64,000 bases of DNA, taken from assembly GCF_018350175.1 (NCBI RefSeq), contig NC_058372.1, forward strand, positions 3,720,001 through 3,784,000, in the 5' to 3' direction. Numbering within the stretch: position 1 is the stretch's first letter; the number at the start of each line of letters is the position of its first letter. Both the position numbers and the translations under genes were made by a program. The DNA comes from Felis catus. Lineage: Eukaryota. Shown here piece by piece: positions 1 to 64,000 of this stretch. The notes below the pieces were generated by a model. The model did no database searches. It had not been told where the DNA came from and worked only from the letters and a program-made list of their open reading frames with translations.

Positions 1-759
1 CTATTACTATTATTATTTCTCATGAAATGAGAGATGCCCAGAGAAAAAGAAGGTGACATTTAAACTGTGACACATACTCTTCACGTTTTCAATTTGCACT
101 TGGTATCTTTATGTTCTGTGGCAAATCTCGAACCACGTCTGTCATCTATAATGCAGGGGAAGCTTCGTATTTTTTTTTTTTTTTCAGGCTTGAGTGCGAA
201 AACCCCGGATAAATAATATGGTCACAGTGTGTGTGTGGGTTCCACAAATACGAGTTTACGTACATTCTTAAGAAGTTGCAAGTGTATTAACGAATGTTTT
301 GTGGATACAACCATAAAAACTCAATTCCAGATAATTTTAAAAACAACCCCCCACCCCAATATACACACTAATATTAAGCAAAAAAACCAAGAGACTCTTG
401 AAAGGGAATTTCCCTGATCAATGAAGAAATGGCTGGGTCCTCAGGCCTTTCACTTCTGTCGCTGTCCGCAGCTTCTAGGAAAAGTAGATTTGACAGATCT
501 AGCTGGGCAGGTGCCGGCTCCAATCAGACATCATGGCCCTAGAGAAAGGGTGACAACACAGTGGAGACTCTTATGTCCCAAGGGTGAGGCCACATTCCTG
601 AGTCCCAATGCTGTCAATGTCTGGGTTGCCTGTTATTCCCTGTAACTCGAATTCCCAGTGGGTTCCATTTACCGTATGCAAAGGTCTCCCATGTTGTCAT
701 TTCAGTAGACATCACACCAGGCTGGTCACACACGTCCTCCTTCCTGAAACACTGTTTTC

Positions 760-1000
760 CTGACTTCTGTGACTCTAATCTCCTGGTTTTTGTCCTCACC
801 GTTTAGAATCTTTGGCCATCTTCTTTTCTTTCCTTTCTTCTTTACCCATGGGAAAATTCCAATTCCGTTGCATGCCAACAACAATAACATTTCTATTTCC
901 AAACTCTTGTCACAATTTCTATGTTCGGTCCCCACTTTGCTCTGGTTCCCAGATTCACATGTACAACTACTCACTTGCTACCTTCCGTGGAATGCTTTAG
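760..1000 (+). mobile_element. LINE-2 (L2) fragment, ancient
   Basis: Resembles remembered L2 consensus motifs (ccttcctgaaacactgttttcc...ctcctggttt; ...catgccaacaacaataacatttctatttcc); heavily diverged, edges approximate. Confidence 0.55.
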
Positions 1001-1240
1001 GGGATTTAAACATTGCCATGTCCCGGTCTCTGAAACCTCATCCTCTCCTAGAATTCTTGGTCATTATGCAAGAATTGGAGCAGCACTGCAAGTGGTGGAT
1101 AAGCATACAGGCTGGGGGCACAAATTCTGGTTCCAACCCCAGCCGCACACCTTGCTTGTCCCCAGTCGATTAGAAGGAGAGAATTGTTATGTCTAGATAA
1201 TGTGGATGTTGAGATGTTAAAAAACTAAGTTTAGCACAGG

Positions 1241-1441
1241 TTTTTTGTTGTTTTTTTCTAATTTTTATTTATTTAGAGAAAGGGAGGAGTGCAGAGAGAG
1301 GGAGGGAGAGAGAGAATCCCAAGCAGGCTCCATGCTGTCAGCTCAGAGCCCAATGGAGGACTCAAACTCATGAACCCCTGGATCATGAATTGAGCTGAAA
1401 TCGAAAGTCCGACCATTAACTGACTGAGCCACCCAGGCGCC
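1241..1441 (-). mobile_element. Can-SINE (SINEC, older subfamily)
   Basis: T-rich tail, (GA)n, and reverse-complemented head ...gactgagccacccaggcgcc. Confidence 0.9.
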
Positions 1442-1569
1442 TCTGGTAGAGTGTCTTAAACACATGGAAAGTACTCAGTAAATGTCAGCAACGTTTCCTC
1501 ACCCATGAAACTCAGTTCATAAATGAACTCTTTTGAGTTTCTCCTCCCATGTCTACCTCTTGCTTTCTT

Positions 1570-2110
1570 TCTTCAATTCTGTCTTTGCTTCTTTCTACCT
1601 TGAATCCCACAAATCCCACTTCCCACACAGCAGCCTGCGTGCTTTAAAATTCTAATAGATTCTCATGACACAATAAAAGTCTGGGTGCCTTCCTGGCGCT
1701 TAAGGTCCAACATGTTCAGGCCCCCCTTTAACCCTCAGTGTCTTCCCCGAACACCTCATATTTGTTTATTTCTCTCCCAGCACACAGAACTTGTATTTTT
1801 GAGCAGCGACTTCTCCCTGCCTTAGAGCTTTGTTGTAGCAACAGTCTCTTGGCCTGTGAGTCGAGTCGTATCCCGTGGTTCCTTGGTTCCCTCACCTGGT
1901 CAGTATCACGGCGCCTGGTTTATTTCCCATAGTTTCATAGCAGTGAGAACTCCTAGTTGGAATGATCGAATTGAGGAATCAGTGTGTTGATTCTCTCTCC
2001 TCTCCGGCTAGGATCTCAGCCCCACAGAGCAGTCTCTCGTCTGTCATGCCTACTGCTGTCGCTTAACGCCCCACACAGAGGAAATCGATCACCATTTGAC
2101 AAAATACGGA
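1570..2110 (+). mobile_element. L2 3' region
   Basis: Pyrimidine-rich L2 tail motifs, ending ...ggctaggatctcagcccc...tctcgtctgtcatgcctactgctgtc; edges approximate. Confidence 0.5.
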
Positions 2111-2329
2111 AAGAAATCCCTTCAACTGCTTCCTGATTTTTCTGTCCTCATCTAGCATAACCTCATCTTAACCACCGGAAACCTCCACGCAGGAAGGGGC
2201 TTTGGTCAGCTTGCTCTCCATGTATCAGATGTGCTCAGAGCAGAGCAGCTAGAAGCAGTCTTTATATCTGTGGGAACTTGCTCGAAAGCCAAGTTCCCAG
2301 ATATCCCTCAGAGCTAAGGAGACGACAGA

Positions 2330-2412
2330 AGCTCTGGGAGTGGGGCCAGCAATCTGTCCTCTAACAAGCCTCCAGGTGACTTTGAAGCACACTCAAGGTT
2401 AGCAGCGCTGCT
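2330..2412. mobile_element. MER5A (hAT-Charlie) fragment
   Basis: ctgggagtggggccagcaatctgtcctctaacaagcctccaggtgactttgaagcacactcaagg resembles the MER5A arm. Confidence 0.6.
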
Positions 2413-4133
2413 CTGTATCTTGGGTGCATAATTCAGTGCTTGGCACTTGAATGCCAATGAGACAAATGGATGTTCCTTGTTTCTGCCTAGAAGGCGTCTG
2501 TATGAGGCAGTCGGTGCCACTTCCCCTCCTTCTAATCCGGCCTTGGGTTTGTTCAGGTCCCCCCCTCCCTCCTTGCTTGTGCTCCAGGGAAGGGAACATT
2601 TCTGGCTGGTCTTAGGGAGCAGGCCCTGATTCAACCACACTAGTCCTGAGGGTCCCAGCCAGTCAGTAATGAGGAATTTGGGGCTGAGAATATGGCCAGT
2701 TCTGTGCAGCTGTGAGAGTCTTTAACAGGGCAGTTCAGAAGCTTCCTCAACAACATTTTGAGCGAGCCGAAGGGAGAGTTGTTGATTACAAAACTGTGTG
2801 TGTTGGGGAGAAAAGTGGAATCAGGGACATTTCAGGAAGAGAACAGTTGCAAAGGCCTGGAGGCTGGAGAGGTCAGGGGGCATTCCAAAAAGTGTGAAAA
2901 AGCAAGAAAAGGGGTGGGGAGAAGCAGAGAACTAAAAAACGGGAGGAAAAGCATCCACTGAGGTTTGCTTTGAGTGTTCGGTGAGTGGCCGGTTACAGGC
3001 CTTGATGTCTGATGTCGTGCAGCCAGCACGGGGATCATGGAAAGGCACGGAAAAGAATACATGGTCACGTATGCTTTCTCACAAAACCACTCCCCTGGAA
3101 TGAAAAGGAGACTCACTATGGACAGAGGAGTTTAATATTACCTCAAACTGAAATCAAGGTGATCACAAAAAGTTGAAATGCAGTTATAACTTGGCAATGA
3201 AAACAATTACTTGTTTTGTTTTGTTTTCTTTTTTCTTTTTTTTTTTCCTTTTCTTTTTTGGCGTGTTTATGTTGCCTCTGTGAGAGAACAGAGATCAGAT
3301 AGACTGGCTGGGAAGGCTGGCTAGAAATTTCTGGAGGATAGAGGTAGCGATTCTTGAGTACAGTTTTATTTCCATTCATAAGTAAGGTGCCGCCAGCCCA
3401 ACCTTTCTCAGCTAACTCCCCAGAAAGAAGCCTCAGGTCACAATGTCTGCTGAGTGAGGGGAGACAGATTCTGCTTTTAATTTTCTGGGTTTAGGCTCTT
3501 TGGCATCACGTGATCACAACCCCTAGCCCTCCGGGTCCTGGTGTCCAGCATCAGGTCAGTAAAACGCATATCCTGAGTCCACGTTTCCTGCTCTCCACCC
3601 TCTGACCTCCCCTGGGTCCCCGTGTTCTCCCGGATCGCCCATTTGCTCAGCTGAGCTGGGGACCAGAGCTGGAGACAGAACAGGTGGGCCGTTTAGGGGT
3701 AAACTGACAAGTGACAGAGGAGGGACTGGGGGCTGCTGTGCCAACTTCATATTCTGGGGCTGCACCAGTAAGGAGACTCTGGCGCTTGAATATCCAGAAT
3801 TGTTTTTGGCGGTCACCTGGGAGTCACGGATGGGAGTGGGAGAGGAATGTATTGTCACATTACAGTGTAAACATCAAATGTTAATGACGAGAGCCTTTTG
3901 AGGGCAACTTAAGAAAGAGGTAAAGCACGATCAAAAACTGGTAAGAACCGTCGTGTCCTCACTGGAGGGCGGCAGCCGGTGAAGGCACACATTTTAAAGG
4001 CCCGTGGTACACGCCTAAGCAGGACCCTGGGAGCCTTGAGCAAACGGGTGGGGGAAGGGCAGTGCGAGGGAGGGCCCGACCCACACAAAGAACCTGGGCT
4101 GTGGTCCCCGCGGCACCGGGAGAGGAAGTCCCG

Positions 4134-4147
4134 CCTCTAGATGGCGG
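4134..4147 (+). promoter_or_regulatory. CTCF-like motif
   Basis: CCTCTAGATGGCGG, one mismatch to CCASYAGRKGGCRS, in CpG-rich DNA downstream of the H2B gene. Confidence 0.45.
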
Positions 4148-4454
4148 GCTTTTCAAATGTCATTGTGGCTGCTTACACCCGTAGGGTGATACTTGCCGTA
4201 AAGTGGACACCAGGGTCTGTTTCGAGACGCGGCGCCAGTAGCCACCGCGCCTGTGCGTCTTTTAAGGAAAGCGATCTGGAGCTGCAACGGCCCAGGGAGG
4301 GAGCGCTAGCTGTTCTGCCCGCGGGGTTTTCGCCGGTGAGGACGTCTTTACAGGCCACGACGAAATCTCCCACCCAAAGCCGACAACATGTCACGGTGTA
4401 CCGTGTGTTCCCAATAACCTGAATGCCCAAAAAGACCCCAGCGCGTGTCAGCGC

Positions 4455-4464
4455 ACAGCTCCGG
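4455..4464 (-). terminator. Histone downstream element (U7 snRNA site) of H2BC6
   Basis: Minus strand CCGGAGCTGT, about 15 nt after the stem-loop (consensus AAAGAGCTGT). Confidence 0.75.
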
Positions 4465-4478
4465 TGGTGAAAATCTGT

Positions 4479-4494
4479 GGCTCTGAAAAGAGCC
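4479..4494 (-). terminator. Histone 3' stem-loop (H2BC6)
   Basis: Minus strand CCCAAA-GGCTCTTTTCAGAGCC-ACAGA, canonical SLBP site. Confidence 0.97.
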
Positions 4495-4521
4495 TTTGGG
4501 TTGGATCGNNNNNNNNNNNNN

Positions 4522-4902
4522 NNNNNNNNNNNNNNNNNNNNNNNNNNNNNNNNNNNNNNNNNNNNNNNNNNNNNNNNNNNNNNNNNNNNNNNNNNNNNNN
4601 NNNNNNNNNNNNNNNNNNNNNNNNNNNNNNNNNNNNNNNNNNNNNNNNNNNNNNNNNNNNNNNNNNNNNNNNNNNNNNNNNNNNNNNNNNNNNNNNNNNN
4701 NNNNNNNNNNNNNNNNNNNNNNNNNNNNNNNNNNNNNNNNNNNNNNNNNNNNNNNNNNNNNNNNNNNNNNNNNNNNNNNNNNNNNNNNNNNNNNNNNNNN
4801 NNNNNNNNNNNNNNNNNNNNNNNNNNNNNNNNNNNNNNNNNNNNNNNNNNNNNNNNNNNNNNNNNNNNNNNNNNNNNNNNNNNNNNNNNNNNNNNNNGGC
4901 AT
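4522..4902 (-). CDS. H2BC6: Replication-dependent histone H2B (CDS N-masked; end inferred from the 126-codon length; H2BC6/HIST1H2BE by synteny)
   Basis: ATG CC- (Met-Pro) at 4902, then 389 Ns, then a stem-loop; H2B-specific octamer upstream. H2B identity is strong; the paralog name rests only on gene order. Confidence 0.75.
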
Positions 4903-4959
4903 CTCAACTCCGCTTTCTTCCGAGTGAAGAGAAAATGGAGTCCGCGCCAGGATCCCGCC

Positions 4960-5048
4960 TATTTGTAGTCAGCGGTATGCAAATGAGGAATGCGTTTCGC
5001 GGCCTGTGATTCGCTGACTCGTCGTGTGACCTGCCTGCACATGATTGG
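4960..5048 (-). promoter_or_regulatory. H2B promoter: TATA variant, octamer, CCAAT
   Basis: Minus strand TACAAATA (4960-4967), CCTCATTTGCAT with octamer at 4977-4984, CCAAT at 5044-5048. Confidence 0.85.
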
Positions 5049-5419
5049 CTCCAGCTCTACGGTCCCATTGGACGTATTCCTGAGAGCAGTTTCCCCCATT
5101 CAGGCAGGCTTCTCAACCTATTTGATAACAAGTTCAGACTACTTTATGAACATCCAGATTACTTTGGTGATTAATTTTAGAAAGTAGAAGCTCTCCCTTG
5201 TGTTTTGAATTGCCAAAGAGACAGTAGTCAGGTCGAAGGCACGTCTCCGATTTGCAACCCCCCTGTACGGTTCCTGGAAAAGGCGTACCTTTGCATTTAA
5301 ATCCGGGTTCTAGACCAGTGAGAGAGAGGTGAAGACGCTGCCAGCCCAATGGGGAACTCTGGGCACACTGTCTATCACAGAAATTCCTGATTGGGTCAAA
5401 TGACCAGGCCGTTGACAGC

Positions 5420-5910
5420 TGCCTTGCTCAGTGACTGAGCACCTGCCCTAAGACCAGTGTGACCTAAGATGGATCGCTGAACTGGACCCTGATGAAGCTC
5501 ATCACTGGAGGCTATTAGATACCCACACTCCACACATGGGCAGCGAGTCCCTGAACAGACTCTCAGCTGCCTGCCATTGGATCATTTAGGACAGTTAAAC
5601 AATAGAGGGACTGTTTCCAAAGTTGTGAGCAAGGTTAAGGGATATCAACAAAGAATGGTGAAGGACGCTGGGCTGTTATTCCTAGTTCAGAAGAGGCAGG
5701 AGAAGAGCAGGGTTTGAAGAGAGCAGTGAGCATAGGAGACGGCTGTCGGACAGGAGCTGTGGCTGTCGGTAGACAAAGGCAGTTTCTGCCCAGTTTTGTA
5801 GGAAGGGAGCCAAGAGGAATAAGAATATACTCCCATTCCCCGCTCTCCCCCACCCGCTTCAGATGTCTTGCTTATCCCTCCCAGAAACCAGAGGGTAAAG
5901 AAACATAGTT
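5420..5910. mobile_element. MaLR (MLT1-type) LTR remnant
   Basis: Weak resemblance to MLT1 motifs; edges and subfamily uncertain. Confidence 0.35.
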
Positions 5911-6204
5911 GCTGTCGTGCACAAATCAGCCATCTAGGTCACAAAGTATCCTAAGCCTTTTAAGATGAATATCTAAAGTAGCAGAGATTCAGATTTTGTA
6001 CAGGTAAAAAACAAGTTTACCTCATTTTTCTAATCAGTTAGGTATCTGGCTATTTCGTTTTCAGCTCCTGAAGTTAGTTCATGAACACTGGATTATCCTC
6101 AGAGCTGCAAAATTTTAAACATGCTTTGTTGCTATCATTACCATTGCGCAGATGGATTCAAGGTTACCTTTTTTACACAACACTTCCTCTGAGAGATTCT
6201 CGAA

Positions 6205-6394
6205 TTTTCTTTCTTTTCTTTTAAAGCACAAATCTACAAGGGGAGAGAGAGAGAGAATCCCAAGTAGGCTCCAAACTCATCTTGGGGCCTGACCGCAGGG
6301 CTGGACTAGGGGCTCAATTCCAGGATCTTGAAATCATAACCTGAGCCCAAATCAAGAGCGAGATGCTCAACTGACTGAGCCACCCAGGTGCCCC
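6205..6394 (-). mobile_element. Can-SINE
   Basis: (GA)n-aatcccaagtaggctcc...ctgactgagccacccaggtgcccc. Confidence 0.88.
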
Positions 6395-7469
6395 TTGAAT
6401 CTTCTTCATCATAGACAAATATATCACCACTTTCTTTTGCTGGCCCGCATCCTGGAGGAATGGTCTCATTTCCCATTGACCCTTGGTCCCCAATTTATTT
6501 AATCACCTCCAACCCACCCCTGACCGAGGGCTGACCACTCACATTATAGCCACTGGACCACCAGCAGGATGTCATAAAGGAGCTGGTTACAAATAGGATT
6601 GTAAGCCCCACCCCAGAGCTACACATCAGACTGAATCTTGACAAGATCCCCAGGTAATCTGGGTGAACGCTATAGTTTGGGAAGCACAATCTAGGGTGCT
6701 GTCCGTATGGTTGCAGGTATGTGTCTTTGCGCATGTGGCGGGGTGAGTGGCCCAAGAAAACAAAGAACATAAAGGGGCAGATTTTATTGGAATGTCTTTT
6801 CTTCTCCATGTTAAACAAGTTGCCCTTTTCAATTCTTTGTCTATGATCACTTAGTTATTGGTGTATATTCGTGTTGCCTTTGGTTTTATTTGTTCGTCTC
6901 TATTAGCTTTGCCACTGCGACCTCTTTATTAATTTACTAGTTGAGAATTTTGTATATCTTCATTATGGGTAAATTTGAAAGCTACGGATTGAGAGCCAAC
7001 AATAGAGTTAAGTCTATGCGCAATCACTTGAGGCATGGTGATTTCTCTGACTTTACTCAAATTTCTTCCTCCCCATGAGATTTCACTCTGAAAAGGGCCT
7101 CTCTTTTTGCAAATAATTTGTGACCACTTTTTGACACATTGCCTGGAAACACAAGACCTTGTAGGATTGGGAAAGATGGGGTAAACTAGGCAGAGAGGGA
7201 CCTGAGGTCCCTGGGTGGGGGGAAAACACATATTTGGGGATGTATGCAAACAGCAAACAGCCTAGGCCATAAGGTGCTTCTTAAGAATGTAACAGTCGCC
7301 ACCTACTCCCATTCAGGTTTCCCTCAGGAATTTGACAAAAGGCCTGACTAAAAATAAGCAGCAGACCATAAAACATTTGATCCACAAGGGATGGTTTGTC
7401 CATAGACCACCCAGTATCATACAATGGAGTCAAGCCAATCAGCAGTGGACAACCCGGCGGGTAGAGTTG

Positions 7470-7640
7470 TGGTTAAGTGTACGATTTCAGCTCAGGTCAT
7501 GATCTCACAGTTGTTGAGTTTGAGTCCATGCTGGGCTCTGTGCCGACAGCTAGGAGCCTGGAGCCTACTTGGATTCTGTGTCTCCCTCTCTCCCTGCGCC
7601 TCCTTATCTGTCTCTCAAAAAGAAATAAACCTTAAAAAAA
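7470..7640 (+). mobile_element. Can-SINE, 5' degenerate
   Basis: ggttaagtgt..gatttcagctcaggtcatgatctcac...tctctcaaaaagaaataaaccttaaaaaaa. Confidence 0.85.
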
Positions 7641-7941
7641 AGAAGCAAAATTGACAAGTATGCTTTCAAATCAGTGAATTCCTCTGGTGGGCTTATTCCC
7701 CATCAAAATTCTCTCCGGATCTAAGAATAGAGATTTTTTTTTTTAAATTTACATAAAATGTAACTCCAAAATAATGGTAGATACTAACTTACATGTAATA
7801 TTTTTTAGTTGTTTTGCTATATGATTGTGGTCTCATGGAAGTTTTTTTGTAAGCTTTCATTTGCCTCTCCCAGAAAAGCATTATGTTAGAGTTCTGGAAC
7901 ATGTTCAATATTTTATATTTTTTTATTTTTATTAAAAAACA

Positions 7942-8154
7942 TTTTTTTTTCAACGTTTTATTTATTTTTGGGACAGAGAGAGACAGAGCATGAACGGGGG
8001 AGGGGCAGAGAGAGAGGGAGACACAGAATCGGAAACAGGCTCCAGGCTCTGAGCCATCAGCCCAGAGCCCCACGCGGGGCTCGAACTCCCGGACCGCGAG
8101 ATCGTGACCTGGTTGAAGTCGGACGCCTAACCGACTGCACCTCCCAGGCGCCCC
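7942..8154 (-). mobile_element. SINEC_Fc (young felid SINE)
   Basis: Near-consensus felid SINE with CpGs intact (cagaatcggaaacaggctccaggctctgagccatcagccc). Confidence 0.95.
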
Positions 8155-9869
8155 TATTTTATCTTTTTATGATATTTACCATGTTTTTTACAACCCCCCC
8201 AAAAAATGTGTGTAATACAAAATGTGGATTAGAAAGTGCTCCTCTTATTTGAGTCTGAAAAGAAACCATTACTGGATTTATATAATAATAATAATAAAAT
8301 AAGAATGACGGGTAAACGTTACCAAGAGGCAGCAAGTATGGTAATATTAATATTAAACACATTTCAAAGCTCAAAGTATTTGTGGGGGTAGAGAGGTATG
8401 CACTATAAGGACTTTTAGATCCAATGTGGAAAACAAGATATTCTGGAAAGCTGTCCTGAAGCAAAATAGCTAAGGACTAGATAAACTACAAAAACACTCT
8501 CGCACATTATGGCCAAATCACAAGAAACCAAGGAAAACTCCCTAAATCTCCCAGAACAATAAACACCTCGGAGCTGAAGCCAGCCTGCTAAACCCACCAG
8601 ATTTGGTTCCTAGGGGCAAATACCATTATCAGGATTCTACGCTTTGTCAATCAATGTTGGCCTGTTGGGGACAAGAGGATGCTCAGCCTTTAAACTGAAC
8701 TAGAGACTTGGAGCAAAAAGCCAGGGCTCTTCGAGAAAACAAAGGCTTGTAGGGGAAAAAAAATCTAGCAAAGATCCCTAACAAGAAACCTGTTGGTCTC
8801 TGCAGGGCTCTGTGGAGGAGGGTAGAGGAAATTTGCTACAAGTATTTCACCATAGACCAACTTAGAGAGTTTCCGTGAAAGCTTCCTGACATTAATGTGT
8901 GGCACGAGCTTGTGCGTCCCCTCGTGCCTCACGCAGACAAACTCACACCCCTTTAGGAGGGAAGCATCTTGGATCCAAGTTCTCTAGATACACATAAATT
9001 ACTTACTTATTTCCTAGTATTTATTGAGAACATATTATGTGCCAGGTGCTCCTAGGAATTTGGGATGTTCAAATATAAACTCATCATAAATGTGACCTAA
9101 CCTAGGAGGAGAACAGACACTTTGAAGAGTCAGGCTTTTAGCCTTCAATCCCCACCTCTTCCTCACACAAAGAATCTCAGATATTAAAGTTATCAGATAC
9201 AGACTATAAAATATTTACTGAACATTTAAAGAAATAAAAATGAAATAATACACTCTAGGAGCAAGGGACAATCAAACCCAGACCTATGAAAAAATTAATG
9301 AAATTGAACTTTTACAAATGAAAAGGATCTATAGTTCATAATGATAAAATAAAAATCCACTGATAAGATGTAACATTTAGGGCCTTGATGTACCTGACCG
9401 CATAGCCACTAACTGTGTATGGCAGTAACTTCCAGAAGTTTTAGGAGAATTTCAGGTTTACAAGTGTAGGGCAAGCCTTCAATACTGTACTCTTAGAAAT
9501 TCATATAACAACGAAGGAAAATGCTTATGGTTATAGAAGATTGAACAACACAATGAACAAACTTCATTTATCTGTGATTCCTTCACTTAACACGTAGAGT
9601 ATTTCTGAATTTTTCAAAGGACCCATTTAATAATTTCAAATTTTCAACACTGGCTTCAGAATACATATAAATACATACATATAAAGAAAACAGTTTCGTA
9701 TATATTGCACTATTTTATCATAATCTAACTATGGAGCGATAGAAATAATTTTTTTTTTTTTTAGGAATAGTAAGACTGAAACAATCTTCTCATATTCTTA
9801 GAAACTAAAAGCGCACTTCTAAACACGTGGATTAGAATGGATATCATTAAAGAAAGTACGTAATAGAAA

Positions 9870-11700
9870 TTACTATGAATACACTTAACCAAGGAGGTGA
9901 AGAATTTGTACTCTGAAAACTATAAACATTGATGAAGAAATTGAAGATAACACATACAGTGGAAATACATTTCATAAATTACGTGCTCATGAATTGGAGG
10001 AATTAATATTGTTAAAATGTCCATACTACTCAAAGTAATCTACAGAGTCACTGCAATTCTTGACAAAGTACTAACAGTATTTTCCACAGAACTGGGATAA
10101 TCTTAAAATCTGTATGAAACCACCAAAGACCTCAAGTAGCCAAAGCAATCTTCAGAAAGAGGAACAAAGTTGAAAGTGTCATAATCCCAGATTTCAAGAT
10201 ACACTACAAAGCTATAATAATCAAAACAATATGGTAATGGCACAAAAATGGGCAGATAGATCAATGGACTGGATAGAGAGCTCAGAAATAAGCCAACTGT
10301 TATGGTCAATTAATCTATGCCAAAGAAGGCAGGCATACACAATGGGGAAAAGACTCTTCAATAAAGGGTGTTGGGAAAACTGGACAGCTATGTGCAAAAT
10401 AATGAAACTGGACTGCTTTCCTACATCATATACAAAAATAAACTCAAAATGGATTATAGACCTAAATGTGAGACCTGAAACTATAAAACTCTTAGAAGAA
10501 AACACAGGCAATAATCTCTTTAACAATCTCTGTTTGCCTTAGCAACCTTTTTCTAGCATTTCTCTGCAGGCCAGGGAAACAAAAGCAAAAATAAACTATT
10601 GGGACTACACCTATATCAAAGGCTTTTCACAGAGAAGGTAACCAACAACAAAATGAAAAGGCAACCTCCTGAATGGGAGAAGATATTTGCAAATGATATT
10701 TCCAATAACGTGTTAATATCCAAATCATAGACGAAGAACTTATACAACTCAACATCAAGAATAACAAGATTTTAAAATGGGTAGGTGATGTGTATNNNNN
10801 NNNNNNNNNNNNNNNNNNNNNNNNNNNNNNNNNNNNNNNNNNNNNNNNNNNNNNNNNNNNNNNNNNNNNNNNNNNNNNNNNNNNNNNNNNNNNNNNNNNN
10901 NNNNNNNNNNNNNNNNNNNNNNNNNNNNNNNNNNNNNNNNNNNNNNNNNNNNNNNNNNNNNNNATGTGGAGAAAAATGAACCCTCATGTTTTGTTGGCGG
11001 GAATGCAAATTGGTACAGACACTGTGAAAAACAGCGTGGAGTTTCCTCAAAAACTTAAAAATGGAAATACCAGAGAGTAGAGTAATTTCACTACTGGGTA
11101 TTTATCCCAGAAAACAAAAACACTGATTAGAAAAGATATATATCCCCCCTATGTTCCTTTTAGTATTATTTACAATATCCAAGATACGGAAGCATCGTAA
11201 GTGTCCGTCAGTGATGAATGGATAAAGATGTGGAGTGTGTCTATCTGTGTGGAGTATGTCCAGTCCATCATGGAATATCACTCAGCCATAAAAAAGAATG
11301 AGATCTTGCCATTTGTGACAACACGATGGATGGATGGGCCTCGAGAGTATTATGCTAAGTGAAATGAATCAGACAGAGAAAGACAAATGCAGTACGATTT
11401 CACTTATAGGTGAATCTAAACAACAAAACAGACAAAAAAGCAGGAATAGGCCCATAAATACAGAGAACAAACTGATGGTTGCCAGGGGGAGAAGGGTGAG
11501 GGGATGGGCAAAATGGGTGAAGGAGAGTAGGAGGAACAAGCTTCCAGTTGCGCAATAAATACGTCAGGGGCATGACAGGTACGCCATAGGGAATGTAGTC
11601 AATGGAAGTATAATGTAATAGCGTTGTGTGGTGACAGACGGTAGCGACACTTGTGGTCAACACAGTATAATGTACAGACTTGGCAAATCACTATGTTAAA
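9870..11700 (+). mobile_element. L1 3' part (ORF2 end plus 3' UTR), carnivore L1_Carn/L1MA-type
   Basis: ORF 10231-10542 translates to L1 ORF2-like text ([20 protein letters not shown]...[25 protein letters not shown]); typical 3' UTR; internal 168-nt N gap. Confidence 0.92.
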
Positions 11701-12429
11701 AAAATAGATGGTAACAATGAAGCAATCTTCTCAAGTGCTTGGAAACTAAAAGCATACTTTTAAGCACATGGATTAGGCTGGATATTAGAAAGGAAGCTAT
11801 GGAACGTTTTGAGCTAAATATGAATAATACATATGAAAAATGTAGGGTGTATTTGTAATGGTACTAAAAGGAAAATACATACTGTTAAATGCACATGTTG
11901 AGGAACAAGAAACACTGAAAATACATAACCTAGGTATTCAACCAAAAAAGCTAGAATAAAAATGATAGTAAATTGAGAATTGGGCTTAGAATCCCTAGGA
12001 TCTGTTGTACTGGTAGGAATGAGGTCTTTGTTTTCTATTTTATTTCCAGATAGGTCATTGCTCATGTGGAGAAAGGCCATGAATTTTTACGTGGTGCTCT
12101 TATGCCCTGTTGAACTCTTATTAGATCTAATTGTTTATTTATAAACTCCATGGAGTTTTGCATTGACATATTATTGTTAATATGTCAATTTCAAAATTTA
12201 AAAAGAAGAAAAATTAATAGAAAAAATGGAGATGATCCGTAAACCAAAAGCTTATTCTTTGAAAAACCTAATAATAGACAAGCCTCTAGCAAAACTAATT
12301 AGGAAAAAAAAGTGTGTGTGCACGTGAGGGTGGGGGTGGTGGTTGAGAGGTAGTTATGGGATTAAGAAGGGAACGTTGCTACCAAAAGGGAGTTGTTAAG
12401 AACCATGAGAATGCTTTGAATAAGTTGAA

Positions 12430-12560
12430 AGACAGAAAGGAAGAAAGAAAGAAAAAGAAAGAAAGAAAGAAAAGACAGAAAGAAAGAAAAGAAAGAAAGA
12501 AAGGAGAGAGAGAGGAAGGAGGGAGGGGGGAATGAAGGAAGGGAGATAAAGAAAGGAAAT
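12430..12560. repeat. (GAAA)n/(GGAA)n compound microsatellite
   Basis: Direct reading. Confidence 0.9.
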
Positions 12561-13095
12561 GTAACAGAAAAGAATGTCTTTCAAGAACAAACATTAAGCA
12601 ATAAACAAGATGAATAAGCAAGTTATGATTATAAGGGAACAGGAAGGGCAGTTTAAAAAAAAATCTCTTCTATGCCCTTCATCCCAAATGGTACTCAGGA
12701 TAGCTGGGTTATACAGGTTTAAGTGAAATTACAGGAATTGATAATCCCTACTTTACAAAAGCTGTTTCAGTAGAAAAATAGATCTCTCTTATGTGTTTTC
12801 TTTTGAAAGTCTATAATCTATTATGAAAACTGAACAGGAACAATTCAAAAAGAGAGAAAATTATGGCTTTGTCTTACTTGTGAACACTTACTTTAAGAAA
12901 AGCTCTATTTAAAAAGCAAGAAAATGGAAACGAAGAAGCCATGTTATTTAACAAATAATAGCATTTTGTGCAGGATTTATTCCAAGAACAGAAGTTGAAC
13001 ATCCTAAATCTGCCAGTGTGAGATATTACTAGTGTTAAAACTGTATGGTCATCTCTACAGACACTGAGAAAATATTTGCTAGGATATAACACTGG

Positions 13096-13300
13096 TTTTT
13101 TTTTTTTTTTTTTTTTTTTTAGTTTATTTTGAGACAGAGACAGCACGAAGTGGGGGAGGGTCAGAAAGCGGGGTGAGGGTGGGGGAATCCAAGCAGGTGC
13201 ACCGAGCCCGATGTGGGGCTCAAGCTCATGAAGCTGTGGGCTCATGACCTGAGCCGAACCCGAGTCGGATGCTTAACCGACTGAGCCACCCAGGCGCCCC
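13096..13300 (-). mobile_element. SINEC_Fc-type SINE
   Basis: Long T run and ...gcttaaccgactgagccacccaggcgcccc. Confidence 0.92.
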
Positions 13301-13914
13301 AACATTCTTTCATCATAAACATTTTCAGCAAACTAGAACAAGAGGGAGTAGCTACTTATTTTATAAAGAGTAGCTACAGTGAGCATGACATATAACGGTA
13401 CACTTTTAGAAGAATTTCTAGGAAGTAAAAAGAAAAAAACCAAAAAACAGACAAGAGCTCGGTGACACGATTCCCATTCAACATGGTGCTAAAGGCCTGG
13501 CCAGCACTGTGAGACCAGGGGAGGACGAATAAGTATAGATAAAAATTCAGTAAGAAAAAGCTCTTATCTTTATTGTTCGAAAATGATGTCATTTAAGAAA
13601 TCTGCGAGACTCTACAAACAGATCTGAGAGAGCTCAACAGGGTTAGTGGACACGTGATCGGCACACAAAATTCATGACCTTTGTATACATTAGCAATGCC
13701 TCGGCTGGAACTGAAATTAATAACCAGACGTTATTCACAACAGTACTTTAGATTCTAAGGATTCTAAGTCCAAGAAAAAAAAATTCGAATCTATATGAAT
13801 AAACTATAAAATGTCATCGAAGGATGTAAAACAAGATTGACTTTAAAGAGTTAGACCTACACTTCACTGTGTTTGTTTTGTGATGACACCATGCTAAAAT
13901 GTTCATAAATTCCA

Positions 13915-14128
13915 GGGGCGCCTGGGTGGCTCAGTCGGTTAAGCATCCGACTTCAGGTCACGATCTCACGGTCTGTGAGTTCGAGCCCCGCGTCTGGCTC
14001 TGGGCTGATGGCTCAGAGCCTGGAGCCTGCTTCTGATTCTGTGTCTCCCTCTCTCTCTCTGCCCCTCCCCCATTCATGCTCTGTCTCTGTCCCAAAAATA
14101 AGTAAACGTTAAAAAAAAAATTGCTTTT
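13915..14128 (+). mobile_element. SINEC_Fc with 18-bp TSD
   Basis: ggggcgcctgggtggctcagtcggttaag...; TSD aaatgttcataaattcca at 13897-13914 and 14129-14146. Confidence 0.96.
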
Positions 14129-14539
14129 AAATGTTCATAAATTCCAGAATAAACTAAAAATTTAATGTTATGCCACAAAACGTCGCTGGATTTTTGGTAA
14201 CATTGTAAAACACACGTTCATGAACTAAAACATTGAAGATGATTCTAAGAAAGAAAGGAAGAGAAAAGGAAAAATAGAGAATGATGGGTCTTGATTTAGG
14301 GCATGCACTTTAAGAAGGGCTAGGGTTATCTTTGGGATATAGCTTTGATCTGTTAAAAGGATTTTAATGCTTGTCCAAGCTTTTATAAGTCAAGTTGAGA
14401 AGAAGGCTCAGAGGAGCCTGGCTAGAATTTGGTGTAAATTTTACCTGTTGTTTTACCTGTTGTTACTCGAATTAACTCGAATTAACCTGTTGTTACTCTT
14501 GGCATATGGTTGCCAAGAGATGATGTCTTTACTCTAGGG

Positions 14540-14745
14540 GGTAAGAGCAGGGACCCTGGACCTAAACTGCCTGGGTTAGAATAAGAATCCCCTCTGCCAT
14601 TTACTAATGGTAGGACATTGGGTAAAAATAATTTTAAGCTTAAGGTGACTCAATATATATGGGGGTAATTAGAATAACAATAGTTCACGTGTGTATTATG
14701 AGGAACACCTGAGTTAACATCTGGAAAGTACTCAGAAATGTATCT
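14540..14745 (+). mobile_element. MIR
   Basis: ggtaagagcagggaccctggacctaaactgcctgggtt...tattatgagg...gagttaacatctggaaagtactcag. Confidence 0.65.
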
Positions 14746-14807
14746 GGGTGTTTGAAAAAAAAAAAATTAAATAAACAAAGATAGATGAGAAGGATTGTGT
14801 GCTATCT

Positions 14808-15068
14808 GCTCGCAGTTTCACTGGTTTTTGTGGGCCCTAGGGACTTTTGCCTTCCTGGGCCTCTCCCTCCATTAAAATAATAAAATTAATAATGTTATTA
14901 AAATTACACAAACGTAAATATATTAACATTACATACTAGAGCCTTTTGGTCAACTTCACAGTTAATATTTATCTTCTGATTTCAGAGAAAATGACAAAAT
15001 TTTCATGAGTCATTGAAAGTACTGTGGGGCCTGGGCTCTGCCGACCGTGCCTAAAGGATTTAGACCTG
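14808..15068. mobile_element. hAT-type MER DNA transposon (MER96B-like)
   Basis: gtgggccctagggacttttgcc...gaaagtactgtggggcctgggctctgccgaccgtgcctaaaggattagacctg; subfamily from memory. Confidence 0.5.
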
Positions 15069-15189
15069 CGTGCACACGAATATGAAATTAAAAAGCATGG
15101 TTATCCGAGTAGGAAATAAAATTACCCACATACACAGACATAGGCACACGCAGTGCTCACACGAAATCCCCTACAATTACGAGGACGGT

Positions 15190-15780
15190 AAACGGGCTGT
15201 GCAAGCCGGGCGTCCTGCGCGGCCACTGCGAGGGTCTCCTCGGCCACTGGGCAGCGAGGCCGGGCCAGCTCGGAAACCGCCGGAGAGGAGGCCGACCAGG
15301 GAAGCTGCTGCCCCGCGGCTCGGTCCGCGCACCGCTCGGTTCCGCGCTCTCATCTGCGGACGGCCCGCTGGATTGTTGCGAACGTCCAGCGGCCGCGAGG
15401 CGAGGCCGGATCGCCACGGTTTGCGCAGCAGAAAGGGACGAAACGGGAAACAGCCTGCCGGCGGCGACGCCACCAACCGAGAAAACGAACGACCCCACCG
15501 CGGAGCCCGAAAAACGAAACGTGGCGCAGGCGCAACGTGAGGCTCGCTGGGGGCGGGACGCGTGCCGCGGAAACGGCCCAATCAGGGGGCGTCATGGACG
15601 GGCGTTGCAGGAAGGCCCACTGAGGGAACCAGCGTGGGGGGCGCGGCAGGACAGACCAATGAGAAAGCCGGCGTGTGGGGGCGTCGCAGGACGGGCCAAT
15701 GAGAGAGCCGCCGTGGGGGCGTGGCTATGAGACTGGCTGTGCGGAGGCGGGGCCTGCCGGGCCACAGGGTCATTTCCATG
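15190..15780. promoter_or_regulatory. CpG island promoter with no adjacent recognisable CDS; NRF1, GC boxes and repeated CCAAT
   Basis: Very high CpG density; GCGCAGGCGCA at 15524-15534; CCAAT at 15578, 15656 and 15696 (CCACT at 15617), each preceded by GGGCG. Confidence 0.85.
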
Positions 15781-15934
15781 CCTGTGTGGACGTGGAGGAT
15801 GCAGGACCGTCGCTGCGAATTTTTAGGACTTTCCAGTTCCAGTTTAGACCTGAATGTGACGGGTTTGTGTTGCTGTTTGGCATTCGTAATTCAAGAAAAT
15901 CCTTTCTTCTGGTTGAAAGCACGGTGTGATTCCC

Positions 15935-16105
15935 TGGCCTTCCTGCATCAGCATCACCTGGATAATACAACCGGCAAATAACCGGATCCTGCTACAGATC
16001 TGGTGAATCAGAAGCTGGGGGGGAGGGGGGGGAGGGCAGTAATCTATGTTTTAAAAATGTTCCAGGTAGTTTTGGTACACGCTGAATTTTGAGACTGCTT
16101 CGAAG
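15935..16105. mobile_element. MER5A/B
   Basis: cctgcatcagcatcacctgg...gaatcagaagctgggg...aatctatgttttaaaaatgttccaggtagttttgg. Confidence 0.65.
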
Positions 16106-16319
16106 TATTGTGTTTCCCTTAATTCAGGTGCTGGAAGTGACACCTCAAATGTCAGCTGAGCTAACCCAAGCTGCTTACCTTCAAGATCGTTACCAGAGCC
16201 AAAACAGTGCTCAGGCTTTTCCCGCTCAGACTTCGATGCCAGAAGATAAAGTGAAAAATAAATGTGTGTCTAAAAAGGAGAGATCTCGGGGAATGATTTG
16301 GGTCAACAAGGAATGTGGA

Positions 16320-16706
16320 ATTCCATTTCTCCACAAATTTTATTGGTCCTAACATCTCATTTACAGACTTTTTGCCCTCCTCATTTAGACTTCTCCAGCA
16401 AACATAGTCCATGGTAAATAATGATTCTCTGTAGGCCTGTAACAGCAGTAAATTCTATTTTCATAATTAAAACAACAAATAAAACAAAAATGCTAGAACA
16501 CTGTTTAGTTTCTTCTTCTTCGCTAAGGCTCTCCTTCTAATGAATCCGTGAACACCAAACCAGGATGGGTTAAATTCGGGCAGAATATTCATACTAATCA
16601 ATCCTTCTCAGGCAGATCACTTTTCATACTTCATAATTCTATGGCTGATTCACTTTTCAGTTACTGTTTGCATTCATTTCTTCTCTGCATTCATATCTCT
16701 CCCCAA
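16320..16706 (-). other. Candidate non-coding terminal exon (spliced, polyadenylated H2BC5 isoform)
   Basis: Minus strand branch CTAAC (16728-16732), pyrimidine tract, CAG acceptor (AG at 16708-16707), and AATAAA at 16339-16344. Confidence 0.5.
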
Positions 16707-17064
16707 CTGAAGAAATAAAAAGGGTTTGTTAGGTGCCATTTTGCCATCAGCCTTACTATTTGATGCACAAGAAAGATGTTTTTTTGTTTTGTTTTGTTCT
16801 GTTTTTTACATGTACTTGTATAATGAATCTCTGCTCCAATATTACCTACACTTTAGTCATTTTTAGCATGAACACATAATGACTCAAACCAGTAAAGAGA
16901 AACCTGGACAATAAGATCTTTGTTCCAAATCCTCCAGTTATCCTTCCACAGGTGGAATTCAAGCAGTTCAAAGGCTTGCATTTTCTTCTTTTAGTTTCTG
17001 ACCTGAAGAGAATTGGCCCCTCTGATTTCATTTTAATTCAATGACTAAAGAAATCTAATACTTG

Positions 17065-17210
17065 TTAACATTGGCTAAGCACTTACAAAATTATTTCAAG
17101 ATTGATTTAAGAGCTTTGCATGAATTATCTTACTTAATCCTTAAAATAGCTCTAAGAAGTAGTATACTATTATTTTTGTTGTGTAGATGTGGAAAGTGAG
17201 ACTCAGGAAT
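17065..17210 (-). mobile_element. MIR
   Basis: taacattggctaagcacttac...ttacttaatcct...tgtagatgtggaaagtgagactcagg. Confidence 0.7.
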
Positions 17211-18379
17211 GCTGTCTCTCATTCTTTTGAGCCATTGCAACAACTCACCTCTGGCCCCTGTCCCTGTTGTTATATGTGTACTTTAACTCGTTATGATTGC
17301 TGTAAATCCTAATTGAGAGCCTACTGTGTGTCTGGAACAGCCTTAGGCATTGGGGAGTCAGCAGCAAAAAGAACTAACTCTGCCCAATGGACCTTAGAGC
17401 CTGGAGAATGGGAAGAGGAAACCAACAATATGCAAATTCATGTCAGTTATGCTAAGGGTAATGAAGAAGAATGAACAGAACAAGTTAAGAGCTGGATTGA
17501 AGGGCACCATGTGCATTTGCTGGTCAGAGAGTGTCTCCCAGATGTGGTAACATTGTAACCATCCACTCACCCCCAAACCCAAGAAATGTGGGGCATATTT
17601 GAGGTATGTAAAATGTGCTATTCCCAGCTGAAGTGTCAAACCCATAACAAGGTCTAGCTCTTCATCTCCCTCTTTTCCCTCTCTGCTTTCTCCTACTATC
17701 TTCCTCTGTGCCTTCCCCTTGGTCTTCAGGCTCTGGCGCTCCCTTTCGCAGTAGCCATTTGCTTCTTCCATTCTTTTTCTCAGTCCCTCTCACCTTCCTT
17801 CTTCTCCCTATTCCTAAAAAATAGCCACCATTTGGCTGTGATACTTTTATTGTTTTGTATTTATGAAATGCAGCTTAACATTCACGGTTAAACTTTTAGA
17901 CAAAATTCGAAAACGTTAGTCCTTCACTTTTCTACAATTCCTGTTCCCTTTCCACGGTAGCAATTTCATGGTTGGTGAAAGGAAAGGTCAGTCAAGTGCC
18001 GCTGTCCATGTAAAGCAAAGGGAGCGTTTCCTTCTATGTAGCGCTGTGTGCCCACGCCACCAAAATGAAGGTTAAGAACTCTGAACTTTCCCCAGCGTGA
18101 TCGCCACCTCTCCTAAGTCTTCTTTGCTGCCGCCAAGGTGTGGAGGGCAGTGGGAGTATAAGTCAAGGAGGAGACTGCTGAAGTTGTTCATCTGAATAAA
18201 ATACAAAAACATTATCTTCAATTAGAAATCTCCTTATAACTTTTGGGTCCACAGTTGATCTAAATAAACCCAAACCATTGACAGAACCATCAAAAAAGAA
18301 AATAGTTGGAAAATTCAAGTTATGGTCAATCATAGCCATCTAATCAAAACGGTAAATCTATGGTTTTTCTTATGACGAT

Positions 18380-18968
18380 GTGTATGGTGAAGAACCAATT
18401 TTATCCAAAGAGACATGTGGCCTTTGCCCTTTGCTGGGAGGGGATCTCTAGGCTCATGGAATGTCCTGCATGATAAGATGATCTTTGTTTACCTAGAAGC
18501 CCTGGGCTGCACAGGATAGGGTAATAATGTCACTTATGTTGGGGGCTTTGGGTCATGTGGCATGTGGACTACCTCCAGAGGGCCTGCTGACTAAAGTTCA
18601 GCCACGTGGACAGTTAACCATGTTCATATGACAAATCCCCTAGGTTGGCAATGTCTGTGTGTTGTGCCAATATTGTTGTGCGGCAGGGAGACATAAACCC
18701 TCCCCCGGCCTCCACTGGGAAAGGACCTACCAGAAGCTCTGAGTTGGGAAGCCTGTGCTCCATGCGCCTTTCACCTTGGCTTATGTGTAATCTGTATCCT
18801 TTTGATGTAATAAATAACCCCCAACCTTGGGTGTAACAACTTTTAGTGGATTCTGTGGTATAATTCTAGTGAATGATCAAATCCAAGGATGGTTTTGGAG
18901 ACCCTTCATCTTTGCACTTGGTGTCAGACGTGAGGGGACGCTTATTGGAGTGAACCTGAACTTTGCAC
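18380..18968 (+). mobile_element. MER21C-like ERVL LTR
   Basis: Typical MER21 end: ...ctagtgaatgatcaaatccaaggatggttttggagaccc...cacttggtgtcagacgtgagggg...gaactttgca. Confidence 0.7.
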
Positions 18969-19417
18969 TGTGTCACAATGATATTAGTATTACTAGATTC
19001 TGTTTAGTACTCAAATATTGGGATGAACATTTTGTCTTAAGGAGCTTTGTAGTTTCCATGGGAGCCCAAGTCTATTCCCCTGCCAGTGGATTTCCAAAGA
19101 GTGGTAAACACTTTTTTTAGGTCTTAGTGAGTGATAACAATAAAAAAAAAAAAAAAAAATTGAAGATGTAGCTATAAGTTTCACTGATGGTCTACTAAGC
19201 TGAGAGCTCCAGAAGGTCAAGGACACCCTCACCTCTTTTTGTATTTCCAGTGCCCATGCCTGTGTCTGACTCAAAGATGTTCAATTGACTATCTCTTGAA
19301 TGAGCTGATTTGTAATAATACTCTGAACTGTCGCCATGCTACAATCTAGTAAGAATTTTGACACATGTCATGGATCTCCTTATAAGCCTTCATGACTAAA
19401 TTAATCTCTTTAGTTTC

Positions 19418-19610
19418 TTTTTTTGGGGGGGGGGGGGGACAGAGAGAGACAGAGCATGAACGGGGGAGGGGCAGAGAGAGAGAGACACAGAATCGGAAAC
19501 AGGCTCCAAGCCATCAGCCCAGAGCCTGACACGGGGCTCAAACTCACAGACCGCGAGATCGTGACCTGACTGAAGTCGGACGCTTAACCGACTGCGCCAC
19601 CCAGGCGCCC
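19418..19610 (-). mobile_element. SINEC_Fc with TSD tctttagtttctt and an internal poly(G) run
   Basis: Near-consensus body, flanking direct repeat. Confidence 0.93.
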
Positions 19611-20364
19611 GGTCTTTAGTTTCTTCTTGTATGTCTTTCTTCTACCTCTTAATCTGTTACCTTACACTTGAAACATTGTAGTTTACTTTTAAGGATGACT
19701 CAATCATCAGTTCAAATTCCACCTCTCAAATCAACTAATTGAGCTTTTACTTCTTGTCCCACTTTAAATTTTATTAATTTTTATTTTTTATGTCATTGAT
19801 TTTTATATCATTAATTTGTTATATTTGCATAGGCCAAAGTATTTTTCAGATTTTACCTTCCCCCCCCCCCCCCCCCCCAAGGAGTTAGAAGTTTATTGAA
19901 TACACTGAAAGGGAGTGATAGGACAGCAGAGAAGAGGCTAGCTCTCTGCTTGGGGTTTTATCTTTTTATTGCATTTGTTTTCCCTTTTAATTTCCCTTTT
20001 CCAAACCTACTAGTTTTGTTGGATATTCCTACAACCATCATGAAGCAGAGATATGTTGTACAGGTGGCTGTTTACGATTTCTCTGTTGAATTCATTCAAT
20101 TCATTCAACATTTTCTCTATATACCGGCAACGTGCTGGTTTATTTGACTACAGAGACAACTGTTCGGTCCTTACAATCTCAGGGAGAAGTCCATCAGGAC
20201 ATCATGAGGAGTTTCATTGGCTTTTGTCTTTGTGGATTGTGGTCAATTTTAGTCTAACTCCTGGAATTCTTAACGACCTAAAGGAATTAGGTCTAGATGA
20301 TTTCTGACTACTCCTTAAATAACAAATATTTTTTATAATCGAGTAATTAAAGCATTAAAAAATG

Positions 20365-20905
20365 ATGTGAAAATTTCACAATATGTTCACATCCTTACCT
20401 GGAAAGGTGAGCTGGAACCCAGTTCCCCTTCGAATTACATGCCACATTTAAAGTGACTTGCTCCTAATTAATAGAAAGTGGCAGAAGTGACAGCATGTGA
20501 CATTCAAAACTAGGTCACAGAGACTTCAAGGGTATGTTCTCTGCCTGACTTCTCTTTCTGCAAGAGAAATGCTACCACATTTTGAAGAGATTTACCCTCC
20601 TGAGGGTTCCTGGCAGGGAACTGAGGTGTTACTGTGGTTCTCCTGCCAACAGCCAACAGGAACTCGTGCAGGAGGGCAGCCAGCCAACTCTGGTAAGAAA
20701 TAAGGAATCTTCCAGCTGTGGTCAAGCCCTCAGGGGACTGCAGCCTGTGTGTACATCTCAACTTCAGCCCCACCAGGGACCCTGGGCAGAACCACCCAGC
20801 TAAGTCACTTGTGGATTCCTGATCCCCAGAAACAAATTGAGGGAAGAAATGTTCATGGATTGAGCTGTTGAGTTTTGGGTAGTTTGTTACACAGCAGTAG
20901 ATAAT
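20365..20905 (+). mobile_element. MLT1F-type MaLR LTR
   Basis: gtgacttgctcctaattaatagaaagtggcagaagtgacagcatgtgac...gagttttgggtagtttgttacacagcagtagataa. Confidence 0.8.
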
Positions 20906-21229
20906 AGAGGAGAGTTACCATAATCTTAATGACAAAATCTGATATGGCTAAACCCAAAAGAGAGTGTGACTCGAGTAGGGGGAAAAAAAAAACACTCTAA
21001 AATATTAAAATGTATGCAGCTGATATTTAAGATAATAATATAACATGACCATGTAAGATTTGGGCTGGGGATGCAAGTATAGATTAACATTAGGAAATCT
21101 ACATATATTCACTGTGGCAGGATAAAGGAGAAAAAGAACATGAGCTCATCAAATGGCAAAAATTCATATATCATTCCTAAAAAAAAGACTTAAAATAAAT
21201 TTAGAAGTAAACTAAGCAACACATACAGA

Positions 21230-21252
21230 TTACACACACACACACAGACACA

Positions 21253-21292
<40 letters not shown>

Positions 21293-21300
21293 TGCACACG
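21230..21300. repeat. (CA)n microsatellite
   Basis: Direct reading. Confidence 0.95.
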
Positions 21301-22081
21301 TGAACAATGAGCAGGGAAACAAATTTTTATAAGTTATGAGCTACCAAAGCCACTTTGATGAAAAAGAGGAAAAAGACCACGATGACTGAGAGCATACCTA
21401 TATGGCATCCAGTTTGATTTTACCTGATACAATAATATGATAATGTAATTGACATAAATAGTTATTGGAAAGAATATTAATTTTTTAAATTTCCTAATTA
21501 TAGTATTATATGCACTGAAAAGCAAGACAGTCCATTAAATATCGATTAGAATTACAAAGTTTAGTAATCAGATAGGTATAGAGTGCATGTAAATAACTTC
21601 TCAATTATCCTCCCCTCCCCCCCAAGTATTTATAACAGTATTTCAGTCTGATGGCACCTGTCAGAACAGGTCGAAGACACAACCTTGTTGTAATCAGCTT
21701 TCTATCTCTTGTGAGAGTTTATGGGGCTTAGGTCACAGTGTGATGCAGTGACCCCCCCTTTTTTATATCAGTTTTCACTCTATTTTATTTATTTTTAATT
21801 ACACGAGTAATCCATTAACTCTAAAACACCCTCAGCCATGATCTTTGAAAGCTCACATCAGCATCATTCTCTCTGATGGTTCCTTCTGGTACCAAGATTA
21901 GATGTATTTCAGACAATTTTGCTACTAATTCCAGATCTCTTCAATTCACTTTTACTTTTCTCTCTCTGGATTTTGGATAATTAAGACCTGCTTACAGAGT
22001 TCATGAAAATTCTTCAGCTGGGTCCAATTGGCTATTTAGCCTATCAAGCAAGCTTTTTAAATGTTAATTTTCTTATAATTA

Positions 22082-22083
<2 letters not shown>

Positions 22084-22120
<37 letters not shown>
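22084..22120. repeat. (TG)n microsatellite
   Basis: Direct reading. Confidence 0.95.
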
Positions 22121-22122
<2 letters not shown>

Positions 22123-22234
22123 CTGGAATTTGTATTTGGTTCTTTTTTTCAAATCTTTGTGGTCATTCTTTGCATTCTCTTAGGCTCTCAGCATATTTCA
22201 AATAGTCCTTTTTCCCCCCTTTGTAAATAATAAA

Positions 22235-22249
22235 TAATTTACTTATTTT

Positions 22250-22287
<38 letters not shown>

Positions 22288-22405
22288 CTCAAGCTAGCTC
22301 CACATTCAGCCAGATGGGACTTGATCTCACCAACCCTGGGATCCTGACCTGAGCCCAAATCAAGAGTTGTGTGCTCAACCAACTGAGCCACCCACCCAAG
22401 TGTCT
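22235..22405 (-). mobile_element. Can-SINE (older)
   Basis: tttacttattttgag(ag)n aacctcaagc...ctcaaccaactgagccaccc. Confidence 0.85.
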
Positions 22406-23910
22406 CCCCCTTTTTCTTTTAAAAGTTATTAAAGTGAGCCACTTGAAATCTGTATCTGTCAATTTCCTTTTACTCTGTTTATTTCCCTGCTCTTATTCTG
22501 GGTCACAGTGTCTTGTTGAATAATGTGCTAATGTCCTGTACGAAGCCTCTCGTTCCTTTCCTTCCAGGTGTCCTATGCGGGGATTTGTTGAGGCCCACAA
22601 CGAAGCTCATTCCCCCAGAGAGGATTTGCCTTTGCATTATCCAGGTGCTCAGGGGCACAAAGCCAGCTTGGGCTTAATCCCTAAATTAATTCTCAACCTG
22701 GGTGTTTGAATCCCTGTGATACTGACGCCAGAAACCAATGGCTAGTAGTCCAGATTGCCGGTGGCAGAATCTACCTGGCTCAGCACCAAGGCTCGGGGCA
22801 CCCTCTTCCTTGCCATCGTCCGTGGCGAGTGTGGGTCTGTGTGCATGTGTGTGTGTCTGTGTGTGTGCCCGTTTCTAGCTCACCTTCTACCCTGAGGATG
22901 TGACCCGGCAGGTGCGTCAGCGTCACCAGGAAAGATTTCTCATCAGGTTTCTTGGCGAATAATAAAGAAAGTCTACATTTTCCTCGCTCCCCAGCAGCTG
23001 AAACCCTTCAGGCCAGCGAAGCTTGTGCAACAGAAACCGCTGCCTGCCCGAAAGGCTTTCCTTCCCTTCCAACCTCCACTCCGGCCTCACCTCAAGGGCA
23101 CGCCAGGGAAGCGGCCAGGGTGCTGAGAAGGGGGCCTCGGTCCCGGGGGGATCCATCGCCTCATCACAGTCACACACCTGATGGGACTGCGTAGTGGGCC
23201 TGTGTCTCGTGGCCCAGAGGACTTTACAGCTGAATGCTTCCCAGAGACTGTAAGCGAAATAGGACTTCCTAGGACAGAGGCGACAGTAACTGACAGGACT
23301 GGAAGGCCTCTCAGAGCCCGGACACGTTCCCTTCCGGTCCCGCTGCGACTTTTGGATACAGTATAGACTCTGCCACCCTTCTCCCCCAGAGAGGCCCCCT
23401 CCCTGGCCGGCTGCTCAGAGCAAGCAGATATGGGAGCAGCTGCAAGGCCGGCCGACCAGAAAAGCCCACGTACATTTACCGGACGCTCCCACGGCCTTCG
23501 GCTGTTTTCAGTATCACCTCCATACATTAAAAAGGAAAAGAAAAAAAAAGGTGAGGAGAACAAAGTTTTCAGAGCAGGCTCCTTTGTGCTCTGGGTAAGC
23601 TCCTTATCAACTGCCTCAACAACGTGACGATCAATTTGGAGCCCGGCCCACGGAACCAGGAGTTGTACACTTGCAATGGCGTTCCATTTAAAATTAAGGT
23701 CTAGTTTGGTGAAACCGAAGGAATAATGGATGTAGAGGATCGTTGTTTATGGTGAGCACGCAATTTATACTGTAGGTGTTACTTGCAGAGTAACTTGAAA
23801 ATACTTTCTACTCAGCCCTAACCAAAAATTGAGTCGTGCTAGGATTACCAGATCCCCGAAAACAGCTTCCGTAATGAAAGGGTTACACCTCATTTGTTGA
23901 AAACATGCAT

Positions 23911-23926
23911 GGCTCTGAAAAGAGCC
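23911..23926 (-). terminator. Histone stem-loop (H2BC5); atypical HDE AAATGAGGTGT at about 23885-23895
   Basis: Minus strand CCCCAAA-GGCTCTTTTCAGAGCC-ATGCA. Confidence 0.96.
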
Positions 23927-23962
23927 TTTGGGGTTGGGTAAGGGGGCGCTNNNNNNNNNNNN

Positions 23963-24343
23963 NNNNNNNNNNNNNNNNNNNNNNNNNNNNNNNNNNNNNN
24001 NNNNNNNNNNNNNNNNNNNNNNNNNNNNNNNNNNNNNNNNNNNNNNNNNNNNNNNNNNNNNNNNNNNNNNNNNNNNNNNNNNNNNNNNNNNNNNNNNNNN
24101 NNNNNNNNNNNNNNNNNNNNNNNNNNNNNNNNNNNNNNNNNNNNNNNNNNNNNNNNNNNNNNNNNNNNNNNNNNNNNNNNNNNNNNNNNNNNNNNNNNNN
24201 NNNNNNNNNNNNNNNNNNNNNNNNNNNNNNNNNNNNNNNNNNNNNNNNNNNNNNNNNNNNNNNNNNNNNNNNNNNNNNNNNNNNNNNNNNNNNNNNNNNN
24301 NNNNNNNNNNCGGGGCCGGGGCGGATTTGGTGGGTTCAGGCAT
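23963..24343 (-). CDS. H2BC5: Histone H2B type 1-D (mostly N-masked; end inferred)
   Basis: Visible N-terminus MPEPTKSAPAP (Thr at position 5 is characteristic of H2BC5/HIST1H2BD as I recall it), position next to H1-4, stem-loop at the expected distance. Confidence 0.88.
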
Positions 24344-24410
24344 TGCGGCGTGAAGTTAATACGCTATAACTAAGAGCCGGGAAAATAACTGGCGGCACCA
24401 AAGCCACGTT

Positions 24411-24597
24411 TATTTATAGATGCGGTATTCAAATAAGGTTAGTAAGATTTCGTCCGCGATTGGATTAATTTTAGTGTGTCGTCACAAATGCGGATGTAAA
24501 AGATACTTGCAGGTCTAGCTTTTCATTGGCTGCTTCCTTACTTTGCTTCTAGCCAATCAGAAGGCTTAGAGTAGGCTGCCTAAAGCTACTATAAATA
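24411..24597. promoter_or_regulatory. Bidirectional H2B/H2A-type promoter
   Basis: Minus TATAAATA 24411-24418; octamer variant ATTTGAAT 24427-24434; CCAAT at 24459 and 24525 (minus) and 24553 (plus); plus TATAAATA 24590-24597. Confidence 0.85.
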
Positions 24598-24644
24598 AGC
24601 CTGTTAAAGAACTTGCGCCGTAGATTTCAGTCACTGAAACTTTT

Positions 24645-24860
24645 ACGGAGACATCCTCGCTTTCGGTTTATAGGTGTAGACCACTCCCTGCTGGCTAGTA
24701 TGGCTTCATGCTTGGAGTCTGGGGCCTGCACCAGTCGGTATCCGGCGCTTAGGATGCGTCAGGCTTTAGGCGGGGTAGTAAGTGGCGTTGGACCTAAGCC
24801 CATAGTCCTTCCCAGCTCGCCTCATGCAGTAGCAACCTGCTCTATTGCGCCGGGCTGGTC
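24645..24860 (+). pseudogene. Highly decayed histone H2A relic, the divergent partner of H2BC5
   Basis: In one frame, GVDHSLL...GACTSRYPA matches H2A G28,H31,L33,L34,G44,A45,Y50,A52 in register; VATC ~ LAIR (85-88); SIAPG ~ TIAQG (101-105). The H2A start codon and N-tail are missing. Confidence 0.72.
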
Positions 24861-25173
24861 AGGAGGTGAAACACCGTACGTACTGTGTACTAGCAAATGC
24901 CTAGGAAATACCGCTTCCCAGACTTCTGTTCTCACTTTCAACCCTGCCCGTCAGTGTGGGAGTAATTCACCACTGACAAACCTACTTGAGAAATAAGCTC
25001 GAGTTTGGGTCGTGGATAGGCTTCCGGGACCTTTACTGAAACCCCTGCACATACAAGTTTTTAAGGCGTGCACGCAAATAAGCCTTGCCAGGAGACGCCG
25101 CTCCGTGCTGGAGGGACCGCCCCACCGCGGTGGTGTCCTCCCTCCGGCCACGCCCCCCAAGGAACACAGTGCA

Positions 25174-25183
25174 ACAGCTCTTT
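25174..25183 (-). terminator. HDE of H1-4
   Basis: Minus strand AAAGAGCTGT, perfect consensus. Confidence 0.92.
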
Positions 25184-25200
25184 CGTTGAAGTCTGTGGGT

Positions 25201-25216
25201 GGCTCTGAAAAGAGCC
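25201..25216 (-). terminator. Histone stem-loop (H1-4)
   Basis: Minus strand CCCAAA-GGCTCTTTTCAGAGCC-ACCCA. Confidence 0.98.
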
Positions 25217-25257
25217 TTTGGGTTGTGTTGAGCTTCTAAGCAGTAGGCCAAAGAAAC

Positions 25258-25914
25258 TTATTTCTTCTTAGCTGCCTTCTTTGGCTTGGCTGCCTTGGGC
25301 TTGGCGGTCTTTGGCTTGGCCGCCTTGGGTTTCACGGCTTTGGCCTTCGCTGGGCTCTTAGGCGCCTTCTTGGCCTTGGCTGCTTTCGCTTTTTTCGGGC
25401 TCTTTGCCTTTTTGGCTCCTGCAGCCGCCGCGGGCTTCTTCGCCTTCTTTGGGGTCTTCTTGGCGCTCTTCTTGGGGGTGCTGGCCCCCGTCGCCTTCTT
25501 GGGTTTCTTGGCCGCCCCGGCAGCCTTCTTGGGCTTGGCCGCGCCCGCCTTCTTGGCTTTGGGCTTGGCCTCCCCGGACGCCGCCTTCTTGTTGAGCTTG
25601 AACGAGCCCGAGGCGCCGGTGCCCTTGGTCTGCACCAGGGTGCCCTTGCTCACCAGGCTCTTGAGGCCCAGCTTGATGCGGCTGTTGTTCTTCTCCACGT
25701 CGTAGCCGGCGGCCGCCAGCGCCTTCTTGAGCGCGGCCAGGGACACGCCGCTGCGCTCCTTGGAGGCGGCCACGGCCTTGGTGATGAGCTCGGACACCGG
25801 CGGCCCGGACGCCTTGCGCTTGGCGGCGCCTGCGGACTTGCGGGCCTTCTTCTTCACGGGCGTCTTCTCGGCGGGGGCCGGAGCGGCGGGCGCGGCGGGC
25901 GCGGTCTCGGACAT
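25258..25914 (-). CDS. H1-4: Linker histone H1.4 (H1e), 218 aa
   Basis: Complete [49 protein letters not shown]...KPKKAAKKK; globular domain and five S/TPxK sites. Confidence 0.96.
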
Positions 25915-26439
25915 GTCGAAGGCGGGCGCGGGGAGAGCGACTCGAGCCGGAAGCGGAGGCACTGGCCGGGACTCGGGCCGNNNNNNNNNNNNNNNNNNNN
26001 NNNNNNNNNNNNNNNNNNNNNNNNNNNNNNNNNNNNNNNNNNNNNNNNNNNNNNNNNNNNNNNNNNNNNNNNNNNNNNNNNNNNNNNNNNNNNNNNNNNN
26101 NNNNNNNNNNNNNNNNNNNNCAAAATTCTCTACATCGAATCGCCCGGTTTTTCTCACAAAATGATCCCTGAAGCCTCAGGCTTCACGCCGGTCTCAAATT
26201 ATGAAGAAAGCACAAAGCTTTATGCCAGAAACTTACAATATTTCCCGCCGTGCTCTTCAAATTTCAACTCAGAGAAACAAAACTTTCTATTTTCTTCGTA
26301 AATTATAAACCGATCTTTAACTGTGGAGTTTTCTGACCTCTCAAATAGGATTCTCCAAGTGGTTAGCTTCTTATATGTCCAAAAACCGTGCCACTGGCAC
26401 TAAGATTTTTATTACAAATCTGCGCTTAAGTGAGGGAAG

Positions 26440-26446
26440 TAACACA
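26440..26446 (-). promoter_or_regulatory. H1 upstream TG box (TGTGTTA)
   Basis: Minus strand TGTGTTA about 525 nt upstream of the ATG, the position described for the H1 TG box; the proximal promoter is masked (25981-26120). Confidence 0.6.
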
Positions 26447-28139
26447 GGCTCCTCGGAGAGTCCTGCCTATTGAGCCGAGGGCATTTGAGTTCATCAAACT
26501 GGTTTAGTTTAATGGCAAACAAATTATTGCCCATTGGGGGTTAGATTTTGGACCCCTGGGACATCAGTCTATGCAGTCATGGTTTTATTTCTGTCGGCTG
26601 CATCTGGGTTTTTAAATAATTCTTTAGGATAATTCTTTTCCTTTCTGCTCCCAAGGGTTGGGGGCGGGGCTGTTGCTTCTCTTTTCCCTGGACAACTGCT
26701 CCATGAGTTTAGATACCTTGAATTCAGGATTATTTGGGACGGTAAGGGGACCCCAAAACTTAGTCAGGGTGGACAGATGCAAAAGGATTAATTTTCAAAT
26801 AACACAGAGATGAGGTCCATAAAATCATTGGAAGTGGAGGGACACGTTGAGGAATTTGCAGTGTTGCGGGGTTCTTTGGCACATTCTTCAGGATTAAACT
26901 GTAAGAAACGAGTTAGAGATGAAATTCAAGCGTTGATCGTATGGGGAAATACGTTCGAAGTGTAAATGATGACATATCTACTCCCATTATTAGAGCAACC
27001 CAGACCCTGTCATTACTCAATAGCTGATGAATGGCTAGTCCACCTACGAAATATGGCTTCCGTCATGAAGATTATGGCCCTATGCTTCCCAGACATCCAT
27101 AAAAAAGAAAACAAGTTACGTGTTGGATTGAATTACAAGTTCAGATTTGCATCTCAGAGGTGGATCTTTGCGGGACTATGTAAATTAAGTCATGGTCCTC
27201 TGAAGACATCCTTTGCAAGATCTGTGAAAGATGGGTTTGTTTGGGTAATTGCCCAATCAACAGAGAGTCTATGTTAAAAATGACCATCCAACTAAAGAAA
27301 TCATTCCTGGAAAATGGTCTGGCTGGAATTGTCTTTAAAAACTTGCAAGCCATGTACTTGAGAGACAACGTACCATTTTGGCCAGTGCTATAAAGTGATA
27401 CGACACCATTCTTTGAGTGTAGCTGGTTGTAACACAGCATTGGGCATCATGGTAATTTTTAGTTTTGTTGCCACAAATCTCCCTGCACAACAGACCTTAC
27501 TACTGAAATCAAAAGAGACTATATATCTTTGATACAACATTAATTACAAGTTTCAGATTAGTGCTACTTAAGTTAATGCTGGTATAAAATCACCGTAAAT
27601 AATCTGTATTTTTAAAGCCTTAATGTATAAACATTTCAATGTAATTAGTGCATGCTAGTGAAAAATAAATATGCCCTTTGGTATATATTAATATAAAAAG
27701 GGAGAGGATAAGGTTCCAAAACAGACCAGTTGATAGTTACTAGGGAACCTGATTTATGGGCATTCAATCCCAGAACAGTGTGTTATACTCATTTTCAATG
27801 ACAAACAATAACTTTTGCAAATGGCTGAAATTTGCACAACCCATTGAAGTTTTCTCTTAAATGTCTGCTTTGAGCCTATGTAATCCTTACACTTCTGACG
27901 TTGAGGGACTTAATGTCTCCAAATTCTGTGATCTTTCAACTCACCTATGCTTGTCTCCTCTGGTACAGTGTGTTTTCCCATCAATAAAATGAACTGATGG
28001 GTTTAAAGAATACATTGAGCATCTCCCACTATGAAAGCAAATGTTTATTTGACACTCTTCTATGATGGCATAAGAGTAACACCAAAGGCTCTACTTTACT
28101 ATTGATCTATCAGCTTGGCTGGCCCTATTCCAACTACCT

Positions 28140-28141
<2 letters not shown>

Positions 28142-28178
<37 letters not shown>
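28142..28178. repeat. (TG)n microsatellite
   Basis: Direct reading. Confidence 0.95.
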
Positions 28179-28182
<4 letters not shown>

Positions 28183-28622
28183 GTATTTTAAGTTTAGATT
28201 CCAAAGTCTTTCTTCAGATGATTCTGAACCAGTGACTCCAGGGAGTCTCAGAATATCTAAGAAGTCCTCGGTTCCCTCTGATGCCCAGCTGAGTCTGGGA
28301 ACTACTGCTGTCCCTGGAGGTGACCAACAGGTCAAACCCGTTTTCTGTCATGCGAGGGTTCCTGCAGATTTCTGGACTTGCCTGTGACATGCCAGACGTG
28401 ACCCCAGGTTGAGAGGGTGTGTTGCAGCAATCCAACCCTGACTCCCTTGGATTCCCACCTGACTGGGCACTCAAGTGGGCTCTGGAAGGGTGAGAAAGTG
28501 ATGGCAAAGCCTCCCATGCTTCATGATTTTCCATCCACATGGGGTGGATAAGCCTTGGTTTCCTGTGGACTCCCAGAAGCCCCTAGTATGGCATCTCTGC
28601 TCCTCATCCCGTTTTATCATTC

Positions 28623-28852
28623 TTTTTTTTTTTTTAATTTTTAAAAATGCTTACTTATTTTGAGAGAGAGAGTGAGCGTGCGCATGCCGGTGGGGGAGGG
28701 GCAGAGAGCGGGAGGGAGACAGAGAATCCCAAGCAGGCTCCAGGCTCTGAGCTGTCAGTGCAGACCCTGCAGTGGGGCTCGAACCCACAGACCTCGAGAC
28801 CATAGCCTGAGCCGAAGTCGGAAGCCTAAGGGACTGAGCCACCAGGTGCCCC
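28623..28852 (-). mobile_element. SINEC_Fc-type SINE, TSD tttatcattct
   Basis: Typical body and flanking direct repeat. Confidence 0.92.
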
Positions 28853-28939
28853 TCCCACTTTATCATTCTCAATAAAAGCTACCCTTTCCACTTACTGGTC
28901 ATTGTACTCTGTGCTACCTACATTCTTACTTGGTCAATG

Positions 28940-29090
28940 TAACCATCCCTAGCCTGGGCTGTTGTCCCTATTTGACAAAGGAGCATATGGACTTGCACCG
29001 GCTAAGGACTTCTGAGCAGGCTGTTGCTGACAGGTGCATCTAGGTTTCCAGCTCACATCTGTCTGACTTCAAAGTATGTGCTCTTAATGT
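28940..29090 (-). mobile_element. MIR
   Basis: ccctatttgacaaaggag...ctgtctgacttcaaagtatgtgctcttaa. Confidence 0.55.
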
Positions 29091-30169
29091 GTTTACCAGA
29101 CTGTAGGTCTGAATAATCACTAGAGGTTGTGAAATCAATTTAGNNNNNNNNNNNNNNNNNNNNNNNNNNNNNNNNNNNNNNNNNNNNNNNNNNNNNNNNN
29201 NNNNNNNNNNNNNNNNNNNNNNNNNNNNNNNNNNNNNNNNNNNNNNNNNNNNNNNNNNNNNNNNNNNNNNNNNNNNNNNNNNNNNNNNNNNNNNNNNNNN
29301 NNNNNNNNNNNNNNNNNNNNNNNNNNNNNNNNNNNNNNNNNNNNNNNNNNNNNNNNNNNNNNNNNNNNNNNNNNNNNNNNNNNNNNNNNNNNNNNNNNNN
29401 NNNNNNNNNNNNNNTATCCAATACTAGTGCCCAATGCCTGTGGCTTCAGTTATGCACTCAGTTCTTTGACTGTGTGCTGATGCCTCCCATGTGAAACGTA
29501 TTTTTTGCTGTGTGGGATCATAGGCTAGAGTGGAAGGAGCCTTCCTCATGGAATTTCTTGAACTCATGAAGTATTCTCAAGTTTTTAATCTCTAATGAGC
29601 TAAAAAAAAGGGGGGGGATTTCCTGATACGGACTTTTTTTTAAGCCTCTAAAAAAAAACCCCAAGTGATGGACAATGGGGAGCATGTTGTGAATGGTGGC
29701 CACAATAGCAATTGTGGGAAGAGGCACAACAATATGATTTGCAGACAAGTTAAAGGCATAGGAAGCTTGTACTTGGTTCCTTTTACTCCATCGTTCTGGG
29801 TCCCAAGCACTTGACTCTGCACTTGGCTATTTTAATGTTGTCATGAGTGTTTTAGTGAAGACAGAGTTTGGGGATGAGGTGCTTTTTGCAGGACAAACGA
29901 GTCCTTCCCGAGTTTCTGCACAGGAGGTGTATTACGTACGCAAAGGATGTGGCACCGTGGACTGTGGTCACTGTGTGGATCACCTTTGGAACTCTGTCGG
30001 GACAGACTTCCCCTCTGTGGACTTTTAATAGGTACTCTATCTTAGCTTTTGGTGTAGAACATTTCTGGCAAATTTTTCGTAAAAGGACCTATATGTTACC
30101 TTACAAATTCTTATTCTTTCTATGTCATTCAACCATGTGTGGATTGCACACCATTCAATCCAAGTGTGG

Positions 30170-31760
30170 ATTGCACTCCCTAGACTATTGACTTGCAACA
30201 TTGTTTGGAACTATAAACCGTCGGGGAGAAATTTATTACCAACCCATAAGAGAACGTTGAAATGAACTAGGGTACACTTGCAATACTTAAGAATACGAAG
30301 CTACAGAAATGGGTAAGAACCATCTCTCGGAAGTAATAAGGAGCAAGTTCTAGGATGCATGGCTAAGTGAAAAAGCCAAGCGCAAAAGAGTATCCATAGT
30401 ATGACACCCTCCATAGGAGAAAGAAGAGGACATAAGAAAACACACCTTCTTCTTATTTGTGCGGAAGATGTACAGGAAGGATAAACCAAAAATAAAGGAG
30501 ACGGGCTATCTATGGCAGTGGGGGAGGGTTAGAAAGGAGTATAAAGAAGGGAGAAAGGGGAACAGAGCGTCAGGGTGAGGAGGGAGTAACGGTTTATTGA
30601 ATATGTCTGTTGGTGTAACTGACTCTTCCAACCACAGTCATGTTACATGTACCAGTAAGATAAACTGTTAAAAGCGATAGGGTTGGGGAAGGAACCCAGC
30701 ACATCTGGCCTTGAAGCATCATTCTCCAATACAAAGAACCAGGGCTCCTTGGATAAGTGGTTGATTCCAAGGAGGGAACAGGCAAAAGACAGGATGGGCC
30801 TGGAACGTCTTGTGGTACCAGAAGACAAGGAAGTGTTTTCTAAAAGATGGAAACTTTGAAAAAAACATGGTAGCCAGTCTCAAGGAGCTACTAATGACCA
30901 AAGCTGCTGCCATTTGAGCAACAAAATAAAAATCGGTAACGTTGGACTTTTTTAGCTCCCTAGAATAAAATATGTATCCATAAGGACATACATACGTCAC
31001 GAGAAGGACAACTCTCCCTCGTTGCGGATACAATCCACATGTGGATGCTAAAATCGCCAGGCGGAAGTTTAAGGAACAGCAGGGTTTTCAGTCTCAGAGT
31101 GTCTTCCCTAAGACACCTATCAACTACGAAGACAAAGGTAATAAGTTTACAGTGGTTCACTCCAGAAGACATCCCTTAACTAAGTGAGCAAGGTAAATGT
31201 GACAAGTAATAGGACATATGGACATCACGAACTCCTTGCAGTAAGAAAACACCTGTTTGGGGGATATTTCCTGGCAGAAATGCATAAGCTCACTCCAATG
31301 AAAAGGAAACATCACACAAATTCAAATCGAGTGCCATTCTTTAAAATGACTCATCAGTAGTCCTCAAAAGTGTGAAGGTCAGGAGAGATGAGGACAGACT
31401 AAGGAACTATTATAGACCTGAAAATCCCGAGGAAAAACAAAAAGTAAACTTAACGTGGGATCCTGAATAAGACCTTGGAAAAGAAAAAGGATACTGGTGG
31501 AAAGGTTTGTCAAATTTGGAAAAAAGTCTAAGTTTGGTAAATAACATTGTGCCAATGTCCATTTCCTGTTCTTTTGTTTGCTTGTTTGTTTTGTTTTGTC
31601 GCATTTCCTGTATTGTCGTTGTTCCTGTATTGTCGTTGTACAACGGTTATGTAAGACATGAACATTAGGGGAAGCCAGTTGAGGGCTACAAGGGAATTTT
31701 TGTACCAGTTTTGTAACTTCTGTATAATCTAAAATTAGTTCAAAATAAAGTTTTCTAAAA
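30170..31760 (+). mobile_element. L1MC-type 3' end (L1MC3-like)
   Basis: tgaagcatcattctccaatacaaagaaccagggctccttggataagtggttgattcc and downstream L1MC 3' UTR motifs. Confidence 0.8.
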
Positions 31761-32379
31761 AAAGTTTCTCTTCACATCTCACCATGTTGTAACACTTTTC
31801 ATAGAAAGGGAAAACATCCATGTGACATAGATTCTCCATAGTGGTGGAAATGTAGATGACTTTTATTCTTGTGTCCAAGCTTTTATGTTTTTTCCAAGTT
31901 TTCACCACAGCCATGGATCCATGAATTACTTTATTATTAGCAAACAACATGCTTCCCTTAAAAATATGATAAAGATTTTTTTTCTTTTGTTGTGTTTTTT
32001 TGTATGCTAAGTTTCTCAGACACCAGGTAGTACAGGCTGAGACATCATTCGGCTCTTTCTCTGGGCTTTCACTGAAATTATTTCTCTGGTTTTTATCTAA
32101 GATTTATTATATACATCCATGAACGTTCTGGTTTAGTTTGTCCTGATTTTGAAATGTATATGTGCCAAACCATAGTGTACTCACCCCTCTGTCTTGATTA
32201 TTCCCTCAATAAGAACCACCCTTCTGTATTATTGGTAAGAGAGAGCTCTAGTTGTCGAGTTGCACTGTGTTATATTTCATTTATAAACGTGGCCCAATGT
32301 ATTTACTATCTAGCTTCTTGTGCCTGGACATCCTCCTGGTTAGATGATTAAGCAACTTTAATTTTCCAAAAATGTTTGC

Positions 32380-32930
32380 CGCAATTTTTCCTGACCCACA
32401 CTCCTTTCTCCACTGTGTCTTGACTCTTGCGCCCTCATCAAATCTAATTCCTGTCCCCTCGAGGCTGAGTGGACTTGTGACAGCTCACACCAAGAGGGTG
32501 GGGGGATTGAAGCTGTGTGACTTCCGAGCCCAGGTCCTACGGAGCAACCAGCTTTTGCCTTATTTGCTGGAGCCCTCAGGCTTGCTCTCTGAGCTATCTC
32601 TCTCAGAAGAATTTTGGTGATTCTGAGGCCACCAGGCTGTGAGGAAACCAACCTCTGTTGGAGACCATGTTTGGGCACTCTGGTTGGCTGTCTTAATATT
32701 TGAACCATCTTACTTCTAGGACCAGAAATATGAGACGAGGCTCCAGGTTATTCCAACTGACAGTGGTAAAGTCTTTTCATCTGAAGTCCCAAACATAATG
32801 GCAGAGATCCAAGCCAGCTCCGTTCTGCTCTATCTAAATTCCTGGTCCAAAGTCTGTGGGCATAACAAAATGGCGGTTGTTTTTAGCAATTAAGTTTTGA
32901 GATATTTTGTAACTTGAACAGTAATGATTT
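32380..32930 (+). mobile_element. MLT1 (G/H-type) LTR
   Basis: gaagctgtgtgacttccgagcccaggtc...gccaccaggctgtgaggaaacc...ttgtttttagcaattaagttttgagatattttgtaac. Confidence 0.7.
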
Positions 32931-33012
32931 CAGTTTATTTTCATGTATGTTATTAGCTGATCAGTGGCTTTAAAAACATTTTGGTCATAGCCTGCATCAA
33001 GAAACACGTCTT

Positions 33013-33241
33013 GGGGCGCCTGGGTGGCTCAGTCGGTTGAGAGACCGACTTCGGCTCAGGTCATGATCCCACGGTTTGTGAGTTCGAGCCCCGCGTTGGG
33101 CTCTGTGCTGACAGCTCGGAGCCTGGAGCCTGCTTCAGATTCTGGGTCTCCCTCTCTCTCTCTCTCTGCCCCTCCCCCGCTCATGCTGTCTCTCTCTATC
33201 TCTCAAAAATAAATAAACATTAAAAAAAATTAAAAAAAAAA
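33013..33241 (+). mobile_element. SINEC_Fc with 14-bp TSD
   Basis: TSD aagaaacacgtctt at 32999-33012 and 33242-33255. Confidence 0.96.
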
Positions 33242-34007
33242 AAGAAACACGTCTTACAACATTATATTCACCCTGGCCTACCCCTCGTCCTGCGTGTCCT
33301 AACTGAAGACAAAACAAAAGTAATAAGTATGTTTTTTTCTGTGCAATTTGCTCTGCTACTTTCTCTTCTTCACTCCCTTCCCCTCCCTCCCCTCCCTTCC
33401 CTTTCAGTCCCTTCCCTCTTTCTCCTCTCTCCTCTATTTAATTTCAACGAAGTTGACTACTGGCAACTAAACTGCTTTTATAAATAATAGCTCTCAATCA
33501 GCAGACTGAAGGAAATCTGTGCTAGAGGCTGCAGTTTAAGAGGTGATCTCAAACTCATTTTTATACCTTATAGAGTGTGCGTGTATTTCTATATCTATCT
33601 TCCATATTTACATCGATATATATATATATATGTACCTACATGTATTTTAAGTTCTGAACTCAGTCAAGTTGTTCTATGTTGGCCCGAGGCTAAATAAATC
33701 AGTGAAATAAAGATAAAAAATATGGCAAGAGAAAATCTAAGAAATCTAAACTTAATTTGGATGTTGAAGCACATTGAGTCTCCACGAATCCATCTTGTTT
33801 CAAGATGAAAGCCTGAGAGAGGTCAGGGACTTGTCCTCTGGGTTACCAGCAAGGAGATCCTATGGAATCTGGATGCAGGAAGGATCCTTGAAAAAGGTGG
33901 AGGTGGAGAGCATTTCGGATCTGGGGATGAGGTGAAGGATTGGGGTGTCTTTTCTTGGACTGGAAGTGCATAAAAGTATAAAGCATAAGTGTCTACATAT
34001 ATACTCT

Positions 34008-34231
34008 TTTTTTTAAATTTTTTTTTCAACGTTTTTATTTATTTTTGGGACAGAGAGAGACAGAGCATGAATGAGGGAGGGGCAGAGAGAGAGGGAGACA
34101 CAGAATCGGAAACAGGCTCCAGGCTCTGAGCCATCAGCCCAGAGCCTGACGCGGGGCTCGAACTCCCGGACTGCGAGATCGTGACCTGGCTGAAGTTGGA
34201 CGCTTAACCGACTGTGCCACCCAGGCGCCCC
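34008..34231 (-). mobile_element. SINEC_Fc (young)
   Basis: Near-consensus; TSD atatactct. Confidence 0.95.
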
Positions 34232-34687
34232 ATATACTCTTAAGAGTCAAAACACAGATCCCTTAATCCTGGCAAAAATCCCAATAAATACCGTCTTCTG
34301 TCTGGAAAGAGAGTGCCTAGAGAAACAATGACTTCAGAGATATTAACTACCTCTTCGTTAACCTTAACATTGAACTCATAATCATTGTCTAACTCAGTAT
34401 CTTCGGCATCCATTTCTTCAAAGATGTCGCCGGTGTCTTTAGAAGAGATGGTTCAATGAATAAGAACAGGTTGCATCTGGCCTTCTTGCACATCTCTACT
34501 CTGTTCTTCACTTTCCCTCTTTATCCATCATAATTCCGATTATTATTTCCTCAGGATCCCTTTACTTTTCCTCCTTCACTCCCCCTGCATTATACGCATT
34601 TGCTGGTTTGTAAATGTAAGATCTATATATTTACACAGATTGTTCATTCATACATGGTGGCAGTTTGGCATAATGGCAGACTCTTTT

Positions 34688-35430
34688 ATAGTTATCTACT
34701 GCTGCATAACAAATTTTCCCAACCTTTAATGGCTTAAAATAATAAAAAGGATTTACTATCTCACACAGTTTCCATGGGTCAGAAATTTGGGGATGACTTT
34801 ACTGGGTAGTTTTTTTTAAGTTTATTTATTGTGACAGAGAGAGAGCAGGGGAGCAGCAGAGAGAGGGGGGAAGAGAGAGAATCCCAAGAATGCTCCGTAC
34901 TGTCAGGGCAGAGCCCAACTCAAGGTTTGAATTCACGAACCGTGACATGATGACCTGAGCCGAAGTTGAGAGTTGGACGCTCAACTGACTGAGCCACCCA
35001 GGCACCGCTTAACTGGGTAGTTTTGACTTGAGATATCTGATGAGACTGGAGTCAACATATTAGCTGGAAGTGGAGTCATCTGAAGACTTGACTGGGGCTG
35101 GAAGACCCAATTCCCCCAAATGGCTCTCAGTGGCTCTCCCCAGATGCCAAGTCAGTGTTGGCTATTGGGCAGAAGGCCTCAGTTCTTTGGCCTCTCCGTA
35201 GGTCTGCTCCAGGACTCCCTACGTGGCACCTAACTTCCTCAAAAGTGAGTGATCCAAGAGAGCAAAACTGAAGTCACAGTATCTTTTATGACTTAATTCC
35301 AGAAGCCACAGTATTATATTACTTACATAGGTCAGTGTATCCAGTTTGGGGAGGGAATGATCCAAGTGTGTGTGTGCATACTGGAAGGTGAGATTACCAG
35401 GGCCATCTTGGAATCTGGCTGTCACAGTTC
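34688..35430. mobile_element. MLT1 LTR interrupted by a SINE
   Basis: agttatctactgctgcataacaaattttccc...catcttggaatctggctgtcaca. Confidence 0.78.
34811..35007 (-). mobile_element. Can-SINE, TSD actgggtagtttt
   Basis: Nested in MLT1 with a 13-bp direct repeat. Confidence 0.92.
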
Positions 35431-35599
35431 TGAAGGCAGAGGCCTCCATTTCAAATTCAAATCCTGTCACTTACTAGATTTATGAGTTTAAGCAATTTAC
35501 TAACCTCTATTTCTCAGTTGTCTCATGTTCAAAATTTGGATGACAATGGTATGGTAGATGGTATTACTACTCCCAAATTTTTGCTGCATATTTGGGAGG

Positions 35600-35910
35600 A
35601 TTACACATCCCTGCCCATCAATATGGATTTACAATATGCCTCCCCATATGAAGAGTACATTTCTCCTCCACATCAACGTAAGTCATTGCCACAGGAGTGG
35701 CTTTGGTTGGTAAAATATTAGAAGTGATGTGTGCCCACTTCCCAGAAAAATCATTAACAGCAATAAGATCCCTTTATGTCGCATTCAGCCTGGGTCCCTC
35801 CATGAAGAAAACATGGAACAGAGCCATGGCAGATCCACTAAGAAATACAGTGTGAGTCGGAAATAACCTTTGCTATTGCTACGAACTAAGATTTGGGGGT
35901 TGTTTGTTGT
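35600..35910 (+). mobile_element. MLT1 (I/J-type) LTR fragment
   Basis: gaagtgatgtgtgcccacttcc...cagcctgggtcc...ggaaataacctttgc...taagatttgggggttgtttgtt. Confidence 0.6.
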
Positions 35911-36005
35911 AGAATCTGGCAAAAATCTCATAGATACAACTATTATCTACTTTGTAGGAGAGTTGCTAAGATCAGATGAGGTCATTTTTTTGAAGCGATT
36001 TAACG

Positions 36006-36048
36006 GTCTAAGGCCATATGCACCCTGAATGCACCTGATCTCATCTGA
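36006..36048 (+). pseudogene. 5S rRNA 5' fragment (tailless retropseudogene) inserted in a MIR
   Basis: GTCTAAGGCCATATGCACCCTGAATGCACCTGATCTCATCTGA versus 5S GTCTACGGCCATAC-CACCCTGAACGCGCCCGATCTCGTCTGA. Confidence 0.88.
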
Positions 36049-36100
36049 AGTGATGTCACAGTGCTTGACACATAGTAAGTGACCATATATGTTACTTTTT

Positions 36101-36314
36101 AAAAAATTCTTTTATGTTTTATTTTTTATTTTTGAGAGAGAAAGAGGGACAGTGTGATCGGGGGAGGGGCAGAGAGAGAGGGAGGCACAGAATCTGAAGC
36201 CGGCTTCAGGCTCCGAGCTGTCAGCACAGAGCCTGACGTGGGGTTCGAACTCATGAACGGTGAGATTGTGACCTGAGCCGACTGAGCTCAACCGACTGAG
36301 CCACCCAGTCGCCC
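36101..36314 (-). mobile_element. SINEC_Fc-type SINE with 16-bp TSD
   Basis: TSD atatatgttacttttt at 36085-36100 and 36317-36332. Confidence 0.94.
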
Positions 36315-36609
36315 TGATATATGTTACTTTTTAATCCTAAATTCACATGAACTGAGTTTATAAGCCATACCGTTAATTAATGTATAATGAGATACACTTG
36401 ATATTAAATAAAGTATCAGATGTGTGCTTAATTTCTGGTCAGGAGATCAAGGTACAAATTAGAGGATATATTTTGAGCTGGACTTCCAGCAGCATGAGGA
36501 CCCGGGCAGATATTTAGGACTAGAAAACGCTGTAAACACTGGTCTGCACGTTAGTTGTTCAAGGAAGATCAGTGTTCGTCAGCTGTGTTTGGTCCCACTG
36601 TTTCCCAGT

Positions 36610-37070
36610 GGATGAGTACAGTCCGGTTAAGAAAGAGAAAGCACTCTAAGGATTTCATACAGATGGAATTTAATTGAGATAATTATATAAATGGGTGATG
36701 AAAGAGTTGAGAAACCAAAAGAGGGGTGGGGAGTAACCAAAAGATACGCGGCAGCAGGAAGTTGTGTGTCTCCCAGGGCTACTGGGACAAAGGGAGGAAG
36801 AGGTGTTAACTCCTATTAACTAGGAGCTGGTGCTGGAACCCCCCAGTGTAGCTGGAACAGCACAGGCTGGTAAGGCAGGAGCTCAGACCACCAAGTGAAG
36901 GCCCTCTGATGAGACAGAGCCATAGAGTACCAACTGGGGAGACCCTAGGAAGTGAAGAGGGAAGGGAGAAGTGCCCAGTCTCACCAACATGGCCTACCAG
37001 CGTCTCCATTGGTCAAAACTCCTGGAAACCAGAGAGCAAGGGAGCCTGGGAAATGTAGTTTCCAGGGACA
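36610..37070. mobile_element. ERVL/MaLR-type LTR (old)
   Basis: ...ccattggtcaaaactcctggaaaccagagagcaagggagcctgggaaatgtagtttcc; subfamily uncertain. Confidence 0.5.
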
Positions 37071-37237
37071 TTCAGAAATGTAAATACTTGGGCAATTTTT
37101 GATGCCTGAGCACATGACCCAACCTGCACCCAACCAGGCCTGTGTGTGTGAGAACTCAGAGATACTCTTCCATTTCTAAAGATACTGGATCAAGAAGACA
37201 GTTTCACCTTGTTTTAAACGGGTCGTGATATATTCCG

Positions 37238-37770
37238 TGTGGTGGGCATCCTCTAAGGTGACCCTGTGCCTCTGAGGGTTCACACTTTCGGGATATCCGT
37301 TTTCTGTGACTGTGCGCTGCGCTTGGGGACTTGCTAGGAACAAGTAGAATGCATCAGAAGCGATGGCGGGTCCCTTTTCACATTAGGTTCCCAAAGGTTG
37401 TGGCCCCTGTCTGGGGCCCTCACTTGCACCCTCTCTCATGCTCACTCCCTCGGAAGAAAGTCAAGCTGTAAGCTGTCTAGTTAGAAGGCCCACAAGACAA
37501 GAAACAACCAACGAGGACTTGAGTCCCTGAGTCTAACAGTCCTCGAGGGTCTGAATCCTGCCAACAGCCATGTACACGGGTTTGTGAGTGGATTGATCCC
37601 ACACTGGGCCTTCGCTACACACTGGGCCCCACTACAGCCATCGCTGTAGACCCACCACATCTTCAAAGCAGCCTGCGAGACAGCCAGAGGGCCCGGCACG
37701 GCCAAGTTCCGGTCCTGAAGTGGCCAAGTTTGGGGATAGTTGGTGACGTGGTGATAGAGAATGGATACAC
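37238..37770 (+). mobile_element. MLT1E-type LTR
   Basis: gtggtgggcatcctctaaggtgacc...gaatcctgccaacagccatgt...aagtttggggatagttggtgac. Confidence 0.72.
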
Positions 37771-38839
37771 CTAGAGATGAGCCAAGCTCATAGATAAGGG
37801 GAAAAGAAAGGAGGAGGGGGCATTGTTTTCAGTGTCTACTATGTGCCCAGTACATTATCCCCACTTAACCTTGACATTCATCCCCCGAGGCAGGTGATAG
37901 GACTGGTTCCATTTTCCAGACAAAGAAAAACTGAGGATAAAAAGGGGAAATGGTTTGCTCTCGGTCACATAGTGTTGCAAAGGAGGGGCTGACGTATGGC
38001 CAAACCTGTGTTTTTACTTCCATTATCCCACAGGGTCCCAGAAATCACAGTGTCCAGCCTTCACGGCTGCTGTCCGTCTCCTTTGGGTTGGGCACAAAGA
38101 AAAAGAACAAATTGTTCAATATCAGGTATCTTCTTGCTTCCTTAAAGTTGAACGTCTCTCTCAGAAGTTCTCTCTCTCAGAATGACAAAAATCACCAAAA
38201 AGTAACAAATGAGTAGGGCCTCATTTCTGGTGTTCCTTGCTTAAAGACTAAGCTACAAGAGGACATTACAAGATGGGAGTGGCGACCAAGTCAACTCAAA
38301 CGAACCTCCAAAGCGACAGGCAGTTCCTTGGGCCAGTAGACCCCGGGTGTCAGCGCGTAACGAAAAATGATGACACGGGCAAGTTCCCTATGCCTCTGTG
38401 TCCCTAGGACTCTGGGATCATAAGAGCACCTACCTCATAAACTCCTTATGAAGATAAAAGAAGGTAGCGCTCGGCACGCAGTGAATATTATAATCTACTT
38501 CCTGCAATGAGGCAGGAGCTACATCCGTCACAATCTAACGCTAATTTGGAGAGCGGTGAATTTGGGTAGAAGGGCAATTTGTCCGACTGAGGCCCAGCTT
38601 CTGAGCTACAGGTGAGATCCCGGCAGCGAGGTTCCTGATGATGGAGCCAGAGTACCGCTGTGCACCTGCTGTTCCGCCACAGGGACGCGGGCGCCCGAAG
38701 CCGAGCTGAGCCTGGGTCCCCCTGGAGCATCCATGGAGCGCGGTGGTGGCGGGTCTGCACGTATTTCAACACCGACCACCTAGTGTGAAAACAAGAAGTT
38801 AATTTCATGGGTTTTTGTAAATTTTTTTAGTTTCATTAA

Positions 38840-39040
38840 AAAATCTTTTAAGTGTATTTACTTATTTTGAGAGAGACAGAGCTGTGTGAGCAGGGGAAGG
38901 GGAGAGAGAGAGAGAGAGAAAGAAGTCCCAGGCAGGCTCAGAGCCCGACATGGGGCTTGAACTCGCAAAACCGTGAGATCATGACCTGAGCCGAAACCGA
39001 GAGTCAGACGCTTAACTGACTGAGCCATCCAGCTCCCCCC
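38840..39040 (-). mobile_element. Can-SINE
   Basis: Typical body ending cttaactgactgagccatccag. Confidence 0.88.
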
Positions 39041-39931
39041 ACAAGGATGCTTTCAAAAAGTGTTCCTTGAAAGATAGTTGGTACGTGGAGAGGAAAGAGA
39101 TTGTGGGCAGAGGAGGGACGGTAGAAAGGGGACCTACAGGAGATAAATGGGAAATTATAGAAACAGCAATTGGTTTCTAGCTTTCACGAAGGACATGGGA
39201 GAAGACAGACACAAGGAGATTTCCATCATGATCAAAAAGTTAGATCTAGGTCCTTAGTGGAAGCTCCTTTCCACTCCTTTCCACTGACTTCAACCTCTGG
39301 AGGTCATGCGACTCGGACCAGGCCTTCCTATTTGGGGCCTCCGGTGGTCTTGGCTGTGGCCCCTGGAACTAGGTGGGGGGGCAGAAGTCTGCCAGGGCAC
39401 TGGCTGTTCTCATGCCACGCTCAGGGCTCATCTCTGAGGAAGGAGGGGCACATCCTGGTGCCCACAGGGGCAGTGCTCCCCAAGGGCACCCACTGCCTGT
39501 GCTGTTCCCTCAGTAGAAAAAACACGAAAGCAGACTTGAATAGGGAAAAGAAACATTTTCTGTGTGGGCGTCAGCTGCAAACGCCAGCCTCCCAGCACTT
39601 GGGAACATTGGCTGATCTTCCCACGGGGAAAGAAGCAGCCATTGTTCTCAGTTTATCACCAGGCAACCCCGAGGAAGTCCCTGGGGTCACTGCTTAAACA
39701 GCCCTGCTGTGCCCTAGTGGTGCCTTGCTCGGGGCATTCGGAGCCCGCTGTGCTCACAGCCCTCACTCCCAGCATCACCACCTGCCAGGCCATGGCCACT
39801 CTCCCCCTCTGGAATTAGGAGAATGATCAGGGAGCAAAAGCCATGAAGGAAGTTAGGGTTGGGGCAGGTGAGTATCTGTCTGGCTGAAGAGTGTGCTAGG
39901 TGTCCTCCTACAATCTGGAAAGTAGGCATGA

Positions 39932-40001
39932 AAACAATACGAAATATACATGGGAGGTACAGATGGGAAACAATACGAAAATATACATGGGAGGTACAGA
40001 T
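39932..40001. repeat. Two-copy 36-37 bp tandem duplication
   Basis: aaacaatacgaaa(a)tatacatgggaggtacagat twice, separated by ggg. Confidence 0.9.
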
Positions 40002-40029
40002 TATAGGGATTTATTTATCATTGAAAACC

Positions 40030-40220
40030 AATTTTTTAATGTTTATTTTTGAGAGAGAAAGAGAGAGTGTGAGCAGGGGAGGGGCAGAGAGAGGGAGCGA
40101 GACAGAAGCCGAAGCAGGCTCCGAGCTGCCATCACAGAGCCCAACAGGGAGCTCAAACTCCTGAACCGCGAGATCATGAGCTGAGCCTACGTCAGACGCT
40201 TAGCCAACTGAACCACTCGG
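40030..40220 (-). mobile_element. Can-SINE followed by poly(G)
   Basis: Typical body. Confidence 0.87.
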
Positions 40221-41359
40221 GGGGGGGGGGGGGGGCAGGAGTGTGGGATTTAAATTAGCCCAGAAGCATGGGAAGTGAGACGGGATCTTTCCGGGTAGGA
40301 AAATAGTGTGAGCAAACGTGTGTGTCCTCACCAGGGAGGAGCGACGGTTGTTCAAGGCGGCGGTGTGCTGCTCACTGTTTAACAACTGGCTCTCCAGGAG
40401 AGAACCAAACACCCTGATGTGTAGCATTTACTAATCCCCATTAGTAACTACTGGTACCGTAAGCAGCAACGGTTTTAAGGCTACCAGCCCTCCACTGAAC
40501 ACAGAGTAGCAAGAGAGGAAGGAAAGATCCAAAATGGCACGTAAATTGTCCACTGGAGGCGTGAGACAGTCAAGACGTCAAGGGCAGAAATATACCTCAG
40601 GGTGTGGACGTGTACAAACCACTGATCTCTTTGGCAACCGTGCACAAGGCCAACTGATTCAGGGCCCTGGTCTCTTCACTCACCACCTGCAGGGACTGAG
40701 CCAAAGGAAACAGAAGCTTCCTTCTGTGCTCTACGCTCACTTATTCTGTCCTCCCCCAGGGCCCATCTACCCAGGACCCTTCTTTTTAATAGCCGTCTGC
40801 ATTTTTCTTTCTTGTGTCAAGGCTGCTCAGATCCCCGGTCGGGGTGAATTCTCCACGTCCAGGGAGCGAACCGAGCCCAAAGTGGAGGGGGCAGCGTATG
40901 GGGCATCCGTGCCTTGACATCCTCTGCTCTTGGAAAGACAGCTCAGCTGTGTTCGAAAGGCCCACCCGTTCCACTGGGGCTGCTGCTCCCGTACCTGGAA
41001 GAGACTTGGGGGGAGGTGAGTGGCGGCATTCGCTGCCATTTCAGCGGCGAATGTCTGCTGGGCCCTCTCTTCTAGAAGCTTCCTCCTGCCATGGGCCTAG
41101 TTGCCACCAGCAGCAGGTAGTATTCCAGCTTAGCATAAGCCCGGCTACTTCTGTCTCTACAGGCGAAGCCAGCAGATCCCCGAGGGGGATCCCAATACCC
41201 TCTCCTGCTTTTGCTTTTCCATATTTGGAAACAGACAGATGAATCGATAGACGATAGATAGATAGACTGGGATGGATCTCTGTCCGCATCGTTTCGCGCA
41301 TGTTTATATTAAGCTTCACGAGCAACACTGTGCTTCCTCAGGTACCATCCCATTGGATT

Positions 41360-41500
41360 GGTTCTCAAAACTCTGGGAGGCGCTGTCCCATTTTACAGAT
41401 GGCAAGTCTGATCTTCAGGGATGGCAGGTGACTTACCCCCACTCAGACACGTGGTAAGGGGCGGAGCAGAGCTAGGACACAAACCCCAGCAGTTAACTCC
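41360..41500 (-). mobile_element. MIR
   Basis: cccattttacagatggcaagtctga...ggtgacttaccccc...gagctaggacacaaacccc. Confidence 0.7.
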
Positions 41501-42119
41501 AGGTTCCCATGCCTTCCCGGAAGGTCTCACTGCGTGTCTGCTGTGCAACTACATGTATTTGTGTGTGTGTGCCCGTGCACAAGCCACTTTGTATAGACTG
41601 GGTACATCGATGCCCCCTTCCCACACCTGCCTGCCTGATGGATTCGCCAGCTGTTTCTGGACTGACCAGTGTATGCCAGGCAACGTCAGTCCCCAGGCTC
41701 ACAGCGGGCAGTGCAACAATGGCCCAGAGGGTCCCCCAGCCCCCGACACACACAGACTTTACAGCTTAGCGGAGACATTCTTAAAACGTGACCTTAAAAA
41801 CAAACAAAAAACCCCAAACAGATAGACAAAAGCTGACCTTGGTTGAAGGAAAAAAAGCAATAGGGAGAAGGGCCGGGGGAAATTGGGAGAGGGTATTTTC
41901 TGACTCCGGTGGGCAGGACAGGGCCATGTCACCCGGGAGATGTCTCAAGCAGGTAATTGAGAGCCGGCCTTCCTGCCTCCCTGCACCACCTCATGCCCCC
42001 GCAGCAGGCTGGACTTTGGAGACTGTTCCTATTACAACGTATCGTCTCTAACTCTCGCAAGCGAAATGGTGTTGAAAGTTACACGATCTTATCCGTGTTG
42101 TTCTTTTGAGCTTCAAACA

Positions 42120-42295
42120 ATTCACACGGTCCTCTTTCATTCTTACAGTCACGTAAGGGAGGCATTACCTCCATTGTACAGATGAAGAAAGTGAGGTTCC
42201 AAATTGCTACCTCGGCTAGGGCCATAGCGTTTCTAAGGCAAAGAACCTTGAGTCTCTCACCCAAGAGTGACGCGTTGCTGTTCACTTTCCACAAC
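42120..42295 (-). mobile_element. MIR
   Basis: attacctccattgtacagatgaagaaagtgaggttcc. Confidence 0.7.
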
Positions 42296-43138
42296 CCCAG
42301 CAGAACGGGAGGACTGTCAATCGGACGTGCTGTGAATCCGGGTTTATCATCTCGTTTTATATGCCCCCCGATAGCGGACGGGTTCCGTGCACTAAGATGT
42401 AGGGACACAGTGCAATCCCACAGGATGGTGTACAGAAAGCTCCCTGTTGTCACATCTGGAAAGTTCTCCGAAATACACTGTTGTAGTAAAAGAGTAAGGG
42501 CAGAACAGTGTATACAGTTGGCTGTCTTTCATCAGTGAAGGCGGGAGGGGGTGGCTTGACTCACATCTGCGTGAGTTAACAGTGCGTAGGTATACAAGGG
42601 AATTAATGGTTACCTCGTAGAGTAATCCAGTGGAGGGGTGGATTCTCAACACATACCTTGCTAGTTTGATTTGTTTGAACCCTCTGAATCTATGACTAAT
42701 TCAAACCATTAGACATATTTCCTACGAGAGAGAGCTTCTCTTCGATAATATTTTCCCGCCTTTGCTCTCCTCCCCAAGCTGTACGTGTACACACAAAGAA
42801 GTAAACCCGGAATAAGTTTTCAGGAGGAAAAAAATGGCAGGTGCAGAATCAATCAGTCATGACTGACCATGGCCCCCCATCTATCCATTTATTTCTGAGA
42901 ACCGATGACTTTCACAGACACTTTCTGGACCCAGACATCTCTGTAGTGAGAAGCTTTGGAAACCGAAGGAAAGATCTGATACCGAAGTAAAGGCCGTTAG
43001 GAACTTCTTCCTCGGCCTTTCTCAACACAGGCAGAAAGACCCACAGGCTCATCTCTGGTGTCAGACCTTCTCAGTTGCTCGTATAGAAACTCCCCACGGT
43101 CAAGAGGACCCAGGCTCCCAGGGAAGATGCTCTCATTT

Positions 43139-43353
43139 GTTTTTTAATGTTTATTTATTTTGAGAGAGAGAGAAAGAGAGAGAGAGAGAGAACAGGGGAA
43201 GGGCAGAGAGAGAGGGATACACGGAATCCAAAGCAGGCTCCAGGCTCTGAGCCGTCAGCCCAGAGCCCGACGCGTGGCTCGAACCCTCAAACCGTGAGAC
43301 CGTGACCTGAGCCGAAGTCGGACGCTCAACCCACTGAGCCACGCAGGTACCCT
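43139..43353 (-). mobile_element. SINEC_Fc-type SINE with 17-bp TSD
   Basis: TSD ggaagatgctctcattt at 43122-43138 and 43354-43370. Confidence 0.95.
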
Positions 43354-43381
43354 GGAAGATGCTCTCATTTTGTTCTTCGGG

Positions 43382-43573
43382 CAGCGTTGCCAGATTTGGC
43401 GCATAGGAATGCAAGATGCCCGGTGAAATCTGAATTTCAGATAAATAACAATTTTATCTTAGCGTCGTACATTTTGTGCAATAGTTTAAAGCATATTGAG
43501 TCTTCAACAACTATTTGTTGCTTAGCTGACATTCACATGTAACTGAGCATCCTGTATTTGGTCTGGTGACCAT
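43382..43573. mobile_element. MER53 palindromic MITE
   Basis: cagcgttgccagatt...aaatctgaatttcagataaa...tttgttgcttagctgacattcacatgtaactgagcatcctgtatt..tctggtgaccata; about 192 bp with the MER53 inverted-repeat layout. Confidence 0.8.
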
Positions 43574-43639
43574 ACGTTACATACTCAGATGCCACCTGGA
43601 GGGCATCGAGTAAGTGCCCGTGAACAATTAGAAGGACAA

Positions 43640-43857
43640 GGAGTGCCTACCAATAGAACTTCCTGGGATGACCGAGGTGCTCTGTATCTTTCTATCCAAG
43701 ACCGTAGCCACCAGCAACTTGAAATGTAGCTAGTGCAACTGAAGCCTGAGTTTTCAATTTAGTTTCACTTAATTCTTTAATTTAATTATGTTATATTTAA
43801 GCTGAAAACGTCACATGTGGCCAGTGGCTACTGTGTTGGGGACACAGCAGCTGTAGA
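43640..43857. mobile_element. MER3 (hAT-Charlie)
   Basis: ccaatagaacttcctgggatga...cacatgtggccagtggctactgtgttggg..cagcagctgtag. Confidence 0.85.
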
Positions 43858-45268
43858 ACCGTCATGGATCTCCCTCCAAAGTGAGTAACTGGGATTTAAG
43901 CCTGGGTGGAGGCTAAAACGGTACATACCCCAGGGATAAACCCTCAAGGCCCTGCGGCTTGGTGACTATTCCATTTCTGGGCACATCTAAGGTTTGTGGT
44001 CAGCACGTTCATTCGGAGTATTTACTGAAACTCCACCATGTGGGGAGAATGTAAAGTGCCAGGGTATAGACACGGGGGGGATAGAATCTTCCACAAACAG
44101 CCTGGAGAGGAGCGTGTTAACTGGATAATCCGCGCGTTGGAATGTAGGAGCCAGGAGCTGCCCTTCTGTGCAGAGCAGACACTGTGAGTGGATGAAAAAG
44201 CATTGACTTTGTCACACGCACCAGCTGCGTGACTCTTTTCTTTCCAGGATTCCAAGCGAACCCTTAGTAACCACAGACCCAGTAGCACATTAAAGAGGAT
44301 TCTTTTATGCGGGGGTATCAGCCGGCAGAGAAGAGGCCCTTAAAACAATGAAGGGCTTCCTGAGGGTTATCATGAAGACATTAAGTCTGGGGAGGTTAGT
44401 GCACAAAGCCGAAAAGGGGGAGCGTGGCAGGCAAGCGGGGCTCGCTTCCCGATCTCGCTGCACACCTGCTAACGGGGCGAGCTGTGGGTGACGGTTACTG
44501 GACAGACCCCTCTCCGCAGACGTGCAGACAACCACGTGCGGGGCTCAGAGAGGGCTTTCTGGGCTACGCCATCCCCTCCCTGCGCGTTCGGCGGAGTTGA
44601 GTGGCCGCCACTTCCCAGACACTCTGCTGGATGCAGGGAAGGCACAGTGAGAACGCAGAGAGGTCCCGATTTCATGGAGTGGAGGCTGGAATGGGGAGAC
44701 GCCAGAGCTGTGAGACCCAATAGGTAAAATCTGGGACTGTAGTTCAAAGAATCTACACAGGGTCACGGACAGAGAGTGACCTGCCGGAGCAGTGAGCAGA
44801 GGGGGCTCCTTTTTAACTTTACTCTTGATATTTGAAGTTACCATCTTAATACATGCCCATTTTAATACTTTACACTCAGATACTTGTAAAGGTGAAAAAC
44901 CTCTCTTCCTATAACCTTATATCATGGGGGCTTGTTTCTAGAAGGTAGATGTCCTCTTTTTTCAAGGGCCAACTTATTTTTTTTTTTTCCTGTTTGGTTT
45001 CCGTCTTTATTTATCTAGAACTGATTTGTTGTACACAAGGCCAAGGGTCTAATACTACATTTAAATAGATATTTCCAGGAGAATTTTTCAAAAGAGTATA
45101 GGCCGTGGCAATCCTTCCCCACCCTCAGTAGTCCTGTGTACTATTAGTTTCTGTGGGTGTCTCTCCATGGATAGGAAAAGGCATCCCGTTATTACTGGTA
45201 TATACAAAGCTTAACTACTAGAAAGGTTAACTTTTTTACCCCTGATATGCATTGGCCACTTGAATTTA

Positions 45269-45495
45269 TTAAAAAAATTTTTTTTTATGTCTATTTATTT
45301 TGTTTTTGAGAGAGAGAAAAAGAGACAGACCGAGCGGGGGAGGGGCAGAGAGAGAGGGAGACACAGAATCCGAAGCAGGCTCCAGGCTCCGAGCTGTCAG
45401 CACAGAGCCCGACGCGGGGCTCGAACTCAAGAACCGTGAGATGGTGACCTGAGCCGCCGTTGGACGCTTAACCGACTAAGCCACCCAGGCGCCCC
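45269..45495 (-). mobile_element. SINEC_Fc with 16-bp TSD
   Basis: TSD tggccacttgaattta at 45253-45268 and 45496-45511. Confidence 0.96.
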
Positions 45496-45769
45496 TGGCC
45501 ACTTGAATTTAATAAAAGATACAAAATATCCTGGTTAGTCATTTTCTTCTATTATATTGTCTTAAATCTCCTTCTGGCCTATGTAGTTTATGTCCTGTCT
45601 TCTACGGCTTTGTTTCCTGCCTTGCTTAACAATAACACCTGACCCTCAGTGTTCGCGCGCACACGCACACGCACACGCACGCACACTCCCACGCACACAC
45701 ACCCCTGAGGTTAAGATGTTTCCTAAAATGTCATCCAGTATTTGTATTTTGTATCCAGATCTTTGATCT

Positions 45770-46400
45770 GTCTGGGTAGGTCTGTCAGAACAGGACTGTC
45801 TGAAGGAAAGCAGAGTCCTGAAGGGTGAGAGAGAGCTTTCCAGAAGACAAGTCAGGGAACAGGTATTTCGGAGAAAAAGAGCAACAGTGAAAATGTCTTG
45901 AAGCAGGAAAGAGCTTGGCAGGTGGAAAGAGACCAGTGCGGCTGGAACAGAAAGGTGGAGATAAGTCCGAGAGAAGGCCAGAGGCCAGAGGCCTGAGGTG
46001 GTCATGGATGGCCCCTCAGGTCATGGCAAGGAGCGTAGAGAATACAGGAAGACACGTGTTGGGGGTATAGGTGACATGACTTATGGATAGTTTGGATTTG
46101 TGGAAAGGAAGGGAAGCGAGGAAGGCTCACCCCCTAAAGTTTTGGCTTGAGCCAATGAATTTAGGGTAGTGTCACTTCCTGAGTGGGAAGGAATAGAGGG
46201 AGTAACAGGCTTACAACGTCAACTCCTGTGTCTTAGGTGGATTCGGGCTGAAAAGAGAGTTGCACGTGAAGGAGTTGGGGAGAAACGTGCATACACGCAT
46301 TTGCACTTCACAGCGGAGGTCAGGGCTGGAGACGTAAAATTGGAAGTTTATCGCGCATAAGACAGCCTCGGAAACTGCAGAAGTGATGGAACATCAGGGA
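45770..46400 (-). mobile_element. L2
   Basis: Purine-rich reverse L2 motifs (aaagttttggcttgagccaatg...ggaggtcagggctggagacgtaaaattggaagt). Confidence 0.7.
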
Positions 46401-49400
46401 CATCGGGGAAAGACCGGGAACAAGTACCAAGCGTCAAGGTTCTGAACTTTAGAGCACGTGGTATAGTCTGACCGTGTTGGGATCCATCTTTAACGCAAAG
46501 ACAATTTGTTGTAGTGCAAAGTCAAGTCCTGTACTTTCGGTTCTGGGTATCACACCGCCTGGTGTCCCCGAGAGTGAGGAAAGTGGGAAAGGGTTAAGCT
46601 CCACCTGGCAGACAAACCACATGTGACAAAGAGTCTGAGGCTTAGCACACTCACTTCTTTGGGAAACAGCCTCAACTGTAATGACGCGCGTTAGTCCTAA
46701 GCCCGGAGACGGTTCCATCCCCTTGCCCCGGCTGCCACACAGGGAAACTACTGCAGTGTAATCAAGTCCCATGAAGTTCGGATATTTTTTAAGATGCCCA
46801 CCCTCACTCCATGCCTGTGACTTCACTTTATTTTCCAGTCCGCACTTCTTAGTCTCGATTTCAGTATGCATGGGGGAGTCCTCAGTTAAATTCCTAGCGT
46901 CTTCTAATAATATACACGCATATTTAACAGGAATAGTTACATTGGTAATTATAACTTAGGATCGACAGATGACAAACCCGTAGGTGGTAATGTAATTGAC
47001 CTTAATATACGATCTTTTCATAATTATAAAATGTATCGTGCTTGTAAAAAAAAAAAACTAGTAAGTGACTGTATAATGGACGGAATAAAGGAAAGCTGCA
47101 TAGGTGGTTTCAAAATGTCAAAAGGGGTTTTCTAGTTGGTGATGCTGCATCATCCTGGTCTGCATTGTTGGGGATGCCCTAAATAACCAAATAATGATTC
47201 AGCTTAGCCTCACATCTCAGTAAATCCCTGAGATCAACTTTTTGTCCCTGGTGTCCAGGTGCCTCCAGTAATTGGAAGGCCTGGGTTTATCATTCTCATC
47301 AACTTGCCCCAACTGAAATGGTCCTCCCCAGGACCCTTGAGGCACGGTGGATGGAGACCTGCTCGATGGCTGGAAACCAACTGAAGCTACTGAGAATTTA
47401 TTGCTCACTGGAGAATTTTCCAAAGGAGTAGCTAGGGCTTTTGGATATAAACAGCGACGTTTCAAAGAGGAAGGAAAAGAAGTATGCTGAAGAGGGGGAG
47501 CTAGGACACATCTCTAAGCAGTGTCCGCTGCTTGGGGAACGGCCTCTTGGCTGTCCTCTTAGGTAAGAGCTGGTCAGTTGGCACCTTCTATGCTTCTCTG
47601 AAGCTCCCCAAATAAGATGCCAATGCAAACTAGTTTTTCAGAAGGGATTTTCTACTGCAAAGAGAAGATGTTATTAGCAACCTGTTAGTCTCCTCTGGTG
47701 ATAAGCAGACCCTCTAGAACAAAGTGCTTCCTGATGGCCCAGCCACTGACTCAGCTCAACATTTACACACTGCCCAATTTTCAAGTGTTTATCTTATGCA
47801 AGGGTCTATGCTGACTGTTAATTTAACAAGATGGGGTCTTTGACTTTAAGGAGGTCTTGCTGAAGAGGAAACAAATAAAATTAACACAATGTATCCTTAA
47901 CCAAACAATACAGAGTTTTGTTACTGAAGCCCAGAGGGGAGAATTCAAAATCATATCTTCACTAACTCCTTCTTCATTCACAAGAAATTAGTGTATCAAG
48001 TCCTGTAACTCTTTACCGAACCACCTCCTGATTGTTCCCCTTGTTTCAAGTCTAGGGGCTTTTCCTCTGGGTTTGCAGTGCTAATACCATGGGTGACCTT
48101 CCTCCGTTTGTGTAGATTCCAGGGAGAACACCTCTCCTCTTTCCCTTAAATTCTTCACAGCTGAGGATACAACTGGTGACAGTCGGGTACATGGACAAAG
48201 TTAAGCCATTATGTATTGAGTTTTTACCGGTTTCATTATTCCGACAATCACCTATTAAGGGAGCTGTGCTTACAGCAGAACAGCCAGCAGTTAAAGTATT
48301 GGCTTCCTGACCTTGGGACTTAGACAAGGTCTAAGTCTATGTTCTGTTCCTGTTACCTAGGCTTTCAAGTCTGGAGAGCGATAGCACTTACCTGTAGATT
48401 GTTGGCTTAAATGAATTTTCTGGAAGCAGGTAGGACTACGCCTGACACAGTAAAGTGCTTAGTGTCAGCTGTTGCCCTTGAGTGCCTGTGTTCTAGTTTC
48501 AGAACCCACACTGCTGAGCCTACTTGTTTCACCACTAGGTGAGCGAAGGTGAACAGGAAGAAATGGAGGCAGGGGGGAATTGACCACGAAGCCCAAGGTC
48601 ACCCACCTGGTCAGTGCTGGAGCTGGGCTCAAAACCAACCTGGAAAGTTCATGAAGAGCATTGCTAGGCTCATATAAAGCAATTCGGACCTAAGGATCCA
48701 AGTTCTCCAGCATACAAGAAATTCTGGGTGCAAAGAACCTGGTCCTCTGGGCAGACCCCAGTCTGGACCGCTGCCAGGCTGGAACCTCCCCGTGTGCAGT
48801 CTCAGCCCGCCTACCCCTTAGAATCCTTACAAACTCAGAAAACTCTAACGTGTTAGAATCAAGGCGCTCACTTGTTCTGCCGCTTTGTCTTCACCAAACT
48901 CCCAGACACCCTAGCCCCTTTTTTCCAGGGTGAGTATCAGCCTGGGGGAGCGGGAGGCGGGACTCGGGGAAGGAGGGAGGTGGGTGGGAGTGGAGGAGGA
49001 GGAAGGCTGAGAGGGTGGAGGCTGCTTCCAGACCATTCCAGAAGCATCACCATTTAGAAAGTGGGAGGCATGTCCACGGGGAACCAGCTTCTGTTTAGAC
49101 GATCTCCCCTCCCCTCCCCGTGCATATTCCGATATGAATGCTCCCAACACTGCCACCTGAAATGCTTCAGTGGGAGCTCCAATAGCGTGTGCAAGAGGCT
49201 TTCTCCTTGGGCCGCCAGAGTCTCCGAGTGTAGGGGCGTGGGCAACCCGTGGCCCACTCACCCTTCCTGCCTAAGAACTTTCCAGAGCACTAACCCAGTC
49301 ACCCCAAAGAATCAGTTGGAGACTCAATCCTAGAAAATAAGATTGCAGGAAGTTTTGCACGGTCCCAGATTGCAGCTTTTGGTGTTGGGAGCAGCTAAAT

Positions 49401-50148
49401 GACTAGATCCTTAGTAGCAACTGCTTTGGAGAGGCCTGTGGCCCGATTCTACCTTTTTTTCAGGCTGCCTTAGGAATCTAGGCATTTGAGCCTCTTGAAA
49501 TAAAGTGTTAATTGCAGTTGGTTGAAAGTCCAGCACTGCTCTAGGTTAGGGGCTCTAAATGCATTGATTGGCAGAAAGGTCTAATGAAAACACCAATTTT
49601 CCACCAGTTTATGGATGACAAGACCGAGTACCAGGAGTTAGAAACTGGTTCCAAAGCCAATTGACTTGTAAACAGGAGAAGCCTCAATTCGAATGTGGAT
49701 TCAGTCAGTATTGTGAACTATCCTGTTCGGGGAAAGCCACTTTTCAGAGACCCTTTCCCATACTTGAAGTTTCAGATAATACTTTGAAAATTTACAGGAG
49801 CAGAGGCTAACTCCTTTATAGATTAGTTAAGACGGGTTGCTCGCAGCCCAAGACGAGGCACCTACGAGACTGGCAAGGGAGTTACCGTGTTACTCCGTTA
49901 AGTTTACCTTCAAGGACATCCGAGCAACTTCGCAAGACAGCTTAAGAAATAAATGCGGAGCTGCGCGGTTAGCCGAGTTTTAAGTTAGGCATTACTATCC
50001 GAGGTGCCTAGATTCGTGAAGTCAGGAAGTACAAGCAGTTGTCGGACACTCGATTTGCCGTTACCTAGAAAGACCGGGCCATTTTAACACCCGGACACTT
50101 TTTTTCAAAAGCCGAGGAACCGCACTATCCTGGCTTGGGCTAAAATCA

Positions 50149-50157
50149 ACTTACCTT
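50149..50157 (-). other. Consensus 5' splice donor AAG|GTAAGT downstream of the H2AC6 stem-loop
   Basis: Plus strand acttacctt; perfect U1 complement about 60 nt past the stem-loop. Confidence 0.65.
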
Positions 50158-50217
50158 TATCGACTTCCCCGCCTTAACCTAAAGAGTGGTATTAGCTCTT
50201 CCTTTGAAGTGGTGGGG

Positions 50218-50233
50218 GGCTCTGAAAAGAGCC
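50218..50233 (-). terminator. Histone stem-loop (H2AC6) with HDE AAAGGAAGAGCT just downstream
   Basis: Minus strand CCCAAA-GGCTCTTTTCAGAGCC-CCCCA. Confidence 0.97.
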
Positions 50234-50276
50234 TTTGGGTATGAGAGCGCTTCCGGGAACTCAGAGGACTGCCAGA

Positions 50277-50708
<432 letters not shown>

Positions 50709-50756
50709 TCACTTGCCAAAAGAGAGCAAGCCGGGAAGTAGGTAAAACATCGCTGC

Positions 50757-50954
50757 TTTTATAGCCATTTCCTGGGGAGCAAACCCGGTTGCCTGATTGG
50801 CTAGTAACGAGTCTCAGTCAAGTAGCCAATAGAAAAGCTTTATTTCCATACCTCATTTGCATAGTTCTGCCCATGGATGACAGCCTCACGGCTGGTCTTC
50901 CAATGAACTAAGACGCGGTCTGCATCCTTCATTAGCATAAAAGCCCTATAAGTA
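50757..50954. promoter_or_regulatory. H2A/H2B bidirectional promoter
   Basis: Minus TATAAAA 50757-50763; CCAAT at 50796 (minus), 50826 and 50900; octamer ATTTGCAT 50855-50862; variant ATTAGCAT 50931-50938; plus TATAAGTA 50947-50954. Confidence 0.9.
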
Positions 50955-51007
50955 GCAGACATTCGCTTCCTGCTTTCACTCCACTTCTGGCGTTCTGAGG
51001 TTTTAAG

Positions 51008-51388
51008 ATGCCNNNNNNNNNNNNNNNNNNNNNNNNNNNNNNNNNNNNNNNNNNNNNNNNNNNNNNNNNNNNNNNNNNNNNNNNNNNNNNNNNNNNNNNN
51101 NNNNNNNNNNNNNNNNNNNNNNNNNNNNNNNNNNNNNNNNNNNNNNNNNNNNNNNNNNNNNNNNNNNNNNNNNNNNNNNNNNNNNNNNNNNNNNNNNNNN
51201 NNNNNNNNNNNNNNNNNNNNNNNNNNNNNNNNNNNNNNNNNNNNNNNNNNNNNNNNNNNNNNNNNNNNNNNNNNNNNNNNNNNNNNNNNNNNNNNNNNNN
51301 NNNNNNNNNNNNNNNNNNNNNNNNNNNNNNNNNNNNNNNNNNNNNNNNNNNNNNNNNNNNNNNNNNNNNNNNNNNNNNNNNNNNNNNN
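51008..51388 (+). CDS. H2BC4: Histone H2B (N-masked; end inferred; H2BC4/HIST1H2BC as divergent partner of H2AC6)
   Basis: ATG CC- at 51008, 388 Ns, stem-loop and HDE; head-to-head with H2AC6. Confidence 0.82.
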
Positions 51389-51424
51389 NNNNNNNNNNNN
51401 AGCGCCCTCTTACCCAACCCCAAA

Positions 51425-51466
51425 GGCTCTTTTCAGGGCCACCCACATGTCCACTAAGAGAGCTGT
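51425..51466 (+). terminator. Histone stem-loop (G-U variant) and HDE of H2BC4
   Basis: GGCTCTTTTCAGGGCC 51425-51440; AAGAGAGCTGT 51456-51466. Confidence 0.95.
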
Positions 51467-53534
51467 AATCAAACACTTGAGTTTGCATGGGGGGAGCTAA
51501 GCTAGCAAGATGTTTACCTTATGGTATTATACGTTAGGAAAAGCCATTGCACATGTAGGAGTAAATAGGTTTTTTGTTTTCTCCTTAACGGTACTAAGAG
51601 ACGGAAATGAAGGTGATACTACGCACTGCCGAATTTTATGTGCCAAATGTTATATTCCATTACTCTGCTCCGGGGAGTTTTCAATGAAAACGCATGCTGT
51701 CTCAGGTCCGTGCTGTCTGCCTTAGGCGACTCCCAACCTTAATAGGTGGCTGGTAGCTTGTAGTTAGGATCCGCATACTGCTGTAGAAGACGCCTGGTCA
51801 AAACTGCTGGGTAACTTGACTCCAAGGAGTGAACTGAAGGCAAGCAAGTACTAGGGGCGGAGAAAGGAAGGTGGGTCGACGGGAAGGACGCCATTGAACT
51901 TGGCATACTCGGTCTCCCAATAGGGAACCTTCCGGTACCAGATACCGCAGGCAGTCTGTGGGGAAATTCCACTTAAAGCACTTCACTCCTGGACTTTGCT
52001 CCAGGCAAAAGTTTTAAGGTGTAAAAAGCGCTTTCTACGTTTGTTTTACTCAAGTCACACGTTTCAGTACCGAGTGGCCAAGTTTGCTTTTTCCATTAAA
52101 AACATGGGAGGGTACAGGGAATAAACTTTGTTACAAAGGACACAAAGACCTGTACAATTTCGGATAAAACGCAGGACAGTGGCAGACGCTGGTCACACTA
52201 GCTCCTCAGCCAAACGCGAAGGTTTCCTGAGTCCTTCAGCAACTGAAATTGGATTTTTTTAATTCTCCTATGTGCCTATTGAGCCTGCTTAAGGACTGAT
52301 GGTCCAGTCCAGACTGACCACCTGTCAACGAATCAGGTTACCCCCAAAACGTGCAAGTTCACTATTACCAGGTTGACTACAAGGGGTTGTTTGTTGTTTG
52401 TTTGCGTTCTTGTTTTTCTCCGTCGCTTCTCCCCTTTTTCTCTTATATAAATTCTGGTCTGCCTTTGTTGGATGAAATAATTCTATAGTTTGTTCTCCCT
52501 TCTATACAAGTGAAGGGCAGGCTACTCATAAACTACCTGACCATTTATTTCTGAAGGTTCCACTAAGATGTTGTTTACCTAAGTCCTACCATAGGAATCA
52601 ATAGAAATGTGTGACCTGGAAAGGAACCTTGTCCAGCCCTGGGCTGTTGGGAGTTTTATGCTTACCTTCCTTTGGTGCTTGCAGGCTGCAACGTATTCTT
52701 GCCCAAAGTTGTTTCTTATTTTGGCTTTTCCTGATTGCCCTTTGCAGATCGGGTACACCCTGCTGGCTTTATGTCAGATCGTGAAGAGATTAGTTGGTGG
52801 CAAAGGACAGGGAATCTGAAGTCTAGATCATTTGTTAATTTTTCTGGGGTTGATTGTGTTTATGTACTATTTGTTCTTATAATTCTCTGGCATTTGAGAA
52901 CACACCAACAGGAAGTTGGTCTTTTCTTTCTGGCCTTTAATGTGATTCCCTGGGTTTGGTGTTTTATGTTTGTATGCTGTGGATTCCTGAAACTAAAGAT
53001 AAGAGTCTCTTTCCTCCTTTCCAAACGTTCTTTTCTTGTGTTTTCTCCTTACATATCCAAATAGTTGTCAGTATCTGCAAAAACAGCATTCCTGCTTCCA
53101 AGATAATGCAAACACACACTGGCAATCCGTAGTTAACTTTTGACTTTAAGAAAGCGGTTAGGCCTTACAGGAGACTAATGACAAGAAAGAAAACAAGTTA
53201 ACCAAATCTCCAGCGTGCAAAGGCCTGTCTCTTGCGAGGCAGAAGCCTCTGAAGTTTATGATTCAGCAACACAAAATTATTGTCCCTTCGGGCTTTTCAA
53301 GGTTAGAGAGAAGAGAGAAGAAACATGGTATCATAAATCACACTACTGAGTCGGACCAAAAGTGAAGGGTTCCGATACCTTTTTTTGAGAATATTTTCTG
53401 TTTTGTGAATACAAATGATTTCGAGCAAGTTGTCTACTCTACCTCAGCAGGGGATCAGTAAATTACAGTGGAAACTTATTTACATTTTCAAGGGCTTATA
53501 TAAAGAATGAAAGACACAATTGAACGCAAGAGAA

Positions 53535-53880
53535 ACTAGGAGCTAGACAGTATAACGCTAGAGGAAATAAGTCAGAGAAAGACAAATGCCCTATGATTTC
53601 ACACGTATATGGAATTTGAGAAACAAAAGGAGCAAAGGGAAAAAAGAGAGAGAGGGGCAAGCCAAGAAATGGATTCTTAACTATAGAGAGCATACTGAGG
53701 ACTGTCAGAGGGGAGGTTGGGGGGTGGGGGTGTGTGTGCTAAATGGATGGTGGGGGTTAAGGAGGGCACTTGTGAACAGCCCCTGGTGATGCATGAAAAT
53801 GTTGAATCCCTGTCGTGCTCCTGAAACTAATATTACGCTGTATGTTAACTAACTGCGACTTAAATAAAAACTTAAAAAAG
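53535..53880 (+). mobile_element. Carnivore L1 3' end (L1_Carn-type)
   Basis: aaataagtcagagaaagacaaatgccctatgatttcac...cctgaaactaatattacgctgtatgttaactaac...aaataaaaacttaaaaaag. Confidence 0.88.
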
Positions 53881-53989
53881 AGAAACTCAAATCAAAATAA
53901 ACGTTCTCCCAATGTTTTAAGTGTGCTGCCCCTTTAAACTATAATTCAGAGAAAACAGAAAAGTTTAACTGTGAATTTAGTGGTTTCAT

Positions 53990-54223
53990 TTATTTATTTA
54001 TTTATTAAAAAAATTTATTTTAATGTTTATTTATTTTTGAGAGAGACAGAGACAGAATGCAAGTGGGTTGGGGCAGAGAGAGAGGGAGGCACAGAATCCA
54101 AAGCAGGCTCCAGGCTCTGAGCTGGCAGCACAGAGCCCAACCCGGGGCTTGAACTCACGAACTGGGGGATTGTGACCTGAGCCAAAGTTGGATGCTTAAC
54201 CCACTGAGCCAGCCAGGTGCCCC
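53990..54223 (-). mobile_element. SINEC_Fc-type SINE, TSD ttagtggttt
   Basis: Typical body. Confidence 0.92.
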
Positions 54224-54490
54224 AAGTTAGTGGTTTTAGTTAAGAGGTTATAGGATAAGAAACAAAACAGAACTCTATCATTTTTGAACAACTTAACATT
54301 TTTAGTTCATGATATGTAATTGTATAGGAAAATAGCACATATTTTTAATGAAGTAACTTTTTGGATACATTCATTGGCTTCACACTTTTGCTTTAGAAAT
54401 GGCTCTTTGTCTTTTTCTTTGTTATTGTCATGATGTAAAAATAACATTAGTATGATATTCTAGTTCACACAAGTCTAGGGTTTATTTTCT

Positions 54491-55051
54491 TTTTTTTTCA
54501 TTTTATTTATTTTTTTTAATAGGAGATTTATTGTCAAATTGGTTTCCATACAACACCCAGTGCTCATCCCAACAGGTGCCCTCCTCAATGCCCATCACCC
54601 ACCCTCCCCTCCCTCCCACCCCCCACCAACCCTCAGTTTGTTCTCAGTTTTTAAGAGTCTCTTATGGTTTCCCTCCCTCCCTCTCTTTTTTTTTTCCCTT
54701 CCGCTCCCCCATGGTCTTCTGTTAAGTTTCTCAGGATCCACATAAGAGTGAAAACATATGATATTTTCTCTGTATGACTTATTTCACTTAGCATATCACT
54801 CTCCAGTTCCATCCACGTTGCTACAAAAGGCCATATTTCATTCTTTCTCATTGCCACGTAGTATTCCATTCTGTATATAAACCACAACTTCTTTATCCAT
54901 TCATCAGTTGATGGACATTTAGGCTCTTTCCCTAATTTGGCTATTGTTGAAAGTGCTGCTATAAACATTGGGATACAAGTGCTCCTGTGCATCAGCACTA
55001 CTCCTGTATCCCTTGGGTAAATTCCTAGCAGGGCTGTTGCTGGGTCATAGG
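54491..55051 (-). mobile_element. Young felid L1 (L1_Fc-type), 5'-truncated, about 560 bp, 15-bp TSD
   Basis: TSD tagggtttattttct at 54476-54490 and 55052-55066; ORF 54651-54998 resembles the ORF2 C-terminus (CIPMFIAALSTIAKLGKEPKCPSTDEWIKK). Confidence 0.95.
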
Positions 55052-55066
55052 TAGGGTTTATTTTCT

Positions 55067-55073
55067 AAAAAAA

Positions 55074-55133
<60 letters not shown>

Positions 55134-55135
55134 AA
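55067..55135. repeat. (GAAA)n microsatellite
   Basis: Direct reading. Confidence 0.95.
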
Positions 55136-55607
55136 CCCTAATTAATTTGAACTTATTAAATTTCTTCCAGTAGGTTTACTGGTTAGAAGAGTTAAGATCA
55201 CTTTATTTAAAATTACACATCTGTAAATTACACACTGAACTAAATTAAATCATAATCGATAATATTTTTAAAACAGTTAATGTTCATAATGTTGCATACA
55301 AATCACAAAAGCTCAGCGTGTCAGCTTAAATGCTGAATTCACAACCTATACATAACTGTAAGAATTTTAAGGCATATTAAATTGAGTATTTAAATGCCTA
55401 ATCTTTGGATACCTGGACAATTTCTGAATTAGAGGGTACAAAATATGCATCCCTAAAAACAATTTGGTCTATGCAAGGCTCTTATTTTTACACAGTTGAG
55501 AATGACCCTAGATTTACAAGTTAGAGAATGCGGAGATACCTTAGGAGAATGGGAGTAGATATATTCGCTTATTTTTGCCAGGAGAGAACACAATCACCTG
55601 GTTCTTT

Positions 55608-55803
55608 TTTTTTTTTTTTAAGGTTTATTTATTTTTGAGAGAGAGAGAAAGCAATCAGGGGAGGGGCAGAGAGAGAGAGGGAGGCGCAGAATCCAAAGCA
55701 GGCTCCTGGCTCTGAGCTGTCAGCACAGAGCTTGATGTGGGCCTTGAATCCACGAACCCTAAGATCGTGACCAGAGCTGAAGTCAGATGCTTAACTGAGC
55801 CAC
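55608..55803 (-). mobile_element. Can-SINE
   Basis: Typical body; TSD cacctg(g/c)ttctttt. Confidence 0.9.
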
Positions 55804-56600
55804 ACCTGCTTCTTTTAAGGGCTGTTATTAACACACAGAGTTCTGATCCTATTAAGTATTACAGCTGTAGAAAGACACAAATATGCACACAAGATCATGG
55901 CTGTATTTATTACGGTAACAAATGGAAGTTGGTACCGTTTGTTAACGTAGTAAATTCAGCTTAATATGTGTTTTATGCGTGCTGATTATTTAAATATACT
56001 TCAGAAGTGAAGTTAAAGGCTTTGAATTGATCATTATAGACTTTATCATTATATTTATCTATGGTATGGGTATATCTAAAAACACATGCACAGGAAGGTT
56101 TATGAGGATTCATTAAAAACATAAGCAAAAAACACTACAAGAAAGAGAAAAATTCAGGATTCAAATGGAACTTTCAATATATTGTCTCTCTGCCAAGTGT
56201 GAGATAATTTTCAACAAAAGTGCTTCGTATCAAAGAACCTGCTCCCATCACTTTATGCTGTGTTTTACAGGGCACTCTAAAATATGACTGCAACCATTTC
56301 CCCATTTTTATATACCTATGATTTATGGTTACGTCTTAATGTAATAACCAGTTTGCTCTGACAAGTTTATTTTTCACCGTCCCAGATTCAAGCTCTGACT
56401 ACAGATCAAAACACCAAAAAGATTTCTTTTACACTGGGCCTTGTTTGACAGCCATTGGGTAACCAACGATTTATTCCCTCCACTTAATGAGAGGAGGGAC
56501 GATAAAATAATTAGGTGTGTTTGGTATTTTTCAAATATTGACTGCCAAATCACTGCTTGGTCTGCTTTTTATATAATTCTTAAATTTTCTTGTCTTCACA

Positions 56601-56636
56601 TTTTTTTTGAATGTTTATTTATTTTTGAGAAAGAGG

Positions 56637-56682
<46 letters not shown>

Positions 56683-56841
56683 AGGTGGGGGAGGGGCAGA
56701 GAGAGAGGGAGACAGAGTCCAAAGCAAGCTCCAGGCTCTGAGCTGTCAGCACAGATGGTGATGTAGGGCTTGAACTCACAGCCATGAGATCATGACTCAA
56801 GCTGAGGTCAGGCGCTTAACCAACTGAGCCACCTAGGAACC
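56601..56841 (-). mobile_element. Can-SINE with long (GA)n
   Basis: Typical body; TSD aattc(t/c)taaattttc. Confidence 0.9.
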
Positions 56842-57052
56842 TTGAATTCCTAAATTTTCCAGTCTAAACCCAGCTTCCCAACCTCTTGATGAGGGTAAAT
56901 CATATAACTTTGTAACAACTGTTCTCACACTAAGCTCGTTTTGTGCCGGTTTGTCTGATGTCCCACCCTGATTACAATTTTGACACATTATTTGGTAGTT
57001 AATTGTTTCTGAAGAGTAATCCGGGTAGATTTTTACTGTTATGTTTTAATTT

Positions 57053-57168
57053 TTTTTTATATGAAATGTATTGACAAATTGGTTTCCATACAATACCCAG
57101 TGCTCATCCCAAAAGGTGCCCTCCTCAATACCCATCACCCACCCTCTCCTCCCTCCCACCCCCCATCA
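57053..57168 (-). mobile_element. Very short L1_Fc-type 3' stub (about 116 bp) with 16-bp TSD
   Basis: TSD tgttatgttttaattt at 57037-57052 and 57169-57184; same 3' end as the L1 at 54491. Confidence 0.92.
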
Positions 57169-57430
57169 TGTTATGTTTTAATTTAACTGTTCCCTATCAT
57201 CAATAATTCAGTGGGGGGAGGATAATTACTCATGAGAGGAAAAGGAAGAACTAAAGAAAGTCTGAGTAGTTACAATTAAAGGTAATGCTAAAGAAAATAC
57301 CCCAACTGCAGTGTGAAAAACAGCCCTTAACGTTTTCATCACCATCAATACTATAACAACAATTTTCTAGTTTGATTTCTGAAAATAAAATCAAATATAA
57401 CCGGCCCCTCAATAAAAATTGACTATCACA

Positions 57431-57644
57431 GGGGCGCTTGGGTGGCTCAGCCAGTTAAGTGTCCGACTTTGGCTCAGGTCATGATCTCACGGTTCATGGG
57501 TTCGAGCCCCGCATCGGACTCTGTGCTGACAGCTCGGAGCCTGGAGCCTGCTTCGGATTCTGTGTCTCCCTCTCTCTCTGCCCTCCCCTGCTTGCACTCT
57601 GTCTCTGTGTCTCTCTAGAATAAATTAACACTAAAAAAATATTG
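57431..57644 (+). mobile_element. SINEC_Fc-type SINE with 16-bp TSD
   Basis: TSD aaaattgactatcaca at 57415-57430 and 57645-57660. Confidence 0.95.
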
Positions 57645-58401
57645 AAAATTGACTATCACAAATCTCTCACACTCTTGTATAGCCCCACCATCTCCAGACT
57701 TTACAGTCATGTAACAAAAAAATAACTCCCATGACAAGCACAAACCAGTTCAAATTTTACAAATATGTTGATTAGGCCAAAGACGTGACAAGTGATTGAA
57801 TCTCACCTTATTTATAATTAATATAAATTGCAAAACTATAAAGGTGGGGCAAGGCTGCAACAGCCACCTTAAGAACCACATTAACGAATCAATTTCATGT
57901 TATTGTTAAAATTTGTGGATTTTTCCCCACATGGTAATGCCTTTACTATTTGTGAATGATAAAAAGATCATAGGTAAAATACCTTCAAAAATCTGTATAA
58001 AACTATTCATATTGGACATCTGTCCATATCATCCCCCATCTACTGAGAAGATAATACGAGAGAATTTAAAGTAAAATTTGCCCCAAACAACTTAAACTTA
58101 TGGTGCCAAAATTTTACTCTTTCCCCTAATAATAATGATAACGTGTCCACCCCTGAAGATTCTCATAAATTCTTATCATTTGAGATTGTACCAAAAGATC
58201 CGTGTGGCTTGGTTTCTCTTCTCTTTTGACATGTTTTGCTTTGGGGTGTTCTGATGTTGTTGTATATTATGAATAACTAATTGCTATTCATACACTATCA
58301 TAATTGAGCAAATGGAAGTTACCTTTGAAAAGATGTCACCACACACACTTCTACAAAATATACAGTTACAGACTATATTCAAAGAGACTTCAAGAAGTGT
58401 C

Positions 58402-58768
58402 TCGCTGTGACATCTGTCACCCCACTGCTGGCCAGGGTTGATTTGGCTGGTCTGGCTGGCTAGGCTGGCATCCCCCTTCCTCCCTCACCACTCCATGTGA
58501 GTCCCTTCCGGGGCTGTGCTAGGTCGGAGAGGATGACTTTCCCCGATACAGGAGGGCCATTCTGTGGTCAAAGGTACAGGAGTAGCTGTGCTCTCCCACC
58601 AGAATCTCCCAACATGCTCTCAAGGTCCATGTGTAAGAGGAAGTAGGGGACTCAAGCTTCCAAGATTCCAGTTACGTCCATATGAGGCTCTGCATGTGGC
58701 AGTCTGCCTTTCTAAAAAATAAAATAAAACAAAATAAAATAAAATAGTAATGTAAAATAAAATCAAAT
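58402..58768 (+). pseudogene. 7SK snRNA processed pseudogene (about 18 nt 5'-truncated, A-rich tail)
   Basis: Collinear with 7SK from gctgtgacatctgtcaccccac to catgtggcagtctgcctttct (58713), followed by (AAAAT)n; TSD agaa(g/a)tgtc; many CpG-to-TpG changes. Confidence 0.95.
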
Positions 58769-60024
58769 AGAAATGTCAGCTTTATAGCAATGGTAGAAAA
58801 GGCCATCTGCAGGACTTCTAACTAAAAACATTGTTTTTACGCTCCAGGACAGAAGGATATTTGATTCTCAGTGCAGACATATGTAGAATCTCACCACTTT
58901 GGTATAAATTCCTATTGGAAACACAATCCGAGACTCATTAAAAACTCTCCAGAATTCTGGAAATAGGAAGCTTGCTCTTATGATTCTACAGGTCAAGATG
59001 AGATCTAGAGTCGACCGTTTCTTCCTTTTTCCTCCTCTTTGTTTTGCCTTTTCCTCCAGTATCCGTCTTTCCAACAATTCGACTTTGGATTTGGTCTTCC
59101 TCAGTATAGAATAGAATAGAATAGAATAGGATTCCTCAGAGCCTAGACCTCCATACCTTGGCTAAAATTTCCTAAACGAGAATGAGTACTTCTGACTGTG
59201 GCTCAAATTACAATTGAAATAATCAAGAAAAATGATACATGTTTAACTAAAATATATCAGAATGATCTTTGAGAACTATTCTAAGACAAGCCAGTTAAAC
59301 ACTTGGAGACTACCTTGACTTCAAATACTTATACGTGTGTGATTGCTCTCATACCTTTTTTGACCAAAGTCAAAAGTGGGGGAGTTGAGAAATTCCTGTG
59401 CCAGAAATGGTGGAGACATGGCCTACCCAAGACGGAGGTGCTGACTGAGGGTTGGAGGAATATTCTATGCAGAGACAGCCTGTCCTGTGCTCCACAGACA
59501 ATCTTGAGAGTTTCTGAAGAATCGCTAATTATTTTCTTTGAAAGTCCTCCTTGGTCTGTGTAAGAACAGATTGTCCAGACTAAAAATAATGCACAAACGT
59601 AACATCCTGTTCTTACTCTGCAGGCTTTTTCTCCCCCCGTCTCTGTTATAGAATCATCTTTTTTGACTTTGTTGGATGAAATCAATGTATTGCTTTGTAC
59701 GCAGGAAAACAGCCGGCTAGTAATTACCCAAATGTCTTTGAGTTTCTGTTTGACAAACCTACCACTCTGAGCCTCTGGGTGGTAATAATTGCTTACTCAT
59801 GAAGCTGGGGTGAGGATTAAATGAAACAGGAAATATAAAGCACTCGTCCCAGGGACGGTATCATGGCAGTAAAATAGCTCCATGGTGAAAAAAGCATAGC
59901 GTCTGGAGACAGAACCTCCAGGTTTGACCCCCCCAACTCCCTACTTATTAACTGTGAGACTGAGGCAAATCCTCATCTCATCTGTGTGCCTCAGTGTCCT
60001 CATTTGTGTCTTTTTTGTTAATTA

Positions 60025-60131
60025 TTATTTTTTTTAATTTTAAGTATGCTCCATGCCCAACACGGGGCTTGAACTCATGACCCCGAGATCAAGAGTCACA
60101 TGCTCTACTAACTGAGCCAGCCAGGCACCCC
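60025..60131 (-). mobile_element. Short old Can-SINE (tRNA-derived head only)
   Basis: cttgaactcatgaccccgagatcaagagtcacatgctctactaactgagccagccaggcacccc, nested in a MIR. Confidence 0.85.
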
Positions 60132-60309
60132 TGGCCTCGCTGGTGTCTTGAGGATGATGGTAATAGCGTCTACCTTCTAGATGTTTGTGGAGATTAAAGA
60201 TCTTTAATGCACAGAAAGCACTTTTGAAGAGTGCCCGGCACATGGTAGGTGCTCAGTGTCTGCTGATATTTGACAAATTTCATGTATAGCTTTTTTTATA
60301 CCCCTAAAG

Positions 60310-60625
60310 GGACCTAAGGCAGATTATGATGATCTTGGTAAAAGCCGGTTTTTCATAAATCGGGAATTTCACAAGTGATCTGATATAAAAAGAATGCCAA
60401 CCGATTTCACCATGTTTTACCCTGGTCCAATAGGTTGAAAGCAAATGCAGTCCCCCACCACACCCCATATTTAATGACCTCTCTAGGCCTCTTCCTAAGG
60501 GCATAAAGAATGATCCCCGCATTTCTCTGGAGTCTTCCAGATTTGGAAAGGTGTGTAGATTCAGCACTTTGCTAAGTAGTCCCAGATGTCCTAAATTAAA
60601 AGGCATTAAACGTTAGTTTTTCCAA
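60310..60625 (+). other. Candidate non-coding terminal exon for a spliced H2BC4 isoform
   Basis: TTGAC branch-like site, tttttttataccccTAAAG acceptor (AG 60308-60309), tandem ATTAAA at 60595 and 60605. Confidence 0.3.
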
Positions 60626-61789
60626 ACTTTCACCCTGGGCCATCCTGGATGACCAAGCGGAAAAAGAAAGGGGGCCGAATATACATCTGCCGGTGACCTT
60701 TCCTGCAAGATATTCTAGGCTCGGATGAAAATGTCTAGACTCTGCCAATCAGCTTGACATCTTCAAGCACTGTGGGTTCATTATAATTTAAGGAGAAGAG
60801 AGTAAATCTGGAAAATGAGCTACTTTTTGAGTGAGGAAGAGGAAGGCTTTGGTTGGCTCAGTTGAAGACTTAGGTAGCTTTATCATCCGGTAAGCAATTT
60901 GCATTGTAGTTGATAGAAAGGCCTGTTTCTTTCTGCTATGGTTTTTCGTGGTGTTAGATGTCCCAGCTGTTGGCTCTGACAGGACAAAGGAACAGCAGTG
61001 GCGGGGCTGGTCTCATCGAGGAGCAGACAGACGTACCTAGAGGAGGCAATACTGGCGTGAAACCTTGACCTCATCCCTTAGACTAAACTTGTCTTCTGAC
61101 CCTCTCAAGTGCTCCAAGTAAAAGACTTGCCTTCAAAAGCCACAAGGATAAACCTTTGTTCTCATTCTTTTCTCCCTCCTCTTCACTTTCTCCTTTATTT
61201 TCTTTTCCTTTATTTTTCTTTTCCCTTTTCTCCTCGGTTATTTCTTATTGGCCCAAACTCCGCTGTGGGACAGCATACAAAAACACAAAAATACTGAAGA
61301 TGGAAATGTGCCCCTTTTACTGCCGGACTTGCTTAAATAGCTGTGGCGAGAGATAGTGGGTGCTAGGTTTGAAAACACACACACATTTGGGCTTTAGGGC
61401 ACTGAAATAAATATAGTTTTTACGGCTGAGAAAAGTCAATGAAATCGTGTATTTAAGAATCGTACCGAGATGGTGCAGCTTCTCAGACCGCGAAGGGAAG
61501 GGAAGCTGCTAGGCGGGAGGGTGGGTCAGTGATACCTGGCGGGCGTCAGGGTGAGGGCTTTGGGGAAGGTCTGGGAGAGTGCTCAGGGGTCTTGATTGTC
61601 AGGGTTAGAGCTGGAACTTGGCCCAGTCAGTTCTAAACATAAATAAGACTGAATGGATTTTTCCTATATTCTTTTATATATGTGTGTGTGTGTGTATTTA
61701 GGGCATACATACGCTTTTATATTTATATATATTTAGAGCTTATATATGCATACACACACACACACACACACAGACACATACATATGTTT

Positions 61790-62070
61790 CAAACATGTTT
61801 AGGTGTACAACAAAATTGAGAGGGGGGTACAGATTTCCATATACCCCGAGTCCCCACACGTGCGTAGCCTCCCACCTTAGCAACATCATTCACCAAAATG
61901 GCACTCTTTTGGATGACCCTACACCGGCATATCACAATCGCGCGGGGACCATAGTTGGCCATTGCGGTTCCCTCTTCGTCGTGTACATTCTGTGCGTTCG
62001 GACAAATGTGTCATGACATCCACCCATCATTATAATATCACACAGAGGCTTTTCACTGCCCTAAAATGAC
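61790..62070 (-). mobile_element. L1MB-type 3' end
   Basis: ttttaggtgtacaacaaaattgagaggggggtacagatttccatatacc...ttttcactgccctaaaa. Confidence 0.8.
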
Positions 62071-64000
62071 CAGAGATTTTAATCAGCAGGAACTGGGGGG
62101 AAGGGCGGCGGGACCTCTGTCTGGTGGGGCGTGTGAACTGGGGCATCGTGGGTGGTCCCCGTGTGCCTGAAGGGGATACTTACCTTGCCTTTAGGATTCT
62201 CCAGCGCACTTTGACACGCCCTTCCCCTCCCCCCTGTGCCTGGGCCCTCCTTCTCCCCTCTCTTTTGTCTTCCAACACCCTGCTTTCCTGGCTCTCTGCC
62301 ACCCACATACACTGGACCTCCATTTTTAAAAAAATTTTTTTTCCTTCCTTCTTGCCTAGAAACCCCTACTCATCACCATCCCACAGGCATTTTCCGGCCC
62401 ATCGCTTCCCAGTTGTCCGGTGTGAGCATTGCACAGTTTGTACTTAGTTGTGACCCCTTGTCTACTGGTCTTGTCCAACAGGCTCTGGGCTCTGATTTGG
62501 TCACCACGGTATCCCTAGGGGCTGTTGCCGGGCCTGGTGCGCAGCCACACACATAAATGACGGAATGAATCAGTTCATTCACTAATTTTTGTGGAATGCC
62601 TCCTGTGTCCCAAGGTCCCGTGTGCATATAGCAGTGAACAGAATCACAAAATCCCTTCCCTCGAAGAGCTAGGACCCTAGGAAGGTAAGATTGAAAAACA
62701 GAATAAATAGCTAGGCAAGTGTCATCCAAAAAACCAAAAGCCAAACCAAAACAAAACAACAAAGGCAGGCTTAAGGCATGAGGACGATGAGGTGGGGGCT
62801 GCCGTGATGAACGAGGAATGAAGTTCTGAGCAGGGGGCCCCAGGGTGCTCGGGGCTTGACTAGGAGACCAGATCCAGGATCAAGGTGCTACTACGAATAA
62901 CAATGTTGAGTCCGCTTCAGTAGACAAGCCTCAGGTCAAAATAAGGTGGGTGACACTGTTCTATGAAACAGATCTCCCAAACCTAGGGGCTAACCACAAT
63001 AGATATGTCACTCTGTTACACAATGTTGTATAGTGTCCCGTCACAATGGGGGGATGGGGCTCGACTCCATGGTCCTTCAGGGACAGTTTCCTTCCTCCTG
63101 GTGCCTCAGATGTCCCCGGGTCTTAGAGATCTCTGCTGGAGCCCGGACATCCGGCCTGCAGACAGAAGGAGGCTTTCACGGGCCAGGCACCAAAGCGGCA
63201 CACGTTATTCCGTCCACATGATTTTGATCGGAACTCAGTCCCAGCACCCCTAACCTGCCAGGGAAGCAGGAAGATGCGGACCGGCTGCGTGGGTCGGCGC
63301 AAAAAAAAGCCGATGGATTCGGAGCAAGCAAGTGCTTGGGAGTCACGAGGTCCAGCTTTCTTCCCAATCCGTCTCCCCCTCACCTTCCGGCCCTCTTAAA
63401 GGTCAAAATGGTTTTTCGTCAGGCAGTGACAACATCCAGCGCAGAAAGAATGAGGAGGGAGCCGTGGGGTGACTGAGTTCTTTCTTTTCTCCCCCAGCCC
63501 TGAAGGACCACCCTCTCACCATCAGTGACCGTCTCCTTGGAAGGGGACAAAGTCACTGCCGTCCCGGGGCTCACATCGTGGCTGGAGAAGACAGACAATA
63601 AACAGTAGTTATTATACACAATTATACAGAATGTGAGAAAGGAAAGGTGGGTCACATGTGGCAGTGCCTGTCATTTTAATATGTTCACTAATGAAAATGC
63701 TTCACGTAACCATAGCTGCTAACACTGGGGTCGCACTTAGCCAAGCACCGTTCTGAAGGTTTGCTCTATTGACCCAGTTAATTCCCAAACAATAAAACGG
63801 TCACTGGAAAGCACACGGGGAAGAAGAACCAGTGATGAAGAAAAGAAGAGAAATCAAAGTCCACCATTGTCCCTCTGGCGTGTTTCGAGGACCTGTCCCT
63901 CCTTCTCTGGTTCCGCAGTCCGTGTGTTCGTTCGGGTGTGAGCGGGCGAGATTATGTGTGAGCTCACAGAGGGAGAGCCGGGGGATGCCTCCAGCGCGGG

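Follow-up and report, generated by a model that had tools for sequence, protein, structure and literature searches.

The histone gene HIST1H2BD (H2BC5), which adjoins HIST1H1E, is unusual in its expression outside S phase; in differentiated tissues its mRNA is spliced and polyadenylated. Cow has kept the gene, and the mouse copy is a pseudogene (PMC5100578). Given this expression outside S phase and this conservation in cow, its promoter is therefore considered to be under selection. In the human cluster, the H2A pseudogenes H2AC2P, H2AC3P, H2AC5P, H2AC9P, and H2AC10P are listed (PMC9526256, Table 3), and no human H2A pseudogene is numbered there between H2AC6 and H2AC7. If these numbers follow map order, the position between H2AC6 and H2AC7 is where the partner of H2BC5 would fall. 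No H2A relic or divergent transcript at HIST1H2BD was found described in the literature that was searched.

Here, we describe an orphan H2B gene (ATG at 24343) that probably descends from a divergent H2A-H2B pair, with its full bidirectional promoter kept, its H2A partner gone, and a nearby 98-codon open reading frame (ORF) being incidental. The 64-kb stretch of DNA that was analysed (the window) contains a part of the mammalian major histone cluster. The orphan gene is H2BC5-like, lies on the minus strand, and starts with MPEPTKSAPAP...; its coding body is masked (23951-24310), and no H2A gene lies beside it. A linker histone gene, H1-4, is found at 25261-25914 on the minus strand (Pfam Linker_histone, 1.4e-23), which we take to be H1.4-like from its protein sequence. 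An intact divergent H2A(-)/H2B(+) pair, H2BC4/H2AC6, occupies 50233-51440, with the H2A ATG at 50669 and the middle of the H2A coding region masked. In addition, a second unpaired H2B gene, also masked, lies on the minus strand at 4509-4897, and the region upstream of it (4898-5100) carries a perfect octamer, ATGCAAAT, at 4979 and ATTGG boxes at 5044 and 5067. The gene order, H2B pair, H1-4, H2BC5, and next H2B, is presumably that of the human arrangement. A pattern scan for histone stem-loops returned four minus-strand positions, 4494, 23926 (the orphan H2B gene), 25216 (near the H1-4 3' end), and 50233, and one plus-strand position, 51425.

Just downstream of the stem-loop of the orphan H2B gene lies the longest non-genic open stretch near the locus (23090-23746, minus strand; 219 codons), with a 146-residue ATG-initiated ORF at 23527 and a patch GC content of 0.53-0.60; in other mammals, the polyadenylated H2BC5 mRNA has its intron and an alternative 3' end in this region (PMC5100578). 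Between H1-4 and the H2A/H2B pair, 271 nt are masked (29144-29414), and the flanks of this stretch are unremarkable; (TG)n/(CA)n microsatellites at about 22100 and about 28145 appear as CVCVCV and THTHTH in the ORF translations. A masked stretch of 168 nt (10796-10963, within 10640-11120) lies apparently inside the 3' part of a LINE-1 element and not in a histone gene, to judge from its flanks.

The first-pass annotation had described the H2B gene as apparently lacking an H2A partner and had placed a CCAAT box at 24553 and a TATA box, TATAAATA, at 24590 on its divergent side, and both boxes are present as read. On the H2B side, the TATA box (24411..24420, minus strand) carries a TTTATA at 24413 that aligns with the H2B-side TATA box of the intact pair at 50952. 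Just upstream of it, the octamer-like element ATTTGAAT (24429..24436, minus strand) matches the Oct-1 octamer at 7/8 positions and aligns with TATGCAAAT/TATGCTAAT of the window's two other H2B promoters; its function is presumably the one established for H2B promoters. These elements are followed by the H2B-proximal CCAAT box 1 (24459..24463, minus strand; ATTGG on the plus strand) and by a conserved promoter core (24494..24560), which contains a degenerate second octamer, ATGTAAAAG, CCAAT box 2 (ATTGG at 24525), and CCAAT box 3 (AGCCAATCAG, plus strand, with CCAAT at 24553-24557). The H2A-side TATA box (24590..24597, plus strand) stands 32 nt after the last CCAAT, a distance identical to that in the live H2A promoter.

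The promoter of the H2BC4/H2AC6 pair has the same composition, namely an H2B TATA box, an octamer, two ATTGG boxes, AGCCAATCAG, and CTATAAA, in the same order and orientation. The five elements at 24413, 24459, 24525, 24553, and 24590 correspond to those at 50952, 50904, 50830, 50800, and 50763 of the pair, with spacings of 46, 66, 28, and 37 nt versus 48, 74, 30, and 37 nt, the first of which is the distance from the H2B TATA box to CCAAT box 1. The opposed TATA boxes are 177 nt apart, compared to 189 nt in the intact pair, and enclose the octamer and CCAAT boxes. The locus thus has the architecture of a bidirectional H2A-H2B promoter, in which some 180 nt containing octamer and CCAAT boxes separate two opposed TATA boxes, and places an H2A-type CCAAT/TATA promoter divergently from an H2B gene. 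The two promoters differ in the distal octamer, which is degenerate at the orphan gene (ATGTAAAAG versus ATGCAAATG). In contrast to the H2BC4/H2AC6 pair, no H2A gene follows the H2A-side TATA box; H1-4, which lies on the opposite strand, comes next, with its 3' end.

The spacer between the H2A-side TATA box and the 3' signals of H1-4 (24598..25190, plus strand; about 580-590 nt) has no detectable similarity to H2A. The first-pass annotation had reported three H2A-matching blocks in one reading frame of this spacer. Searches with the frame-1 translation (24595-24993) and the ATG-initiated ORF returned no histone family in Pfam and no H2A chain among 177,635 PDB sequences, both at E<=10; the only matches that the frame-1 translation drew, DUF131, PGRP, cytochrome bd, and an Fab (E 0.15-1.2), are noise. 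An H2A profile was built from 69 intronless H2A ORFs of environmental eukaryotes (metagenome contigs), fetched via a degenerate AGLQFPVGR pattern; none of these references is mammal-like or close to the window's mammalian H2A tails. With the HMMER filters off and Z=1, this profile gave no match in any plus-strand frame of 24595-25190 and only two matches, both with negative scores, on the minus strand. As controls, the 27-residue pieces of the window's own H2A were recovered by the same profile, the N-terminal one at 34.8 bits (7.8e-13) and the C-terminal one at 20.2 bits (2.4e-8), and the C-terminal piece was also found by Pfam Histone_H2A_C at 3.2e-11.

Protein-level pairwise comparisons gave the same result. 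For the frame-1 translation against the 69 H2A proteins, the best Smith-Waterman score was 42, compared to 38.3 +/- 5.1 for shuffled sequences (p = 0.25), and the alignment behind it is the 'AIRN...' block of the earlier description. In a permissive tblastn search judged by 200 dinucleotide shuffles, the plus strand reached p = 0.28 and the minus strand p = 0.105. The minus-strand tblastn matches of H2A N-terminal tails at 25090-25158 were rejected as G/R-rich low complexity (p = 0.105, negative HMM scores). This segment, just downstream of the H1-4 3' signals, has the G/R-rich minus-strand translation GGRGRREDTTAVGR.... At the DNA level, comparison with the ends of the live H2AC6 gene, the central 226 nt of which are masked, gave p = 0.155 and 0.94 for the 169 nt of 5'UTR and N-terminus and the 146 nt of C-terminus and 3'UTR. 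Furthermore, 24600-25190 contains no repeat or paralogous spacer relative to the rest of the window (best E 2.1), and Rfam returned nothing for the spacer at E<=1.

These results indicate that the protein-level similarity to H2A (Pfam PF00125 / PF16211 or the profile) by which an H2A gene or pseudogene is identified is absent from the spacer. The three blocks are at the level of shuffled sequences, and the relic that HMMER and tBLASTn searches were expected to reveal does not appear. The same holds for the claimed retention of the H2A reading frame, which seemed unexpected only because the similarity behind it is at chance level. The human H2A pseudogenes lie in the same cluster and would share with this locus their origin, the loss of one member of a pair; unlike the spacer, they are recognisable as H2A by sequence (PMC9526256).

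The sensitivity of these searches was estimated by simulation, in which three H2A coding sequences were subjected to substitutions and indels and set in a shuffled spacer. Relics were detected in 60/60 cases at 0.2 substitutions/site, in 53/60 at 0.4, and in 15/60 at 0.6, with detection near zero beyond. Since detection extends to about 0.4 substitutions/site, a relic of moderate age is excluded. An H2A gene that has decayed in place beyond about 0.6 substitutions/site, at 24620-25170, would escape these searches, with the promoter alone kept by selection. Such a history leaves the function the same as in the reading that we prefer, and only the history differs, decay taking the place of deletion.

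Several features are compatible with decay in place. The distance from the TATA box to the downstream element of H1-4 is about 580 nt, and in the live H2A gene the TATA box and the stem-loop are separated by 545 nt, a likeness that would fit decay in place, although it has no statistical weight. The GC content of the spacer (0.52-0.56) and its CpG observed/expected ratio (0.6-0.77) are above the local background (GC 0.33-0.43); this composition fits a place between two active, CpG-rich genes and would also fit an old GC-rich origin. In addition, the spacer shares 11 identical bases, GCGCCGGGCTG, at 24847 with H2A codons 20-23, in a frame other than that of the 98-codon ORF. As a candidate relic in a second frame ('RRAGQEVKHR'), this identity was rejected, since its alignment is at shuffle level (p = 0.155), like all the other similarity measures, and the HMM did not return it. 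The mammalian neutral rate is near 2e-9 per site per year by our own estimate, at which more than 0.6 substitutions/site would take well over 200 My, and indels are unlikely to have spared the length over such a time. The CpG content has also not collapsed, unlike that of old pseudogenes. We therefore regard decay in place as an unlikely history, albeit one that retains some weight.

A different explanation would be that an H2A partner never existed, and that the plus-strand CCAAT box and TATAAATA arose by chance or by convergence in the AT-rich region upstream of the H2B gene. Such motifs are frequent, as the whole 64-kb window has 66 copies of TATAAA and 100 of CCAAT, both strands counted, and the local GC content upstream of the H2B gene is 0.38-0.45. 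However, the five elements are colinear with those of the intact pair at near-identical spacings, with an identical CCAAT-to-TATA distance and with AGCCAATCAG and CTATAAA common to both promoters. In a blastn comparison with both regions in the H2B-to-H2A orientation, the upstream region of the orphan gene matched the intergenic region of the intact H2BC4/H2AC6 pair at 48/70 identities (E 3e-4), and the 70 columns span the second octamer, the ATTGG box, and AGCCAATCAG. Local alignment to the same intergenic region scored 20, compared to 9.6 +/- 1.3 for shuffled sequences, and none of 500 shuffles (0/500) reached 20. When both strands of the 64 kb were scanned for CCAAT-N(28-36)-TATAAA, only two sites were found, at 24553 (plus strand) and 50800 (minus strand), both with a spacing of N32. 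An origin of these motifs by chance or convergence is thus highly improbable. The geometry, the blastn match, and the shuffles all agree with one of the alternatives raised in the first-pass annotation, a promoter kept for H2BC5 with a possible antisense RNA as its product, in that the H2A-type promoter half has been kept beside an orphan H2B gene.

When the two promoters are aligned, the elements themselves are identical, and the 30-nt spacer that separates the CCAAT box from the H2A-side TATA box is not conserved. Identical elements around a diverged spacer indicate a probable constraint on the elements rather than recent common descent. For the second orphan H2B gene (4509-4897), no plus-strand CCAAT/TATA composite was found on the H2A side, and the octamer and two ATTGG boxes have been kept. 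This second gene has lost the H2A-side composite, and retention of the composite beside the H2BC5-like gene is therefore not automatic.

The 98-codon ORF (MASCLESGACTSR..., 24700..24996, plus strand, 98 codons plus stop) is judged to be incidental. As had been described, the first ATG after the TATA box lies at 24700 in the context agtATGg and opens 98 stop-free codons to 24996. This position is 110 nt from the TATA box, with no ATG in between, and the frame has no stop for 133 codons, counted from 24595. The pattern scan found no histone stem-loop on the plus strand past 24996, and H1-4, on the minus strand, converges on the ORF with its 3' end, both as previously noted. In the window, 24 ATG-initiated ORFs have at least 98 codons, of which only H1-4 is a gene and the one at 24700 is the shortest, and 25 stop-free stretches have at least 133 codons. 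The chance of at least 98 codons for one given ATG is 1.6% window-wide and 3.1% at similar GC content, and an ORF of at least 98 codons occurs in 3-5/200 shuffles. The length of the ORF is thus nominally uncommon per ATG, but not after selection by a scan.

Each component of a coding signature, namely codon-position bias, relatives, and a confident fold, was absent from the 98-codon ORF. The GC contents at the three codon positions (GC1/GC2/GC3) are 0.54/0.61/0.47, so that GC3 is the lowest of the three and far from its values in the histone genes, 0.89 for H1-4 and 0.83 for the pieces of H2A. A word-based protein search with the 127-residue frame against 5.8 billion proteins found no relatives. 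The ESM Atlas returned no usable match, and the ESM recognition score of the ORF was 1341, a value also seen for shuffled sequences, compared to the 2300 that 91% of real families attain. The AlphaFold model of the ORF has a mean pLDDT of 45.9 and consists of one short helix and three strands, without a histone fold. Although the TATA box is followed by an ATG in a good Kozak context within an open frame and the per-ATG chance is low, the proposal of a recognisable, frame-kept H2A relic whose first ATG opens a translated, histone-derived neo-protein of 98 residues is barely credible, given the chance-level similarity to H2A in its frame, the codon composition, the missing relatives, the predicted strands, and the 24 comparable ORFs in the window. 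The ORF has no coding signal and is best explained as an accident of sequence with about 52% GC content.

These comparisons leave as the preferred reading the loss of H2A from a divergent pair with retention of the promoter. An ancestral divergent H2A-H2B pair would have given rise to the minus-strand, H2BC5-like H2B gene beside H1-4, and the promoter would have been kept whole, with the H2B TATA box, the octamer, the three CCAAT boxes, and the H2A-side TATA box. The H2A gene behind this TATA box would have been deleted, or would have decayed beyond about 0.6 substitutions/site, so as to leave no recognisable form. NF-Y/CCAAT modules act in both directions, and for this reason the CCAAT boxes, and perhaps the TATA box, may have been retained as serving the H2B gene. 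The putative activity of the TATA box, and the constraint on it, are read from comparison with a single paralogous promoter.

If the TATA box still fires, it would produce a divergent non-coding RNA starting near 24620, which would meet no stem-loop or poly(A) signal before running antisense into H1-4; on the plus strand, no AATAAA or ATTAAA occurs before 26893. The predicted product would be short and unspliced and would lack a dedicated 3' end signal, and in this it would resemble the promoter-upstream or divergent non-coding transcripts of active mammalian promoters. Unlike those transcripts, which arise from an unstructured CpG-island edge, it would start from a canonical TATA box and CCAAT box of a former gene.

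For the whole intergenic region from H2B to H1-4 (24311-25257), 92-100% of the sampled words occur in 14 small runs (27-579 million letters of contigs) that were guessed to be RNA; the word-sharing runs comprise 20 holders, which come from three closely related organisms and none of which is recorded as RNA. If these 14 runs truly are RNA, the spacer is transcribed. We give very little credence to the further proposal that the H2A-side TATA box is active, that a plus-strand RNA starts from about 24620, and that the ATG at 24700 is translated into a lineage-restricted protein of 98 residues. If true, this would be a de novo gene on an orphaned histone promoter half that converges on H1-4 and is either coupled to S phase or expressed together with H2BC5.

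Overall, the locus is a vestigial H2A-side promoter half, an ordinary vestige rather than a hidden gene, and has little weight beyond annotation. It also serves as a caution that in-register matches at about 30% identity picked by eye, and an ORF of about 100 codons in DNA of 52% GC content, are at chance level. For the histone cluster, it suggests that an unpaired H2B gene can keep a two-sided promoter long after the loss of H2A, whereas the window's other orphan H2B gene has lost that half, and it could serve as a natural test for a contribution of the TATA and CCAAT boxes of the H2A side to H2B expression.
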